From Candidatus Binatia bacterium (GTDB lineage Bacteria; Desulfobacterota; Binatia; Bin18), in assembly GCA_963666315.2 (NCBI GenBank), contig CAXXHG010000047.1, positions 1 through 64,000 on the forward strand: a stretch of DNA of 64,000 nt, in the 5' to 3' direction. Positions within the stretch are counted from its first letter, which is position 1. Each line of letters opens with the position of its first letter. A model generated the notes under the pieces. The model ran no database searches and was not told the DNA's origin. It saw nothing but the letters and a program-made list of their open reading frames with translations. Position numbers and translations under genes: made by a program. Positions 1 through 64,000 of this stretch are shown in pieces.

Positions 1-767
1 GCTATATTCACTCTGGACGGAGAAAAAGCAGACTGCTGTTTGTAATAGGTCTCTAGCGAGACAGAATCTTCTGCCTCAAGGGCTAAGCCGGGTACATACG
101 GCAGGACGCCAAGGACAGGCTTGCCTGTCTTTTCCTCTAGCATACGTAATCCAGGTTCAAGAATACTGAGGTCGCCTCGAAACTTATTAATGATAAATCC
201 CTTGATCCGCTCCCGCTCAGAGACCTCAAGCAGCTCCATAGTTCCGACCAAGGCCGCAAATACGCCGCCCCTATCAATGTCTGCGACCAACAGTACCGGT
301 GCGTCTGCCGCCTCTGCCATAGCGAAATTGACCATGTCGCGGTCCTTGAGATTGATCTCTGCGGCTCCTCCAGCACCCTCCAGAATAATCAGGTCATAGT
401 CACGGCTGAGTCGCGTAAAGCTCTCATACACTTTCTCGCGTACATAGGCGCGATCAAAGTCGTAGGCCGAGGAAGTCTTCCACACCTGTCCATGGACAAC
501 GATTTGGGAGCTCCGCTCGGTCGTTGGTTTTAACAGCACGGGGTTCATGTCTACGCTCGGCTCAAGGCCGCAAGCCCAGGCTTGTAATGCCTGGGCCCAG
601 CCGATTTCCCCAGTCGGGAAGCAGACATACGCATTATTCGACATATTCTGAGCTTTAAATGGCGCGACTCGAATCCCGGCCCGAGAAAAGAGACGGCACA
701 AGCCCGTAACAATCAGGCTCTTGCCTACATCGGACGCCGTCCCCAGCACCATCAGCGTTTTGGCCAT
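1..767 (-). CDS. cobQ: Cobyric acid synthase (runs off the window edge)
   Basis: Manual translation from ATG at 767: MAKTLMVLGTASDVGKS...FKAQNMSNNA...GEIGWAQALQA...DMNPVLLKP, the CobQ N-terminal signature. Confidence 0.95.
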   Translation of the reverse strand, partial: MAKTLMVLGTASDVGKSLIVTGLCRLFSRAGIRVAPFKAQNMSNNAYVCFPTGEIGWAQALQAWACGLEPSVDMNPVLLKPTTERSSQIVVHGQVWKTSSAYDFDRAYVREKVYESFTRLSRDYDLIILEGAGGAAEINLKDRDMVNFAMAEAADAPVLLVADIDRGGVFAALVGTMELLEVSERERIKGFIINKFRGDLSILEPGLRMLEEKTGKPVLGVLPYVPGLALEAEDSVSLETYYKQQSAFSPSRVNI

Positions 768-773
768 CGTCCC

Positions 774-1835
774 TTATTGCTTATACGGTCCATTCTTGTC
801 CAATGCCTGATGGACGGTGCGGACCAGTGTTTCCGCTGCAAGCGCTTCAGCCGGCATATGTGTTGCCCCCAGCGCCTCAGCAAGTTCCCGGGCCTCACCT
901 TTTGCTATCGAGCTTCCCTGCACGCTTCTCTGCAAATTTTTCTTGTGAAATGCCTGCGGGTGCAGAACCCGCGCGACCGCTTCTACGCCTTTGATAATGT
1001 GATGTGACACTGTGCCAATGGCGGAGTACGGAATCACATAAATACGTCCCGTCCGGACAGCGTCAATATCCTGCAGGGCTGGATCGGCGAGGAGCAGTGG
1101 CCGGAGGCTCTCATGCTCGGGTGCGTGTGGGTCTCCGCCGACAAGAATGAACTGAGGATTCAGGGCGACGAGTCGCTCTTTTGATAGTTTCTTAGACCGC
1201 CACAGACCCATCGTCGCCGCCACATTCGTTCCGCCGGCGTTAGTTATGATTTCATCAATGGTCGTGCCCCGCCCGGCCGTAAATCCTCCGGGTGTGTAAT
1301 ACAGGACAGCCGGGCGAGGCAGTCCGCGTACGTACTCGTGTACCCCAGCAAGGCGACGCTCCATCTGGTTGACGAGAGCGCGTGCGCGGGCGCTTTCCCC
1401 GACCGCTCGGCCAACCGCGATAATGTTATGCTGAATCTCTGCAATCGAGTTGCAGGACTGCAGGGGAAAAACCGGGCTGCCACTCGCCTCCAGCAGGCTT
1501 TTGACAGAAGCAAGCGTATACGGAGCGACAAGGATGAGGTCGGGTTGATAAGCAATTACCTGTTCCGCATTTGCACGCACCCTGGGGAGAATGCTCCGCG
1601 CTTCTACAACGACGTTCGAATGTACGCGATCGTCCGCCCACAGCGTCAGGGCCGCGATACGTTCCGGCGGGACTAAAGCGAGCAGTATTTCATCCGTGGC
1701 CAGTGTCACAGACACAATACGGTGGGGCGGAAAGACCTGGAGCGACGTGTCTCCCTGCAGGCTATGCGGAGAATATATCAGCAGCCCAAGGAGCGCCATC
1801 ACGAACAGGCCCAGAGCCCAGTGTATAATGACCAT
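774..1835 (-). CDS. btuF: Cobalamin/iron-siderophore ABC transporter substrate-binding protein (BtuF-like) with a foreign C-terminal tail
   Basis: PHRIVSVT..DEILLAL, EQVIAYQPDLIL, AGG.NVA, E.L.ALNP, AVRTGRIY motifs; lies downstream of a B12 riboswitch; start placed at ATG 1835 after AAGGAG. Confidence 0.85.
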   Translation of the reverse strand: MVIIHWALGLFVMALLGLLIYSPHSLQGDTSLQVFPPHRIVSVTLATDEILLALVPPERIAALTLWADDRVHSNVVVEARSILPRVRANAEQVIAYQPDLILVAPYTLASVKSLLEASGSPVFPLQSCNSIAEIQHNIIAVGRAVGESARARALVNQMERRLAGVHEYVRGLPRPAVLYYTPGGFTAGRGTTIDEIITNAGGTNVAATMGLWRSKKLSKERLVALNPQFILVGGDPHAPEHESLRPLLLADPALQDIDAVRTGRIYVIPYSAIGTVSHHIIKGVEAVARVLHPQAFHKKNLQRSVQGSSIAKGEARELAEALGATHMPAEALAAETLVRTVHQALDKNGPYKQ

Positions 1836-2051
1836 GACCGTGCTCCTTAAAACCCTGCCCGAAATGCGACCAGAAACGTCGTTCCTGGAGTGGAGAAGCT
1901 CAACACTTCCTCTAGGGCTGAAGAGCGGACGGCTGTGACAGGAAGGATGACGGCGGGAATACAAAATCCTCCGCTCCTCCCAAGAAAGAAAGCGCAGGGT
2001 TGTAAGAACACCCAGGAACCTTTCTCTCTCTCCACGGAGAGGTCGGTCTAC

Positions 2052-2240
2052 GGTCTGAGGCAGGTTTCCTGGCTTAGAGGGTCAGAGGTGGTGACCTCAA
2101 CGCCTCTCTTCAGCCTTCCCATACGCAGATGCGAAAAGTGGCCATAAGGAGAGAGGCTTTCTCCTTACAGTGGCGGGACCGCGCCGGATTCACACCGGCT
2201 TCCCTATTACCCCCAAATGGGCACCTCAAACTCAAACAGG
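2052..2240 (-). promoter_or_regulatory. Cobalamin (AdoCbl) riboswitch
   Basis: Minus strand reads AATAGGGAAGCCGGTGTGAATCCGGCGCGGTCCCGCCACTGTAA...GGGAAGGC...AAGCCAGGAAACCTGCC (B12 box), upstream of btuF-cobQ. Confidence 0.95.
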
Positions 2241-2245
2241 CCCTG

Positions 2246-2275
2246 CTCATACAACACCAACACGCGCACTGTCAA
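2246..2275 (-). promoter_or_regulatory. Putative sigma70 promoter for the riboswitch leader
   Basis: TTGACA-18 nt-TATGAG immediately 5' of the riboswitch. Confidence 0.45.
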
Positions 2276-2377
2276 GTGTAACCGCCACAACGGGAGAAAA
2301 CAGGCGTGTCAAAAAGCAGCGTATGGGAAGCGATCAGAATCACGACACTGTCATCGCTCTGGAAAGCATTCTATAGA

Positions 2378-2834
2378 CTATAGCCGCAAAAACCGCTCAG
2401 CATTGCCGCTGTAGATCTTCTGCTTCTCTTCTTTGGAGAGCGGCAGGCTTTCTAGAAATTCATTCGTCCATTTCATGAATTCACTCCGCTGCATAAAATA
2501 ATCCGAGCGGAATCTGGCGATATTTGTCTGAGAAATGATGATCGTCGAAACCCAGGTCAATCCGCCGGGCGAGATACGGTAGGCTGCTGCCCAGGTGGGC
2601 CAAAATCAATATGAGATTCGGTAGGCGTCCGAACAGACCGCTGTAGAGCAATTTCATAGTGGATAGAGTTGTGTCGGCCGGGAAGGCTAGCAGCGGTGGG
2701 ATATCATCGTCTTGATACCCCGGCGGTGGCTTAGGGTGCATGAAGACCGGCACCTTGCGCCGTTCAACCTTTTCCCAAAACGGGAAAAATTCGGCGGTGT
2801 GGAGATATTTGTCTCCTACATTCGAAGTTGTCAC
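2378..2834 (-). pseudogene. Amidohydrolase-2 (ACMSD-like) family remnant
   Basis: VPVFMHP, LILAHLGSSLPYL and EEKQKIYSGNAERFL motifs split over two frames; N-terminus and part of the C-terminal half missing. Confidence 0.75.
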
Positions 2835-2869
2835 CCGCTTCTATGGCATGTTCGATGATTCGGCGGCTC

Positions 2870-3105
2870 ATTGTGGCGTTGCTGCAGAGTACGACCCACA
2901 CGAGGCCGAAAAGGTAATGGAGAAATTTGTTGAGCTGCGGGCATTACTCGGTGCCTCTACGCCGTTGTTCTCTACGCACCCAGATCCTGAAGTACGCCTC
3001 ACCAATGTCCGTCGCTTGCTGGGAGGCCTTAACAGCCAGGTTAGCGTACCGCGGGCGGTCACCACACACGCGTTCGCTGAATTTAAGGACCTATACCGCT
3101 ACTAA
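2870..3105 (+). pseudogene. M48 metallopeptidase C-terminal fragment
   Basis: AEYDPHEA...LFSTHPDPEVRL matches the M48 C-terminal STHP motif; no HExxH half. Confidence 0.55.
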
Positions 3106-3310
3106 GAGTATAGCGAATCTCCCGTCTTGGAAACAAAAATTCTTTGTTCCACGGGTTAACATGAATCACCCGGCGCGTTGGTCATGGGAATGCGTTCGGT
3201 TACTGTGAAGCGGCCGGGTGCACTTTGCCGCGTTTGGAAATAAGAAAAGGCCCGAACAGATGGCAATAACTATAGCAATTGATTTTTCATAGACCCTCCC
3301 GCGTCCTACG

Positions 3311-3994
3311 CTACTCGCACTTTTCTAATCCCCTCTGAATAAGTCCCGACAGATTTACCCGGGGTCTCCGCCCAGTTGCTGCAACGGTGCCCGCGAGCGC
3401 CTCGTAACATGTTGCAGTGTGATTTCCACAGGGTGGAACATGGAGAGGGGTGGCGTGTCCTTCGCGTAGAAGCACTTCATTAACAACAGTTGCGCCGATA
3501 ATAACATAGGCCAGTGTACGGCCATATCGATCTTTCGCGTTCTCCTCACAGACATCAAGCGCGACCGTTTTCCCTTCAACGAGAGTGGCATTCCTCTCTG
3601 TTGCAGCATCGAATCTAGCGTCACCTCTCTCGGGGGTATCAATCCCTATGTATCGCACTCTCTCGCCAGTAGTTAGCTCGACGGTGTCTCCGTCAATAAC
3701 GCGAGACACAACAGCACACCGATTCGTCTCATAAGAGATTTGCTCGCACCTCGCTGATGGACTTGTGTTTGGCGGCGGCGGGCGTGCTGGTGACACGGGA
3801 GGGGGAGAGGCTGACGAGTTATGACAATGATACTGCCCTGTACGCAGCTCCCAACGCGAGCAATTCGTCTGACAGCTATGGCAGCGTGAGGAATCGGTTC
3901 GGCCAGGATGAGCTGGCGCGGCAACGGATAGCAGACTCCAGAGAAAGACCGAGCTGACAAATATCATGCTGTATCGCATTACGGTGGTCGTCAT
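3311..3994 (-). CDS. Secreted thermonuclease (SNase) family protein with an N-terminal YHYH-type domain
   Basis: Signal peptide; HPGRTDSSRCH...YHCH; Pro-rich linker; VIDGDTV, VRYIGIDTPE, DRYGRTLAYV, VNEVLLREGHA. C-terminus looks degenerate. Confidence 0.85.
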   Translation of the reverse strand: MTTTVMRYSMIFVSSVFLWSLLSVAAPAHPGRTDSSRCHSCQTNCSRWELRTGQYHCHNSSASPPPVSPARPPPPNTSPSARCEQISYETNRCAVVSRVIDGDTVELTTGERVRYIGIDTPERGDARFDAATERNATLVEGKTVALDVCEENAKDRYGRTLAYVIIGATVVNEVLLREGHATPLHVPPCGNHTATCYEALAGTVAATGRRPRVNLSGLIQRGLEKCE

Positions 3995-4649
3995 GGTGGG
4001 CTCCAGACTTGTAGGATGTTGTGCTGCCCGCACACGACGCGGATATTCTCCGCCGGCTCCCCCGCCTGCAAGATGTGATTAATCTGCGCCTCGGGGACCT
4101 GTTCGCGCTCCATGTTACCCACCCTACGTTATGCCTCCCCTCCTCGTATTGCCCCTGTTCGCCGAGAAATCCAATCTTTGGTGAGTCAATGCGCAGCTGT
4201 TACCAGCGAGTAGAGACTTCTAGGCAAGACACATGCGGGCCCAAGTCAACGAGCAGCTCCATAGGCTCGTCCCCCGGCCTTGGGTTCGGTAGAGCGCTGC
4301 CAGGTTGTCCAGTCCCGTTCGTCGGCGATTGTGCCGTTACTCCATCCGTAGCCCTCTGATTGTCTCGAGCAGCTCGTTCGGATCTATCCTGAATAGTTCC
4401 CGCGTGCCCTGATTGAAGGTATATCGCTACGGTCAGCCTTATCCCCGTCTTGGCGACACAATCAGACGACCAGCTCTGGTAGCGAGGGTCTGGGTCATCG
4501 GTCAAGGTCTGCCACAGCAGCTCAGTCGTCTGCTCGATCACCCGTCCTAGAGCTGGCCATCGACAAAGACCTTCCCTGGACGCAGTGCGACCCGTGCATG
4601 CGACACTTGGGGTCCACTTGCCGCCCGCAGCGGTGGCTGTTAAAAAAAG

Positions 4650-5000
4650 TGTATGCATCCCAATCATAGTGGCTTGTTCGATCGCTGTAGCCTTGGCAGT
4701 TGTTCCTTTCCCGGCGCCCGCCTGGCCATGGACTCAAGTAGGCCCGGATATTGACGGTGAAAGTGCCGGCGATTACAGCGGTTTCCCAGTCGCCCTTTCC
4801 AGCACCGGGACTCGTGTCGTGATCGGCGCATATGCCAATGACGGAGTCGGGACCGATGCGGGCGGGCCACGTCCGGGTGTATGACGACGTCACGGCAATC
4901 CCGACGTTATCGCAATGGGGCATACTCTTGCTGACCTTGTCCTTACTCGCAATCGCGACCTGGCAGCTAGCAGCCCGTGCCGGCGATGGCCACCGGGGTG
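4650..5000 (+). pseudogene. FG-GAP-like repeat surface protein remnant with an IPTL-CTERM sorting signal (frameshifted)
   Basis: WTQVGPDIDGESAGDYSGFPVALSSTGTRVVIGAYANDG, frameshift near 4860, then GHVRVYD..AIPTLSQWGILLLTLSLL. Confidence 0.7.
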
Positions 5001-5010
5001 TCGGGCACGG

Positions 5011-5531
5011 TCATGGTCTAAGAGATTCCTGCAACTCGGCCTGTCGCTTCCGTTCGACCTCGGCTAGCCGAGCTTTGCGGTCAAACTGCTTACCAACTTC
5101 TACCCACACGGCATAATCTGCTTGCCCGCGTGTTATGAGCTTATTTACGCGCTGTATCGCGTCCGCGATGGCGTCTTGTTTTTCGTCCCCGATTGCGGTC
5201 CCCAGGTCCGCCACTGCCACGCCGAGCAACTTCCACAGATGACTCGATTCCCCCCGGTCCACACGGGCAACTAGGTCTGCCGCTCGCGCCGCCGTCACCG
5301 ACAGTTCTTCCGAGAGCGCCACGAGATTGGGGTCTGCCAGCGCCTGCTCGTAACTCGCGATCATACCTGTGGGCAAGTGCTTGGAACATCGACCTGATTT
5401 GAAGGTGGGGGCCCCAATTCCGTAGGGGGTTTTCCCGCCGTGAAGGCGACATCTGCCATTCGGCACAGCGGGGCCTTTACAGAACTGCCCCGGTTTTTTC
5501 TTAATTAAGCACCACACTGTTGACGTTGCAT
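5011..5531 (-). pseudogene. HGGxSTG-domain phage-associated protein, N-terminally frameshifted
   Basis: CKGPAVPNGRCRLHGGKT; the expected preceding MQRQQCGA lies in another frame from ATG 5531. Confidence 0.7.
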
Positions 5532-5827
5532 AGGGGGTCCTCCGTCTTATACGGATAGCTGCCCTTGGGGGTCACTGTATTTCCACACTATATACGGCCA
5601 ACTTTGCTTCATAAATTATCTTTGACACTCGTGGCGCCGGTGTAGAAAATGTGAACAGAATCCGCAACTCCCTGTAGTTATTAGAGAAAATGATCTATCT
5701 CTATACACACCTAAACTATGGGCTGTATAAAAACTCCTCTCAAACTGCACTAAGCTACTGGAATCATTTGAGGAAATTTTTCTACACTTGCCCTTAGTTT
5801 TCGCCCGTTTCGGGTGATTGATCCTCT

Positions 5828-6685
5828 TCAGATATCTGCTGGCAACTCTTCTTGGAGGTTCCCTATGGGTATTTCCCAATAACGGACGCCATGACCATGC
5901 ATTCTATGGCGACTTGAAACTTTCAACAGTTTCGACCTTCCGGCTAGCGTGCGGATCAAGGCCACGAGTTCGGGTGTTGTGAACTTACGACCAAAGCGTT
6001 GCGCCAAAGGATCAGTCAAACTGTCAAGCGTGAAGTATCCATAATGGTCATCGGAATGTGCGCGGCGTGTGGAAATAAAAGAGGCTCGGGTGATAATGGC
6101 GCGATCCCGTTGTTCACTATAATCCGCATCTTCACGATCTAACGTTTGTGACTCATTGAAGTGAGCAGTGATGGTGCGTTGCATCATGTTTTTGACAGTA
6201 AGTTCGGGTTCATCTTTCCACATGGCGACGTCATGCATGGCTATCATAATTTGTTGCCATCGCCTGCGATTGGCCGGGCTATTCGCGACTCTGACGTTAC
6301 AGCCAAGTTTATCGGCGACTAGTTCGCAATATTTGCCGAGATTTGAGAGGTGGGCCGCTGTGGTGGCAACATTGAAGGGCACGTCTGAGCGCGGCAGAGG
6401 CTCGGGGCGCTGAAAAGCCAGATAGATAATGGGCGGGTCAGCATCAACAATGTAAGCCCCGCGGATCACGTACCCATCCGGCAGCCCTAAGAAAGAAATA
6501 ATGCGTTCAAAGAAGGCGTAAGCACGTTTGATGGTGAATACTCGGTAACGTGTTGGTCCATATCGCCCTGGCATGGTTGCGGCGGGTCGCGTGGTATTTG
6601 ACAGAGAACGCGGAGGGATTTCTGCTGCAAGTTCTTCGTATACCGATTGGGCAATGACTTTGCCGTGTACGATCTGTGCTCCCAT
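5828..6685 (-). CDS. Chimeric ORF: FolD-like first ~23 aa fused to a phage-like hypothetical protein (possibly a primase/helicase C-terminus)
   Basis: 285-aa ORF; MGAQIVHGKVIAQSVYEELAAEI resembles the FolD N-terminus; the remainder is unrelated and lower in GC. Confidence 0.5.
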   Translation of the reverse strand: MGAQIVHGKVIAQSVYEELAAEIPPRSLSNTTRPAATMPGRYGPTRYRVFTIKRAYAFFERIISFLGLPDGYVIRGAYIVDADPPIIYLAFQRPEPLPRSDVPFNVATTAAHLSNLGKYCELVADKLGCNVRVANSPANRRRWQQIMIAMHDVAMWKDEPELTVKNMMQRTITAHFNESQTLDREDADYSEQRDRAIITRASFISTRRAHSDDHYGYFTLDSLTDPLAQRFGRKFTTPELVALIRTLAGRSKLLKVSSRHRMHGHGVRYWEIPIGNLQEELPADI

Positions 6686-6818
6686 ATTGCAATGGTATCA
6701 GTTGACTGAAAAGCGGGGAAGCAGGATCAGACGTTCAGACAAACGTGCGTGTCATTTTTTTGACGGAAAAGGGTCCGGTTTTATCGGTCGGCATTTTTTT
6801 CATAATTAATAACTTGAT

Positions 6819-6846
6819 TTTACAGACTCTAAACGAAAACTATAAT
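6819..6846 (+). promoter_or_regulatory. Putative sigma70 promoter
   Basis: TTTACA-16 nt-TATAAT in an AT-rich intergenic region upstream of ORF 6942. Confidence 0.45.
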
Positions 6847-6941
6847 TCACAAGATATTCTGTAACTGGGCCCTCTAACGACAATGTGGTTTTTCAATATT
6901 ACAACATACTGCTCAGATAATAAGCAAATAGGGAGGACGTT

Positions 6942-7307
6942 ATGGTAGAGCAGCAGGAAGAAGTTCAAGAGAAAATATCATTGGCGGAAATCATTCCGGT
7001 TCAAAACAGTGACCCAGTGGCGGTTCGCATTCAGGCCAGCGGCGACTTTCGTTTGTTGTGGGCGATTTTTAATGATGCGGTAGATTGTTATCTCCGCTAT
7101 TGGAACCGGCCTTCGGAACAGGCTCAGGCACTCCATCGAGAATCAGTTGAATGGATCGAATCGAGTGAAGAAGAATGGTTGTCTAGCTTCATGAGCATCT
7201 GTCGAGCCTTTAATATTGAACCGAGCTATATGCAAAAGGGACTCCGGTTGCGGTTACAAGAAGTGCAAGCCGCAGAACATGCGGCCTCAATGCAACGTGC
7301 TGCCTAG
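6942..7307 (+). CDS. Conserved hypothetical protein
   Basis: Strong GGAGG RBS; RLLWAIFNDAVDCY...EWIES...SFMSICRAFNIEPSYMQKGL resembles an uncharacterised helical family. Confidence 0.8.
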   Translation: MVEQQEEVQEKISLAEIIPVQNSDPVAVRIQASGDFRLLWAIFNDAVDCYLRYWNRPSEQAQALHRESVEWIESSEEEWLSSFMSICRAFNIEPSYMQKGLRLRLQEVQAAEHAASMQRAA

Positions 7308-7353
7308 CTCAGCCGCGGGTTTCGTGATAGGCGGGGGACGGAAAGAGCGGCGC

Positions 7354-7524
7354 ATGGAGACATTTTTCGAGCGGTTTGTGGATGAGGTGGTCCGCAAGAA
7401 GGACGCTGGAGAAATCGACGAGACAAAAGCCCAGCGGTGGATTGCGGATATTCAGCAGCGGTTGGAGGAGTACGCTAGGCACGACCCCAACGCCCCCATC
7501 GTACAAATGCCGCTGGAACACTAA
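7354..7524 (+). CDS. Small hypothetical protein
   Basis: 56-aa ORF METFFERFVDEVVRKKDAGEIDETKAQRW with protein-like composition. Confidence 0.55.
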   Translation: METFFERFVDEVVRKKDAGEIDETKAQRWIADIQQRLEEYARHDPNAPIVQMPLEH

Positions 7525-7782
7525 CGGTTAGCGCCGGCCTGCCTTCCTTATTGGTCTCGCCTTTTGGTCTCGGTATTCTTTCCCCTGTCTTTCTGCTGTG
7601 ATTGAGATCAACCTTCCCGACCCGGCAGGGGATCCGTGGTCTCCCTTGCCGGGATAGCCCTCTCCCGTATTTCTTTCGTACTTTTCGCAGAGAAGACGGT
7701 TGAATTCTGTTGGAACCCGTTGAAGCTTTGGGCCCGCTCGGCTAGTGTGTCAAAAAGTTGACGTGGAGGAGTATCTGAACGC

Positions 7783-8937
7783 ATGACAGAACGCATAGAA
7801 AGAAAACCCACTCGTGCGGTGAAGATTGGGAAGATCCAGGTTGGTGCTGGTGCCCCCATCGTCGTCCAGAGCATGTGTGCCACGAAAACGACCGATATTG
7901 ACGCGACCGTCGCTCAAGTCCATCAGCTTGAGGCAGCGGGAGCGGGCGTTGTCCGTATCGCTGTAGATAACCCCAAAGAGGCAAATGCGCTCAAAGAGAT
8001 CCGGTCCCAGACCTCGGCAACCTTGTCTGTCGATTTACAGGAAAACTATAAAGTCGCCGGCCAAGTTGCTCCTTATGTTGATAAGATTCGCTATAATCCG
8101 GGCCATTTACACCACATCGAAAAAGCCAAGACTATTCCACAGAAAGTGGCCGGGCTTGTCGACATCGCGCGAGAGCACGATGTGGCCATCCGTATCGGCG
8201 TGAACTCTGGATCGGTTGCGCCTGCTTTTCTGGAACAATACCCAGGCGATCAGATGGAAGCCTTGGTGCAATCGACGCTCTACCATTGCCGACTCATGGA
8301 AGACCTCAACTACGATCGTTTTGTGGTCTCGCTCAAAGATTCGGATCCCGCCAAAGTTGTTGAAGCTAACGCACGTTTTGCGAAAGCGCGGCCGGACGTC
8401 CCGTTACATTTGGGTGTAACGGAAGCCGGATTACCCCCGGATGGAGTGATTAAGAGCCGCCTCGCGTTTGAAAAACTGTTGGCAAATGGGGTTGGCGACA
8501 CCATCCGCGTGTCCCTGACCTTGCCTAACGAGCGTAAGCACGAGGAAGTGACGGCCGGGCTCAAGATTATCGAGGACACCCGGAACGGGCGTTTTATCTC
8601 TGTGCCCGATTTTGGCAAAGGGCTGAATATTATTTCTTGCCCAAGCTGTTCACGCGTCGAGAATGAAAAATTTGTTGAACTTGCCCAGCAAGTCAAAGAA
8701 ATGACGGTCTATGCTAAAGAGCACGCTATCACCATTGCGATTATGGGCTGTCGGGTGAATGGGCCAGGGGAAACCGATGATGCCGATCTCGGCCTGTGGT
8801 GTGGGCCAACAACGGTGAACCTGAAGAAGCGGAGCGTCAAGCTCGGCCACTTTGGTTATGACGTTGTCCTTGAGCGTCTGAAAGAAGAGGTCGACCAGCT
8901 CATCGCCGAACGTGGGTCTGAGACATCTGCCCAGTAG
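7783..8937 (+). CDS. ispG: 4-hydroxy-3-methylbut-2-en-1-yl diphosphate synthase
   Basis: [53 protein letters not shown]. Confidence 0.97.
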
Positions 8938-8970
8938 TGCACGGGCGTCTTTTCTTCGGATCGTCGGATT

Positions 8971-11835
8971 TTACGGAACCTCTGCTAGAGATTCTTGCCC
9001 GTGTGGCGTGGCTTCGACTTTCTGTTCGATCCGTCCAATCGCTTGGTCTATGACCTGGGCTGCTCCAGGATTGGCATCCTTCGCTTGGCGGAGAGTCCGC
9101 AGGGCGTCGTCATAACGGCCGACCTGGTCATAGGCGAAGGCTAAATTCGACAGATAGTCGAAGTCACCGTACCGCGCAGCAACCGCTGCTTCAAGCGGCT
9201 CCAGCGCCTCTTGAGGGCGTTCAAGCTTGAGGAGAGTCGCCCCCAGGAGTTCTTGCACAAAGGGATTCTTCGGGCGCAGTTGTACGGCAAGGCGCGCCTT
9301 GGGCAGGAGGGTCTTGGGCAGAGAAGAATTGAGCAGTTCGTCATAATTCGCATTTAACAGGTCTAAGAATTCGAGGGTTGTGATATCGCGATAATAGGTG
9401 ATGTCTTTATCCTCAGGCGCGAGACGGGAAGCGCGGTAGACCTCGCTAAGAGCCGCGTAGGAGCGTTCAAGCGGCTCGTCCGTGCCCACAGCTTTAGAGC
9501 GCATGAAAAGGGCCCGCGAGAGGGCAATCTGTGGATCAATGCCGTATTGCTCGGCGCGCTGCTCAGGAGAGATCTGCGGCAGGAGTCGGGCCAGGATGAA
9601 CGGCATCGTGCCGGCAATCCCCAACCGGTTGAGTTCGGCAAATTCAATCGAGCTATGATCGTCGGTGAGCAGCGGATAGTCATCCCCGACAATCGCGTCA
9701 AGTTGTGGACCATCAAAGATAATATATTTGAGCAAGTCTTGGCTCTGGGTGAGACCGATTTCCTCCAGGTCTGCGCGGACCTCAGCGTTGACCTCGGCAA
9801 GACGCCGGTCTATGGCTGCCGCCGTCAACGGGAGGGGCTGCTTTGCGCCGACTAAGAGCGTGTAGCGGCTGGTAAACATGAGCAGAGTTTCTGGAAACAC
9901 ACTGCGGAAGGTTCGAATAACGGACAGGTAGTCGCTTGGGGCCATATTATGGAGTGGCAGCCATTGGACAAAGACGCCGCTCTTAGTCAGCTTTGCATGC
10001 ACGAGCTGATAATACTCTTGGGTGTACAGCATCCAGGATTCGGCTGCTGCCGGGTGGGTAGCGTCAGCAGTAATCGCGTCGTAGCGCCGAGGCGACACCT
10101 TGAGATAATTCCGTCCGTCATCGGCAATCAAGTGCCAGTTTGTTCGGTCGAGCACATGGTCATTTTCATCAGTAAAAAACCGCATGGTATCGCGCACATC
10201 CGGCACGATGTCGACTGCGTCAACGGTCACATCGTGTTTGGTCACGGCTCCTAAAGTGATGCCGGCGCCTACGGCATTGACGAGTACCGTCTTCGGCTTC
10301 TCCTGCAGGAGGAGGGGCAGATGTCCTAACAGCTTAAAGGTCGCAACGGCATCGCGGTGTGTCGGCACCTCTTCGATGCAGTTGATAGTGAGTTCTTTTA
10401 TCTCGCCGAGCTGAAAAACAGCCACCGTGCCAAATGCGCCTTCGCGGTAAAAGAGCAGCTCGCCCTCGACGTTTTCAAATCGGTCATACCATTTCATGAG
10501 GGTGAGTTCTTTGGGCAGCAGCAAGGCTGCGACGATGGTCGCGGCTGTCACGAGTACGCCTACGGTGAGTCGGACAGCCCCCGCTGGGCGAGCCCCAGCG
10601 GGGCGGACAACGAACAGCAGAACGAGACCCGCACCAAGGGCTGCCAAGGCCAGCACCACCATGCTTGTACTCAGTCCGAGCAGCGGGATCAAGACCAAAC
10701 CGCCAGTGAGTGCGCCGAGCATACTGCCGAACGCATTGGCGGAGAAAACGAGACCAGCTGCACTCTCAGGTGACTGATTGGTCTGATCGCGCAGCAGGTC
10801 AACTAAGAGCGGTGTGGCAAAACCAGCAGCCATGGCTGGAATGAGGGTGACAACGGCTGCCGCGCCTAAACGCACCAGACCCAGGGCGAACCAATGGTTG
10901 TTATTGACCTGTTGGCTGAGGTTCAGCGTAATGTCGTGCAGCTGATTAAAAAGGCCCAAGGAAACAAGGATCGCAACTGTGGCGATGGCTTGGGTGACAA
11001 GAAAAACCAAAGCCTTGGTAGGTTGCGTTGCGCGCGAAGGACCACAAGCGGCATACAGCCAGGCCCCGAGCGCTAATCCGGCCAGAATGTCAGCCAAAAC
11101 AATCGAGAAAGAATAGGTATTGTTTGACACCACGCAGATCAGGGTTCGGACCCAGATGATCTGGAGAGCTAAACCGATGAATCCAGTCAGAAAGGGAAAA
11201 AAGAGGAAGAGTGGCGACGGTGTGGATGAACCGGACGGCGCCGTCTGTTCTTGTGAGCGTACTTTTCGACGTGGTTGGGTCAAGGCGACCAGACAAATAA
11301 CCGCATTGATTGCAGCGGCGACGAGTGTGGTGTGATACACGCCATAGGTCCGAATAAAGAACACGCCAGCGAAAAAGGCCCCCAACACAGAACCGGTTGT
11401 ATTGATTGCATACAGCAGCCCAACCTTACGCCCGGTCGGACCGTCCTGAGCAACGTGACGGGCGAGCGTCGGCAGGGTCAGCCCCATCAAAGTCGCCGGT
11501 AATGTAAGGGCAAGAATCGTGAGCACGACCTGCAGTGAAAAACTGCCGCCCGCAGCGACGTACACCACGTCAAGAATTTGCAGTACAAAGGGAAAGATCA
11601 GGGCAAAGAGACCAATCAGCCCTTCGGCGATGCCGTAGACCACAAACGGATGGTAGCGAGCAAGACGCCGGCTTTGCCCGACGAGATAGCCCAGCGCCAG
11701 GCCCAGCATGAAGGCAGCCGTGACAACGGTAACCGCATAGGTCGAAAGGCCAAAGACCAAGTGCAGCAGGCGCTCCCACACCACCTCGAACAGTAACGCG
11801 CTAAAACCGGAGAAAAAGAAGAGCAGCAGAATCAT
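8971..11835 (-). CDS. Fused membrane (MFS-like)/spermidine synthase-like protein with C-terminal TPRs
   Basis: FFFSGFSALLFEVVW, LMGLTLP, LYAINTTG repeats; DDGRNYL..RYDAITAD, LYTQEYY, GVFVQWLP; TPR tail. Confidence 0.9.
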   Translation of the reverse strand: MILLLFFFSGFSALLFEVVWERLLHLVFGLSTYAVTVVTAAFMLGLALGYLVGQSRRLARYHPFVVYGIAEGLIGLFALIFPFVLQILDVVYVAAGGSFSLQVVLTILALTLPATLMGLTLPTLARHVAQDGPTGRKVGLLYAINTTGSVLGAFFAGVFFIRTYGVYHTTLVAAAINAVICLVALTQPRRKVRSQEQTAPSGSSTPSPLFLFFPFLTGFIGLALQIIWVRTLICVVSNNTYSFSIVLADILAGLALGAWLYAACGPSRATQPTKALVFLVTQAIATVAILVSLGLFNQLHDITLNLSQQVNNNHWFALGLVRLGAAAVVTLIPAMAAGFATPLLVDLLRDQTNQSPESAAGLVFSANAFGSMLGALTGGLVLIPLLGLSTSMVVLALAALGAGLVLLFVVRPAGARPAGAVRLTVGVLVTAATIVAALLLPKELTLMKWYDRFENVEGELLFYREGAFGTVAVFQLGEIKELTINCIEEVPTHRDAVATFKLLGHLPLLLQEKPKTVLVNAVGAGITLGAVTKHDVTVDAVDIVPDVRDTMRFFTDENDHVLDRTNWHLIADDGRNYLKVSPRRYDAITADATHPAAAESWMLYTQEYYQLVHAKLTKSGVFVQWLPLHNMAPSDYLSVIRTFRSVFPETLLMFTSRYTLLVGAKQPLPLTAAAIDRRLAEVNAEVRADLEEIGLTQSQDLLKYIIFDGPQLDAIVGDDYPLLTDDHSSIEFAELNRLGIAGTMPFILARLLPQISPEQRAEQYGIDPQIALSRALFMRSKAVGTDEPLERSYAALSEVYRASRLAPEDKDITYYRDITTLEFLDLLNANYDELLNSSLPKTLLPKARLAVQLRPKNPFVQELLGATLLKLERPQEALEPLEAAVAARYGDFDYLSNLAFAYDQVGRYDDALRTLRQAKDANPGAAQVIDQAIGRIEQKVEATPHGQESLAEVP

Positions 11836-11851
11836 ACAACCTCCGGGTGTA

Positions 11852-12124
11852 TTAATACCGAACGGTAAATCCGCGAAATTCCTCGCTCGCGGTCTGCCAA
11901 TCTGTTTCGACCTGGGTGATAGCGGCGCTTGGCGGACCAGCCTGGCTCCAGCTGAGCAGCCGTTCTAGCTCGCGTCTTTCGCTTTCGGCAACCAACTCGA
12001 CGCTGCCGTCGGCGCAGTTCCGGACCCAGCCTCGCAGGCCCAATCGACGTGCCTCGTCCTGGGCGGACGCCCGGAAATATACCCCCTGAACTCGACCCTG
12101 TACCACCACGTGTAGACGCTCCAT
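11852..12124 (-). CDS. acyP: Acylphosphatase
   Basis: GRVQGVYFR, GWVRN..DGSVE, GPPSA. Confidence 0.95.
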   Translation of the reverse strand: MERLHVVVQGRVQGVYFRASAQDEARRLGLRGWVRNCADGSVELVAESERRELERLLSWSQAGPPSAAITQVETDWQTASEEFRGFTVRY

Positions 12125-12232
12125 GTGTGGTGTTCTTCTACACCAGAACGTCTCTGAACTAAAGGAGATTCCTCTCCACCCAAAGAGGCGACTTACCCGC
12201 GAAGAGGTTGCTTACCCTATCTTCCTATTTTC

Positions 12233-12943
12233 CTATTTTGCATTATGAAAAATGATCCCGAGTGTATAGCGCGATCCCGACGTCAGGGTACTCACCCCAT
12301 GCCGCATCGTCATACGATAATATCCCCGTGTACCAGCCGCCGGACGATAGCGGGTAGTAAAGATGATGGCTTCGCCTTGCTGTGGTGTGAGGGCAATACC
12401 ACGCGATTGCGCTCGTGGCCGTTGCTCAACCAGGAGAAATTCGCCGCCCGTGTAATCTTTACCCGGCCGGTTGAGAAAGCAGGCCAGCTGCAGCGGAAAG
12501 GCAATGTCTCCGTACAGGTCTTGGTGTAAGCAGTTATACCCGTCCTGTTCATAATGCAGCAGCAGCGGCGTGGGTTTGAGCTGCCCGTGCTGGCGGCAAA
12601 TGGTCAAGAAGCGAGCAAGCGTTGCCGGAAAATGATCCGACTGCTTTAAGGCGACTGTCCAGCGATTGGCAATTTGAGCCAGAGGCGGGTAGGCGTGGGT
12701 CCGGATCTCTTTGACGAGTGGTGGCAACGGGTCGGCAAAATATTGATAATCCCCTACCCCGAACCGATGTCGGGCCATATCAATGTGTGTGCGGAATTGG
12801 GTTGCGTCTGTATACAGACGAATGAGCCCGGTGCATTCTTTTGGCGTGAGGATACGTGGGGTTATGGCATATCCGGACTCCCATAAGGATTGCTCAATAG
12901 CCTGCCAATTGAGATGGGCCAAACGGTCTTTGATGGTGGTCAT
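12233..12943 (-). CDS. 2OG-Fe(II) oxygenase (DUF2086/Oxygenase-NA)
   Basis: PTPLLLHY...YNCLHQDLYG, GGEFLLVEQRPRAQSR, MRHGVS, RYTLGIIFH. Confidence 0.92.
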   Translation of the reverse strand: MTTIKDRLAHLNWQAIEQSLWESGYAITPRILTPKECTGLIRLYTDATQFRTHIDMARHRFGVGDYQYFADPLPPLVKEIRTHAYPPLAQIANRWTVALKQSDHFPATLARFLTICRQHGQLKPTPLLLHYEQDGYNCLHQDLYGDIAFPLQLACFLNRPGKDYTGGEFLLVEQRPRAQSRGIALTPQQGEAIIFTTRYRPAAGTRGYYRMTMRHGVSTLTSGSRYTLGIIFHNAK

Positions 12944-12957
12944 TGGGGATGATTTTT

Positions 12958-14526
12958 CTAGCGTGGCACCCAGTCCGGCATTCCATCCAGGACAATGCCA
13001 AACACGGGAATGCCGATCACGTATAAGAGGCCGGCTAAAACAAAGACGCTGAAGATATTGAGTCCAAGGCCTGCCCAGAACATTTGCGGCAGGGTGACAT
13101 AGCCGCTAGAAAAAATAATCGCGTTCGGTGCGGTAGCCGTGGGCAGCATAAAGGCGAAGGACGCAGCAAAGGTGGCCGGAAGCATGAGCAGCAAGGGGTC
13201 AACCTCTAGCCCTACGGCCGTGGCCGCGAGCACCGGCATGACCAACGTTGTGGTTGCCGTGTTGCTGGTAAACTGTGTCAGCCCGACCATTAAAGAACAC
13301 ACGGAAAGGATCGCGACAAAAGGCGAGACATCGCGCAGAAATGACAGTTGCGAGCCTGCCCACTGGGCCAAACCGGAATGACCCACGCCCTCAGCGAGAG
13401 CGAGGCTCCCGCCGAGCAAGACCAGAATGCCCCACGGGATCTTGTCGGTATCATCCCACGTCAGTAGGAACTCGCCTTTCTTTTGTCCGGAGGGAATGAG
13501 GAAAAGGAGAATGGCCGCCAGTATAGCAACGGTCGAGTCCTGGATATTTGCAGGATCCGGGAACACACTCGCCCAGCCCGGCAGGGCGAGGGGCCCAAAA
13601 TTAATATCTTTCCGAAAGATCCATAGCAGCGCGGTCGTGAGCGCAAGCAATAACACGCGGCGTTCACCGCTTTGCATCGGGCCCAGTTCCTTGAGCTGCT
13701 GTGTTAAGAAGGTTTGGTCGTCTTGCCAGCCGGTCTTTGATATTCGGAAGTATAGGTAGACTAAATAAAACCACGTACAGCCCACCATCAGGACGACAGT
13801 CGGCACACCAAACAACATCCAGTGGAAAAAACCGATACTCGGCGCATCGGGAAAGAGCTTCGCGAACGCGCCCATAAACACGACGTTGGGCGGCGTCCCG
13901 ATAGGGGTGCCGAGCCCGCCTATCGAGGCGCTGTAAGCGAGGCCGAGCATGAGGGCAATGCCAAAGCCCTGGGTGGTGTCATAGCCCTGGGATGCCGCGT
14001 GCTCCAGTACAGCCAATGCAATGGGCAGCATGATGATGGTCGAAGCCGTATTCGATACCCACATGGAGAGTAGCGCCGTTGTGATCAGAAAGCCGAGAAT
14101 AAGCAATTGTGGCGAGCGACCGATTTTGGACAGAATGAGAAGAGCGACCCGCCGGTGGAGCTGCCATTTCTCCATGGCGATGGCAATAAAAAAGGCGCCA
14201 AAGAACAAAAAGACAATGTGATCGGCATAGGCGGTTGAGACTTCATGCGCGCTCAAAATATCGAGCACGGGAAACAGCACGAGCGGGATCAGGCCCGTCA
14301 CTGTGATGTGGGTTGCCTCAGTCATCCACCACACCGCCATGAGTGCCACCACACCCGCCGTATGCCAAGCGTCAAGACTCATGTTGGCCGGTGGCGTCGT
14401 CAGCAGGCAGAGCATGAGCACGCCTATGCCGGTAAAGAGACCAATCGCCTGGCGTCTGCTATAGGAAGAAGGCTCAGACTGCGTTGTGTCTGGTTCGTTG
14501 GGGTCTGCTGATGTTGTATTGGTCAT
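12958..14526 (-). CDS. SLC13/DASS sodium-dependent dicarboxylate/sulfate symporter
   Basis: LSMWVSNTAS, GGLGTPIGTPPN, SNTAT, AFMLPTATAPNAI. Confidence 0.95.
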   Translation of the reverse strand: MTNTTSADPNEPDTTQSEPSSYSRRQAIGLFTGIGVLMLCLLTTPPANMSLDAWHTAGVVALMAVWWMTEATHITVTGLIPLVLFPVLDILSAHEVSTAYADHIVFLFFGAFFIAIAMEKWQLHRRVALLILSKIGRSPQLLILGFLITTALLSMWVSNTASTIIMLPIALAVLEHAASQGYDTTQGFGIALMLGLAYSASIGGLGTPIGTPPNVVFMGAFAKLFPDAPSIGFFHWMLFGVPTVVLMVGCTWFYLVYLYFRISKTGWQDDQTFLTQQLKELGPMQSGERRVLLLALTTALLWIFRKDINFGPLALPGWASVFPDPANIQDSTVAILAAILLFLIPSGQKKGEFLLTWDDTDKIPWGILVLLGGSLALAEGVGHSGLAQWAGSQLSFLRDVSPFVAILSVCSLMVGLTQFTSNTATTTLVMPVLAATAVGLEVDPLLLMLPATFAASFAFMLPTATAPNAIIFSSGYVTLPQMFWAGLGLNIFSVFVLAGLLYVIGIPVFGIVLDGMPDWVPR

Positions 14527-14558
14527 AGACGTAGCACTACTGACACAGAGGAGGGCAT

Positions 14559-14954
14559 ATGAAAATCATACGCTTTGTAGCCACCCCAGATGGCGGGTCA
14601 CAGTTCGAGGAGATTGATATCCCGATCACGAACGAGCGACAAGATGCTGAGGGCAACACCTTGCTCTTATCGAATACGTATACCTCGCCAGGGGTCTGTT
14701 TTGTCGATCTGCCGGAAGGCCTCAACCAGGATTGGCACCAAGCCCCAACCCGTCAAATCGTGCTGGTATTGTCCGGCAGGCTGGAAGTCACCACCACGGA
14801 CAATCAGGTCCGCCAATGGAGCACGGGTGAAGTCTTTATTGCGTCCGACGTCACCGGCCAAGGCCATAAAACGAGCACCATCGACGGCCCGGCCCGGCTC
14901 ATGTTTGCGCCCTTGCCGGATAGTTTCGTTATGGAAAATTGGTCTGAATCGTAA
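14559..14954 (+). CDS. Cupin-domain protein
   Basis: DGGSQF, WHQAPTRQ, D.TGQGH. Confidence 0.85.
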   Translation: MKIIRFVATPDGGSQFEEIDIPITNERQDAEGNTLLLSNTYTSPGVCFVDLPEGLNQDWHQAPTRQIVLVLSGRLEVTTTDNQVRQWSTGEVFIASDVTGQGHKTSTIDGPARLMFAPLPDSFVMENWSES

Positions 14955-14987
14955 AGTGGGTGAAACGGAGTGCCAGCCACCGAGAGC

Positions 14988-15012
14988 GTAGGGGTGACCG
15001 GCCGGCCACCCC
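14988..15012 (+). repeat. GTAG-type REP-like palindrome
   Basis: GTAGGGGTGACCGGCCGGCCACCCC between convergent genes. Confidence 0.55.
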
Positions 15013-15050
15013 GCTAGTGGCCACTCCTGTAGAAGGTTCGATGAGCAGTT

Positions 15051-15680
15051 CTACGCCTGCGCACTTGGCCGCGAGGAGACATCCTCGTGCCAACGTTTCG
15101 TATTCGTGTTGCCTTCAGGAATACCCATCTTGGCAAAGCCGGCAAAATCGACCACACACAGCGCGGTGATATCGGCAATGGTGTAGCGCTCGCCTGCAAT
15201 GTATTTGGTTTCACCCAGGCGCTGTTCAAGCTGTTTATAGAAGCGTTCGACGCCGGCTTTGCCGGGCGCGGCCAGTTCAGGAATCGCCTGCACATCGGAC
15301 TGGCCAGGCAAACCTCGGTTTTTGAAAGCATCGAATGAATTGCGGAACATCTCGCCCGTCGGGTTCAAGCCGTCAAACTCCATACGACGTTGCCAGGACT
15401 CGATTTGCGCCTTTTCTAACGCATCCGTGCCCAGCAGATTGGGTTCAGGATTGGTCTCTTCGATATAGCGGCAGATGGCAATCGTCTCGTCAATACGAGT
15501 GCCATCGTCGAGTTCGAGCGTCGGCAATAAACCGCGTGGATTCACGGCTAAGTATTCCGGCTTGAGATTTTCCCCCTTGATAATATTGACCTCGGTCTTC
15601 GGGATGTCGATGCCTTTCTCGGCTAAGAAAACCCGCACCCGGCGCGGATTGGGGGCCATATGGCAATCATACAGTTTCAT
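15051..15680 (-). CDS. Glutathione S-transferase family protein
   Basis: APNPRRVRVFLAEKG, NPRGLLPTLELDDG, YTIADIT. Confidence 0.95.
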   Translation of the reverse strand: MKLYDCHMAPNPRRVRVFLAEKGIDIPKTEVNIIKGENLKPEYLAVNPRGLLPTLELDDGTRIDETIAICRYIEETNPEPNLLGTDALEKAQIESWQRRMEFDGLNPTGEMFRNSFDAFKNRGLPGQSDVQAIPELAAPGKAGVERFYKQLEQRLGETKYIAGERYTIADITALCVVDFAGFAKMGIPEGNTNTKRWHEDVSSRPSAQA

Positions 15681-15854
15681 CTGTCTCTCCTTTCTTTCGC
15701 GTGGATCTCATAATGAGTATCGTAAAACAATATCGACCCCTAGCGGAGATGCAAGCCCAGTTTAAGAGGAAAGCCGAGAGAAAAGACCGTGCTCCTTTAT
15801 GAGGAGCACGATTATGGGGTAAGGTAAGGGAGAACCGAAGCGAGGAGGGAACAT

Positions 15855-17168
15855 ATGCGGAACAAGAGAAGTGCATTATTTCTCAGCATCGCCGTTCTGA
15901 TGATGGGGCTGGCTCCACTTGGACGGGCGGATCTCAATCCCGGCACTACGATTACCAAAGCCAATATGGCCCAAGCCGCAGATCTGCTCACCCCAGCGAC
16001 ACGCTGGATGGTCGAGCGCGGCATGACCATGTGGATAGGCCAGCCACGCCCTTATACCTGGCCCAAGGCCTATAAAGAAGCGACCGAGCGGTATGCAGGC
16101 CAGGTCGAGATCTCCGCAGATGGACGCGAGATTTTTAACTATATTGCGGGGGCACCATTTCCCGTCATTGATACAAACGATCCATTGGCCGGATATAAAA
16201 TCATGTGGAACCATGCCCAGCCGCCGTACAGCATCGATAATATCGGAGCAAGCTATGTGGCGCATTTGTTAAACGAAGACGGGGATGTTGAGCAGTCGTT
16301 TGATAATTCGTGGCGTCGAGTCATGTGGAGCGGACGTTTATACGCAGATCCCAAGCCCATCATTCCGCACAATCCCGCTGTGCGACATACCCATCTGTGG
16401 GGACCGCTGGTGCTTCCCAACCGCCATAAGGGTCTTGCTGTTCTTGAATTTCGGTATGTTACGGCCAGTGCGGCTGATGACACCTATCTCTATTCGCCTC
16501 AGATACGCAAGGTCCGGCGCATCAGTGTTGCCGATCGGAGCGCCAGTATTTGGGGCTCGGATTATGATCTCGACTCGTTTTATGGTTTCAACGCCAAGAT
16601 CGGCGCTTGGAGTTTCCGCGTCTTAGCCGAAAAGGATATTCTTGGCGTGCTGCATAGTGGACGCTATGGCGACGCTGCCGAGTGGTGCGGTCAACGGGAT
16701 GTAGGCCAGGGGCTACTTGCGGCGCTGCCGTGTGTGACGTGGGAAAAACGGCGCGTGTGGGTCGTTGAGGCTACCCCCACGAATTATCCTAGACAATACG
16801 CGTACTCCAAGCGCATCCTGTATATGGACCAAGAAACCTTTGGTCCGGGGATAGCCGAGATGTACGATACCAACGGTGAGCTACAAAAGGGACTGCTGCA
16901 CTGTGCCTTTGTGACCACCAAACCGCATGACCGCTATCCTTCAAACCCGCTGAAAGGCGCACGCTATAACTATCAGGAGGAACAGCTCTTTGTCCCTAAT
17001 TTCGTCATGATTGATTTTCAGAAAATGCTGGCAACCGTAGGGGAAGTGCCCTCGACCGAACAGCGCCCGTCAGAATGGGAAGGCGAGCAGTATTTCAACG
17101 AAGCAAAAGTGAAAGGCGCGACGTCCGATTCGCATACGACGAATGCGTTGATGGAAATGGGGAGGTAG
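15855..17168 (+). CDS. DUF1329 family secreted protein
   Basis: Signal peptide, TITKAN, GAPFP, DDTYLYSPQIRKVRR, YSKRILYMDQE. Confidence 0.85.
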   Translation: MRNKRSALFLSIAVLMMGLAPLGRADLNPGTTITKANMAQAADLLTPATRWMVERGMTMWIGQPRPYTWPKAYKEATERYAGQVEISADGREIFNYIAGAPFPVIDTNDPLAGYKIMWNHAQPPYSIDNIGASYVAHLLNEDGDVEQSFDNSWRRVMWSGRLYADPKPIIPHNPAVRHTHLWGPLVLPNRHKGLAVLEFRYVTASAADDTYLYSPQIRKVRRISVADRSASIWGSDYDLDSFYGFNAKIGAWSFRVLAEKDILGVLHSGRYGDAAEWCGQRDVGQGLLAALPCVTWEKRRVWVVEATPTNYPRQYAYSKRILYMDQETFGPGIAEMYDTNGELQKGLLHCAFVTTKPHDRYPSNPLKGARYNYQEEQLFVPNFVMIDFQKMLATVGEVPSTEQRPSEWEGEQYFNEAKVKGATSDSHTTNALMEMGR

Positions 17169-17320
17169 GAAGCTGGTGTAAAATCTACTACGCTTGGGAT
17201 AAGGGCGTTGTTCGGCGACTCAAAATCCTCATGTACCCGTCTGTACACTCCGGTTTCTCGTCCCCTTACGCCTTGTTCTCCCCGCGCTCGCGACAGTTTT
17301 CCAACAGCTTCTATGCCTTT

Positions 17321-17357
17321 GTAGGGGCGGTTCGTGAACTTCGTGAACCGCCCCTAC
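17321..17357. repeat. GTAG-type REP palindrome with an internal 9-bp duplication
   Basis: GTAGGGGCGG-TTCGTGAAC-TTCGTGAAC-CGCCCCTAC. Confidence 0.7.
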
Positions 17358-18664
17358 TCCACCTGCGTAATCGCAGTACACAAAAACGAATAAGCAACCA
17401 CCACAACCATCGCTCCGCTGGCGACGATGCAGGTTGTGAGGGGACCGACAGAGTCGACAAGCACGCCGGACAGGGGGGCGCCCAGCAGGCCGGCGGCCCC
17501 CATAAAGCCGATCGTATAGACCGATAACACCCGGGCTCGATTGGCTGCGCTCGCCTGCTCCTGGTAGACCGTTCGGCCGGCATTGATAAAAATGGCCGCA
17601 CTAATCCCCCAGGCACCCACCGCCAGTAAGGTGCCCCAAAATGGAAGGCCCAAGGACACGGTGCTGAGACAGACCGCACCAAAAAGGAGGGACGTCAGTT
17701 GTGCTCTGCCTTTGTGGCGGAGACCCCCTCGCCACAGAATACTGATCGAGCCGAGAATCGTCCCGAGCGGAAAGGCCATGTTCAGCAGCGCCAGTTGACC
17801 CACCCCACCTGACCCACCCCACCTGCGTAGACATCACGTACTAACAGGGGCAGGACAACCAGAAACGGACCGATAAAAAACACGCCCACAGCGACCGAGA
17901 GCAAGAGCGTAGCAGACAGGGCCGGAGACCGTTTGACCTCCCATACACCCTCGATAATATCGGCCCAACGCAGGCTGCCGTGAGAGGGTGGCTTCGCACT
18001 AACCGAGGAGTTTTTGCAGCAGTGGGATGCCGGCCAGTAGGGTCAGCGTATGCAGGCCGAGGGCAGAGACTGTGCCGATCCAGCGCGCCGTGCCTGCCAC
18101 CAGAGAGCCCAGCACCTGCATCCCCCACTGCGTCATCGTCATCCCGACGACAGAGCGGAGCATATCGGCGCTGGCGACCTGGGAGAGTAAGGCGTCGCGC
18201 GCTGGCATGACAAACGCCTGGACAGTCCCCATGCCGATGGCGTAGGCAAGGAGCAGAGGCATGGACAGCTGGTTATTGGCAACCACGAGAACAAGGCTGA
18301 CCGAAATACCGCTTGCAATCAGGTGTAAAGCCATGAGCATGCGCCGCTGGTCGTAGCGGTCGGCAATGGCCCCGCCGGGCAGGGCGAGCAAAATAGACGG
18401 AAGCATCATGGCGCTCTGGGCAATGCCGACCCATTTCGCCTCGGCATTCAGTACACCGACCACGAGCCACGAAAAGAGAACACCCTGCATGCCCATGGCC
18501 GTAAACCAACTGCCGGTGCCGGCTAGAAACCAGAAGTAGGCCGATGACGTCTGTGGCGTTTTGCCGGACGTCTGTCCAATGTTGCTGGACGCCGGATCTG
18601 TCTGAGACGTTCGCTGCGAGTCAGGGGCCGAGGAGGCTGTGTTGGGTGATGAAGCGTGCGACAA
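17354..18664 (-). pseudogene. MFS transporter (MFS_3-like) with two frameshifts
   Basis: GGAIADRYDQRRML and MPARDALL in the first ORF; frame breaks near 18005 and at the 14-bp tandem duplication 17797-17824; C-terminal RARVLSVY. Confidence 0.8.
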
Positions 18665-18751
18665 TAAGTCCGCCCTTGTTCCGCTGTAGATCTATTGAGG
18701 ATTCGTTTCGGATGAGCGGAAAAATCGGAGCGGGTAGAATAACGGACCGGG

Positions 18752-19951
18752 ATGTCTAAAGCGAGGGGGAATCGACGTATTTTGCTGAGAAACTATTGCC
18801 GAGGAGACTGTCAATCTATGCTTGCCATGTTTGTCCGCATCGTTTTCATGCTGTGTATCATGTTGATTTCATTCCGCGAGGTCATCATCTACGGCGCTCC
18901 CCCCCCTCCCCGCTCCCCCCTGCAACGCATTTCTCTACCGCCCGGATTTCAGATTGAGCTCTATACTGCTGGAGTACCGAACGCACGTTCACTCGCCCTG
19001 GGGAAAAACGGGACAGTCTTTGTCGGAACCCAGCGAGCGGGCAGGGTCTACGCGGTTATTGATCACGATCACGATCGGCGTGCTGATGAGGTTGTGACCC
19101 TGGCTGAAGGATTGCGTATGCCGAATGGAGTGGCCTTCCGTAAGGGCGCGTTGTATGTGGCCGAGGTTAGTCGTGTATTGCGCTTTGACGATATCGAATC
19201 TCACCTGAAAGATCCGCCCACGCCGACCGTCGTTACTGACGCGCTCCCCAGCGACAACTGGCATGGCTGGAAGTTCATCCGATTTGGACCTGACGAATTG
19301 CTCTACATTCCGGTTGGGGCGCCGTGCAATGTTTGCATCAAGAGTGATGAACGCTATGGGTCAATTTTGCGTATGAAACCGGACGGCGGCGCGTTAGAAG
19401 GCTTTGCCCGTGGGGTGCGGAACACGGTGGGATTTGACTGGCATCCGGACACAAAAGAACTCTGGTTCACCGACAATGGCCGGGACTGGCTTGGAGATGA
19501 TGAACCCCCGGGCGAACTCAACCATGCGCCCCAGTCTGGGCTGCATTTTGGTTTTCCGTACTGTCATGCCGGTCGCATCCCGGATCCCGACTTTGGAACA
19601 CAACGGAAGTGCGATGAGTTCACCTCGCCGGCACAAGAACTCGGCCCGCACGTCGCGCCCCTGGGCATGCGGTTTTATACCGGGACGATGTTTCCGAAGC
19701 CGTATCACAACCAGATTTTTATTGCTGAACATGGCTCATGGAACCGCACCGATCCCATTGGCTATCGGATCATCCTCGTCCGTTTGAAGAACAACAAAGC
19801 AACGGGATATGAAGTCTTTGCCGACGGCTGGTTGCAAGATGGCGGCGCGTGGGGCCGGCCTGTGGACGTCCTCGTCATGCCCGACGGTGCCCTGCTCGTA
19901 TCGGATGATAGAGCCGGCACAATTTACCGGATCAGTTATACCGAAAAATAA
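18752..19951 (+). CDS. Glucose/sorbosone dehydrogenase (PQQ-dependent sugar dehydrogenase) family protein
   Basis: LPPGFQIE, GVRNTVGFDW, HVAPLGMRFY, HGSWNR, GRPVDV..DGALLVSDD; true start may be about 18818. Confidence 0.92.
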   Translation: MSKARGNRRILLRNYCRGDCQSMLAMFVRIVFMLCIMLISFREVIIYGAPPPPRSPLQRISLPPGFQIELYTAGVPNARSLALGKNGTVFVGTQRAGRVYAVIDHDHDRRADEVVTLAEGLRMPNGVAFRKGALYVAEVSRVLRFDDIESHLKDPPTPTVVTDALPSDNWHGWKFIRFGPDELLYIPVGAPCNVCIKSDERYGSILRMKPDGGALEGFARGVRNTVGFDWHPDTKELWFTDNGRDWLGDDEPPGELNHAPQSGLHFGFPYCHAGRIPDPDFGTQRKCDEFTSPAQELGPHVAPLGMRFYTGTMFPKPYHNQIFIAEHGSWNRTDPIGYRIILVRLKNNKATGYEVFADGWLQDGGAWGRPVDVLVMPDGALLVSDDRAGTIYRISYTEK

Positions 19952-19981
19952 TGGCAGGCATAAGGACTGGGATGCTGAGCG

Positions 19982-20524
19982 ATGTTGGACAATATAAAAA
20001 TACGCACGTTAACGCTTGCCGACCAAGATGCAGCTGTTGCAATGATTAACACAGCAGCGCAGTGGTATCAGGAATTTTTACCGGCAGAGGAATATCACGA
20101 TCCGGAAATGACTCCCGGCGAGTGGCAGACGGAAGCCAAGCGCCTGACCTGGTATGGTGCTTTCCAGGCGGAGGTATCGGCGGAGGCGCCGACGGAGGTA
20201 CTGCTTGGAGTGATGGGCTTGGAATACGTCAAAGATGTCGTTCTGCTCCGGCATGCGTATATCCTGCCCGAGCAGCAGCGGCGCGGGGTCAGCTCTCGAC
20301 TGCGTGAACACTTGGAGAACCAAATCCGTGGTGTTGGTCGGATTATTGTTGGCACCTACAGCGGGAACTATAAAGCGCGCGCGGCGCTGCAGGGTGCCGG
20401 GTATCGACTTTGCGCGGACTCAGAAGCGGTGCTCAGGGCCTATTATGCTATTCCAAAAGATCGGCTGCAGTCTTCAGTGACATACGAGAAGGTCATTGAG
20501 GAACCTTCTCTGCGCCCACGATAG
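19982..20524 (+). CDS. GNAT family N-acetyltransferase
   Basis: GVMGLEYVKDVVLLRHAYILPEQQRRGV. Confidence 0.85.
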   Translation: MLDNIKIRTLTLADQDAAVAMINTAAQWYQEFLPAEEYHDPEMTPGEWQTEAKRLTWYGAFQAEVSAEAPTEVLLGVMGLEYVKDVVLLRHAYILPEQQRRGVSSRLREHLENQIRGVGRIIVGTYSGNYKARAALQGAGYRLCADSEAVLRAYYAIPKDRLQSSVTYEKVIEEPSLRPR

Positions 20525-20534
20525 GACGCTAGGC

Positions 20535-21111
20535 CTAATCAAACACTCGTTTGACTGGGCAGCGAAAGCCGTCGATAACATCCCCGCCGTCGAGCTCGCC
20601 CGTGTCCCCAAGGGCCTGCGCGTCATGCAGAGAACGGTACACAAAGATCGTACGGGTTGCGGGCTCGACCACCCATACGAGCCGTGTACCGGCAGAAAAA
20701 TATTCGGCCACCTTGGTCTGCATCGCTTCAAAACGATCCGCGGGAGCAACGACCTCAACCGCAAGGTCGGGCGCAAAAGGCTAGTAGGTCTTTCGGAATG
20801 CCAGCTGGAGGCAGGTGGGCGGCTGCCACAAAAGAGGCATCCGGCGCACGGACCGTATCCGGATCTTTTTGGAGTACGTAGCCAGCCTGTGCTCCGCACA
20901 CTACGCCAAGATTCTGGGCCTCAACATATTCGTCCAGTAATCGTGATAGGCGGGGGATAAGTTTCCCATGTTCGCCTCCAGCCAAGACCATGCGCGTTAA
21001 CTCTCCTTTAACCAGCTCACACTTTTCATGTGTACCAGACAGTGCAGATAAATCATCTGCAGTGAGCTGTGCATGCTGTGCCTACGGTGATTGTGGAGCG
21101 GAGGATGCCAT
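20535..21111 (-). pseudogene. Uma2 family (DUF820) endonuclease-fold protein, disrupted
   Basis: ELVKGEL, PDTVRAPDASFV, KVAEYFSAGTRLVWVV; in-frame TAG near 21083 and a frameshift near 20780. Confidence 0.85.
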
Positions 21112-21171
21112 ATATTTCTCAAGAGGAGGGCATACATTTCTCAATAAGCAGGACGCGTATTCTGTGCAGGG

Positions 21172-22317
21172 CTAGTCCGCCGCTAGCAACGGGGCTGGGG
21201 CGGACTGGAGAGTACGGCGTACTCCAGTACGTTCGAGAATAGGCAACACTTTGTCAATGAGGTCTCTCACTTCCTCTTCAACATGTCGAAACGTCAAGCC
21301 AACCGCATCAACACCAGCTTCTTGAAACTGAGCCAGATCTTGTGCGACGTGTTCCGGCGTGCCGATGAGTTTACCACTTCCGACGCCGACGACAACATTA
21401 CGCAGCATCTCTTCGACCGAAAGACCTTGGCCCAGGGTTGAAGCGACGGTGCCGACTGTTTGGCCGGTGAGGGCTTCCAGCCACTCTTTGGCGCTGTCGA
21501 GATCGGCGTGCGCCAGAATCTCTTCCACTTCTTTTTGGGCAGCTTCTTCAGTGTCTCGACATAACATAAAGAGATATACAATGACTTTGACCTCACGACC
21601 GCGTTGCGCGGCTTGGGCGCGTACATCGGCGATCTCCTGCGCCAACTGGTCCAGAGATTGGGCGCCAGCGAAGTACCAGTCACAATATTTGGCGGCAAAA
21701 CTCCGTCCCACCGGCGAGCTGCCCGCATTATACAGGAGCGGCGGCTGGGCCGGTTTCGGATGACACGTCCCCTGAGTGATGCAGAAATACTCGCCCGTGT
21801 AGTCAAACCAGTCTTCCGTCCAGAATTTCTGCAGCACTTCAACAAATTCGGTTGACTGGACATAACGTTTGTCGTGCTCAAGTAATGGAATGCCGAGCAT
21901 GACAAAGTCATTTTCCGCCCAACCGCTGACAATATTGAGCGCCCAGCGACCACGGCTGATCTGATCCAGAGTGGCTCCGATACGGGCAACCACACCTGGG
22001 TGATAAAACGCGGTATGTACGGTGGAGATGATTGTAAGGTTCTGTGTGGCCATGGCTAAGCCCGCAGCCGTAGTGAAGGAGTCAAGCGAACAGCTCCAGA
22101 AACGTGCCGGGCCAAAGCCGCTCCCACCACGTTGGGCCATAAAGAAGACCTCAAGTCCGGCCTGATCGAGCAGTTTGGCAACACGCAGATTGTATTCAAA
22201 CGTGGGTTCTGTGCGCTGCTCAGCAGAAGAGACCAGCACGAAGGCATTCGTACCAAAGGACGGCGAGCAGCCGATGGTGGGGGCAAAGACCCCGAGTTCG
22301 AGGTGTCGGTCGCTCAT
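21172..22317 (-). CDS. LLM-class flavin-dependent monooxygenase (SsuD/SfnG-like)
   Basis: HPGVVARIGATLDQISRGRWALNIVSGW, YNAGSSPVGR, LIGTPEHVA. Confidence 0.9.
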   Translation of the reverse strand: MSDRHLELGVFAPTIGCSPSFGTNAFVLVSSAEQRTEPTFEYNLRVAKLLDQAGLEVFFMAQRGGSGFGPARFWSCSLDSFTTAAGLAMATQNLTIISTVHTAFYHPGVVARIGATLDQISRGRWALNIVSGWAENDFVMLGIPLLEHDKRYVQSTEFVEVLQKFWTEDWFDYTGEYFCITQGTCHPKPAQPPLLYNAGSSPVGRSFAAKYCDWYFAGAQSLDQLAQEIADVRAQAAQRGREVKVIVYLFMLCRDTEEAAQKEVEEILAHADLDSAKEWLEALTGQTVGTVASTLGQGLSVEEMLRNVVVGVGSGKLIGTPEHVAQDLAQFQEAGVDAVGLTFRHVEEEVRDLIDKVLPILERTGVRRTLQSAPAPLLAAD

Positions 22318-22362
22318 AGGCTTTCTCTTTCTCTGTGTTCTAGCCCACCGTATTTTCTGTGG

Positions 22363-22914
22363 TCAATCCTGATCTGGCTGGTCTGGCAAGTTTGGTTGCC
22401 TTGGCGTGTTTGGCAAATTTCGTTGGTTTGGCGCTGTACGCGATGGAAACCAGCGCGGTGTGACTGCATGATATGCGCGGTAATCAGCACCAAAACGTTT
22501 CTTCAAATCAGGCTCTTCAATATAGAAGACATATACGAGGCTGACCAGCAGGAGAAGCAGGGTATAAGCCAAGACATTCGCGGACTGGAACCACACGGCC
22601 TGACCGCATAACACTCCGAGGAGTCCGACAACCATGGGGTGTCGGATATGGGCATACGGGCCGGCGACGACCATGCGCCGGGGCGGGTCAAGCGGGAAGG
22701 GCGTGCCGTCGCCACGTCGGACCAGATAATACGCAGCAGAAAAGATCAGAACGCCGCCGCCAAGGCAAAGTGCGATTCCCATCATGGAGAAGATCAGTGC
22801 GAAGGGGAGAAGGGCGACTGTCTCAAAGTGGCGCAGCTTCCACGGCAAATAGCCAATGAGGAAGCCCGGAATAAGAAGGGTATAGACTGTGGCGCGGAGT
22901 CGGACGGACAGCAT
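22363..22914 (-). CDS. Isoprenylcysteine carboxylmethyltransferase/PEMT family membrane protein
   Basis: GDGTPFPLDPP..VVAGPYAHIRHPM, EEPDLKKRFGADY. Confidence 0.9.
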   Translation of the reverse strand: MLSVRLRATVYTLLIPGFLIGYLPWKLRHFETVALLPFALIFSMMGIALCLGGGVLIFSAAYYLVRRGDGTPFPLDPPRRMVVAGPYAHIRHPMVVGLLGVLCGQAVWFQSANVLAYTLLLLLVSLVYVFYIEEPDLKKRFGADYRAYHAVTPRWFPSRTAPNQRNLPNTPRQPNLPDQPDQD

Positions 22915-22999
22915 GACTAGCGTAATATTTAGAGCGGCGAGCCTGTCCTGGGTGGTTATTCTGAATGACCGCTGGACTCCTCAATAAGTTGCTCTGGCT

Positions 23000-23773
23000 T
23001 TACTCCCCGCGAAACACTGGCTTACGCTTCTCCAACATGGCCCGAACGCCTTCTTGCGCATCCTGGCTCTTACGTGCCTGACGCACCAGGGTTTGTATGT
23101 CTTCATGTTCAATTGAGTTGCGCAGCGAGATCATACGCAGAATGCCCTTTTTCATCCCGGCCAGGGAGAGGGGCGCATTCATGGCAATCGTCTGAGCCAG
23201 TGTCATGGTTGTAGACTCCAGCTCTTGTGCGGATACGAGCTGATGGACCATGCCGATTTCATACGCGCGCTGAGCACTCACCGGTTGGCCGGTAAAAAGC
23301 ATTTGCTTCGTAAAGGCCGGGCCAATAATCTCAACCAGTTTTTGTCCCAACCGAAACGGAACCACGAGGCCCAGGCGGGCAAGCGGCATGCCGAACCGAG
23401 CGGCTTCAGAAACTACACGCAGGTCACAATGCAGGGCGAGCTCGCAGCCGCCGGCTAAGGCATCGCCTTGCACCATGGCAATGGTCGGATGCCGAGACTC
23501 TTCAATTTTTCTCAGCAGTTCGATAATGCCGGTTTCTATATCTCCTTCGCCTTGCTGACGGGCGCTGAGTTCACGCAAATCCAGGCCCGAACAAAAGGCT
23601 CTGCCCTCACCCCGGATCACAACCACACGGACATCAGTATTATTTTCCAGTTCGCCGAAATAGTGCTCCAGCCCGTCCAGCACCGCCGTATTCATGGCGT
23701 TGCGCTTCTCCGGCCGGTTGAGCGTAATCGTGGCAATACCGTTGTCGATCGAACACAGGATTTCTTCAGCCAC
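23000..23773 (-). CDS. Enoyl-CoA hydratase/isomerase family protein
   Basis: TLNRPEKRNA, AFCSGLDL, GGCELAL.CD. Confidence 0.95.
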   Translation of the reverse strand: MAEEILCSIDNGIATITLNRPEKRNAMNTAVLDGLEHYFGELENNTDVRVVVIRGEGRAFCSGLDLRELSARQQGEGDIETGIIELLRKIEESRHPTIAMVQGDALAGGCELALHCDLRVVSEAARFGMPLARLGLVVPFRLGQKLVEIIGPAFTKQMLFTGQPVSAQRAYEIGMVHQLVSAQELESTTMTLAQTIAMNAPLSLAGMKKGILRMISLRNSIEHEDIQTLVRQARKSQDAQEGVRAMLEKRKPVFRGE

Positions 23774-23877
23774 AAGAGCCTCCTTTATTGCAATTGCGCT
23801 TAGCTAAGCGGTTTCCCTGGGGGAGGTCAAGGTGAAGAGGGTGTGGGTCTCTATAGATTCTTAGCGATGTTATAGTG

Positions 23878-24099
23878 CGTAGGCTGGGTTAGCAGGGGTC
23901 GCGTCTACCGGAGGTGTCGGATTACGCTCCGCTAATCGGACCTACTGAACTCAGCACTTGTCATTCTGAGGAGCATCGCGACGAAGAATCTATCGGTCGG
24001 CACTGAGCACCGAGCCGGGGACCTTTCTGTCGAATCCGGTGTGTCCTAGCCTGCATCATAAATCCGGTGGCTGGATTCTCCACTGCGTTCAGAATGACA
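23878..24099. repeat. Cluster of REP-like palindromes (GTAG-type plus an inverted TGTC-type pair)
   Basis: GTCGGATTACGCTCCGCTAATCGGACCTAC; TGTCATTCTGAG...GAAGAATCT (23959-23991) and inverted GATTCTC...TTCAGAATGACA (to 24099). Confidence 0.65.
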
Positions 24100-24235
24100 T
24101 CAACGAACAGGGGACTCATCTAAGGGCTAGGGTGAGGGTTTCAAGGACCCCTTCGAACCGTTGCGCTACCTCGTTCCATTCGAGAATGCCTTGCTGACCT
24201 AGTAGGTTAGCCTCTTGACCATTCCTCTTCTGTCT

Positions 24236-24255
24236 GTTAGTGAACGTTCACTAAC
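24236..24255. promoter_or_regulatory. Putative TetR operator (perfect 20-bp palindrome)
   Basis: GTTAGTGAACGTTCACTAAC, 2 nt before the tetR ATG and overlapping the -10 position relative to TTGACC at 24215-24220. Confidence 0.75.
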
Positions 24256-24257
24256 TT

Positions 24258-24836
24258 ATGGACATACTGCAACAGAAACCGCACACCAAGCGACCCGCAA
24301 TAGTCCAAGCGGCGCTCTCCCTTTTTGCCGAGCGCGGACGCAACGGCACGAGTATGCGGGACATTGCCCGAGCGGCTGGGGTACAGGAAGCTGCCATCTA
24401 CCGCCATTTTGCCAGTAAGGAAGCGCTGGCCCGAGAAATTTTCCTCAGCGCGTATATCTGGCACTGCACGCGGGTGCAGGGAATTGTGACCGGCGGTGCA
24501 CCGCTCACCGACACACTCCGCGCCATCGTCCAGCAGGAGTTTGGCATGGCTGAGCGCTACCCTGAGGCCTTTGTGTACGTGTGTGAGAACGAACAAAAGT
24601 TTTTCGCTGACTTGCCTGCTGGCGTGTCCACCGTACGGACCCTGTTGACCGAGTTCATCACACACGGGCAGGAGCGGGGAGAGCTGGCGACGGGAGACCC
24701 GGAGCTGATTGCCGACATGCTCAGCGGAGCGCTGTGCGAAGTGGCGTTGTCGTGGGTGCGCCGACAGCAGGGTGATCAGTTGCGGTGTCACACCGACCTG
24801 GTGGCTCAGAAGTGCTGGAGCATGATGTGCAGATGA
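24258..24836 (+). CDS. TetR/AcrR family transcriptional regulator
   Basis: AALSLFAERG..GTSMRDIARAAGVQEAAIYRHFASKEAL helix-turn-helix. Confidence 0.95.
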   Translation: MDILQQKPHTKRPAIVQAALSLFAERGRNGTSMRDIARAAGVQEAAIYRHFASKEALAREIFLSAYIWHCTRVQGIVTGGAPLTDTLRAIVQQEFGMAERYPEAFVYVCENEQKFFADLPAGVSTVRTLLTEFITHGQERGELATGDPELIADMLSGALCEVALSWVRRQQGDQLRCHTDLVAQKCWSMMCR

Positions 24837-24955
24837 GTGGTGTGAACGATGACCACCTGAACGCGTAGACACCGTGCGACACCGATCAGGACCGGTGAGC
24901 GAAGGCGCACGAAGCCGCAAAGAGTTTCTGGATATGACAAAACGGAGGAACACCC

Positions 24956-25519
24956 ATGGAAGCACCGCTGTGGTTACTACTCGCCTGGGGCGGGATCGGC
25001 TCCATTGATTTTGTTTATAACCATATGTATCGCTACCGCCTCCACGCGCAGGCCACCAGTTTGCAGGAACATAGTGTCCACACCCTGCTGACATTGGCCC
25101 TCACCGTAACGGTGGTGATGTTGGTCTTTGTCGAAATGGGGACGCTAGGGTTCACAATCTTTCTCGGCGTACAGGCCTGTGCGGTGATCTTTACCCTGTG
25201 GGATGTGTGGATCGAGCCGGCGTCGCGGGCGTCCTTTGGAGGACTGCCTCCAGACGAATGCCTCATACATACGATTGTTTTTATGATCCATGGAGCCTTC
25301 TTGTGGGTCGTGATTGCCAATGCCGACCTGTTAGTGCACGGTGCGGGTTTCGGAGTATGGCGGTGGCCTTCCCTGCCCACATTCTTACTGCTTGAGGCGG
25401 TGATCTTTGCAGGCGTGGCTGTCGGCGTCCTCGCCTTACACGTCTACCTGCTGGGTGTGAGCTATCGGACGTTCAAAACGGTGCCTGGGGTTGCGAGTGA
25501 AGGAACCAGCCGTTCGTAA
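24956..25519 (+). CDS. Hypothetical membrane protein
   Basis: About 5 hydrophobic segments with His/Asp/Glu motifs (D..YNH...RLH, EH..HT, D...E..SR...GGLP..E..IH); GGAGG RBS. Confidence 0.8.
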   Translation: MEAPLWLLLAWGGIGSIDFVYNHMYRYRLHAQATSLQEHSVHTLLTLALTVTVVMLVFVEMGTLGFTIFLGVQACAVIFTLWDVWIEPASRASFGGLPPDECLIHTIVFMIHGAFLWVVIANADLLVHGAGFGVWRWPSLPTFLLLEAVIFAGVAVGVLALHVYLLGVSYRTFKTVPGVASEGTSRS

Positions 25520-25543
25520 AGTCAGCTGGCGATTGGAGGAGCA

Positions 25544-26839
25544 ATGGTATTCCGAAGTGTCTTGAGTGTGGTTCTGTTCTTGTCGTGTGGGGTGTCGGTA
25601 CATGCCGAGCCCGCGCGTACGTGGAGCACTGTTGCCGAGCTCTCCGAGGCAGAGCGTGCCAAGCTCGACCTGCGGACCGACACGCCCCGTGACCCGCAGG
25701 TGCCGTACCTGCCGGCCGAAAAATACCCCTTCGCTCCTCCCTATACGGCCGAAGAGCTGGGGTATCGGGGAGTCATGGAGTTTACCCATATGCCGCGCTG
25801 GTCCTGTGCCGTCACCGATGCGTTTGGCTCAATTACCAGTGGTGGCTACCTTCAACAGTTCAAGACCCCAGGCGTGATCCTCTATATTCCTGAGGGGGGA
25901 TTGGCCGGGCAGCTCTATACGACCCCGCCGGGCAAAGAGTATTTTCGCTGGCTCTTTCATTATACCGATCCACCGGAGAGTGCTGGCGATCAGTTCATCT
26001 GGACCGGCTACCGGACGGATCAGACGTTCTTGACCCGGCTCGACTCTTTCTTCTATTCGCTCTCGCAGCGGCGGGTCCGCCGCATGCCGCAGCCCCGGCG
26101 CGATGACCGGTTTGCGAACACGGTCCAGACAGTAGACGACGTCCTAGGCCGTGAAGCCTGGCAGTTCTCCTGGCGGTTTGTGGGCACCGATGTGCTGTAC
26201 GAGACCGTACGCTTTCCCAACACCCGCTCGACCGTCACGCTGGCTGGACCTGACGGCACCTTGACGGACAGGCCGGTACAAGATCTCAAGATGCTTGGCG
26301 ATCAGTATCCCTATTATACCGCCGAAGGCGGGGTCGCCTGTTATGTGGTGGCAGCAACTGCCCGCGAGGAGTGGCTGCCCGACTTGTCCACTCCTCAGAC
26401 ACTCTACTGGCTTGACCGGCACCACTTCTACCCGCTGCGGATCGAGAGTTACGATCGGCCAGGGAAGCTCGTCAAAATTGAGGTCAGGACCGCACGCCTG
26501 GTGAGACCGGATCTCAAGGAGCGCGGCTACGCCGCCTTTATCACCATCTACTACGACCTGGCCCTCGACTTCATGACGTACGGTTTTCACGATGGCCATC
26601 AGACACGGGAATGGTCCGAACAGGACCGGCAGGTGGTGTTCAACCCGGACTCTATGCGGCGGGGATGGACGCAGCCCCCTGTGGACATAAAGGAAGAAAT
26701 CCGCACTCCGCAGGAGTTCTACTTACGGCCACAGCTGCACCGGGAGAAGTTTCCCCAGGACCGACAGATAGAAGTGCCTGCCGCCCTGGAAGAACGGATC
26801 CGTGCCCAGGACGCAGCCGGACACCTCGTGTTCGAGTAG
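25544..26839 (+). CDS. DUF1329 family secreted protein
   Basis: Signal peptide; YSLSQRRVRRMPQP..DD, YWLD...YP..IESYD..GKL.K; GGAGG RBS. Confidence 0.75.
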   Translation: MVFRSVLSVVLFLSCGVSVHAEPARTWSTVAELSEAERAKLDLRTDTPRDPQVPYLPAEKYPFAPPYTAEELGYRGVMEFTHMPRWSCAVTDAFGSITSGGYLQQFKTPGVILYIPEGGLAGQLYTTPPGKEYFRWLFHYTDPPESAGDQFIWTGYRTDQTFLTRLDSFFYSLSQRRVRRMPQPRRDDRFANTVQTVDDVLGREAWQFSWRFVGTDVLYETVRFPNTRSTVTLAGPDGTLTDRPVQDLKMLGDQYPYYTAEGGVACYVVAATAREEWLPDLSTPQTLYWLDRHHFYPLRIESYDRPGKLVKIEVRTARLVRPDLKERGYAAFITIYYDLALDFMTYGFHDGHQTREWSEQDRQVVFNPDSMRRGWTQPPVDIKEEIRTPQEFYLRPQLHREKFPQDRQIEVPAALEERIRAQDAAGHLVFE

Positions 26840-26849
26840 GTCGTGGAAG

Positions 26850-27034
26850 CACAGTCGCCGTGAGAGCGCGTGGCGATGCCCGTACCCTGCGGCGGTTTCC
26901 AGCACGCAGCCTCTCGCCAGAACGGTCAGACGGTGGGCCAAGTCGGCCGTATACTTGGCGAGAATCAAGGGCCCCAAGTACTTGTCATAGTTCTCAGGAA
27001 TCGACCCTGTGAAAAGGTGCTGCGTATTCGTCAT
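26850..27034 (-). pseudogene. Class I SAM methyltransferase N-terminal remnant
   Basis: FTGSIPENYDKYLGPL...VLETAAG, then frameshift and truncation. Confidence 0.75.
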
Positions 27035-27188
27035 AGTTCAATTATTCTTCTGTAAGGATTAACTTGTAAAAATGTATTTTGACAGACCGCAGTAAACCAA
27101 AACGTACTGCCAATAGTTAGTCATAAAAAACCACCTGGAAGTGAAATCATAAAGATGCGTTTCAGGTCTTATTGCGGTATCCTGCGCA

Positions 27189-28255
27189 CTACGATGTTCC
27201 GGACACACCATTGATCAGACTATAAAAGGCGCCTTTTTCCAGGTGTTCGCCCATAGGGAAAAGTCCTGTGGTATAGGGATCGATTTCAAACCCTTTCACG
27301 GCTCTTGCTGCGAGATATCGGCGCAGCTGTTCCGCCCGGTCAGTTTGCCCCAGTTCCCTGGCCAGGCAATAGGCCCAGGATGTCGCGATTTCGTTTGTCG
27401 AAGATTCCTCCTCAAGCTCAAGTTCGTCGACTTGAACATAGGCGACATCTCCCTCGAATACCACATTTCGCTGCCAACTCTCGAACCATTCGGACACCCG
27501 TTCGGGCACGCCCCAATCATCAGGAAAAGCGCCCAGATATCGGTGCCAACCGCGCGGTTTTCAACGTTTGCGACAGCCTTGTTCAGTTGGGTGCCGAAGT
27601 AAAACAACGAGCCGGTCTCCTCGTTGCACAGGAGATTATCCTCAAGGGTCGATAACCAATCGGCATTCGCGGCGGAAAATTTGGTTTTGAATAGGCGGTC
27701 ATGAAGCACATTGTTGATCAGCATGTGTGCATTGCACTGCACCATTGATACGTTGTTGAAGCAGCTCACGCCGCAGCTGGCAGACTCCGACGCCTGTTTC
27801 CAGAGATTGCGGGAGAGATCGCTGTAGGTCGTCGCGCTGCCGTCGAGTTCGATGTGGTCGGCCGGCGGCTCTCCAAAGGCATCGATGTAGAAGCCGACAA
27901 ACGTCGATATACGCCCGGCATATGTCAGGTTTCCCTTCTGAAGTGGCTACTCTTCCTGCCAGTCATGCCAGTACATCCAGCATCGCTGATCAATCAGGCC
28001 TCGATAAATTGTATCAAGCTGAGGCCGAAGCTTATCGGCCCGGCTTGGATCTCGTTTGAGCGCCACGAAATGCCCCAGCGCCGAATAAGCAAGGTGATAC
28101 CGTCTCCCCATGGCCATCGAGTCATCTTTTGGTTGGTAAATTCGGGTCCAGTCGCAATCCGGACCTGAAAAACAAAGTTCGAGTCGTTCCAATGCCGCCG
28201 CAGTCGCGTCACTTATAGTCGTTTGTATCGCTTTCAATGATTTTATTTTTTCCAT
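27189..28255 (-). pseudogene. Linalool dehydratase/isomerase-like protein, disrupted
   Basis: RYHLAY, WMYW, PLQKGNLTYAG, CFNNVSMVQCN...HDRL parallel LinD motifs; in-frame TAG at 27947-27949 and a frameshift near 27510. Confidence 0.65.
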
Positions 28256-28274
28256 TGTTCCTCCTTATAAATGC

Positions 28275-28530
28275 ATGACTAAACAGTGTACGCGGGAATC
28301 CCTCTGGCGGCGTATCTAGTTTGACCGTAAACGTCCGAAACGGATCTTCTTTGCTCCAGCCTATCCACGAAAATCCTACCTCCACTAACAACTGAGGCAG
28401 GGGTTTCAGGGCGATGCCTGCATTCACTTGATGGGGAAGTGTCAACGGGATCGTGCCTTTTGTGTTGACACGGTCGATCCCAAGCCCCTCTGGGAATGTC
28501 AAGCGGACATCCCCGTCAAAGTTGAATTCG
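28275..28530 (-). pseudogene. FadL/OmpP1/TodX outer-membrane transporter internal fragment
   Basis: FDGDV...LTLPHQVNAGIALKPLPQLLVEVGFSWIGWS..F matches the FadL barrel pattern. Confidence 0.55.
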
Positions 28531-28870
28531 CGAGGTGTTTAGTAGGCCACAGCAAAGGTCAGCCAGTCAGTCAGCGAGCTCGAGGTTAACCTAAGATTTT
28601 ACCGCATATTTCAAAGCAACAGATCTTTAAGTCCAACAAACCTGGCAAGATTTATTTTGAAGCCAAATGGTTGTCAAAAGATAATAAACCACTGAAAAAA
28701 ATTATTCAGCACTTTAAAAATAATATCGATGAAATTGTTAGGGGTATAGCAGAGTAGAATGATCGACTTATTTTTCTGCCAGGTTTAGCACGTTTACAGG
28801 TGAAGTTACTCCGGTTTTCCAGACGTGTCATGAAGTGTCCGGGCTACACAACAACACGGGCTTGATCCGG

Positions 28871-28922
28871 CTAGCCCCATTGATGGGGCGCTATCTTGTA
28901 GCCTGGCGACTTTATCGCCGGG
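28871..28922. repeat. REP-like palindromes
   Basis: TAGCCCCATTGATGGGGC and GTAGCCTGGCGACTTTATCGCCGGG. Confidence 0.5.
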
Positions 28923-28964
28923 CGGAGGCCGGCATAGGAGGAAGCCGCCGCCTCCCTGGGAACA

Positions 28965-29435
28965 TTATTCACTGAACTTCCACGTATTCTCCGCCGTGCC
29001 GCTGACTTTCCAACGCGGAACAACAATATTGGGCTCGTTGGTCTCTTCAAATTCCACCTTGACCGGCAGCCCTATTGCCACGTCTTCTTCGTCGTCCAGC
29101 ATGACACCAATGACGCGGACTAGTGACCCGTCGGCCTCGTGACAACCGTCCAGTTCCACTAATCCGACGACATACGGAACAGCCTCGACAAAGGCTCCCA
29201 TAATGGGTTGGGTGACGACGACATAGCTGTGCAGCACCCCAGTCCCTGCCGTTTCAAACCAGCCCAAATCCATGGAGGTGCATTTGGCGCAAGCGGGGAA
29301 TGGTGGGAACCATTTGTGACCGCACGCATTGCATTGTTGAACGAGATACTTCTTCTCTTTTGTGCCCATCCACCACTCGGCGCTGTCAAAGTCGGGCACG
29401 ATGGTGAGTTTGGTGTAATCAATATCGCCTGGCAT
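28965..29435 (-). CDS. DUF35 Zn-ribbon/OB-fold protein (ChsH2 C-terminal-like)
   Basis: QQCNACG..WFPP..ACAKC, G.LHSY, VPYVVGLVEL. Confidence 0.92.
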   Translation of the reverse strand: MPGDIDYTKLTIVPDFDSAEWWMGTKEKKYLVQQCNACGHKWFPPFPACAKCTSMDLGWFETAGTGVLHSYVVVTQPIMGAFVEAVPYVVGLVELDGCHEADGSLVRVIGVMLDDEEDVAIGLPVKVEFEETNEPNIVVPRWKVSGTAENTWKFSE

Positions 29436-29451
29436 GTGATGCTCTCCTTTG

Positions 29452-30679
29452 CTACGCCGAAATCCCGCGCAAAATAGCCGAGCTGGACATGGTTTCTGTA
29501 CCCCAACCCAGGCAGGCGGCGATGCGCGCCTGCTTCACCTGACGGCAGCCTGCTTCTCGGTCATAGGTGTGCTTGCCTTCCGCCCAGCCGGGACAGGCAT
29601 CGTCCGCGCGATGGCGAAGCTGCCGGACATTTTCTATGACCATGCTGACGCCGTGCGTGTAGCCTTCAGACAGGTGTCCGCCGGATAGGTTCGAAGGCAG
29701 TGCGTTGTCGATCTTGAGGCGTCCGCCTTTCACAAAATCGGCTGCCTCGCCTTTGCCGCAGAAACCATACGCTTCGAGCTGAATGAGCGTGGTAAAAGTG
29801 AAGGCGTCGTAGCATGAGATGAAATCGACATCGTTCTGGCTGATGCCGGCCATGCCGAATAAGCGATTGCGACCATAATTGCCTGCCACATAATGAATCT
29901 CGGGCCGAGAGTAATTCCAGGCCGGATTGGGGGCTAAGGTGCGACCGGTGCCGCCCATGATAAACACCGGCGGCTGGCGCAGATCGTACGCGCGTTCACG
30001 TGAGGTGATAATCATAGCCGCTGAGACATCTGTCTCTAAACAGCAGTCGAGCAGCCGGAACGGTTTCACGATCCAACGCGCCCGTTGGTGGTCTTCGATT
30101 GTGATCGGCGCGCATCACGGCTTTGGGATTCAGACTGGCATGATAGCGATGCGCAACCGCGACTTCGGCAAAAGCTTTCGTTGTGGCACCCGTATCGCGC
30201 AGATAGCGCATGGCGGAAACGCCGAAGCGCTGGGCCGGAGAGGTCAGCCCCCACTGCATATAGAACTGGTTATCGCCGGATGCACGGGTGGGTGGAACCG
30301 GGCCGCTTGGCGCTTGGCCGCCCATGCGGCGACCAGACCGGCCATTCATGGAGCGAAAGAGCACCATCGTCTTGCAGTAGCCGGCTTCGAGTAAGCCTAT
30401 GGCATTGCCAATCAAGGCTTCGGTGCTCGATCCACCGCCAAAGATATCGACCGCGTAGTTAAGGCGCATGCCCAAAGCGGTCGCCACATGTGTGGACATG
30501 GTGGAGTCTCCAGCCTGATAGCTGGTCATGCCATCAACGTCGCGCGATTCGAGACCGGCATCGGCCATGGTCTTTTTGATCGCCTCACACGCCATGGACA
30601 GCGTGGTGCGATTTGACGGACGCATATGCGGCGTCTCCCCCACGCCGACAATACAATATTTGTCAGTGAGTGCTCCCAT
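29452..30679 (-). CDS. SCPx-type thiolase-fold protein (Ltp2-like aldolase); one frameshift near 30108
   Basis: IVGVGET, GGGSS (no Cys), NPKAVMR/ITIEDH break, LLDCCLETD, YDAFT, GGHLSEGYTHG. The 2-nt loss is in a CG repeat and may be an assembly error. Confidence 0.85.
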
Positions 30680-30698
30680 TGGTTCCTCCTTTTTCTTC

Positions 30699-30720
30699 GT
30701 AGGGGCGACCTCGCCCCTAC
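30699..30720. repeat. GTAG-type REP palindrome
   Basis: GTAGGGGCGACCTCGCCCCTAC; includes the stop codon of the upstream LLM gene. Confidence 0.65.
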
Positions 30721-31742
30721 GCCATCTCCCGCCTGACTTCCTGCATCAGTTCGCGATAGCGCCCTTCGTCTTGGCGTTCGGGCGCACCAAAACCAATAAT
30801 GATCCGGTCTAAGATGCCTTTGTAACGGGCGCTCAATTTCTTGGCGATTTCGTCATACGTGCCGACCACCGCAATCTCGTCTAGCATCTCGTCGGTGATT
30901 TCGGCAGCCATACCGTCCCAATCGCCCTTGGCTGCTTTTTCGTTCAGCCGATAGCAGGTGTCTCCCCAGCCGTGGGCGTCCAGCACGCCTTTGTAAGTCC
31001 GGGTTGAGGCGTAGAACGAAATCTGTTGACGCACGGGGCCGATGGCTTTTTGCACCTCATCTTGGGTCGCTCCGCAGGCAATGAACGTCCCCGTTTGCAG
31101 AGTGAAGTCTGCGCGGTTGCGACCGGCTTTGGCGATACCTTTCTCAATATTCGGGATGACGGTCTCAGCCAGATATTTCGGGGTATGGTAATTATGGACA
31201 AAAAACCCATCACACACCTCGCCAGCAAGTTGGCTAATCAACGGATTGAGGCCGGAGATAATGATAGGCACATGCGGGTGTTCGATCGGGCCGGGATTAA
31301 AGAACGGTGTCATGAGCGAGAACTGATAGAACTCGCCCTCAAAGTTGAGCGTGGTGCCGTTTTGCCAGCAATCCCAGATCGCGCGTAGGGAAAGGACAAC
31401 CTCACGCAAGCGTTTGACTGGCGAGACCCACTTGACGCTAAAGCGGCGCTGGTTATGGCCTTTGACCTGCGTGCCTAAACCCAGCATGAAACGTCCGCCC
31501 GAGTTGGCCTGCAGGTCCCAACAGATATTGGCCAGGACCATAGGACTGCGTGGAAAGACGATGGCGACGCCGGTACCGAGATGAATACGCTCGGTTTCGC
31601 GTGCCGCCACCACCAGTGGGAAAAACGGATCATGACTGGTTTCGGCACTCCACAGCCCATCAATTCCCATGGCTTCCGCATCGCGAGCGACCTTGGCCGC
31701 CGCGTCAAAGGTTGATGGCAGAAAAGCGGTATCGATTTTCAT
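30717..31742 (-). CDS. Probable F420-dependent LLM oxidoreductase (TIGR03617-like)
   Basis: AETSHDPF, FPRSPM, LGLGTQVKGH, LMTPFFNPGP, QISFYASTRTY. Confidence 0.9.
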   Translation of the reverse strand: MKIDTAFLPSTFDAAAKVARDAEAMGIDGLWSAETSHDPFFPLVVAARETERIHLGTGVAIVFPRSPMVLANICWDLQANSGGRFMLGLGTQVKGHNQRRFSVKWVSPVKRLREVVLSLRAIWDCWQNGTTLNFEGEFYQFSLMTPFFNPGPIEHPHVPIIISGLNPLISQLAGEVCDGFFVHNYHTPKYLAETVIPNIEKGIAKAGRNRADFTLQTGTFIACGATQDEVQKAIGPVRQQISFYASTRTYKGVLDAHGWGDTCYRLNEKAAKGDWDGMAAEITDEMLDEIAVVGTYDEIAKKLSARYKGILDRIIIGFGAPERQDEGRYRELMQEVRREMA

Positions 31743-31751
31743 GGGTCCCTC

Positions 31752-32903
31752 CTAATAGGACCTGGGCATGCCCAACACATGCTCGGCGATGAAGTTGAGA
31801 ACCATATTGTTCGAGATCGGGGCGATGGTGAATAAGCGGCACTCTCGGAACTTACGCTCAACATCGTATTCCGTGGCAAAGCCGTAGCCACCGTAGGTGT
31901 CGATGGTCGCGTTAGCGGCAGCCCACGAGGCTTGCGAACACAGCAGCTTGGCCATATTGGCCTCTGCCCCACAGGCTTCCTGTGCATCGAACAAATCAGC
32001 TGCGCGAAAACGCATCAAATCAGCCGCTTCAGTCTGGGCGTAGGCGAGCGCGATGGGGAACTGAATCCCTTGGTTTTTGGTGATCGGCCGACCAAAAATC
32101 TCTCTCTCGTTGCCGTATTGGACCGCTCTCTTAATAAACCAGCGCGCGTCACCGATGGCTTCGGACGCCACAAGGATACGCTCTGCATTCATGCCGTCGA
32201 GAATGTAATAAAAGCCCTTGCCTTCTTCGCCGATCAGGTTTTCTGTCGGGACTTTGAGGTCACGGAAAAAGAGTTGGTTGGTTTCGTGGTTGAGCATGGT
32301 GTCGATGGGCCGGACTTCGATCGAGTCGCCTACCTCTCGGAGGTCAACGAGAAAGATGCTCATGCCCAGCGTTTTCTTTTCACTCTGCTCAAATGGCGTG
32401 GTCCGAGTCAAGAGCAGCAACATATCGGAGTGCTGTACACGGGACGTGAAGATCTTCCCGCCATTAACAATGTAATAATCGCCTTCTCTGCGGGCCGAGG
32501 TGGTAATATGGGTCGTGTCCGAACCCGCGTCCGGCTCGGTCACGCCAAAGGCTTGGAGCCGAAGCCCGCCGCTGGCTATCCTGGGCAGATAGCGCTGTTT
32601 TTGCTCGGGGCTGCCATGCCGGAGGAGGGAGCCCATGATGTACATTTGGGCGTGACAGGCTGCGGCATTGCCGCCTGAGCGGTTAATTTCTTCCAGAATG
32701 ACGCTGGCTTCGGTGATGCTGAGTCCGGAGCCGCCGTACTCGCTGGGAATCAAGGCGGCCAGCCAGCCGGCCTTGGTCAATGCATCCACAAATGTTTCTG
32801 GATACTGATGCTCTTTATCCAGATCGCGCCAGTATGCATCCCCATATTGGCTGCAAAATTTTCGAATCTCATTTCGGATTTCGGGACAGCGTTCCTGTGG
32901 CAT
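31752..32903 (-). CDS. Acyl-CoA dehydrogenase
   Basis: FGVTEPDAGSD, NGGKIFTS, LIGEEGKGF, REIFGRPI, GGYGFATEYDVER. Confidence 0.96.
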   Translation of the reverse strand: MPQERCPEIRNEIRKFCSQYGDAYWRDLDKEHQYPETFVDALTKAGWLAALIPSEYGGSGLSITEASVILEEINRSGGNAAACHAQMYIMGSLLRHGSPEQKQRYLPRIASGGLRLQAFGVTEPDAGSDTTHITTSARREGDYYIVNGGKIFTSRVQHSDMLLLLTRTTPFEQSEKKTLGMSIFLVDLREVGDSIEVRPIDTMLNHETNQLFFRDLKVPTENLIGEEGKGFYYILDGMNAERILVASEAIGDARWFIKRAVQYGNEREIFGRPITKNQGIQFPIALAYAQTEAADLMRFRAADLFDAQEACGAEANMAKLLCSQASWAAANATIDTYGGYGFATEYDVERKFRECRLFTIAPISNNMVLNFIAEHVLGMPRSY

Positions 32904-32946
32904 AATTCCTTCTCCTTAAGGGAGTCTCTTGGATTTCCTCTTATCA

Positions 32947-34275
32947 TTACGGCCAGAACAGCCGCCGGGCCTCTTTTTTCAACTCCGGGCGAAAGTCTGG
33001 ATGAGCAATGGCCGCCAACTCCTCAGCTCGACGCCGTTGGGACTTCCCGAAGAGCTGGGCCACGCCATATTCAGTCACCACATAATCTGTGAACTGACGT
33101 GGTGAGGTGACAAAACTGCCTTCCTCCATTAGCGGAACAATGCGCGACACCGTGCCTTTCACTGCGGTGGACGGAAAGACCATAATCGAGCGGCCGTTTT
33201 TGGCATACACTGAACCAATGGCATAATCAGGGAAGCCGCCCGAGCCGGTAAACATCTGCGGTCCGAACGAGTCAGCCACAGCCTGACCGGTCAGATCCAT
33301 GCGCAGGGCGTTATTAATCGCGACCATATTGTCGTGGGCCATAATGGTCTGTAAATGGTTCACATACGCGACGCCGTATAGTTCGAAGTGCGGGTTCTGG
33401 TGAACAAAGTCGCGCTCCTCGCGACTAAACGCCACAGCAGTCGCAACGGCTCGGTTTGTATGGAAGGTTTTGTTTTTGCCCGTAAAAATACCGCGTCGGA
33501 CTCGCTCGACCCCACCACGCGGAATGCGCTCGGTATGCCAGCCGAGGTCATTGCGTTCATCGAATATGCCGGCTTGGACCAGGGCTTCACTCGTACTGCC
33601 CGCGCCGACCTCAATCGTGTCTCCATCGCGGATGAGAGGGGCGACATGGGCCGCGATTGTTTTGACGACCTGGCTTAACTCAATATCGGGAAACGGGGGA
33701 CGAAAGGCTTGTGTGTGTGGCGGCTCAACAAGAAAGTCGATTTCACTCACATGGACAAAATTATCTCCACCCGTGCGAATGAAATCCGGGCTGACTTCAG
33801 CGATAACCGTGCATGCCTGCTGTACGAGCTCTTTTTTGTCCCACACGCCACCACCCAGGCTCATAAAGCCATTATGATCGGGTGGTGAAACATCGAGCAG
33901 CACGACGTCTGGGGGGATGGCCTGTGTTCGGCCTTCGTCCAGCGTTTTGAACAGCAGTGCGCTGGGGCATATCCGCTGGTCGCTCCGCTGGTCGGTCACC
34001 ATTTGCCGAATCGGCTTGGGCAAATACGGGCTGGTATACCAGGGTTCAATCTGAAATGCCTCGGCTGCTTCTGGATGATACCAGGCCAGGTCGCCGGCCG
34101 GTGCGCCTATGAGGATGGTCACGCCGGAGAGTTCGTTGAGCCGGTTCGCCAGTGCCCCGGCAATCACGGCTGGGTTTGAGTAAACGGGAATGGTAACCCG
34201 GTCGCCGGATTTGACGACTTGTACGGCTTCTTCAGCCGAGCGTAAACGAGATGAATATTCTTGTTGACTATCCAT
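32947..34275 (-). CDS. Acetyl-CoA hydrolase/4-hydroxybutyrate CoA-transferase family protein
   Basis: VSPPDHNGFMSLG, DLGWHTE, INNAL..DLTGQ, VVTEYG, IAHPDFR. Confidence 0.93.
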   Translation of the reverse strand: MDSQQEYSSRLRSAEEAVQVVKSGDRVTIPVYSNPAVIAGALANRLNELSGVTILIGAPAGDLAWYHPEAAEAFQIEPWYTSPYLPKPIRQMVTDQRSDQRICPSALLFKTLDEGRTQAIPPDVVLLDVSPPDHNGFMSLGGGVWDKKELVQQACTVIAEVSPDFIRTGGDNFVHVSEIDFLVEPPHTQAFRPPFPDIELSQVVKTIAAHVAPLIRDGDTIEVGAGSTSEALVQAGIFDERNDLGWHTERIPRGGVERVRRGIFTGKNKTFHTNRAVATAVAFSREERDFVHQNPHFELYGVAYVNHLQTIMAHDNMVAINNALRMDLTGQAVADSFGPQMFTGSGGFPDYAIGSVYAKNGRSIMVFPSTAVKGTVSRIVPLMEEGSFVTSPRQFTDYVVTEYGVAQLFGKSQRRRAEELAAIAHPDFRPELKKEARRLFWP

Positions 34276-34290
34276 ATGTGGTCTCTCGAC

Positions 34291-35013
34291 TTATTCTCTG
34301 GTGAGGAGGAGATCTGGGGTGATCACTGCCTGGCTGAGCGCCAGGGCATTCACCGTGGCCTTGGAGACGATAACCGCACTAGGATTCTTGTGTACCAAGC
34401 TGTCGGCAAGTTCCCGAACGGTGGGCGAGAGCGCTTCTTTTTTCACGATCCGGTTGAGCAGCCCCAGGGGGAGAAGTTCCTCGGCCTTATACCGGCGACA
34501 GGTGATAATGATTTCCTTTGCGAGAGATGGGCCGACATGGGTAGTCAATAGAGCGGTTGTGTGCGGACTCAGCGGAACCCCAAGATCGACTTCAGGAAAC
34601 CAAAATTCCGCACCCTCCACGGCGATCCGGAAATCACAGCCTAAGACGAGCGCCCAGCCCCCACCAACGGCATAACCGTTGACAGCGGCTATGGTGATTG
34701 GCTCGAGGTGCACGAGTGTTTGTAAGACGCGTCCAACCAGCCGCCCCCGACGCTTTCTGTAGGTCGCGAAGATTCGCTCGCGTTCTTGAGGATCTGTAAT
34801 CCCCTTCGTCTGCGACAAATCAGCCCCAGAACAAAAGGTATTCCCCGTGCCGGTCAAGATAAGGACCCGAACATCTGTATCATCCCGGATTTGATACAGC
34901 AGTCCTTCTAATTCGAGCAGGATCTCCTCGTTCAGCGGGTTGCGTTTTTCTGGGCGGTTGAAGGTCAGCGTGGCAATGCGTCCGTCTTTTTGCAGCACAA
35001 AATGATCTGGCAT
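34291..35013 (-). CDS. Enoyl-CoA hydratase/isomerase family protein
   Basis: FNRPEKRN, FCSGADL, AAVNGYAVGGG, PEVDLG. Confidence 0.93.
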   Translation of the reverse strand: MPDHFVLQKDGRIATLTFNRPEKRNPLNEEILLELEGLLYQIRDDTDVRVLILTGTGNTFCSGADLSQTKGITDPQERERIFATYRKRRGRLVGRVLQTLVHLEPITIAAVNGYAVGGGWALVLGCDFRIAVEGAEFWFPEVDLGVPLSPHTTALLTTHVGPSLAKEIIITCRRYKAEELLPLGLLNRIVKKEALSPTVRELADSLVHKNPSAVIVSKATVNALALSQAVITPDLLLTRE

Positions 35014-35200
35014 GGTCTCCCTCCCTCATCTGAACAAAACCTGGACAAAATAAAGCCGGGGAAACAAGTGCCTCATCTAAGCGGATGGTCTTCAGTCTGG
35101 CAAGAGAGTAGGGGCAAAGCATTCCTGCGTGGAATGGGCTATGTTTTCTTGTCTGCTGAGAATGCTGCGCCCCTGCTTAGTGGGAATAAAAGGAGGCTGT

Positions 35201-35971
35201 ATGGATCTCGGACTCGCAAACAGAGTGGCCATGGTGAGTGGCGCAAGTCGCGGTATTGGTCGAGCGATTGCCCTAGGGCTTGCCGCTGAAGGATGTCGGC
35301 TGAGTCTGTGTGCACGGGGGAAAGAGCAGCTCGACAAAACCGCTCAAGAGGTGGGTGAGCGGGGAAGCGTCGTCCTGGCTACGGCTCTCGACGTAACACA
35401 AGAAGCTGAAGCCCGAGCTTGGGTTGAGGAGACGCAGCAACGATTCGGCGGGGTGGATATCCTCATCAACAACGTTGGTGGCTCGCGTCCCGGTGGCAAT
35501 CTGGACGCTACTCGGGGCGATTGGCAAGCCGGCTTTGCCTTGAATTTCTTTTCTGCCCTTGACCTGTGTCGTCTTGTCGTGCCGACCATGCAGAAAAGAC
35601 AGAGTGGCTGCGTGATCAATATTACTTCGATTTACGGCCGCGAGTGGGGCGGGCCTATGACCTATAATGCTGCCAAGGCCGCCCTGATTAGTTTGTCAAA
35701 AGAAATGGCCCGCGAGCTGGCACCACAAGGCATACGCGTGAACAGTGTGGCGCCGGGGTCAATTCTGTTTCCCGGCGGCTCATGGGAACGGCGGCAAAAA
35801 GAAAATCCCGAAGGGATAGCCGCGTTTGTTAAAGCCGAACTTCCAGCCGGACGTTTTGGCACGCCTGAAGAAGTTGCCGATGTGGTCGTCTTTCTGGCCT
35901 CGGAGCGGGCAAACTGGGTCTCTGGGGCATGCCTCAACGTTGATGGCTGTCAGTCTCGATCATTGATTTAA
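35201..35971 (+). CDS. SDR family oxidoreductase
   Basis: SGASRGIG, INNVG, YNAAKAA; AGGAGG RBS before MDLGL. Confidence 0.95.
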   Translation: MDLGLANRVAMVSGASRGIGRAIALGLAAEGCRLSLCARGKEQLDKTAQEVGERGSVVLATALDVTQEAEARAWVEETQQRFGGVDILINNVGGSRPGGNLDATRGDWQAGFALNFFSALDLCRLVVPTMQKRQSGCVINITSIYGREWGGPMTYNAAKAALISLSKEMARELAPQGIRVNSVAPGSILFPGGSWERRQKENPEGIAAFVKAELPAGRFGTPEEVADVVVFLASERANWVSGACLNVDGCQSRSLI

Positions 35972-36012
35972 ATGGATTTAAATTGACTGAAAGGGAGCAG
36001 CCGGAGGAATAC

Positions 36013-36816
36013 ATGCAAGAACAGTACGAAACCTTAGAACTCCGCCGTGACGGTGGCCTGCTGTGGCTGGTCTTGAACCGGCCCCAAGCGCTGAATGCTA
36101 TGAACGGCCCGTTGGTTGAAGAGCTGCACGACGTACTGGACGAACTCCACGCTGATCACAGAATCCGGGTTGTCATCTTGCGTGGGGCGGGACGCGCGTT
36201 CTGCGCCGGACTCGATCTCAAGCAATCGAGCGTCGGAACTGGAAAAGCTTCCGTAGCCCAAGGTCTACGTGATCAGCGTCGCATCGCTGAGCTGGCGATT
36301 AAAATTCACCGTGCGCCGCAGCCCTTTATTGCCGCCGTTCACGGCCCAGCAGCGGGCGGGGGCTTTGCGCTCGCTTTGGCAAGCGATATTCGCATCGTTG
36401 GTGAGTCTGCGCGCATGAACGCGGCTTTTATCCGCATTGGTCTCTCAGCCTGTGATGTTGGCGTGAGTTATTTCCTGCCGCGCATTGTCGGCTCTTCTGT
36501 TGCGTCTGAATTCTTACTCACCGGAGATTTTATGGACGCCTCGCGTGCGCTGGCAACCGGCCTCGCCTCCCGCGTCGTCCCTGACGCGGAATTAGATCAA
36601 ACGGCAGAAGCGATGGCACGCAATATCCTGCGCAACTCCCCGCTTGGGGTCCGTCTGACAAAGGAGTGTTTGCGCTACTCGGTCGATGCCCCGACGCTTG
36701 AGACCGCCATCGCTATGGAAGATCGAAATCAGATTTTGACGACGCAGACGAACGATGTGAAAGAAGGCATTGCCGCCTTTCTGGAAAAGCGCGATCCGCA
36801 CTATGAGGATGCGTAG
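36013..36816 (+). CDS. Enoyl-CoA hydratase/isomerase family protein
   Basis: LNRPQALNAM, AFCAGLDL, GGGFALALASD; GGAGG RBS. Confidence 0.95.
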   Translation: MQEQYETLELRRDGGLLWLVLNRPQALNAMNGPLVEELHDVLDELHADHRIRVVILRGAGRAFCAGLDLKQSSVGTGKASVAQGLRDQRRIAELAIKIHRAPQPFIAAVHGPAAGGGFALALASDIRIVGESARMNAAFIRIGLSACDVGVSYFLPRIVGSSVASEFLLTGDFMDASRALATGLASRVVPDAELDQTAEAMARNILRNSPLGVRLTKECLRYSVDAPTLETAIAMEDRNQILTTQTNDVKEGIAAFLEKRDPHYEDA

Positions 36817-36887
36817 GGCGGACGCCTCCATGGCATGTCCCACAATCGCTGCTATTGTCCTTACGTTGTGACCAAGGCCGGCGGGCC

Positions 36888-37619
36888 CTACTCATACTCG
36901 AATCGATCTATATGATCCCGGCGATCTTGCCGCCGTTGGTGCTGGCCGCGATAGTGTCTGCGCAACTCTTGGGCAAGCGTGCGCGCCTCTTGGGTGGATC
37001 GCTTGATCTCATGCAGTTTTGCGAGGTTGTCCGCTTTCGCCTGTTCGCGAGCGGCCTTGAGATTTTGGTGGATGCGTTCCATACGCTCTTTCAATGCGCG
37101 CAGCTGTCTCCGCTCGGCCTGATGCTGAAGCAGGAACTCTTCGCGTTTATTTCTCAGCTCTTGCTCCAGATCTTCGATTCTGGTTAAGGTGCTGTCCAAG
37201 CGTTGGGCTTGTTCTCTGATAGCAGCCGAGGTGTTTGGATCGTATATCAACCGACGCGCCATTTCCCGTGCCTGCTGCAAACGGCGTTGTCGTTGTCGAG
37301 TACGTTTCTCATCCGACCACCATCTGGGGCGATCGCGTCGTGGCCGCGGCCGGTCGTCTCGGATGTCATCGCGTGGAAACGGGCTGGGGCGCTGCCGCGG
37401 CGCAGTATACGTTGGGTTAGGCCGCTCCAGGTGTTCTTGCGACCCTTGCTGATTTGGCCGATTTTGGGGTGGAATAAAATTTTGGCCTCTGGCTGAGAAG
37501 AATGGGCCGGCGGTCAGGACAGCCAAGATCCCCATGCTGAAAACAATCGAATAGTGCAGATAGTGCGGATAGTGCAGAAAACGCACAAAATAGAGGATCA
37601 CGTGCTTCTTTATCTCCAT
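36888..37619 (-). CDS. Hypothetical exported coiled-coil protein (third gene of the ECF operon)
   Basis: Hydrophobic leader, Arg/Pro-rich segment, long charged helix; overlaps the anti-sigma stop. Confidence 0.7.
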   Translation of the reverse strand: MEIKKHVILYFVRFLHYPHYLHYSIVFSMGILAVLTAGPFFSARGQNFIPPQNRPNQQGSQEHLERPNPTYTAPRQRPSPFPRDDIRDDRPRPRRDRPRWWSDEKRTRQRQRRLQQAREMARRLIYDPNTSAAIREQAQRLDSTLTRIEDLEQELRNKREEFLLQHQAERRQLRALKERMERIHQNLKAAREQAKADNLAKLHEIKRSTQEARTLAQELRRHYRGQHQRRQDRRDHIDRFEYE

Positions 37620-38176
37620 AGGTCCTCTTGACTGTTTTCTTCAAAAATCCAGGCATCCTCTTCCAGCCAGTCAGGAAAAGCCTCTTCTGGAACCTCTCCA
37701 CTCAGCATCCGTGCCCCATCGTCTGGGTCGAGCACGTCGAGTAATGCGTCCATGCTCGCAACTACTTCTTCGGCAGACACCTCAGGTGGGGACTGGAGGG
37801 TGGTGAAATAGAACACAAATGAGGCCGCGCAGGTTGCCAGCATACCCACAGACCATCTGGCCCATGTGGCTGAATTGGTCCCCCTGGTCCAGCCTGTGCC
37901 GCTTCTCATCCATGTGGTTGCCTTGGCCCATACACTGACGGTGGACGCGCTGAGACGTGGATCTTGGAGGCGCAGCCACAGCCGCGTTTCCATCGCAGCA
38001 GTGACGTTCTGCTCGGGCAGCTGCTGGACGCGTTGTCGGTTCTCTTCAAATCGACGCAGTCGCTTCGTACAGGTTGAACAGTGGGCCACATGCCCTTGGA
38101 TCTCCTGTCGCGCATGCGCTGACAGTATATTATCCAGGTAAGGACTCAGCGATTGTTGACACTGACGACAGGTCAT
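37610..38176 (-). CDS. Zinc-binding anti-sigma factor (zf-HC2)
   Basis: MTC...LSPYLD...HVAHCSTC and one transmembrane segment; coupled to the sigma gene. Confidence 0.9.
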   Translation of the reverse strand: MTCRQCQQSLSPYLDNILSAHARQEIQGHVAHCSTCTKRLRRFEENRQRVQQLPEQNVTAAMETRLWLRLQDPRLSASTVSVWAKATTWMRSGTGWTRGTNSATWARWSVGMLATCAASFVFYFTTLQSPPEVSAEEVVASMDALLDVLDPDDGARMLSGEVPEEAFPDWLEEDAWIFEENSQEDLWR

Positions 38177-38901
38177 GACTGCATCCTCCCTGGACTTTTG
38201 CGTACACTTTCCTGAAGCAGCGCCTTACGCAGCTGCTCGCGTGCGCGTGCGAGGCGCGAGCGAACGGTGCCCAGCGGCACTCGTAATATAGTGGCAATCT
38301 TGTCATACGGTAAGTCCTGATATTCACGTAAAACCAAAATCATTCGCCAGTCTGGAGGGAGACTCTCAAGCGCGCAGCGCACGCGTTCGACATCTTCCTT
38401 AGCTTCAAGCAAAACCGACGCTTCGGGCTGATCCGACGGAGGATCATACGGCGCGTCATTGTCGGGCTCATCGGAGTAATGAGGCTTGAGGCTATCCAAA
38501 GATAACATGCGCCAGCGTCTGCGTCGTCGGAGTTCGTCTAGGGCGAGGTTTGTGGCGATGCGATACAGCCACGAAGCAAAGCCGATCCCCAAGCCTCCGG
38601 AACGGGGCTTGTAGCTGTTTATGTTCTCAATTGCTCGCACAAACGTTTCCTGCCAGAGATCTTCAGCAATGCCTCTATCCTGTACCATTCTGTTCATAAG
38701 ATTCAGTATGACTTTCCCATAGCGCTGCATCAGTAAACCAAAGGCATCCCGTTCACCGGATTTCGCGCGCGTGACAAGCGTGAGATCATCTATTGGTTGA
38801 TCCGACTGGTTGTGGACCGCTGCCGAAATGGACGGATGCGTTTCCTCTTGCGTCAGGTGCTTGGGCAACGCTGATTGTGTGCTTTTCGGTTCTTCACCCA
38901 T
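38173..38901 (-). CDS. ECF RNA polymerase sigma factor
   Basis: AEDLWQETF, FASWLYRIATN, IATILRVPLGTVRSRLARAR. Confidence 0.96.
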   Translation of the reverse strand: MGEEPKSTQSALPKHLTQEETHPSISAAVHNQSDQPIDDLTLVTRAKSGERDAFGLLMQRYGKVILNLMNRMVQDRGIAEDLWQETFVRAIENINSYKPRSGGLGIGFASWLYRIATNLALDELRRRRRWRMLSLDSLKPHYSDEPDNDAPYDPPSDQPEASVLLEAKEDVERVRCALESLPPDWRMILVLREYQDLPYDKIATILRVPLGTVRSRLARAREQLRKALLQESVRKSPGRMQS

Positions 38902-38977
38902 GCACGTTCCTGCGGATCTAGAAGAAAAAACGTCTTACAACAGGAAAGGTTCCGTATCGGGGCTATTCGGCCGGGAC

Positions 38978-39640
38978 CTATCCGGCAAGGATGTGTGGCA
39001 GCTCAACAACACTAGACAAAATATAGTCGGCCTGTTCTTCCTGGAGGACGGTGTTGGTGCTCGTGCCTGTCAGCACGCCCACCGTGCGTACGCCAGCGGC
39101 CTTGCCTGCCCGAATATCAATCGGTGAGTCGCCAATATAGATGGTTTCGGACGGATCGAGAGCGAGCTGCTGCAGGCATTTGAGCACCGGTTCCGGGTCG
39201 GGTTTGCAGTTCTCCACATCTTCGCGCCCAACAATGCCGCTGAAGAGGTGCCGGACTCCCCAACTATCGAGAAAGGGCAGGGCGCGTCCGGACGAGGTCG
39301 CGATGCCGAGCTGAAATCCTTGTTGATGCAGGCTGTGGAGTAATGTGAGACTGCCCGGAATGGCTTGTGTCTCTTCGTGGTAGCGGCGTAACCATTCATC
39401 CATGCGGCTATCGACAATCTGTTTGAGTGTTCCGGCAGGGTCGGGATGATCAGGCGGAAAGAGCTTCTCCAGCGGCGACTCATCGCCCGCCCGCATGAAG
39501 GCATATACCCGATCTCTGGAAACCGGAGGGAGATCCGCTAGCGTAAGAACTTCCAGTGCGATTTCGTAGAAGAATTCGACTGAGCTGGCGAGCGTTCCGT
39601 CGACATCAAAGATAATGCCTTTGACCCCCAAATCACTCAT
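38978..39640 (-). CDS. HAD-IA family phosphatase (Gph-like)
   Basis: FDVDGTL, KPDPEP, IGDSPIDI. Confidence 0.93.
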   Translation of the reverse strand: MSDLGVKGIIFDVDGTLASSVEFFYEIALEVLTLADLPPVSRDRVYAFMRAGDESPLEKLFPPDHPDPAGTLKQIVDSRMDEWLRRYHEETQAIPGSLTLLHSLHQQGFQLGIATSSGRALPFLDSWGVRHLFSGIVGREDVENCKPDPEPVLKCLQQLALDPSETIYIGDSPIDIRAGKAAGVRTVGVLTGTSTNTVLQEEQADYILSSVVELPHILAG

Positions 39641-40233
39641 GCAGTGAGTTGACTCCAGACCTGCTGAATTTGGTGTTTCAGGTCTTCTAGCGAGCCGTCA
39701 TTGTGGATCACGACTGTGGCGTGCTTGAGGCGCTCTTGGTTTGAAAGCTGGTTGGCGATACGGGCTTCGGTATCTTTGGCCGCCATCCCGCGCTGCTCGG
39801 CGACACGCTCAATAACAGCGCTTTTGTCAGTCACGACCACCCAGACCTCGTCAGTGAGGGGGAGCCAGTTGGCTTCAATCAGAATGGCCGCCTCGACCAC
39901 AATCGGCGCGGTGTAGCCTTCGTCGCGCTTGGCTTGGATGCGCTGCTCGATTTCTGTGAACATAATCGGATGGACGATAGTGTTGAGCTGCGTGAGAGCA
40001 GCAGCGCTGCTAAAGACAATAGCCCCAAGCTTCTTGCGATCAATGGTTTGGTCTTCAGCCAAGATGTCTTGTCCAAAGGCTGCGCTGACCTGCTGCCAGG
40101 CGGCTTTGCCGGGCAGATAGATTTCGTGGCCGACTGTATCTGCATCAATCACAAACGCGCCAAGATCGGCCACGATTTGAGACACAGTGCTTTTACCTGA
40201 ACCAATGCCGCCGGTGAGTCCAATTGTTCTCAT
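39637..40233 (-). CDS. coaE: Dephospho-CoA kinase
   Basis: IGLTGGIGSGKSTV, IDAD, IDRKKLG.IVF, IVHP. Confidence 0.97.
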   Translation of the reverse strand: MRTIGLTGGIGSGKSTVSQIVADLGAFVIDADTVGHEIYLPGKAAWQQVSAAFGQDILAEDQTIDRKKLGAIVFSSAAALTQLNTIVHPIMFTEIEQRIQAKRDEGYTAPIVVEAAILIEANWLPLTDEVWVVVTDKSAVIERVAEQRGMAAKDTEARIANQLSNQERLKHATVVIHNDGSLEDLKHQIQQVWSQLTA

Positions 40234-40361
40234 GTGAGTACTGCCTTGTGTTGGGTCTTGCAGGTTGTGTCAGAGATAACCAGCCGCTGCAAGGGGAAAG
40301 CTGGGTTCTCTCTTGATAGGGCACATGTTATCACAACGAGCGAACGCTGCAGGGAGGACCC

Positions 40362-41111
40362 ATGCCATACGCTGAAGTGCGCGGAACGAAATTGTATTAC
40401 GAAGACCTCGGAGAAGGCCCGCCCGTCCTCTTGTTGCCTGGAGCGCTCGGAACCGGTCAATCGGATCTTGGCCCGCAACTGGAAGCGCTGCCGCAACGCG
40501 GGGTACGCGTGATTGCTCCCGACCCGCGTGGCTACGGGAACTCACGCCCCCCGGCGCGTGAGTTCCCGATCGACTTTTACCAGCAAGACGCACACGATTT
40601 TGCGGCCCTGATGGAGTCGATAGACTGCCCAACCTACGCTGTTGGAGGCTGGAGCGATGGCGCGATTATAAGCATGCTGCTCACCTTGGCCTACCCACAG
40701 CAAGTGACCAAGATGGCCATCTGGGGCGGCAATGCGTATATCTCGCAGGAAGATATTGTGGCTTACGAGAAAACGCGCTCCATCTCAGACTGGTCACCTC
40801 GTATGGCCGCACCGATGCAGGCTCTCTACGGAGATGATTTCCAAGATCTGTGGTCCGGCTGGTGCGATGCTCAGCAGGCCATCCTCAAAGCGAGTGGAGA
40901 CTTGTGTCGCGAGCGTGTGTCTGGTATCGCCTGCCCGACTTTTCTTATGCACGGCGGAAAAGATCCGTTGGTCCCCCTCTTTCACGCCCATTTTTTGCAG
41001 CAGGAGATCGCCGGCTCACGACTGCACGTCTTTCCGGATGGCAAACATAATATCCATCTCGCCTATGCAGACCAGTTCAACGACATTTTAGTTGAATTCC
41101 TGCAGTCATAA
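40362..41111 (+). CDS. Alpha/beta hydrolase (BPHL/valacyclovir hydrolase-like)
   Basis: LPGALGT, DPRGYGNSRPP.R, GWSDGA, GKHNIHL. Confidence 0.9.
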   Translation: MPYAEVRGTKLYYEDLGEGPPVLLLPGALGTGQSDLGPQLEALPQRGVRVIAPDPRGYGNSRPPAREFPIDFYQQDAHDFAALMESIDCPTYAVGGWSDGAIISMLLTLAYPQQVTKMAIWGGNAYISQEDIVAYEKTRSISDWSPRMAAPMQALYGDDFQDLWSGWCDAQQAILKASGDLCRERVSGIACPTFLMHGGKDPLVPLFHAHFLQQEIAGSRLHVFPDGKHNIHLAYADQFNDILVEFLQS

Positions 41112-41137
41112 GTATTGGACAGGAAGAGGAGCATGAT

Positions 41138-41749
41138 ATGCCGAAAGTCGAATTTTTTTACGATTACTCGAGTCCGTGGACGTATCTCGCGTTTGCGAAG
41201 ATTGATGGTCTGTGCCAAAAATACGGCGCCGAACTGGAATGGCGTCCGTTTCTTGTTGGTGGCGTGTTCAATACCGTCAATCCTTCGGTCTATGAGTTCC
41301 GGGAAAAGGGTGTCCCTGCCAAACAGAACTATATGGCTAAAGACATGCGTGACTGGGCTCGCTACTACGGCCTGAGCATCAAAATGCCGCCGTCTGTTTT
41401 TCCGGTCAATTCAATCAAGGCCCTGCGTGGGGCTCTCGTCGCGCTCGGACATCCTGGCAAGTTCTTGCCCTATAGTTACCGCGTGTTTGAAACGTATTGG
41501 GGCGAGGATCAAGACATTAGCCAAGACGACGTGCTGCAGAAGATCGTAGATCGCGTCGGTCTTGATACCGACGAGTACTTCGACAAGATTAAACGCCAGA
41601 ACTATAAAGATCAGATTCGCGCCAACACCGATGAGGTCATTAAACGTGGTGGGTTCGGCACGCCGACTATCTTTGTCAATAGCGACTCAATGTTCTTTGG
41701 AAATGATCGGCTGGTGTTGGTTGAGGAAGAATTGAAGAGGACTGGTTAG
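41138..41749 (+). CDS. 2-hydroxychromene-2-carboxylate isomerase / kappa-GST (DsbA-like)
   Basis: FFYDYSSPWTYL, FPVNS, GGFGTPTIFV, FFGNDRL. Confidence 0.92.
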   Translation: MPKVEFFYDYSSPWTYLAFAKIDGLCQKYGAELEWRPFLVGGVFNTVNPSVYEFREKGVPAKQNYMAKDMRDWARYYGLSIKMPPSVFPVNSIKALRGALVALGHPGKFLPYSYRVFETYWGEDQDISQDDVLQKIVDRVGLDTDEYFDKIKRQNYKDQIRANTDEVIKRGGFGTPTIFVNSDSMFFGNDRLVLVEEELKRTG

Positions 41750-41840
41750 GGGATGGGGGATGGGAGTTAGGGTACAGGGAAGAAGAATGCCATAAGTGGC
41801 AAGGCCGCCTGTGGCAACTCTCACCCCCTAACTCCTAATT
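41745..41840. repeat. Inverted blocks of degenerate G-rich heptamer repeats
   Basis: GTTAGGGGATGGGGGATGGGAGTTAGGG ... CCCCCTAACTCCTAA between convergent genes. Confidence 0.5.
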
Positions 41841-41841
41841 C

Positions 41842-42195
41842 TTACCCATCCCAGCCCCATTTTTGCTTATTGGCAGTGATTTCGTCCGAGGTTGGATGTT
41901 CTATCTTCTCGAGCTCGGCGACTTCGAAGTTATCCATGTCGTCGACCATCGCGTAGTTGAGTGGTGTATCCTCGGTAAAAACATCCGGCACCGCAACTTC
42001 CTCAAAAATAGCCTGCCATGGACATTCTGGTTCACATGCCCCGCAGTCAATACATTCGTCTGGGTGAATATAGAGCTGTTTGGGAAACCGTTCCGCATCT
42101 TCGCCCGTATATTTGTAGATACAGTCTACCGGACACACCGCCACACATCCTGTGTCAACACAATCCCGGCACAACCTGGTGATGATGTAGGTCAT
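41842..42195 (-). CDS. Ferredoxin (7Fe/dicluster type)
   Basis: [37 protein letters not shown]; AAGGAGG RBS. Confidence 0.95.
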
Positions 42196-42372
42196 CGTCG
42201 TCCTCCTTGCTTCATATCCAACATGCTCTGTGTACGGAGAAAGACCGGTCAGCTCCGTGAGCCCCCCTGTGCTATCGCATCGCTTCAGGAAGGTCAATTC
42301 CGGATGGCAGGAAGAAAACCTGTGGGTTTTCGGCGAGAAGCTGCCTCCCTCAGAGGGAAGCCTGAGGGATCT

Positions 42373-43206
42373 CTAGGAGCCGTGGCGCTTGCCCACCGAA
42401 ATCTTGAGCTCGCTAATAATGAGCGGGCCACGGTGGGAAAAGAGAGTGATATCGTCCGGCAGTACAGTATCCTGAAGGTGCAGAATCAGACGCATGCGTT
42501 CGGCTTGTTCTCGGCTTATGGAGGTAGTGCGAGAATTGAGACGCGCGGCTAAGCTCGATTGGCTTCGGCCTGCGGGTTGCCTGGTTGCTATGGTTGCTTC
42601 GGAAAAAGAGTAGGTCTTTTCCGCCGTCCGAATAGAGATGAGATGCCGGAGCCGCTCATGTTGGCGTGAGTCCGTAAGATCGAAGACCAAGGTGTCTCCT
42701 TGCGGACTGATTTGTCGCGCCACAGTCCGCATCAAAGCATGGTCTTGTTCAACTGCGGACAAGTGCTGGTAAGCCAGAATCCAGGCACTCAGGGGGAGGG
42801 CGACGACCAGAAAGGTGACAACGGTCCTACGCGAGAACAGCAGTGGAACGGTGAGACGGCTGCCGAAGTCTTGTAGGACAAGGTAAATGCCGATCGGTAC
42901 GGCCACCGCTGCAACGCCCAGGCCGAAAACAGTTGGACCGCTCAAGCGTCCCTCTATACTCAGAACGATCAACGATAAAACTGAAAAGAGAACAGCCGTA
43001 AAGAAAGAAAACGTGAGGCGCTGAGCGAGGTTATCATACAAGACGAGGGATATGCTGATTGCCAGAACGAGTGCAAGGAAAGGGGCCAAAAGGAGACCGT
43101 CTCGGTATACGGTCCCAATAGACCACGAAATACTTGTTGCTCCAATTCCTCCCGCCGCCACCCCCCACCCCATCCCGAGGAGTCGAGTTGCGTTGCGCGT
43201 AGGCAT
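42373..43206 (-). CDS. Hypothetical membrane protein
   Basis: 277-aa ORF with about 5 transmembrane segments followed by a soluble domain; RBS present. Confidence 0.7.
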   Translation of the reverse strand: MPTRNATRLLGMGWGVAAGGIGATSISWSIGTVYRDGLLLAPFLALVLAISISLVLYDNLAQRLTFSFFTAVLFSVLSLIVLSIEGRLSGPTVFGLGVAAVAVPIGIYLVLQDFGSRLTVPLLFSRRTVVTFLVVALPLSAWILAYQHLSAVEQDHALMRTVARQISPQGDTLVFDLTDSRQHERLRHLISIRTAEKTYSFSEATIATRQPAGRSQSSLAARLNSRTTSISREQAERMRLILHLQDTVLPDDITLFSHRGPLIISELKISVGKRHGS

Positions 43207-43490
43207 TTCTTGTTGGCCTTCCTTGTTTCCATCCTAGTCTGGTTTTTACTGCCGACGCAAACATTACCATTTGGGAGTGGATTGCTGAGGAGTACCAAAA
43301 AAGACTATTGGAAGGCGCCTGTCTTTGGAAAAGAGGAAACGCATATACGGAAACCTACTCATGGCTTCCACACAAAAATATCCCATTACTGTTTTTCGTC
43401 CAGATGAAAGTCCAATTGCTCAAAACAGTGTAAAAACCACTCCCCCTACCGACTATAATCCCCAGCAAAATCAACACAGCTCTTTACGCC

Positions 43491-43520
43491 AAGTGCTCAA
43501 AACAGTTATTTTGAGCACTT
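43491..43520. terminator. 12-bp perfect hairpin downstream of the GFA gene
   Basis: AAGTGCTCAAAA-CAGTTA-TTTTGAGCACTT. Confidence 0.45.
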
Positions 43521-43537
43521 CAGAGCTGCACGGGACG

Positions 43538-43993
43538 TTAGCCTCCCGAGGCTAAGAGCGCCTGGACTTCCTCGTCCGTCGACCGGGTCTCGAATTGAGG
43601 GATATCTGGATGCAGGATATCCCACGGATGGGCACTGGACGTCCAGCCCTCCATCACAGGCTCCAGCCCGCTAGGGTCGTCCAGGCTGGCCACACTCAAC
43701 ATCCTGAACTCGGGAACCGCGTCAGCTTTGGCCCCGAGCGGCAACCCACAGTCAGGACAGAAGCTACGGTAGACGGTGTTCCCACTAAAGCCCTTGACGC
43801 CATAATACTTCGGCTCGCCTTTGGTAAAAGTCAGCGCTGGAACCGGGACCCACACATTGGTGGCAAAAGCGCTCCCAGAGGCCCGTTGGCAATCCTGACA
43901 ATGGCATTTCACCATAAACAGAGGCGCCGCTGAACGTTCATAGCGAATCGCCCCACAGCCGCAACCGCCAGTGAATGGAACAGAGATAGCCAT
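43538..43993 (-). CDS. GFA (CENP-V) family protein
   Basis: GGCGCGAIRY, CHCQDCQRASG, RSFCPDCG. Confidence 0.93.
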   Translation of the reverse strand: MAISVPFTGGCGCGAIRYERSAAPLFMVKCHCQDCQRASGSAFATNVWVPVPALTFTKGEPKYYGVKGFSGNTVYRSFCPDCGLPLGAKADAVPEFRMLSVASLDDPSGLEPVMEGWTSSAHPWDILHPDIPQFETRSTDEEVQALLASGG

Positions 43994-44113
43994 TAGCGAA
44001 TCCTCCTCTTTGTTCTCGCCGTATCACTTTGGGCTGCGCGAAAAAAGAGTTTGGGGTTGCCGTAGTCGGTCGATACATGCTCAAATGAACTCGCGAATCA
44101 AATTCCGACGAAG

Positions 44114-44950
44114 CTATTCCAGATTCTTCGCGAAATCCGGACCACCCTCGGTGGAGAAGACCGCTGTGGTGATGCCTGCATCAATAAGGTCCGCGAGCTT
44201 CTCCCGGCATCGTTGCGGACTGCCGGCCAGGGTGAGCCCATCTACCATGGCCGCACTCACCATGTCGGGTCGCACCTCACCGTGCGCGTAGCTCTGGCGA
44301 ATCACGCTGACGTCCTTGGGAGTGAGGCCGAAGTTTGTGAATATCGGCAGTTCCGGCTGATTCGCAAACGAGCCGAGGACCGTCGTAATCAATGGCTTGA
44401 TGGATTCGCGAGCCGCCTGGTCATCATCTGCGACCGCCGTGAAAATGAAGGAGCTGTAGTCGAAGTCGGAGAGGTTGCGGCCAGCCCGCTCGCCTCCGAT
44501 GCGAATGCGCTCAATGGCCCGGCTAACTGCCTCTGCTCCGAAGCCGAAGGGCAGCCATCCATCAGCAACCTCGCCCGTGAGTTCCAGCGTCTTGGGGGAG
44601 GTTGCGCCCAGATAGATGGGCACCTCAGCGCGGAGCGGCTCCAAATAGAAGCGCATGCCCGCACCAGCGCGAAAAACACGGCCCTGATATTCCACCTGCT
44701 CCTCAATCCACAGCCTGACACTTGCGCCAAGGCCAAGGATGGCGCGCCCACCGGAGAGCTGGTCGAGCGCGGCCAGTTCCATCGCAATGAGCACGGGGTG
44801 ACGCGTGAAGGGATTAATGACGCCAGTGCCGATTTTGATTGTGCTGGTCGTAGCCGCGATAGCGGCACAGGAGCTGAAGGCTCCCGGAAAGGCATAGTCC
44901 TCCGGCACCCCGAAACTGTTGAAGCCCAACTGCTCAAAACAGTACAAAAC
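44114..44950 (-). pseudogene. LLM-class (Mer-like) oxidoreductase, N-terminally truncated with an internal deletion
   Basis: IGTGVINPFTRHPVLIAM, LSGGRAILGLG present; the helix normally between WIEEQ and VEYQG is absent and there is no normal N-terminus. Confidence 0.65.
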
Positions 44951-44999
44951 TCCCCTCCGCCAACGCCCATAATCCACAGTAAACTCAAGACTACTCTTT

Positions 45000-47165
45000 T
45001 CACCTGCATGGGCCGTGCGCACGATGATAGTCGGTCACGAGACAGAGGGCGCGCGCTGCCCGCTCGTGTGTGGGCATGGTAGCGATCCTACGTGCATGAA
45101 ATTGAGAACGCGCTTCAAGGAGTTCCGCTTCGCGGGCAAAAGGTTGGAGTACAACGAAAAAGGGTTTGGCTGAACGTGCCGCAAAACCACTCAGAGTATC
45201 TAACAAAGAGGTGAGTATCTCAGGTCGCGCTTGCCATTGTCCGGCAACCAAACCGGCCCCGGTATCCATAACTATAGCGTCAATATTGGGATCACGATCA
45301 AGGATGGACAGGAGTCGAGCCAGGGTGTCTGTCATCTGGCCCATGCCGATGGTATGGCCGGAGTCGAGTGGATTACGAAAACTACCGCCTATCACACTAA
45401 AGAACGAAGAGAGTTCTTTGTAGGACGTGTCGCTGAGGAGGGGGACGCGCAGGCCCGCGTGCTCAAACGCATCCGTCATAGTCACCGACGGCCCGCCGGT
45501 CATGGCAACCAGGCCGACCCCATCTCCGGTTGTGGGGTTTACAAACTGCAGGAGCTTGATGACGTCGAGCAGTTCATCAAAACTGCCGGCGGGAATCGCG
45601 CCGGCCTGACGGACCATAGCGTTCCACACTGCAGCGGGGACTGCCAGCGAGCCCGTGTGGGATGAGATCGCCCGCTGGCCGGCTTCGCTCTGCCCGCCTT
45701 TCCAAACCACAACAGGCTTTTTGGGCGTGACCTGTCGCAGCAAAGAGAAAAAACGGCGGCCTGCGCGTATGCCTTCGAGATACATGCCAATGATCCGGGT
45801 CTCTTCGTCATGGGCGAGATAATCGAGGTAATCACTCGCGTCGAGGACTGCGGCATTCCCAAAGCTGACAGCTTTACTAATCTTGAGTCCGTGGTTGGGG
45901 GCGGCCAGGCTAAAGGTGATGGTATGCGTACCGCTCTGACCAATAAAGCCGACCGTGCCGGGCTCGCCGGCCGGCAAGTCTGGATAATTGCGTAACCCGA
46001 TCTTGGGATTATAGAGTCCCATACAGTTCGGGCCGATGAGGGCGAGTCCGGCTTCCTGCGCTGTCTGGGTGACCAGCTGTTCCAGGCGTTGCCCCTCTTC
46101 ATCTTTTACTTCAGAGAAACCGGAGGTAAAGAGCATCACGCCAGAGACCTTTTTGGCTGCACAGTCGGCTACTATCCGAGGCGCAATCTGGCGTGGGACT
46201 GCAGTCATGACATAGTCAATGTCTTCCGGGATGGCATCCAAGCTTGGATAATTATCGATCCCTAAAGCCGTGATGCCGGGGATTTCACGCTCATCGATCT
46301 GTACCGAATAGACCTTGCCTTGGAAGGTGCTCTGGCTGCGCAGCCACAGGTAATTCATCGCGCGTTTATCGCCAATTACGGCAACCGCTTTGGGGTTAAA
46401 CGCCCGGTCCAACGAGGCCCGCGTTGTTGCAGAGAGCGGACGAGGAGCAGCCAGCGGCCCTGTAGAACGAATAACGACCCGCGCATCAACGGCGAGGCAG
46501 CCGTCGGCATAGGCGAAAATGGGATTAAGGTCGAGTTCCTGAACATCGGGCTGGGCTTCGGCCAAGGCCGAAAGCGCGAGCAGAGTCTGTTCCAAGGCGG
46601 TGAGGTCAACGGCGGCTTGGCCACGATGTCCGGTTAACGACGGGAGTCCGGTGACCTCACGAATCATTGTACGGGCATCGTATTGGTTGAGTGGAACTAA
46701 ACGAAAGGCGACATCCTTGAGAACCTCTACATGTACACCGCCCAAGCCGAACATCACGAGTGGGCCGAACTGTGCATCAGTCGTCAGACCGATGATGACT
46801 TCGACCCCAGGCTGGGCCATGGGCTGAACGGATACACCGTCGAGGATCGCGTTGGGTTGCGCTTTTTGCACGCTCTGCGTGATTGCAGCAAATCCGTCGC
46901 GGACCACATCCTCTGAAGTCAGATTCAGTTGAACACCGCCCACATCGCTCTTATGCGCAACGTCAGGTGAGCAGACTTTGAGCGCCACAGGGAACCCCAC
47001 GTCGCGGGCTATCGATATCGCCTCTTCTGCCGTCCGCGCCAACTCCGTGCGCACAACGGATATGCCTGCCGCTTGAACGAGCGCCTTCGCTTCGACTTCG
47101 GTGAGCAAGGTGCGACCCCGAGCCTTTGTCTGTTGAATGAGCGCGTATACGTCGGTGTTGGCCAT
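45000..47165 (-). CDS. ADP-forming acetate/acyl-CoA ligase (beta-alpha fusion)
   Basis: ATP-grasp HKSDVGGV, FGLGG, DLNP; then GPNCMG, QSG, SHTGSLA (phospho-His), NPLD. Confidence 0.93.
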   Translation of the reverse strand: MANTDVYALIQQTKARGRTLLTEVEAKALVQAAGISVVRTELARTAEEAISIARDVGFPVALKVCSPDVAHKSDVGGVQLNLTSEDVVRDGFAAITQSVQKAQPNAILDGVSVQPMAQPGVEVIIGLTTDAQFGPLVMFGLGGVHVEVLKDVAFRLVPLNQYDARTMIREVTGLPSLTGHRGQAAVDLTALEQTLLALSALAEAQPDVQELDLNPIFAYADGCLAVDARVVIRSTGPLAAPRPLSATTRASLDRAFNPKAVAVIGDKRAMNYLWLRSQSTFQGKVYSVQIDEREIPGITALGIDNYPSLDAIPEDIDYVMTAVPRQIAPRIVADCAAKKVSGVMLFTSGFSEVKDEEGQRLEQLVTQTAQEAGLALIGPNCMGLYNPKIGLRNYPDLPAGEPGTVGFIGQSGTHTITFSLAAPNHGLKISKAVSFGNAAVLDASDYLDYLAHDEETRIIGMYLEGIRAGRRFFSLLRQVTPKKPVVVWKGGQSEAGQRAISSHTGSLAVPAAVWNAMVRQAGAIPAGSFDELLDVIKLLQFVNPTTGDGVGLVAMTGGPSVTMTDAFEHAGLRVPLLSDTSYKELSSFFSVIGGSFRNPLDSGHTIGMGQMTDTLARLLSILDRDPNIDAIVMDTGAGLVAGQWQARPEILTSLLDTLSGFAARSAKPFFVVLQPFAREAELLEARSQFHARRIATMPTHERAARALCLVTDYHRAHGPCR

Positions 47166-47240
47166 AGTTATCCCTCCTCATACGGTCGAGCCCCTTTTAT
47201 CCGAGTGTGTGTTGACGAGCAATCTTATAGGTGTGGAGTT

Positions 47241-47422
47241 GAGATGTTTGGTTGCGCTCAACATGACACCGTGAAACCGTTATTTGGATAGCCTCGTAGA
47301 GAGAGAACGGGGCCAGAGTACTCTGTCAGGGGTCACGTGAGAGGTCTGTCATGCTGAGCCGGCGCCCTCCAACTGCGCTCAGGACGAAGAGATTCTTCGT
47401 CGCATGGCTCCTCAGAATGGCA
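47241..47422. repeat. TGTC-type REP-like palindrome cluster
   Basis: 47390-47422 is a near reverse complement of 23959-23991; related halves at 47241-47269 and 47347. Confidence 0.65.
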
Positions 47423-47441
47423 CGTATCGAAAGTGGCGACG

Positions 47442-48116
47442 CTATGTTAATTTTTGCTCGACCTGTTTCCGCAAGGCGTCGATTTCGTCACGCAAGGTTT
47501 GGAGCTGCGTAGCGAGTGTCCCCTCGACCGCTTCTTGAACAAACTTCTCAATATATTTGCCCTGCATATCGCCTTCGATATTGACCCGATCGCCAGGTTT
47601 TCTGCGATGCAGTGTGGTGACTTCGTGGGTGTGGGGAATAATCGCGCAGGTAAATTCCGTGGGCTTGCAGTGAAACACCGTCAAGCTGATACCATCCACT
47701 GCCACTGAGCCTTTTTCTACAAGATAGCGGCTTAATTCGGTCGGAATAACAAAGGTATAAAGAAACGAATCGCCTTCCGGCTGGATGGATTGGACCTGGC
47801 CGACTCCATCAACATGCCCGAATACCAGATGGCCCGACAGCCGGTCATCAAGACGGAGCGAACGTTCCAGGTTGACGTTATCGCCGATGTGTAAGTCACC
47901 CAAATTGGTACGCCGCAGTGACTCAGCTGATACATCAAAGCTCAGTTCACCCTCGCCTGTGCGCGTCACCGTGAGACAGGTGCCGTTGGTGCAGATGCTC
48001 TCGCCTATGCTGACTTCTTGGCCCGGAATACTCGCTCGCAGTGTCAGACGTACACCCTCGACGATAGTGTCAATCTTAGTGATCGTCCCTGTGGTTTCGA
48101 TAACGCCACTAAACAT
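47442..48116 (-). CDS. ribE: Riboflavin synthase
   Basis: MFSGVIE, GESICTNGTCLTV, VNLERSL, GHLVFGHVDG, KGSVAVDGISLTV. Confidence 0.97.
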   Translation of the reverse strand: MFSGVIETTGTITKIDTIVEGVRLTLRASIPGQEVSIGESICTNGTCLTVTRTGEGELSFDVSAESLRRTNLGDLHIGDNVNLERSLRLDDRLSGHLVFGHVDGVGQVQSIQPEGDSFLYTFVIPTELSRYLVEKGSVAVDGISLTVFHCKPTEFTCAIIPHTHEVTTLHRRKPGDRVNIEGDMQGKYIEKFVQEAVEGTLATQLQTLRDEIDALRKQVEQKLT

Positions 48117-48124
48117 AATGCCTC

Positions 48125-48216
48125 GGAGGGATTGGGGGCTGGGGGAAAGATTCAGGTAAGAAAAGCTTAACGGCCCCTCCTTTTTATCAGACCCCTAATC
48201 CCTATTCCCCAGCCCC
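48125..48216. repeat. Inverted blocks of degenerate heptamer repeats
   Basis: GGGGATTGGGGGCTGGGGG ... CCCCTAATCCCTATTCCCCAGCCCC. Confidence 0.5.
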
Positions 48217-48221
48217 TTTTC

Positions 48222-48830
48222 CTAACCTGCAGCTTGGACGCTAGGTCGTTCTTTGAGCCGGCTGAGCCATGCTTCAAGTTTAGGGTGCGGGATTTCAACC
48301 TTCAGCGTGGGAAAGAGTAGAGCCCAGGAAACATACGGAATGTCCGCCATGGTAAACGTTGAGTCGAGCAGATAGTCGTTATTTCCCAGCTCGTTGGCAA
48401 TGTGATTAAAACAGGCATGCAGGTCTGCCGCTGCAGTGTTGACGACTTCCTGGTCAGCCGTAACGCCTTGCATGGGTTTGAGCAGCAGCTCTCCGACCAG
48501 CGTTGTAACTGCGCTTTCATAGGGATTATCGCCGTAATGCATCAGAACCCGTGCACGCGCCCGCTGTCCCGAATCTGCGGGGAGCAGCGCTGGGTCTGGG
48601 TAGGCGTCGTTCAAATATTCCATGATGACGGTGGACTCGTAGACTGTTGTTCCGTTGTCTTGCAGTGCTGGAACTTTTCCGTACGGATTGATAGCCAAAT
48701 ACTCCGGCGTTTTCTGCTCGCCCTTGGTGATATCAATACTGATTTTTTCGTACTGGAGGCCTTTCTCTGCGAGCACGATGCGGACCTTGCGTACTCGTGG
48801 CGATAGAGGGAAATCATACAGCTTCATCAT
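48222..48830 (-). CDS. Glutathione S-transferase family protein
   Basis: SPRVRKVRIVLAEKG, INPYGKVPAL, ESTVIMEYL, FTMADI. Confidence 0.95.
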   Translation of the reverse strand: MMKLYDFPLSPRVRKVRIVLAEKGLQYEKISIDITKGEQKTPEYLAINPYGKVPALQDNGTTVYESTVIMEYLNDAYPDPALLPADSGQRARARVLMHYGDNPYESAVTTLVGELLLKPMQGVTADQEVVNTAAADLHACFNHIANELGNNDYLLDSTFTMADIPYVSWALLFPTLKVEIPHPKLEAWLSRLKERPSVQAAG

Positions 48831-48985
48831 TCGGTGTCCTCCAATGACGGCCCTTGGTTCGCTTTTTCTTGTTCCTTTTTCTTGAGTTTTTCGAGCAGCT
48901 CGCGATCTCGTTTGGCAAAGTATTGATCTTCGTCAGCTTTGCCCTTGTCCCGAATTTTATTGCTGAGGTGGTCCTTATCGTCCAT
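48827..48985 (-). CDS. Small IF1/zeta-like (ATPase inhibitor-like) helical protein
   Basis: Own AGGAG RBS 7 nt before ATG; IRDKGKADEDQYFAKRDRELLEKLKK. Confidence 0.6.
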   Translation of the reverse strand: MDDKDHLSNKIRDKGKADEDQYFAKRDRELLEKLKKKEQEKANQGPSLEDTE

Positions 48986-49261
48986 CAGTTTACTCCTGCT
49001 ACCCTGCTGCTCCTGCTGTTTTTTTGACTTTAGACGGTTCATAAGACGGTTCATAAAATCCTGGGCCTTTTGTTTCAGAAAAATGTGCCACCTGACTGCC
49101 CATTTGAAATCTCGACTGAGAATCCCAAAACTCAAAACAACCAGCACAATGCCCGGACCAGGAACGCCAGGCAGGCTGAGAAAGAGGCCGGCAAGGAGGA
49201 GTAGGAATCCAGCGCCGATCCGGCATATGCGCCAGAGCTGACCGCGTGCTGTACGCAGCAT
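48986..49261 (-). CDS. PGPGW-family membrane protein (reads in frame into the small ORF as assembled)
   Basis: GFLLLLAGLFLSLPGVPGPG...LSRDFKWA. Confidence 0.75.
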
Positions 49262-49294
49262 ATTCAGTCAACCTCAGAGTCGGGTCGAGACAGG

Positions 49295-49630
49295 CTAGAG
49301 GTCGTCAAGAATTTTCCCACTGCGTGCTTTATCCACCGTCTCATCAAATTGTGAGCCGAGATCAACACCCATTTCTTTGGCCCGTTTTTTTGCCCACAGG
49401 CCAACGTTGCGAGAGTCGCGATAAAATGATTCATCCCGCGGAGCACCGGTGTCAAAGGCATTGAGCCGCGCAGCTTCGCCTTGGTGGTATGCAAAACGCG
49501 ATAACAGACGGGTCAAGCGACGACGTTTACAGGACTGACACCGGGGAGACGTTTCAACGTCCGCGCGCTTCATAAAGAGCAGACTTTGCTGCCTCCCACA
49601 CGCTTTACAGTAGTATTCGTAGATCGGCAT
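49295..49630 (-). CDS. FmdB family zinc-ribbon protein
   Basis: MPIYEYYCKACG...CQSC...LLSRF. Confidence 0.9.
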   Translation of the reverse strand: MPIYEYYCKACGRQQSLLFMKRADVETSPRCQSCKRRRLTRLLSRFAYHQGEAARLNAFDTGAPRDESFYRDSRNVGLWAKKRAKEMGVDLGSQFDETVDKARSGKILDDL

Positions 49631-49748
49631 GGTACACACACGGCACTCATTTTCCCCTATCACACCTTCTCCAGAGGTGCTATAGAGAAAACGTCTCTCA
49701 CCTTTCTTAAGAAGTGGACGCAGCTGCTGAGGGTCGCGGAGATAGACT

Positions 49749-50531
49749 ATGCGAGTGAGGGAATCCCTGAGCTGGGTCAGGAGAATGCGCTACCTCGACG
49801 GCGACCAACAGTTTCCACATTTCCCCTGGATGAATTTGGCTCTGGTTGGGATCAATCTGGGCTGTTTCGCCTATGAACTCAGTCTCGGGCCAGCGCTGCA
49901 GCCTTTCCTGACAACCTATGGCTGGATCCCGGAGCAATTTTCTCGCGCCCTCACTCATGGACACATCCCAGTCCTCAGCCCGCTTCTAGTCAGTACCTTC
50001 CTGCACGGTGGCTGGCTTCATTTGCTGGGTAATTTGGTGTGTTTGCTCATCCTTGGGGGAGATGTAGAGCAGCGGCTGGGTGCTGTTCGATACCTGGGCT
50101 TGTATATATGTGGCAGTCTGGTTGCCTTATTGAGCCAGACGGCTGTCGCTCCGTTCTCACCCATGCCGATGATAGGCTCTAGCGGGGCTATTGCCGCAGT
50201 GGCGGGCACCTACTGCATATTCTTTTTTACGCTACAGGACTTTCGAGTTACCCCGCGCCTCTTGTCTGGGCGCATAGAGCGGATCCCTGCCCTGCTTTTC
50301 CTGGTTGGGTGGTTTCTCTTTCATCTGCTTGCCGGTGTCTATGCGCATGCCGTTGATATGGCGCCCTCGTCGTTCTTCGCCCGCGTCGCCTGGGGAGCCC
50401 ATGTAGGCGGTTTCCTGGGTGGCATGCTCTTAGGCCCGCTGCTGTTGGTGCATCAGGCCCGCCGGCGTCGTGGCCCCGTTTTCGGTGACTCACCGCTTGT
50501 GTTTGGTCGACCGAAGTTCCTCCTCCGCTAA
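49749..50531 (+). CDS. Rhomboid family intramembrane serine protease
   Basis: FLHGGWLHLLGN, GSSGAI, AHVGGF. Confidence 0.92.
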   Translation: MRVRESLSWVRRMRYLDGDQQFPHFPWMNLALVGINLGCFAYELSLGPALQPFLTTYGWIPEQFSRALTHGHIPVLSPLLVSTFLHGGWLHLLGNLVCLLILGGDVEQRLGAVRYLGLYICGSLVALLSQTAVAPFSPMPMIGSSGAIAAVAGTYCIFFFTLQDFRVTPRLLSGRIERIPALLFLVGWFLFHLLAGVYAHAVDMAPSSFFARVAWGAHVGGFLGGMLLGPLLLVHQARRRRGPVFGDSPLVFGRPKFLLR

Positions 50532-50649
50532 CATGCGGTAGCACGCGGTAACATGCAGTGACATGAAAGAACGCCAGAGTCGATTCTGCGGCTAGGGCGG
50601 TGCGTATCGCATGCCCGAATCTGGCGAGGGGAATGAGTTCTTCAGTTCG

Positions 50650-51138
50650 TCAGTTCAATTGGGCAGACAGCGCCGCAAGGGTACGTCGTGCGGTAAGCGA
50701 GCGGGGTTCGACTTCCAGGGCCCGACCAAATTCACGCGCCGCTGTGAGCAGATCCCCTTTTGCAAGAGCAATCCGACCGAGGTTGAGGTGTGGATAGTGA
50801 CGGCTCTCATAATGCGTTGCCGTGAGGGCACGCTCTAGCCACGGCACGGCGTCGTCAAGCTTCCCCATCCTCATCAGGTAGAGGCCAATATCATTATACG
50901 GATTCCCAAATTCAGGATCGATCGCAATAGCATGCCGACACTCTTCAATTGCGTTTTCGTACCGCTGCAGGAAACCATATGTCCAACCCAGGAAGGTATG
51001 GGCTTCGGCAGTCGGATGGAGTTGGACCGACTCCTGATAGCAACGCATTGCGTCTCCCAACTCTCCCTGCAGCTGCGCTTGGTGTCCTTTTCGAAAAAGT
51101 TCCGAAGCTTTTTTCGTCCGTTCTTTTGTTGTTTCCAT
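50650..51138 (-). CDS. TPR repeat protein
   Basis: PTAEAHTFLGW, AIAIDPEFGNPYNDIG. Confidence 0.9.
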   Translation of the reverse strand: METTKERTKKASELFRKGHQAQLQGELGDAMRCYQESVQLHPTAEAHTFLGWTYGFLQRYENAIEECRHAIAIDPEFGNPYNDIGLYLMRMGKLDDAVPWLERALTATHYESRHYPHLNLGRIALAKGDLLTAAREFGRALEVEPRSLTARRTLAALSAQLN

Positions 51139-51223
51139 ACGCTGTACTCCAGTTATCTGGGTTACGGGCAGTTACCTGCGTTACAGAAAAGATGCGTATG
51201 ATTCTTGAGATGTCAAGTCGAGG

Positions 51224-52000
51224 TCAAGTCAAAGAAGAAGTTTGTGGCGTTGTTGCATGCAGGTAAAAAGAGAACAGGGTGTAATAGAGTGGATAGTATA
51301 AGGAGGCAGCGACGAGCCACGGACGGGGATGAGGGAACTGGGCTAAGAGCACGAGCAGGACAACGCCCCAGCCGGCTCCGAGGGTATTCGTCAGCAGGCG
51401 CAGCCGAACCGTGCGGGTTGGGTAAATATAACGAATAGGAATAAACACGAATACCGCAAGAACGCAGATCAGGCTCGCGTTGATCCAGACTGGTGTCCCT
51501 CCTGCGTAGAGATAGAAAGCCAAGATATTCCAATATGACGGAAAGCCGGTGAAAAAGAAGTCTGGCGTTTTCGCCTCGGCCTGACAAAAGCCAAAGGCGC
51601 TGGCAAAGAGTGGAGCGGCGACAAAAACAAGGGTGCCTGTAGCAGGGAGTAAATCGAACTCATGCAGAAAAACAACCGGGACAATGACATAGGTGAAATA
51701 ATCAACAATGTCATCGAGCTTTGCTCCGTCGACCCACGGGAGTACCCGTTTGACCTGAACCGCCCTAGCCAGGGTGCCATCCGTGGCATCAATCAGTACG
51801 GCCACGAACATCCAGACAAACGCCAGCCACGCATTGCCGACAAAGATGGCCTGGAGGGAAAGAAACCCGGCAATAAGACCGGATGCAGTGTAGGAGTGGA
51901 CCGCCCAAGCCGCTACACGCATCATCCAATGCTTGCAATGCGAGTGAGCTGTCTCATCCTTCACTTCAGGTGAGGCGCTGTGGGCTGAGGGTGGGCTCAT
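51224..52000 (-). CDS. pcs: Phosphatidylcholine synthase (CDP-alcohol phosphatidyltransferase)
   Basis: AWAVH.YTASG, DG-x2-AR-x12-G-x3-D-x3-D, FTGFPSYWN; start uncertain. Confidence 0.85.
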   Translation of the reverse strand: MSPPSAHSASPEVKDETAHSHCKHWMMRVAAWAVHSYTASGLIAGFLSLQAIFVGNAWLAFVWMFVAVLIDATDGTLARAVQVKRVLPWVDGAKLDDIVDYFTYVIVPVVFLHEFDLLPATGTLVFVAAPLFASAFGFCQAEAKTPDFFFTGFPSYWNILAFYLYAGGTPVWINASLICVLAVFVFIPIRYIYPTRTVRLRLLTNTLGAGWGVVLLVLLAQFPHPRPWLVAASLYYPLYYTLFSFYLHATTPQTSSLT

Positions 52001-52391
52001 AGAGAATTTGGATGAGATTGCCATCCGGATCCGTACAATACAGGGAGCGGCTGCCATCACGATGCGTTCGCGGCGGTTGCACGACAGGCACACGGCGTGT
52101 CTCCAAGGTTGCAGCTGCCTGATCAACATCTTCCGGATGAGGGACAATAAAGCCGAGGTGATCGAGGCGTTGTCCGTGTTGAACGATTGCATCGGCAGCC
52201 CGATGCAGCGCCAGATTGTCACAGCCTGAGGACAGATAGGCATTGTCGGGATCCGGCTGCCAGACAATCTGCATGCCAAATAGGCTGGTGTAGAACTCAA
52301 CCGCAGCACCAACATCGGTCACATTCAAGGCCAGGTGGCGTAAGCCGGAATTCGGAATTGCTGCTTGCGCAAGCATGCTTGCTGTCCTCAA
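51966..52391 (-). CDS. VOC/glyoxalase family protein
   Basis: GLRHLALNV, LDHLGF, HRDGSRSLYCTDPDGN. Confidence 0.92.
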   Translation of the reverse strand: MRTASMLAQAAIPNSGLRHLALNVTDVGAAVEFYTSLFGMQIVWQPDPDNAYLSSGCDNLALHRAADAIVQHGQRLDHLGFIVPHPEDVDQAAATLETRRVPVVQPPRTHRDGSRSLYCTDPDGNLIQILYEPTLSPQRLT

Positions 52392-52442
52392 AAACTGTGC
52401 AGGCTATTCTGGCAAATTCGATCGGCGTTGGATAGAGCACAA

Positions 52443-53670
52443 CTAGGATTTTTTCAGAAGCAGGTAGAGCTCTCCGCTTTGGGCCATGAGGCCGGCTTCT
52501 GGCTGTGGACCACTGCCCCAATAGATATCCGCGCGTCTTGGCCCGGTAATGGCCGCTCCACGATCCTGGAGTGCTACGAACCGAGAGAATGATTGCCAAG
52601 AGACCTGCTCGTTGCCGTTGAGTTGTGGCTTTTTGGTCACAATGAAGCCGACGGCGCCAGGCGGATACCAGCCGGGATCCGTCGCGATGGAGCGACCCGG
52701 AGTGAGGCGGACGCCTAAACTCCCGAGGGGACCTTCAGAGACAACGCGAAAGAAAATATAGCGTGGATTATGGAAAAGGATCTGATCCCGTTCAGTTGGA
52801 TGCCTGCGCAAGTAGCGACGAATTGCTTGGGCAGAGGCCTCCCCGGGTCCAAGCTTGCCCTGCTTGACGAGACGCTTACCAATACTGCGATACGGCAAGC
52901 CGTTTGAGGCGGCATAGCCGATCCGAAACCAGGTGCCATCGGGCAGACGAATTTTTCCTGAGCCTTGGATATGGAGGAAAAAACGCTCAATCGGACTATC
53001 AAGCCAGACGAGCTCTTTATATTGATGGGCCAGAATCCCTTGCCCATCAATCTGGGCACGAGAAAAATAGGGCACGAGTTTCCCATTTGCGACGCGGCCA
53101 TACACTTTCTCCTCAAATGGGCGAGACGCAAATTGAGCAGCATCAACCTCGACCAGGTCCGTGGGACGACGGTACACGGCATAGCGGTAGCGTGCGGTCC
53201 GAATAAAACTGCCGCGCAGCTCAGGCTCATGATAGCCGGTGAAGAGAACCGACGCTGTGGCTCGATACAGATCGAAATCGCGCTGTAGCGTTGCAGTCCA
53301 ATCGCCGGGCTGATTGAGCAGGGCGAGGAATGCGGTGAGGCTGTCGCGCAGCCCTAGCTATACTAATGCGTTTCCGTCCAAATGCCACAGTCTGAGTCCC
53401 CGGCTTATGCTCAAGCGCCGCTATGCTTTGGCACAGAACGGCTTGCAGCGACTGCCGGTCAAGATCATCAACCAAAGGCGGAATCTGATGTGCCGGAACG
53501 CGTGTAAGAACGGGCTGGGCGTGACTAGACGGAACAAAAAAGAGAAGAGGGGAAAAGCAAACCAATACAAGCGACAGGGAAAGCGACCGGACAAGCATCC
53601 GGGCGAGCGTACGACGCATCATGCTCAGCTGCCCCACATTTCCCACTCTCCACCTCTGCGATATAGGCAA
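52443..53670 (-). CDS. mltA: Membrane-bound lytic murein transglycosylase A; one frameshift near 53353
   Basis: FTGYHEP, FFLHIQGSG, SIATDP, QDRGAAITG..RADIYWG; extra G in a G run may be a sequencing error. Confidence 0.85.
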
Positions 53671-53711
53671 AAGGATACTTTATGTCTGACCGTATTGCTC
53701 ACGGCGTGTTG

Positions 53712-54890
53712 TCAGGCCACGTACACTTCTTGGGCAGCACGTAGGCCTGCCCCGGTAGGACATCTATGTCCCTGTTTTTGCAGCACGGCCTCAAGCGCAC
53801 TCAAGACCAGGAGGACATTCCTCCGGGTGCTGGACTCGCCCATCAGGCCGATACGCCACACTTTTCCTTTGAACGCGCCTAACCCGGCCCCAATCTCAAT
53901 ATTATACACTGCCAAGAGTTGCTGTCGGACCGCGCCGTCGTCTATCCCGTCAGGAATCGTGACGCTATTAAGCATCCACAAGCGACGGCCTTCTTGAGCG
54001 GCAAGCTGCATGCCCAGCGCGTCCAACCCGGCAGTTAATGCGAGATGATTACGCTCGTGGCGACGAAAGCGTGCTTCCAGTCCTTCTTCTTGGACAAGGC
54101 GCAAGGCTTCTACTAGCGCATAATTCATGGAGATGGGAGCAGCGTGATGATAGACGCGCTCTTCGCCCCAATATTTTTCTAGCAGGGTCAGATCCAGATA
54201 CCAGCTCTGGACTTTCTGTGTCCGGCTGCGGAGAACGTCTTGCGCGGCGGGGCTAAACGTGATCGGCGACAGTCCCGGTGGACAGCTCAGGCATTTCTGG
54301 GTGCCGCTATAACACGCGTCAATTTTCCAATCGTCTACTTTGAGGGGGCAGCCGCCAAGCGACGTGACCGCATCAACCAGTAACAGCGCCCCGGCTTGAT
54401 GCACAAGCGCAGAAATCTCTGCTAACGGCTGCCACGCCCCTGTTGAGGTCTCGGCATGGACCACGGCAACCAGTTTTGGGTGCGGGCATTGTGTGAGCGC
54501 ACTGCGCACATCGTCTGGAGTGAAGACCCGGCCCCACGGGGCTTCCATAATGACCGGTTTCCCACCACACCGTTCCACCACATCAACCATACGCGTGCCA
54601 AACACACCGTTGACACCAATAATGACTTCATCTCCCGGCTCGACGAGATTGACAAAGCAGGTTTCCATCCCTGCGCTGCCCGTCCCGGATATTGGGAGGG
54701 TAAGGGGATTGGTGGTTTGAAACACAGACCGGAGCAAGGTCTTGGTCTCTTCCATGAGCCGAATAAACTCCGGGTCGAGATGGCCAACTAAAGGTGTGGA
54801 CAGGGCGCGCAGCACCCGAGGATGGATATTGCTCGGGCCGGGGCCAAGCAGGACGCGGGCCGGCAGGGACGGCTCAGTACAGTTTTCCAT
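53712..54890 (-). CDS. Alanine-glyoxylate/serine-pyruvate aminotransferase (class V)
   Basis: LLGPGPS, VHAETSTG, DAVTSLGG, SGTQKCL.CPPG. Confidence 0.95.
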   Translation of the reverse strand: MENCTEPSLPARVLLGPGPSNIHPRVLRALSTPLVGHLDPEFIRLMEETKTLLRSVFQTTNPLTLPISGTGSAGMETCFVNLVEPGDEVIIGVNGVFGTRMVDVVERCGGKPVIMEAPWGRVFTPDDVRSALTQCPHPKLVAVVHAETSTGAWQPLAEISALVHQAGALLLVDAVTSLGGCPLKVDDWKIDACYSGTQKCLSCPPGLSPITFSPAAQDVLRSRTQKVQSWYLDLTLLEKYWGEERVYHHAAPISMNYALVEALRLVQEEGLEARFRRHERNHLALTAGLDALGMQLAAQEGRRLWMLNSVTIPDGIDDGAVRQQLLAVYNIEIGAGLGAFKGKVWRIGLMGESSTRRNVLLVLSALEAVLQKQGHRCPTGAGLRAAQEVYVA

Positions 54891-55162
54891 ACCACTCCTC
54901 CTCTTTCGCTGTTCCGCACCGGCTACCAAAAAGGAGCCGCCGGCTGCAGAGAAATATACATCACGTTACCATGCCCGGTTAGACTGGAAAAGTGATACTG
55001 GAAAAGTCAGGCTGAGCGGTAACGGAGAACCCTAATCTCTGTGTTTTTGTATGGTGGAAAAAGTTTTGCCGCCAGGCAGACAGCGGCGGAGTTTTTTGTT
55101 ACAACGCTGACACACACGATTGCCTTTGAAGGGCCGCACGTATGGGAGGGGAGAGGGGCGCA

Positions 55163-56076
55163 ATGACCGTGACGATCCGCCGCATGCAAGAGGGCGATAT
55201 CCCACGGGTTGGAGCAATCATGGTGAACGCCTTCTTGGAGCAATCATGGTGAACGCCTTCAATGATGTCTTCCGCCGGCATGGCTATCCCGAACCATTTC
55301 CCTCGCCTGAAGTCGGAACCTCGCTTGCCTGTGGTTATCTGAGTTTGGAGCCTGAGCAGTGTTTCACCGCTAGTCTTAATGGACAGGTTGTGGGGTCAGG
55401 CTTCCTCCATCTCCGCAGGGACTCGGGCGGTATTGGTCCCATTACGGTTGATCCCACATGTCAAACGAAAGGTATTGGCCGAGCAATCATGCAGGCCGTG
55501 ATTGATGCCGGGAGCCAGTGCCGGTCGCTCCGACTCGTGCAAGACGCGTTTAATGTGGTGTCCTTCCCGCTGTACACGAAACTTGGTTTTGTAGTGCGTG
55601 GGACTGCGGCTTCCCTGGTTGGGCATGACATCCATGCCGCACGAGCAGCGAGTGTCGAGATCCGAGAGTGGAAGGCGCAGGATATCGGCACGCTGGCTGC
55701 GCTCGATACGACACTGACCGGCATCGAGCGTGTACAAGATTTCCGTTATTTCCTCGACCAGCCGCTTCAGCTGATTGGCTTCGTCGCAGGGAAACCGGCA
55801 GGCTATCTCTGTTTCCTTCGAACCGGGGCTGGGACGTTTCTCGGACCTGCGGCTGCGACGGAGCAATCGGTCTTACGAGAACTGATTCTCAGAGCCGCCG
55901 AGCTTGAGCAAGGCAAGGCTCTGCGGATGCGTTTCCCTACGCGCCATGCGGAACTTTTGCAAGAGTTGCTAGCCCTGGGTTTTCAAGTCGAGAGCCTGCA
56001 AACGTATATGGTCCGGGGGCCATGGGAGGTACCGCCCGGGGTCGATCTCTTGGCGCTCTTCCCTGAGGCGCTGTAG
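55163..56076 (+). pseudogene. GNAT family acetyltransferase interrupted by a 26-bp tandem duplication
   Basis: MTVTIRRMQEGDIPRVGAIMVNAF from ATG 55163 is out of frame with the body (IGPITVDP..Q.KGIGR) because 55209-55234 is repeated at 55235-55260. Confidence 0.8.
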
Positions 56077-56095
56077 CGGGAAAGGAGAAGGGAGT

Positions 56096-57148
56096 ATGCC
56101 CACGCTGAACGGAACCGACCTCGGACTCCTGCCCACGATGGGCGTCGGCTCCTACGCTTCCCCGTCTTGGCTGATTGCGATGCGAAGGGCACTCCGAGCC
56201 GGGGAGGCCGGACCGGCTGATATGGAAGAAACCATTCAGGACGCGGTGAAAATGGCCGTATGGGATCAAGAAGAAGCCGGCCTGGATGTGCTGACTGACG
56301 GTGAAATCCGGCGCCAGCGTTTTCTGTGGAATGTCGTTGAAAAACTCTCGGGTCTCAATATGGTCCGCGCTCCGCGCAAGCTTGGAGTCGTCAGCTATGA
56401 TAGTGCGCCGCGCTTCGAAACAACACAGCGCGTGGGCGCACCGGATGGATTCGGGCTGGCTGACGAGTTTTCGTATGTCCGAACGTTGACGGATAAGCCG
56501 CTCAAAGTGTGTTGCCCCGGTCCGCTTACGATTGCCCTGCCCATTACGCTGAAAGACGGTTACCCGCAGGGTGACTATATGCCCTTGCTATACGATTTAG
56601 CGGAGTTGGTAAATACAGAATTGCGGGCTGTTGTGGCAGCGGGCGCAACCTTAATTCAGCTGGACGAACCGTCGGCTGCGGGCCGGGAGCCAACCGTGTC
56701 GGTGGAAGAAACGGTGAGGCTCTTTAACAAGACTGTCGAAGGCATTGAGGCCAAAATTGCGCTCCATATTTGTTTTGGGAATAATCAGTGTCGGCCCGCG
56801 ATGAAGCGGACGTATGCCCCCCTGTTCCCAGGCATTCTGGAGGTCAAGGCGGATCAATTTGTCCTGGAATTTGCCAATCGTGAAATGGCAGAGCTTGCGC
56901 TGTGGAACCAATACGGCGATGGGCGTGAGTTGGCGGCTGGGGTGATCGATGTGAAGTCCATGTACCTGGAGACGGCGGAGGATGTAGCCGAGCGCATTCG
57001 TCTTGTTCTTGAACATGTCAATCCGGAAAAACTCTATCTGACCTGTGACTGCGGATTCTCTGCGTCGTCCCGGAATTTATCCCGGGCCAAGCTGGGCGCA
57101 CTTGTGCAAGGCGCCCGGATTGTCCGACGCGAGTTGCAAGAGTTGTGA
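56096..57148 (+). CDS. Cobalamin-independent methionine synthase II family (single-domain, core MetE-like)
   Basis: VGSY, QEEAGLDVLTDGE, IQLDEP, LHICFGN, GVIDVK, DCGF. Confidence 0.92.
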   Translation: MPTLNGTDLGLLPTMGVGSYASPSWLIAMRRALRAGEAGPADMEETIQDAVKMAVWDQEEAGLDVLTDGEIRRQRFLWNVVEKLSGLNMVRAPRKLGVVSYDSAPRFETTQRVGAPDGFGLADEFSYVRTLTDKPLKVCCPGPLTIALPITLKDGYPQGDYMPLLYDLAELVNTELRAVVAAGATLIQLDEPSAAGREPTVSVEETVRLFNKTVEGIEAKIALHICFGNNQCRPAMKRTYAPLFPGILEVKADQFVLEFANREMAELALWNQYGDGRELAAGVIDVKSMYLETAEDVAERIRLVLEHVNPEKLYLTCDCGFSASSRNLSRAKLGALVQGARIVRRELQEL

Positions 57149-57156
57149 GAGTTGAT

Positions 57157-57657
57157 ATGGAGCGTAAATCGTCTCAACGGTTTGTCCCCTCCCTACCTGC
57201 TCCCCCAGCCTGGGATGAGGAATGGCCGGACGATGAGCCTGGGCAAGAGGTGCGAGAGGACGCCCCCGTGCCTACCCCTCAGGTGACGCTGGGCACGTGC
57301 GAGATCTGGTGCATCAGTCCGGAAGGCTACGAGTGCCGCCTAGAGATGCCGGTCGATGGGGCGGGTGGCATGGCCGCCGTCTTGGTAGAGTTAGAGGCCA
57401 TGGGTTTTACTCCACGCCAGCCAAAAGCCAAGTCTGCACCACAACCGCGGCAACAGCCACGGCCACAACAGCAGCCACGGCCACAACAGCAGCACATTCC
57501 AGCCCCTCCTCCAACTGAACCCAGCCCGCTGTGGTGCGATGATCACGGCTGCGAGTTCAGGCTCTTTCGCAAAAACGGACGGAGCTGGTGGGCCCACTAC
57601 GACGAAGCCGGCAGCCGTTGGTGTAACTCTCCGCTTCCTGTGCGGGGAGGGTCTTAG
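57157..57657 (+). CDS. Hypothetical phage-like protein with a PQ-rich linker and a C-terminal Cys/His motif
   Basis: SPEGYECRL, 18-bp repeat 57454-57489, WCDDHGCEF...WWAH...WC. Confidence 0.65.
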   Translation: MERKSSQRFVPSLPAPPAWDEEWPDDEPGQEVREDAPVPTPQVTLGTCEIWCISPEGYECRLEMPVDGAGGMAAVLVELEAMGFTPRQPKAKSAPQPRQQPRPQQQPRPQQQHIPAPPPTEPSPLWCDDHGCEFRLFRKNGRSWWAHYDEAGSRWCNSPLPVRGGS

Positions 57658-57985
57658 GACTTGCTACTCCTCCTCAAGCAGTCAACTGAGTGGTTGCAGT
57701 CTCTCTGGTAGGCTTATCGACAACTATTGCCAGGGAATTGGACCAGTTGGCGCGAAAAGGCAAGCGAGACTCCCCCCCTTAGGTCATGTAGTATCACGTT
57801 ATATGAGGGTCGTTGCGCCGGCTTTCGCCCCTGCTGCGTCCTGCCGCGACCTCTCCGGCGCCCTGTCCCAAAAGCCCTGCTGTAACTTGATTGGGAAGCA
57901 ACAAGCGGCTCTAAACTGAGGTGAAAAAGAGCACCCTGGAACTCCAGAAAGAGCGCGAGTCAAACAACCATCAGCTCAAAGAGCT

Positions 57986-58248
57986 CTAGAAGAGAAGAGT
58001 TTGACAATGTCTTGAATTTCTCCTTTCTCTTGCCCGTCTGAATATATGGAAGGTGCCTGCTTCCTTCCCCCTCTGTGGAGGGGTTTTCATCTCACCCCTC
58101 CGCCCAGGTGCAAACCGGCGGGCAGGGTGGATCTCCTTTCCTCTGCCCGCCGGAAAATCATTAACTATTATGGGAAAGAAAGACATCGAAAGGTTGACCA
58201 ATAGAAGCCAGCGCATTGGATTTGCAGGCACGACCTAGAAGAGAAGAG
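57986..58248. other. Hairpin-rich segment flanked by 14-bp direct repeats
   Basis: CTAGAAGAGAAGAG at 57986-57999 and 58235-58248; three stems within 58048-58153. Confidence 0.5.
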
Positions 58249-58668
58249 CGAGCCTACTCCACCCGCTCGTCCACAACCAGTAACCGCATCACTTTCGCGC
58301 AGTCTCGCGCGGCCTGATACGCCTCTTCCTTCGCTGCCGTATCTGTGGCCGGGTTGGAGGATGGCATAGGAGCAGGTCGCTCCTCCACCTCTTGCACCTC
58401 TTGCGTCCCGACAAGAATTCGGGAAAGACAACAGTATGGCAAGCCAAGAGAGGATACTCAAAAGGTGGGTGGGCTATCCGGAGCGCTGGCAACAGTTGTG
58501 GGAAACCTGTCAGCACGGCGGAGGGCGGTATAAGCGCGGCCTATTTGTCTTGGACGGGAAGGGCAACAAACAATCGCGACCCAAGACTCAGCAGCAGGGA
58601 ACTATCGAGCTGCTGAAAAGCGCACCCACAGGCTCTTTGTCGTAACGGGCCATTGTTTGCCGTCAACG

Positions 58669-59484
58669 TTATAAACGTTCTGCCAATTTTAGCAGCGCTC
58701 TGGCCGCAGCTTTGCGCAGGCTGGGGTCAGCGCCGCCAGAAGCTGCTTGCAGCGCTTCGAGGACTGCCGGATCCGAATCTCCGATCTGACCCAGTGTGAC
58801 TGCAGTCGAACGCCGAACGCCCATATCTGGATCATTTAATAAGAGTCGGAGGATGGTCTCACGGACCGTTATACTCGTGAGTTGGAGCTTGCCGAGGCAA
58901 GACAGTCCTCCCAATCGGACCATAGCATCTGCGTCGTTCAGGCTGGCGAGATAGGCTGCCTGCGCCTCGTGACCGGTCTGTCCAAGATCGCGCAGACAGT
59001 ACAGGGCCATACGACGTTGGACGGCATTGTCAGCGTAGACGAGATGAACCAGTGCCGAGACAACCGCCTGACGATGCTGGTCTGCTAAGTGCAAGAGCGC
59101 AGTTGCGGCGGCCCAGCGCAGGTCACTTTCCTGGTGGCCGAGATTTTCAATCAGGATGGGCAGCGGAGCAGGACTGGAGAGTTCAAGCTGTGACAGGGTA
59201 AATGCGGCTGTCCAGCGGACACGGGAATCCGGATCAGACAATGTGTGTGTCAGGACTGTAAAGATTTCAGGCTGGTGTGGGGCGAAACGGATCAGTTGGG
59301 CCGCCGCAGCACGTTGCACGTTTTTTTGATTGTGACCCAGACACTGCAGAAGACTACGACAGATATCTGGTGCAAGCGGAGTCTGAGGAGTCTTATGGTC
59401 GTGTTCTCCGAGCGCGCTGAGCGCTGAGAGACGTATGTGGATATCGTTTGAAAGCAGGTCTGTGGCGATTTGAGACAGGTTCAT
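58669..59484 (-). CDS. HEAT/PBS-lyase repeat protein
   Basis: Repeated L.D.D..VR..AA..L units; ATGA overlap with the upstream gene. Confidence 0.9.
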   Translation of the reverse strand: MNLSQIATDLLSNDIHIRLSALSALGEHDHKTPQTPLAPDICRSLLQCLGHNQKNVQRAAAAQLIRFAPHQPEIFTVLTHTLSDPDSRVRWTAAFTLSQLELSSPAPLPILIENLGHQESDLRWAAATALLHLADQHRQAVVSALVHLVYADNAVQRRMALYCLRDLGQTGHEAQAAYLASLNDADAMVRLGGLSCLGKLQLTSITVRETILRLLLNDPDMGVRRSTAVTLGQIGDSDPAVLEALQAASGGADPSLRKAAARALLKLAERL

Positions 59485-60545
59485 TGATCCGCTAGGCCCT
59501 TCAAAATAACATCCGGCAGTGTCTCCAGCTTCCCGACTCCAAGCAGATAATGCTCCGGCTGAAGAAACGTACGATCAATAACTTTCCAAAGAGATTCTTT
59601 CTCAAGCCGACACTTTTGAAGATTGTATTCCAGTGCGCTAATACCTGCCGGGTTGGCAATACAGTCGCCTGAGAACTGGACTTCGCCGATTACGTTTTCT
59701 GGAGTGACTGAGAAACGGATTTGCAATTGTCCGAGGGGAGTTGCCGTTGTCGCAACACAAGAGAGATCAGATCGGACTGAGCGTTCTTCCAGCCAGCGGG
59801 CCGCCGATTTTTTCTGAGTAAGAGATTCTATGGCTCGCTGCTCAGCTGCGCTGAGGTCCTGATCGTTCAGCTCCAAACTAAACTGGCCGAACTGCTGAGC
59901 AAAACCGCTACGGAGTAAATCTATTACTTGCGGTATGGAAGCGGCCTTGCCTCCTGTGTTTTCCAAATTGGCTATTTGGTCTGGCATAAAGAGCTGACAT
60001 GGCAGCGTCCCGTGCGGATCGACCCGATCGAGCAAGTGGGGCAGCAGGCTCATATCCCGTTGGACAAACAGCCCGCCTTCGAATAACAATGCACCGTTAT
60101 CCTCGGTCACAAACGAAATCCAGCCAACGGGTAGCCGACGGATAGTGAGAAAATCACGACCGGGATAAAAGACCTCGACGCCGTTTGTTTTGAGGCCGTG
60201 TAAGACTCCGCGTACGTAGCGATTGAGAATCTGAAACGGGGCGAGGTGATACGGATCGTCAGAGAATAAAGCTGAACGATGGGGGAGGATCAGAGAGAAT
60301 TGGACGAATCCGTGACCGCTGGGAAAAACGCGCCCGCCAGTCAGACGGCGAGTCGTGCTGATCGTTGTGTTTTCGGCGAAGGCGTCGATTGCGTGATAGC
60401 GGCCAAGCAGAACGACATCGCCTGGATACGTATACAGGCGTAAGATCGGCGTCCGCGTGCTGCCTATCGTTTGGAGAAAATACTGATCGATCGCCACACT
60501 CTGGGCCGGAGAAAGATCGAATTGTGTCAAAAAACGGGTCTGCAT
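59481..60545 (-). CDS. Lipoate-protein ligase A family protein (atypical)
   Basis: AIDQ, PILRLY, VLLGRYH, RRLTGG, C-terminal V.FSGD domain; start uncertain (up to 60602). Confidence 0.8.
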   Translation of the reverse strand: MQTRFLTQFDLSPAQSVAIDQYFLQTIGSTRTPILRLYTYPGDVVLLGRYHAIDAFAENTTISTTRRLTGGRVFPSGHGFVQFSLILPHRSALFSDDPYHLAPFQILNRYVRGVLHGLKTNGVEVFYPGRDFLTIRRLPVGWISFVTEDNGALLFEGGLFVQRDMSLLPHLLDRVDPHGTLPCQLFMPDQIANLENTGGKAASIPQVIDLLRSGFAQQFGQFSLELNDQDLSAAEQRAIESLTQKKSAARWLEERSVRSDLSCVATTATPLGQLQIRFSVTPENVIGEVQFSGDCIANPAGISALEYNLQKCRLEKESLWKVIDRTFLQPEHYLLGVGKLETLPDVILKGLADQ

Positions 60546-60648
60546 CAGCACGCAGCATAAGCGAGGGAAAGGAAGCCAGCAAGAGTTCGCTGCAAGGGAC
60601 AAAGGGTTCCATTGCTTTACCCCTCATCGTTCGGGTAAGATTCGTGAC

Positions 60649-61812
60649 GTGGAAGATCTCTGGGAACGTGCTGAAGAAATTTTAGCCTCCGGCAAACCGT
60701 TTGTTTTAGCCACCATTATCCGTACACGTGGATCAGTCCCACGTGAAGTTGGCGCCAAAATGGTCATCCCGCCCGACGGACAGCCGTTTGGAACCATTGG
60801 TGGCGGGTGTGGGGAAGGCGAAGTCCTGCGCCGCGCCTATCCAGTTCTCGACCAAAACCTGCCGCCGCGTATTGTCCAGGTTGATCTCACGGGCGATTTC
60901 GACCAGGACGAAATCCAGGTCTGTGGTGGTTTGATGGACGTCGCCCTCGATCTGTGGCAGCCGGATGAACATCGCGAACTCGCCCGGACGTTGGCCCAGG
61001 CTGCCCATGCTCGTCGTCCGGTGGCTTTGGTGACGGCGCTCAATGCTGTCCGTGATGTACGACCCGGAACAAAAAGCTGTCTGTCTCTCGACCCAAGTGG
61101 CGCGTCTCTCTCACCAGATGTCCCAATTGCACAGGAAACAGTCGAAATTTTTTCTGCGTCAGTTTCTGCCGGGAAACCACAACTCTTTGCCGTCGCACCA
61201 AACGGTGAAGTATTTGAAGACGCTCTAGCTCGTAAGGAAGACTGGCCGCGCGTTTTTGTGGATGTCCAGGCCGGGCTGCAGACCTTACTCATCGTTGGTG
61301 CGGGCCACATTGCTCAGCCGTTATGTGAAATAGGTTCCATGCTGGGCTTTCATACTGTCGTGGTGGACGACCGCTGGGCGTTTGCCAATCGTGAACGCTT
61401 TCCCCGCGCGGCAGACATTCGAGTCGGGCCGTATGATGACGTGCTCAACAGCCTCGATATTAACGACCAGACTATGGCCGTTGTTGTGACGCGTGGGCAT
61501 GTGTGGGATGAAGCCGCGGTCAAGATCGTGCTCAAAAAGAAACCGGCCTATATCGGTATGATCGGGAGTCGGCGCCGGGCAAAGCAGACGCTCGAACGCC
61601 TGGTTGAACAGGGCTATAGCCCGGAAGACCTGAGCCGGGTGCATACGCCCTTGGGACTCGATATTGCGGCCGAAACCCCAGCTGAGATTGCGGTTGCGAT
61701 TGCTGCTGAGATTGTACGCGCGCGTCGCAACGGTCCGGCTGATACGCTCTCGTTGGCAGCCAAGGCTCGTCCCAGCGGGTCGCTCAAGTTCACGGGCTCT
61801 CACCGTTCATGA
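60649..61812 (+). CDS. xdhC: XdhC/CoxI family molybdenum cofactor chaperone
   Basis: GSVPREVGAKM, GTIGGGC.E, CGG, GAGHIA, YIGMIGS, PLGLDI.AETPAEIA. Confidence 0.95.
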   Translation: MEDLWERAEEILASGKPFVLATIIRTRGSVPREVGAKMVIPPDGQPFGTIGGGCGEGEVLRRAYPVLDQNLPPRIVQVDLTGDFDQDEIQVCGGLMDVALDLWQPDEHRELARTLAQAAHARRPVALVTALNAVRDVRPGTKSCLSLDPSGASLSPDVPIAQETVEIFSASVSAGKPQLFAVAPNGEVFEDALARKEDWPRVFVDVQAGLQTLLIVGAGHIAQPLCEIGSMLGFHTVVVDDRWAFANRERFPRAADIRVGPYDDVLNSLDINDQTMAVVVTRGHVWDEAAVKIVLKKKPAYIGMIGSRRRAKQTLERLVEQGYSPEDLSRVHTPLGLDIAAETPAEIAVAIAAEIVRARRNGPADTLSLAAKARPSGSLKFTGSHRS

Positions 61813-62423
61813 TCTCCGGTATTGTCCTGGCGGCTGGTGAGTCGCGGCGTATGGGCTCGCCCAAAGCGCTGCTCGACTACCAGGGACGGACCTTTATTGA
61901 GAATATCTGTGATGCATTTGTGACTGCTGGAGTAGACGAATTGATCGTGGTTCTCGGAGCGCATGAACATGAGGAGAAAATCCGCGCCGCCGTGCCGGAC
62001 CATCGTATGCTCCAGGTTACGCTGAATCCACGCCATCGACTTGGGCAATTATCGTCGCTCATGGCCGGCATTCATGCCCTGTCGTCCGAAAGCGAGGCGG
62101 CGGTTGTGAATCTGGTGGACCATCCTCTGGTGAAGGCAGAGACGATACAAGCGCTTATATCGTCATTTCGCGCAGACCCACTGCCCATTATTATCGCGTC
62201 GTATCAAGGCCGACGGGGACATCCGGTCCTATTCTCTAGTCTCGTATATGAAGAAATTCTGGCCGTACCGCTGGATCAAGGCGCCAAAGTAGTTGTCAGA
62301 AAAGACCCCGATCGCGTCCGTGAAGTCTGCCTCGACGATCCGGGTATCCGAGCTGATATTGATACTCCCCAAGCATACGCCCAGTGGGTGGATGTCACAA
62401 AAAAACAGCACGGGAATCACTGA
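61809..62423 (+). CDS. mocA: Molybdenum cofactor cytidylyltransferase-like nucleotidyltransferase
   Basis: LAAGESRRMGSPKALL, LVDHP, GHPVLF, DIDTP; context next to xdhC. Confidence 0.88.
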   Translation: MISGIVLAAGESRRMGSPKALLDYQGRTFIENICDAFVTAGVDELIVVLGAHEHEEKIRAAVPDHRMLQVTLNPRHRLGQLSSLMAGIHALSSESEAAVVNLVDHPLVKAETIQALISSFRADPLPIIIASYQGRRGHPVLFSSLVYEEILAVPLDQGAKVVVRKDPDRVREVCLDDPGIRADIDTPQAYAQWVDVTKKQHGNH

Positions 62424-62533
62424 GAATCCTTGTGAGAACCCTTGCACTCCCCGGCGCTTTTATATAAAGATTCAGGAGTCTACGAGAGATAAATAGATTT
62501 CCCAATGCGGATTATTAGGAAAAGGAGGAGACC

Positions 62534-63403
62534 TTGCACGAACTGACGTATGAAGCGCCGACTTCGCTCGATCAGGCCATCAGTCTGTTGGCTGCGGCGG
62601 GTGAAAATGGGCGTCTGTTAGCTGGAGGCACGGATCTGATTATCCAGATGCGTGCTGGCGTACGACAACCGGGACAGGTGATAGACGCCAAAAAGATCCC
62701 AGAACTCCAAACGCTGTCCTTTGACGCCCAGAATGGACTCCGTCTCGGGGCTGCACTGGCCTGCTGTAAGATCATCGAAGATGCAACCGTGCAGCAGCAA
62801 TATCCGGGGCTGGTTGAGGCCTCTGGCCTCATTGGTTCCGACCAAATTCTCGCCCGGGCATCGGTTGGCGGAAATGTGTGTAATGGATCGCCCGCAGCGG
62901 ATACAACCCCGGCGCTGATAGCCCTAAGCGCCGTGTGCCATATAGCCGGACCCAATGGGACCCGTGACGTTCCGGTTGAAGATTTTGTGACCGCTCCCGG
63001 CCAAACGGTGCTTGCACCCAATGAACTCCTCGTAGAACTTCGGATTCCCGCGCTGCAAGGAAAGGCGGCTGATTGTTATCAACGTTTTATTCCCCGCAAT
63101 GAAATGGATATTGCCGTCGTCGGCGTAGGTTCCTGTGTTGCCCTTGATGGAGACATCTGTACGGCCGCGCGCATTGGTCTGGGTGCGGTTGCCGCACGCC
63201 CCCTCTTTGCCAAAGAGGTAGGAGATTCCCTGGTGGGCAAGCCGTTGAATGACGAGACTATAGCTGCGGCGGCAAAGCTTGCTCAGCAAGCGGCCTCGCC
63301 CATTGACGATATGCGCGGCACGGCGGAGTTTCGGACCCATCTGGTCGGCGTCCTCACCCGGCGCACCCTGAAGGAAGCGGCCGCACGCGCTCGCGCACGG
63401 TAG
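62534..63403 (+). CDS. Xanthine/CO dehydrogenase family FAD-binding subunit (CoxM-like)
   Basis: LAGGTDL, ASVGGNVCNGSPAAD, PIDDMRG. Confidence 0.95.
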   Translation: MHELTYEAPTSLDQAISLLAAAGENGRLLAGGTDLIIQMRAGVRQPGQVIDAKKIPELQTLSFDAQNGLRLGAALACCKIIEDATVQQQYPGLVEASGLIGSDQILARASVGGNVCNGSPAADTTPALIALSAVCHIAGPNGTRDVPVEDFVTAPGQTVLAPNELLVELRIPALQGKAADCYQRFIPRNEMDIAVVGVGSCVALDGDICTAARIGLGAVAARPLFAKEVGDSLVGKPLNDETIAAAAKLAQQAASPIDDMRGTAEFRTHLVGVLTRRTLKEAAARARAR

Positions 63404-63482
63404 TAGTGCGTACGTGCCCGACGATAGTGCCACGCGCACGATAGCCATATTCTAGTGATGTTTTGGGGAAGGCAGGAAAAGC

Positions 63483-63959
63483 ATGAAGAAAGTACATGTT
63501 CAAATAACTTTAAATGGAGAAGAGACCGAGTTTTTGTGTGAACCGCGTCAGAGTTTGCTCGAAGTGTTGCGTGACGTCCTCGGCTATACGGGCACAAAAG
63601 AGGGCTGTCTGACGGGCGACTGTGGCGCGTGTAGCGTCATCATGGACGGCCGGCCCATCGACTCGTGTCTCGTACTTGGGATCGAGGCGGAAGGCAAAGA
63701 GATTACGACCGTGGAAGGCTTGGCTGACGGAGATACGCTGCATCCGCTGCAAAAGAAGTTTCTTGAGCATGCGGCTCTCCAGTGCGGGATCTGTACGCCT
63801 GGCTTTCTGGTCACGTCCAAGGCGCTGCTCGACCGTAATCCCAATCCCACCGAACACGAAATACGTTACGCCCTGGCCGGCAATCTCTGCCGCTGCACAG
63901 GCTATGACAAAATTGTGAGAGCGGTCCAGGATGCCGCTTCTCAGATGCAAGGGAGGTAA
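63483..63959 (+). CDS. Xanthine/CO dehydrogenase family 2Fe-2S subunit (CoxS-like)
   Basis: GTKEGC..GDCGACSV, QCGICTPG, GNLCRCTGY. Confidence 0.96.
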   Translation: MKKVHVQITLNGEETEFLCEPRQSLLEVLRDVLGYTGTKEGCLTGDCGACSVIMDGRPIDSCLVLGIEAEGKEITTVEGLADGDTLHPLQKKFLEHAALQCGICTPGFLVTSKALLDRNPNPTEHEIRYALAGNLCRCTGYDKIVRAVQDAASQMQGR

Positions 63960-63961
63960 TT

Positions 63962-64000
63962 ATGGCAGCCCGGCAAGAACACAAGTTTAAGGTCATTGGG
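63962..64000 (+). CDS. Start of the molybdopterin-binding large subunit (CoxL-like), truncated by the window edge
   Basis: GGAGG RBS, MAARQEHKFKVIG, position after coxMS. Confidence 0.7.
   Translation, partial: MAARQEHKFKVIG

Follow-up and report, generated by a model that had tools for sequence, protein, structure and literature searches.

On the minus strand of the window (the whole stretch of 64,000 nucleotides analyzed here, from a Candidatus Binatia bacterium), an operon-like string of genes runs from an FmdB-type zinc-ribbon gene (49295..49663; Pfam Zn_ribbon_8, TIGR02605) through an open reading frame of 144 amino acids (48827..49261) and a GST gene (48222..48830; Pfam GST_N_3, E 2.4e-23, and GST_C, E 1.2e-8) to ribE at its downstream end, which encodes riboflavin synthase alpha (47442..48116; Pfam Lum_binding, E 2.5e-49). 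All features described below lie on this same strand. The 144-residue frame joins a PGPGW membrane protein to a peptide that resembles the helix of the mitochondrial inhibitor IF1. Scans for promoters and terminators gave scores no higher than those of shuffled controls, and positions 46000-52000 contain no Rfam match.

The first 92 residues of the fused protein (48986..49261) make it a member of the PGPGW family (PF09656, TIGR02611), as they pass the Pfam PF09656 model with 37.5 bits against a cut-off of 23.3 (E 1.7e-9). This part is laid out as two transmembrane helices around the motif LPGVPGPG, behind which come a juxtamembrane helix and then a linker rich in Q and E. Used as a query against the PDB, it returned no match, and a literature search on the function of the PGPGW family found nothing relevant. 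The AF2 model of the whole frame places helices at residues 3-28 and 37-51 and then a single long helix over residues 53-135, with a pLDDT of ~90 at residues 110-130 and a pTM of 0.26. Among the homologues listed, PF09656 is present in 47 of 53 (P0003-P0048 together with the fused P0002), the unfused ones being 82-92 amino acids long, and the PGPGW part is fused to a soluble helix only in the window and in P0002, a protein of 135 amino acids (66% identical) whose fusion is known from the protein record alone, its own DNA not having been recovered in the metagenome scan.

The remainder of the frame is a peptide of 52 amino acids, MDDKDHLSNKIRDKGKADEDQYFAKRDRELLEKLKKKEQEKANQGPSLEDTE, whose gene (48827..48985 including the stop codon) is an open reading frame of its own in relatives. 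The IF1-like helix occupies roughly peptide residues 9-43; H6 is the only histidine, and there is no cysteine. The sequence bears out the translation signals described in the initial annotation, in that a Shine-Dalgarno element AGGAG (48993..48997) is followed by a 7-nt spacer (48992-48986) and an ATG (48985-48983), and the TGA of the peptide (48829-48827) overlaps the ATG of the GST gene (48830-48828) as ATGA (48827-48830). Both the AGGAG-7 nt-ATG arrangement and the ATGA overlap are kept in the loci L003, L004, and L005. That the peptide is normally encoded by a stand-alone gene, as had also been proposed, is confirmed by six close relatives (G020, G009, G024, L197, L198, and L200), where the peptide and PGPGW genes are separate, overlapping frames, again with AGGAG-7 nt-ATG before the peptide and an ATGA junction with GST.

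How the two genes came to share one frame can be read from the linker. An alignment with L003-L005 reveals the frame offset of the window, and contigs of X4 and X7 are 8 nt shorter at an insertion assigned to 48995..49002 (its placement being ambiguous within a CAG-rich repeat) and 12 nt shorter at 49032, where the window carries a tandem 12-nt duplication (2 x 12 nt, 49032..49055) that adds MNRL in frame. It is the 8-nt insertion in the CAG-rich linker that sets the PGPGW and peptide genes in one frame. The initial annotation had instead placed the frame change in a run of seven A residues (49019..49025), one more of which would bring a TAG at 49001-48999 into play; both the A7 run and the TAG (in the +1 frame of the minus strand) are present in the sequence, but the comparison with X4 and X7 puts the difference from unfused relatives at ~48995-49002 and not in the run. 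The fusion is a recent indel, which agrees with the recent mutation that the annotation had listed among possible causes, while the indel error in assembly that it had listed alongside is unlikely because contigs from two runs in two studies match the fused form exactly.

The suggestion that the organism in fact has two genes, and that the fusion is an artefact of assembly or sequencing, has in its favor a low-complexity region with CAG repeats and an A7 run, covered at a low contig depth of ~5. Against it, the separate contig sets X1/P1 and X2/P2 are identical to the window over 48947-49282 (0 differences in 336 nt), although the window may itself have been assembled from one of these runs, and the change consists of an 8-nt insertion and a 12-nt duplication rather than a homopolymer miscount. 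An artefact is considered very improbable.

The string of genes around the fusion is conserved. FmdB, PGPGW, and ribE genes occur in all 20 same-genus loci, including the window's own, and GST in 19 of them, so that the FmdB-PGPGW-peptide-GST-ribE unit postulated earlier holds across the genus, with the peptide itself found in 4 of the 20. Over a broader set of 80 loci that carry the peptide or its relatives (hereafter, the module), the only recognisable neighbors are FmdB, GST, ClpB, VOC, and TPR genes, as judged from a clustering that is noisy owing to shadow frames in GC-rich DNA. No conserved gene context was seen around the modules of Vibrio.

The peptide is the product of a real, selected small gene. 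Its pN/pS values of 0-0.31 indicate purifying selection, and three of six pairs show 0 non-synonymous against 3-5 synonymous changes. The peptide is homologous to the first ~40 residues of the bacterial zf-TFIIB proteins P0049, P0050, and P0052 (E 1e-5 to 6e-4, 57-70% identity), with which it shares the N-terminal module EKDRLGDKLR...YFA...ELLEKLR, or in consensus form M-x-E-K-D-R-L-G-D-K-L-R-D-K-E-K-A-E-E-D-x-Y-F-A-x-R-D-R-E-L-L-E-K-L-R. The window's gene differs from these proteins (PF13453) in having neither the CxxC...CxxC ribbon nor the C-terminal GW-L-x-R-F tail, and the peptide gives no PF13453 match; it is a form of their N-terminal module that lacks the Zn ribbon. In relatives the module likewise sits at the protein N terminus, and in G025 and other loci a full-length Zn-ribbon gene directly follows the PGPGW gene. 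When proteins were searched again for longer versions, just two additional zf-TFIIB proteins came up. No paper on the function of the PF13453/zf-TFIIB family was found. The PDB contains a related ribbon (8yoz), likewise with no paper found.

The module family is nearly universal in Binatia-like metagenome-assembled genomes, occurring in 130 of the 150 examined from the window's class, and is scattered in other phyla. One such genome (L087/G055), considered as an alphaproteobacterial sample, was rejected as belonging to the window's own class. Besides the Zn ribbon, the C-terminal partners of the module include cpYpsA SLOG, OYE-type oxidoreductase, Usp, and HTH domains. Short forms account for 17 of the 80 module loci and arose in several lineages, and the module is again found standing alone in Vibrio, in Competibacteraceae, and elsewhere. 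No second copy of the module exists in the window's genome, and none was matched in G020 or G024, so these genomes have the module in its short form only.

These observations bear on the suggestion that the 52-residue frame is a functionless, decaying remnant of a zf-TFIIB gene, the fusion a further step in its decay, and the likeness to IF1 a product of convergence or coincidence, as a charged amphipathic helix might show. The peptide is indeed shorter than the family norm and without a ribbon, and its linker is prone to indels (the 8-nt and 12-nt changes in the window and a 15-nt insert in G009). Against a remnant, however, stand purifying selection, a conserved Shine-Dalgarno element and conserved stop/start overlaps, the recurrence of stand-alone forms, and genomes in which the short form is the sole copy of the module. 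Decay combined with chance resemblance is accordingly judged improbable, the more so given the controls on the IF1 match described below. The initial annotation had named status as only a truncated zf-TFIIB-type protein as grounds for abandoning its IF1 proposal. The homologues confirm the truncation, but it does not refute the proposal because the IF1-like stretch is itself the conserved N-terminal module of the zf-TFIIB family.

Against the Pfam model of IF1 (IATP, PF04568), the window's peptide considered singly scores 20.1 bits (E 9e-4), under the gathering cut-off of 25, a shortfall that also speaks for the remnant reading, and when the IATP model is run over the window's own genome the peptide reaches 15.7 bits with an E value of only 0.074. 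A phmmer search of 1.84e9 proteins with the peptide returned 48 matches, the second of which (P0055, E 2.6e-8) is an IATP member (37.2 bits against the cut-off of 25) that, on our own reading of its sequence, appears to have a mitochondrial presequence. Of 24 bacterial module proteins, 17 match IATP below threshold, each time within profile positions ~47-88, and in six-frame scans the module genes of three relatives exceed the cut-off, at 25.7-26.0 bits. When a profile built from 25 bacterial modules was searched against the PDB, its first 11 matches were without exception mitochondrial IF1 (E 7.9e-6 to 6.1e-3), with alignments spanning IF1 mature residues 23-58. In the reverse direction, the IATP model run over 41 genomes found the module gene as its best match in 27 of the 39 module-bearing genomes and as a lower match in 7, and missed it in 5; its selection in the 27 is a further point against chance resemblance.

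The bacterial module alignment (A1) also aligns with the IATP-type protein P0103 in hhalign with a probability of 96.2% (E 2.4e-9), P0103 being used as a single sequence and the search for the IF1 family with P0055 having given only 5 proteins. The A1 HMM scores P0103 at 38.2 bits and its reversed sequence at -0.8, compared with maxima of 14.5 bits over 5000 whole-sequence shuffles and 11.9 over 5000 segment shuffles, so that composition is ruled out as the source of the match. An Atlas look-up returned bacterial clusters only and no IATP cluster. At the level of sequence, then, the likeness to the IF1 helix is beyond chance and significant in both search directions. The resemblance to that helix originally proposed is upheld by the PDB search, the reverse IATP search, hhalign, and the shuffle controls alike; of the profile comparison that had been suggested as a check, the window's own peptide falls short of the cut-off, and the significant similarity comes in both directions from the profiles. 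These comparisons indicate that the peptide is probably a prokaryotic homologue of IF1.

In the module as in IF1, one long helix carries the core K-x-K/Q-A-x-E-E/D-x-Y-F-x-x-R-x-K/R-E-x-L-x-x-L-K. They differ in that IF1 is a mitochondrial protein, whereas the module is bacterial and has a Zn ribbon or a membrane protein as its fused or paired companion. The C-terminal antiparallel coiled coil by which IF1 dimerises and its His-rich pH switch are absent from the peptide, which ends 18 residues past L34, where relatives have the Zn ribbon or other domains.

The residues reported to provide binding energy in bovine IF1 are F22, A28, E30, Y33, F34, Q41, L42, and L45 (PMC3041923). Their equivalents in the peptide are I11, A17, E19, Y22, F23, L30, L31, and L34, of which six are identical, one is conservative (of the eight, F22 is replaced by I), and one is different. 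In the columns of A1, E19 is the sole invariant residue and F23 is at least 90% conserved; overall, the best-conserved residues of the bacterial module are E19, Y22, F23, A17, L31, and L34, whose IF1 counterparts are described as binding the beta and alpha subunits (PMC3041923). A43 and A44 of IF1 are replaced in the peptide by E and K, and bulkier residues at these two positions are reported to have reduced the affinity of bovine IF1 (PMC3041923). The host's own beta subunit carries DELSEEDRLTVARARKVQRF. The contact region of beta is conserved across most bacteria, yet bovine IF1 is not known to inhibit a bacterial F1, which counts against a role of the module there.

Several known systems provide a context for a bacterial helix acting on F1. 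One review describes IF1 as absent from prokaryotes by BLAST, save for two likely transfers, and treats IF1 and the alphaproteobacterial zeta subunit, which uses an N-terminal helix to block F1 where IF1 does, as independent solutions (PMC9317440). Zeta embodies an analogous idea, but it has no sequence similarity to the peptide, and the link to it drawn in the initial annotation is not sustained, as PF07345 (DUF1476) matches neither the peptide at E <= 10 nor anything in the genome at E <= 1. The cyanobacterial AtpTheta is reported as a small peptide that inhibits F0F1 ATP hydrolysis (bioRxiv 10.1101/2021.07.30.454416); set beside the window's peptide by description, it is a precedent only as a small bacterial peptide.

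A tentative account, to which we give somewhat less than an even chance, assigns the module kinship with the IF1 helix, or a similar binding design, and a candidate role at F1Fo. On this account, a PGPGW membrane protein of ~88 amino acids with two helices and the 52-residue peptide are normally made from two genes with coupled translation, which the 8-nt insertion has merged in this strain. The module and the inhibitory helix of IF1 would share common ancestry, or at least the same way of binding: the invariant E19 (equivalent to IF1 E30) would pair with a conserved Arg past the beta DELSEED loop, and packing on beta would fall to Y22, F23, L31, and L34. Through its PGPGW partner the helix would be kept at the face of the membrane that carries F1Fo, and tethering may be achieved by a neighboring PGPGW gene, by fusion as in the window, or by the C-terminal amphipathic GW-L-x-R-F-L-R tail of full-length forms. 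The fused allele leaves the helix without a free N terminus unless translation starts internally, and the retained AGGAG-ATG could still give free peptide. Function as an inhibitor is plausible for the peptide. The fuller proposal, that the IF1 helix has prokaryotic homologues and that a widespread module, held at the membrane by PGPGW, fusion, or amphipathic tail, brakes ATP hydrolysis by F1Fo, is possible but rather doubtful.

A different partner is a serious contender, if again clearly short of an even chance: the module may be related to IF1 and yet serve in bacteria as a general N-terminal adaptor helix, one that docks either itself or a variety of domains (Zn ribbon, SLOG, OYE, Usp) onto PGPGW or another membrane-proximal target, with the link to ATP synthase arising only in eukaryotes. 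The variety of domains behind the module, among them SLOG, OYE-type, Usp, and HTH, is more in keeping with a general adaptor than with a dedicated inhibitor. In 23 of the 80 loci the module is directly preceded on the same strand by a PGPGW gene, as against none of the 80 with F1Fo (atp) genes within 6 kb, and two natural fusions of PGPGW and module exist, in the window and in P0002. To judge from the titles of PDB entries alone, IATP-like helices also form part of other complexes; examples are P2/At2g27730 in plant complex I and a chain named 'mS47 | IF1'. Contact between PGPGW and the module, however, is presumed, and in 57 of the 80 loci the module is not directly preceded by a PGPGW gene. 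Moreover, the conserved residues of the module are those with which IF1 binds beta and alpha, a match that would be unexpected if the partner were different.

IF1 has been regarded as a eukaryotic invention, and a bacterial module with reciprocal, shuffle-controlled likeness to it makes the origin of IF1 testable, as well as the idea that an IF1-type helix regulates ATP hydrolysis in many bacteria outside Alphaproteobacteria. If the account of a role at F1Fo is true, the module would add one more class to the inhibitors of ATP synthase known in bacteria, and IF1 may have descended from it. The module also provides an initial clue to function in two large families, the PGPGW membrane proteins and the bacterial zf-TFIIB ribbon proteins. 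Even if the helix binds another partner, the source of the sequence design of IF1 would still be shown.

In the window, a 52-residue peptide gene (48827..48985, minus strand) forms the 3' part of a fused 144-residue open reading frame (48827-49261, minus strand), of which residues 17-65 match the PGPGW family in Pfam (37.5 bits against a cut-off of 23.3). The features described in the initial annotation, all on the minus strand, are present: an internal Shine-Dalgarno AGGAG (48997-48993) followed by a 7-nt spacer and the ATG (48985-48983) that opens the 52-residue frame, a TGA overlapping the ATG of the glutathione transferase (GST) gene as ATGA (48827-48830), a run of seven A (49019-49025), and an out-of-frame TAG (49001-48999). 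AlphaFold2 models the 144 residues as hydrophobic helices at 3-28 and 37-51 and a single long helix at 53-135, with the highest pLDDT of the long helix (about 90) at residues 110-130, the IF1-like stretch. The low pTM (0.26) is in line with an extended protein.

Comparison with relatives illustrates that the two parts are ordinarily separate. PGPGW is carried by 47 of 53 homologues of the 144-residue protein, and the PGPGW homologues, of 82-92 residues, cover just its first half to two thirds, the sole exception being P0002, a protein of 135 residues that is likewise fused. All 24 further genomes of the genus show the gene string FmdB-PGPGW-GST-ribE at the loci read. Among these, a peptide frame is found between PGPGW and GST only in G020, G009, and G024, the three closest, and in the more distant G003 and G010; in G025, from another family, a full-length relative takes its place. 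In the three closest genomes and at metagenome loci L197, L198, and L200, synteny bears out the peptide as a separate overlapping gene: the PGPGW gene stops in the other frame some 10-15 codons past the peptide ATG, and both the AGGAG-7 nt-ATG and the ATGA overlap with GST are kept. Translationally coupled genes are laid out in this way.

The fusion itself is a real, strain-level insertion of 8 nt. Contigs from two sequencing runs of other studies (X4 and X7; about 97% identical) are without 8 nt at 48995 and without 12 nt at 49032. The 12 nt are a perfect in-frame tandem duplication (49032-49055) by which the PGPGW juxtamembrane helix gains MNRL, and the 8-nt insert, an imperfect copy of the adjoining CAG-rich octamer, creates the fusion. 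The A run, earlier proposed as the site of an indel or slippage, has no part in the frame change. A plain assembly error is unlikely, as contigs from two studies (X1 and X2), one possibly the source of the window, show no differences from it over 48947-49282.

The small peptide gene is under selection. Across its first 44 codons in four genomes there are 2-6 synonymous against 0-3 non-synonymous changes, with pN/pS of 0-0.31 and no non-synonymous change in three of six pairs, and it is more conserved than the neighboring PGPGW core. No second copy of the module was found in the window's genome. At L041 (G009:C71:5500-6500), a second copy in G009, the IF1-like helix is followed at once by the post-ribbon sequence (HGVWLDHAAL...), which looks like a deletion of the zinc-ribbon cysteines.

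Homology links the peptide to the N-terminal ~40 residues of bacterial proteins, 100-120 residues long, that carry a C-terminal zf-TFIIB zinc ribbon (PF13453), many of them ending in a GW-L-x-R-F-L-R-type tail; within this large bacterial family the peptide is a truncated form. The initial annotation had set such a truncation against its IF1-like reading; the homologues do show it, and the IF1-like part is the family's conserved N-terminal module. A search of openly accessible papers found no published description of the module. The 82-residue "Transcription factor zinc-finger domain-containing protein" structure 8yoz aligns with the full-length family's ribbon at E 3.1e-6, and the same search found no paper on it.

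A scan of species-representative genomes found a relative encoded at 135 loci, 80 of which were kept for counts. Classed by length after the Tyr-Phe pair, the 80 comprise 52 with the ribbon and 17 that are short and stand alone, among them loci of several Vibrio species and of Competibacteraceae. In 7 others a circularly permuted YpsA SLOG domain is joined to the module, and in the remaining 4 the module shares its reading frame with an OYE-type flavin oxidoreductase. Partners also seen include Usp (P0051) and, in P0059, an HTH domain. Throughout these sequences the module is N-terminal; the accompanying start-codon count (80/80) says little, given how common start codons are. The SLOG fusion (PF12694, E 1.9e-59) is seen in Chromatiaceae at L102-L104, L110, L115, and L123, and the oxidoreductase (PF00724), having its own internal Met, in Lamprobacter and Halochromatium at L111, L119, L122, and L125. 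At E <= 1e-4 the module is present in 130 of 150 sampled genomes of the window's class (129 of 149 without the unpublished G146).

The nearest named relatives are metagenome-assembled genomes (MAGs) labeled Candidatus Binatia. Some MAG records carrying the locus are implausibly labeled Enterobacteriaceae, Alphaproteobacteria, Klebsiella, or Nitrosopumilus, yet group with Binatia-like genomes; G055, labeled "Alphaproteobacteria", belongs to the window's own class. At L187 (G075) and L191 (G123) ribE directly follows the module-ribbon gene with no GST gene between, and therefore its adjacency appears, from gene order, older than the GST insertion. At the same-genus loci L189, L190, L192, and L193, where the full-length module gene is not beside the PGPGW gene, what reads in sequence as a likely CBS-domain gene sits directly upstream on the same strand.

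By one review's account (PMC9317440), BLAST recovers no prokaryotic IF1 gene save two matches ascribed to transfer, and zeta and IF1 are treated as analogues. The peptide alone does not reach formal membership of Pfam IATP (20.1 bits against a cut-off of 25; E 9e-4; profile positions 54-88), and against the PDB it gives weak matches to IF1 and plant At2g27730. Its second-best match among 1.84 billion representatives (E 2.6e-8) is P0055, a protein of 159 residues that contains GDRGKAKEDEYFRRAELELLEKLRK twice and, at 37.2 bits, passes the Pfam cut-off for IATP. Of 24 bacterial module proteins scanned, 17 have sub-threshold IATP matches over the same profile region.

The profile similarity that the initial annotation called for was found with A1, an alignment of 25 bacterial modules with no eukaryotic row. 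Against 177,635 PDB sequences, its 11 best matches are all mitochondrial IF1 (E 7.9e-6 to 6.1e-3), covering mature residues 23-58, the inhibitory helix. In the reverse direction, the IATP model was run over six frames of 41 whole genomes, 39 of which have the module: the module gene is the best match in 27, a lower match in 7, and unmatched in 5. Of the 77 matches listed, 34 fall on the module gene, three reaching 25.7-26.0 bits; a scan of the window's own genome at E <= 10 returned the peptide and nothing else, though its E was 0.074. A1 aligns in hhalign with P0103, a single-repeat relative of P0055, at 96.2% probability (E 2.4e-9). Its HMM scores 38.2 bits on P0103, against maxima of 14.5 bits for 5000 whole-sequence and 11.9 bits for 5000 matched-segment shuffles and -0.8 for the reversed sequence; composition is therefore ruled out as the cause of this match. 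By standard sequence criteria the family's N-terminal module is related to the IF1 inhibitory helix, probably through shared ancestry or shared design.

Two further proteins touch on this likeness. A recurrent frame of ~686 residues in same-genus genomes has weak IATP matches (E 0.03-0.9; profile positions 12-91) at G014:C1:661610-661780, G011:C4:218521-218748, G018:C1:2676648-2676893, G001:C1:2512426-2512662, and G008:C298:14212-14385, which may mark either a coiled coil or another IF1-like segment. P0105 (189 residues, on a 77-kb contig), with the N-terminus PLGDRGKALEDEYFRRKDRELIERLR, is nearer the IATP-type P0055 than the Binatia module and may be a bridging form; its following domain has no Pfam match at E <= 0.001.

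For the final F1-IF1 complex, Bason et al. (PMC3041923) name F22, A28, E30, Y33, F34, Q41, L42, and L45 as the sources of binding energy, with E30 salt-bridged to beta R408. In the A1-PDB alignment these correspond to I11, A17, E19, Y22, F23, L30, L31, and L34 of the peptide, six identical and one conservative; no column of A1 other than E19 is invariant, and conservation of F23 reaches at least 90%. The binding-pathway residues R25, R37, K39, and E40 correspond to K14, R26, R28, and E29. The host beta subunit contains DELSEEDRLTVARARKVQRF; the second arginine of RAR would correspond to bovine R408, and the beta region around RAR is conserved in most bacteria. IF1 A43 and A44, in contrast, are E32 and K33, which counts against an F1 inhibitor, and the C-terminal half of IF1 is absent from the peptide.

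The module might instead have a partner other than F1, a reading only slightly less likely than F1 binding. Against a dedicated link to the ATP synthase stand its fusions to unrelated domains and the lack of any F1Fo gene within 6 kb at the 80 loci. IF1 genes are not known to lie beside atp genes either. The same is stated of the zeta gene (PMC9317440). The host has a single F1 operon, and no zeta was found in its genome. Counted for a membrane-proximal role are a PGPGW gene directly upstream on the same strand at 23 of 80 loci, many ribbon forms among them, the two fusions, and the tail of full-length forms, likely amphipathic from its sequence. The module is tentatively predicted to bind F1 and restrain ATP hydrolysis.
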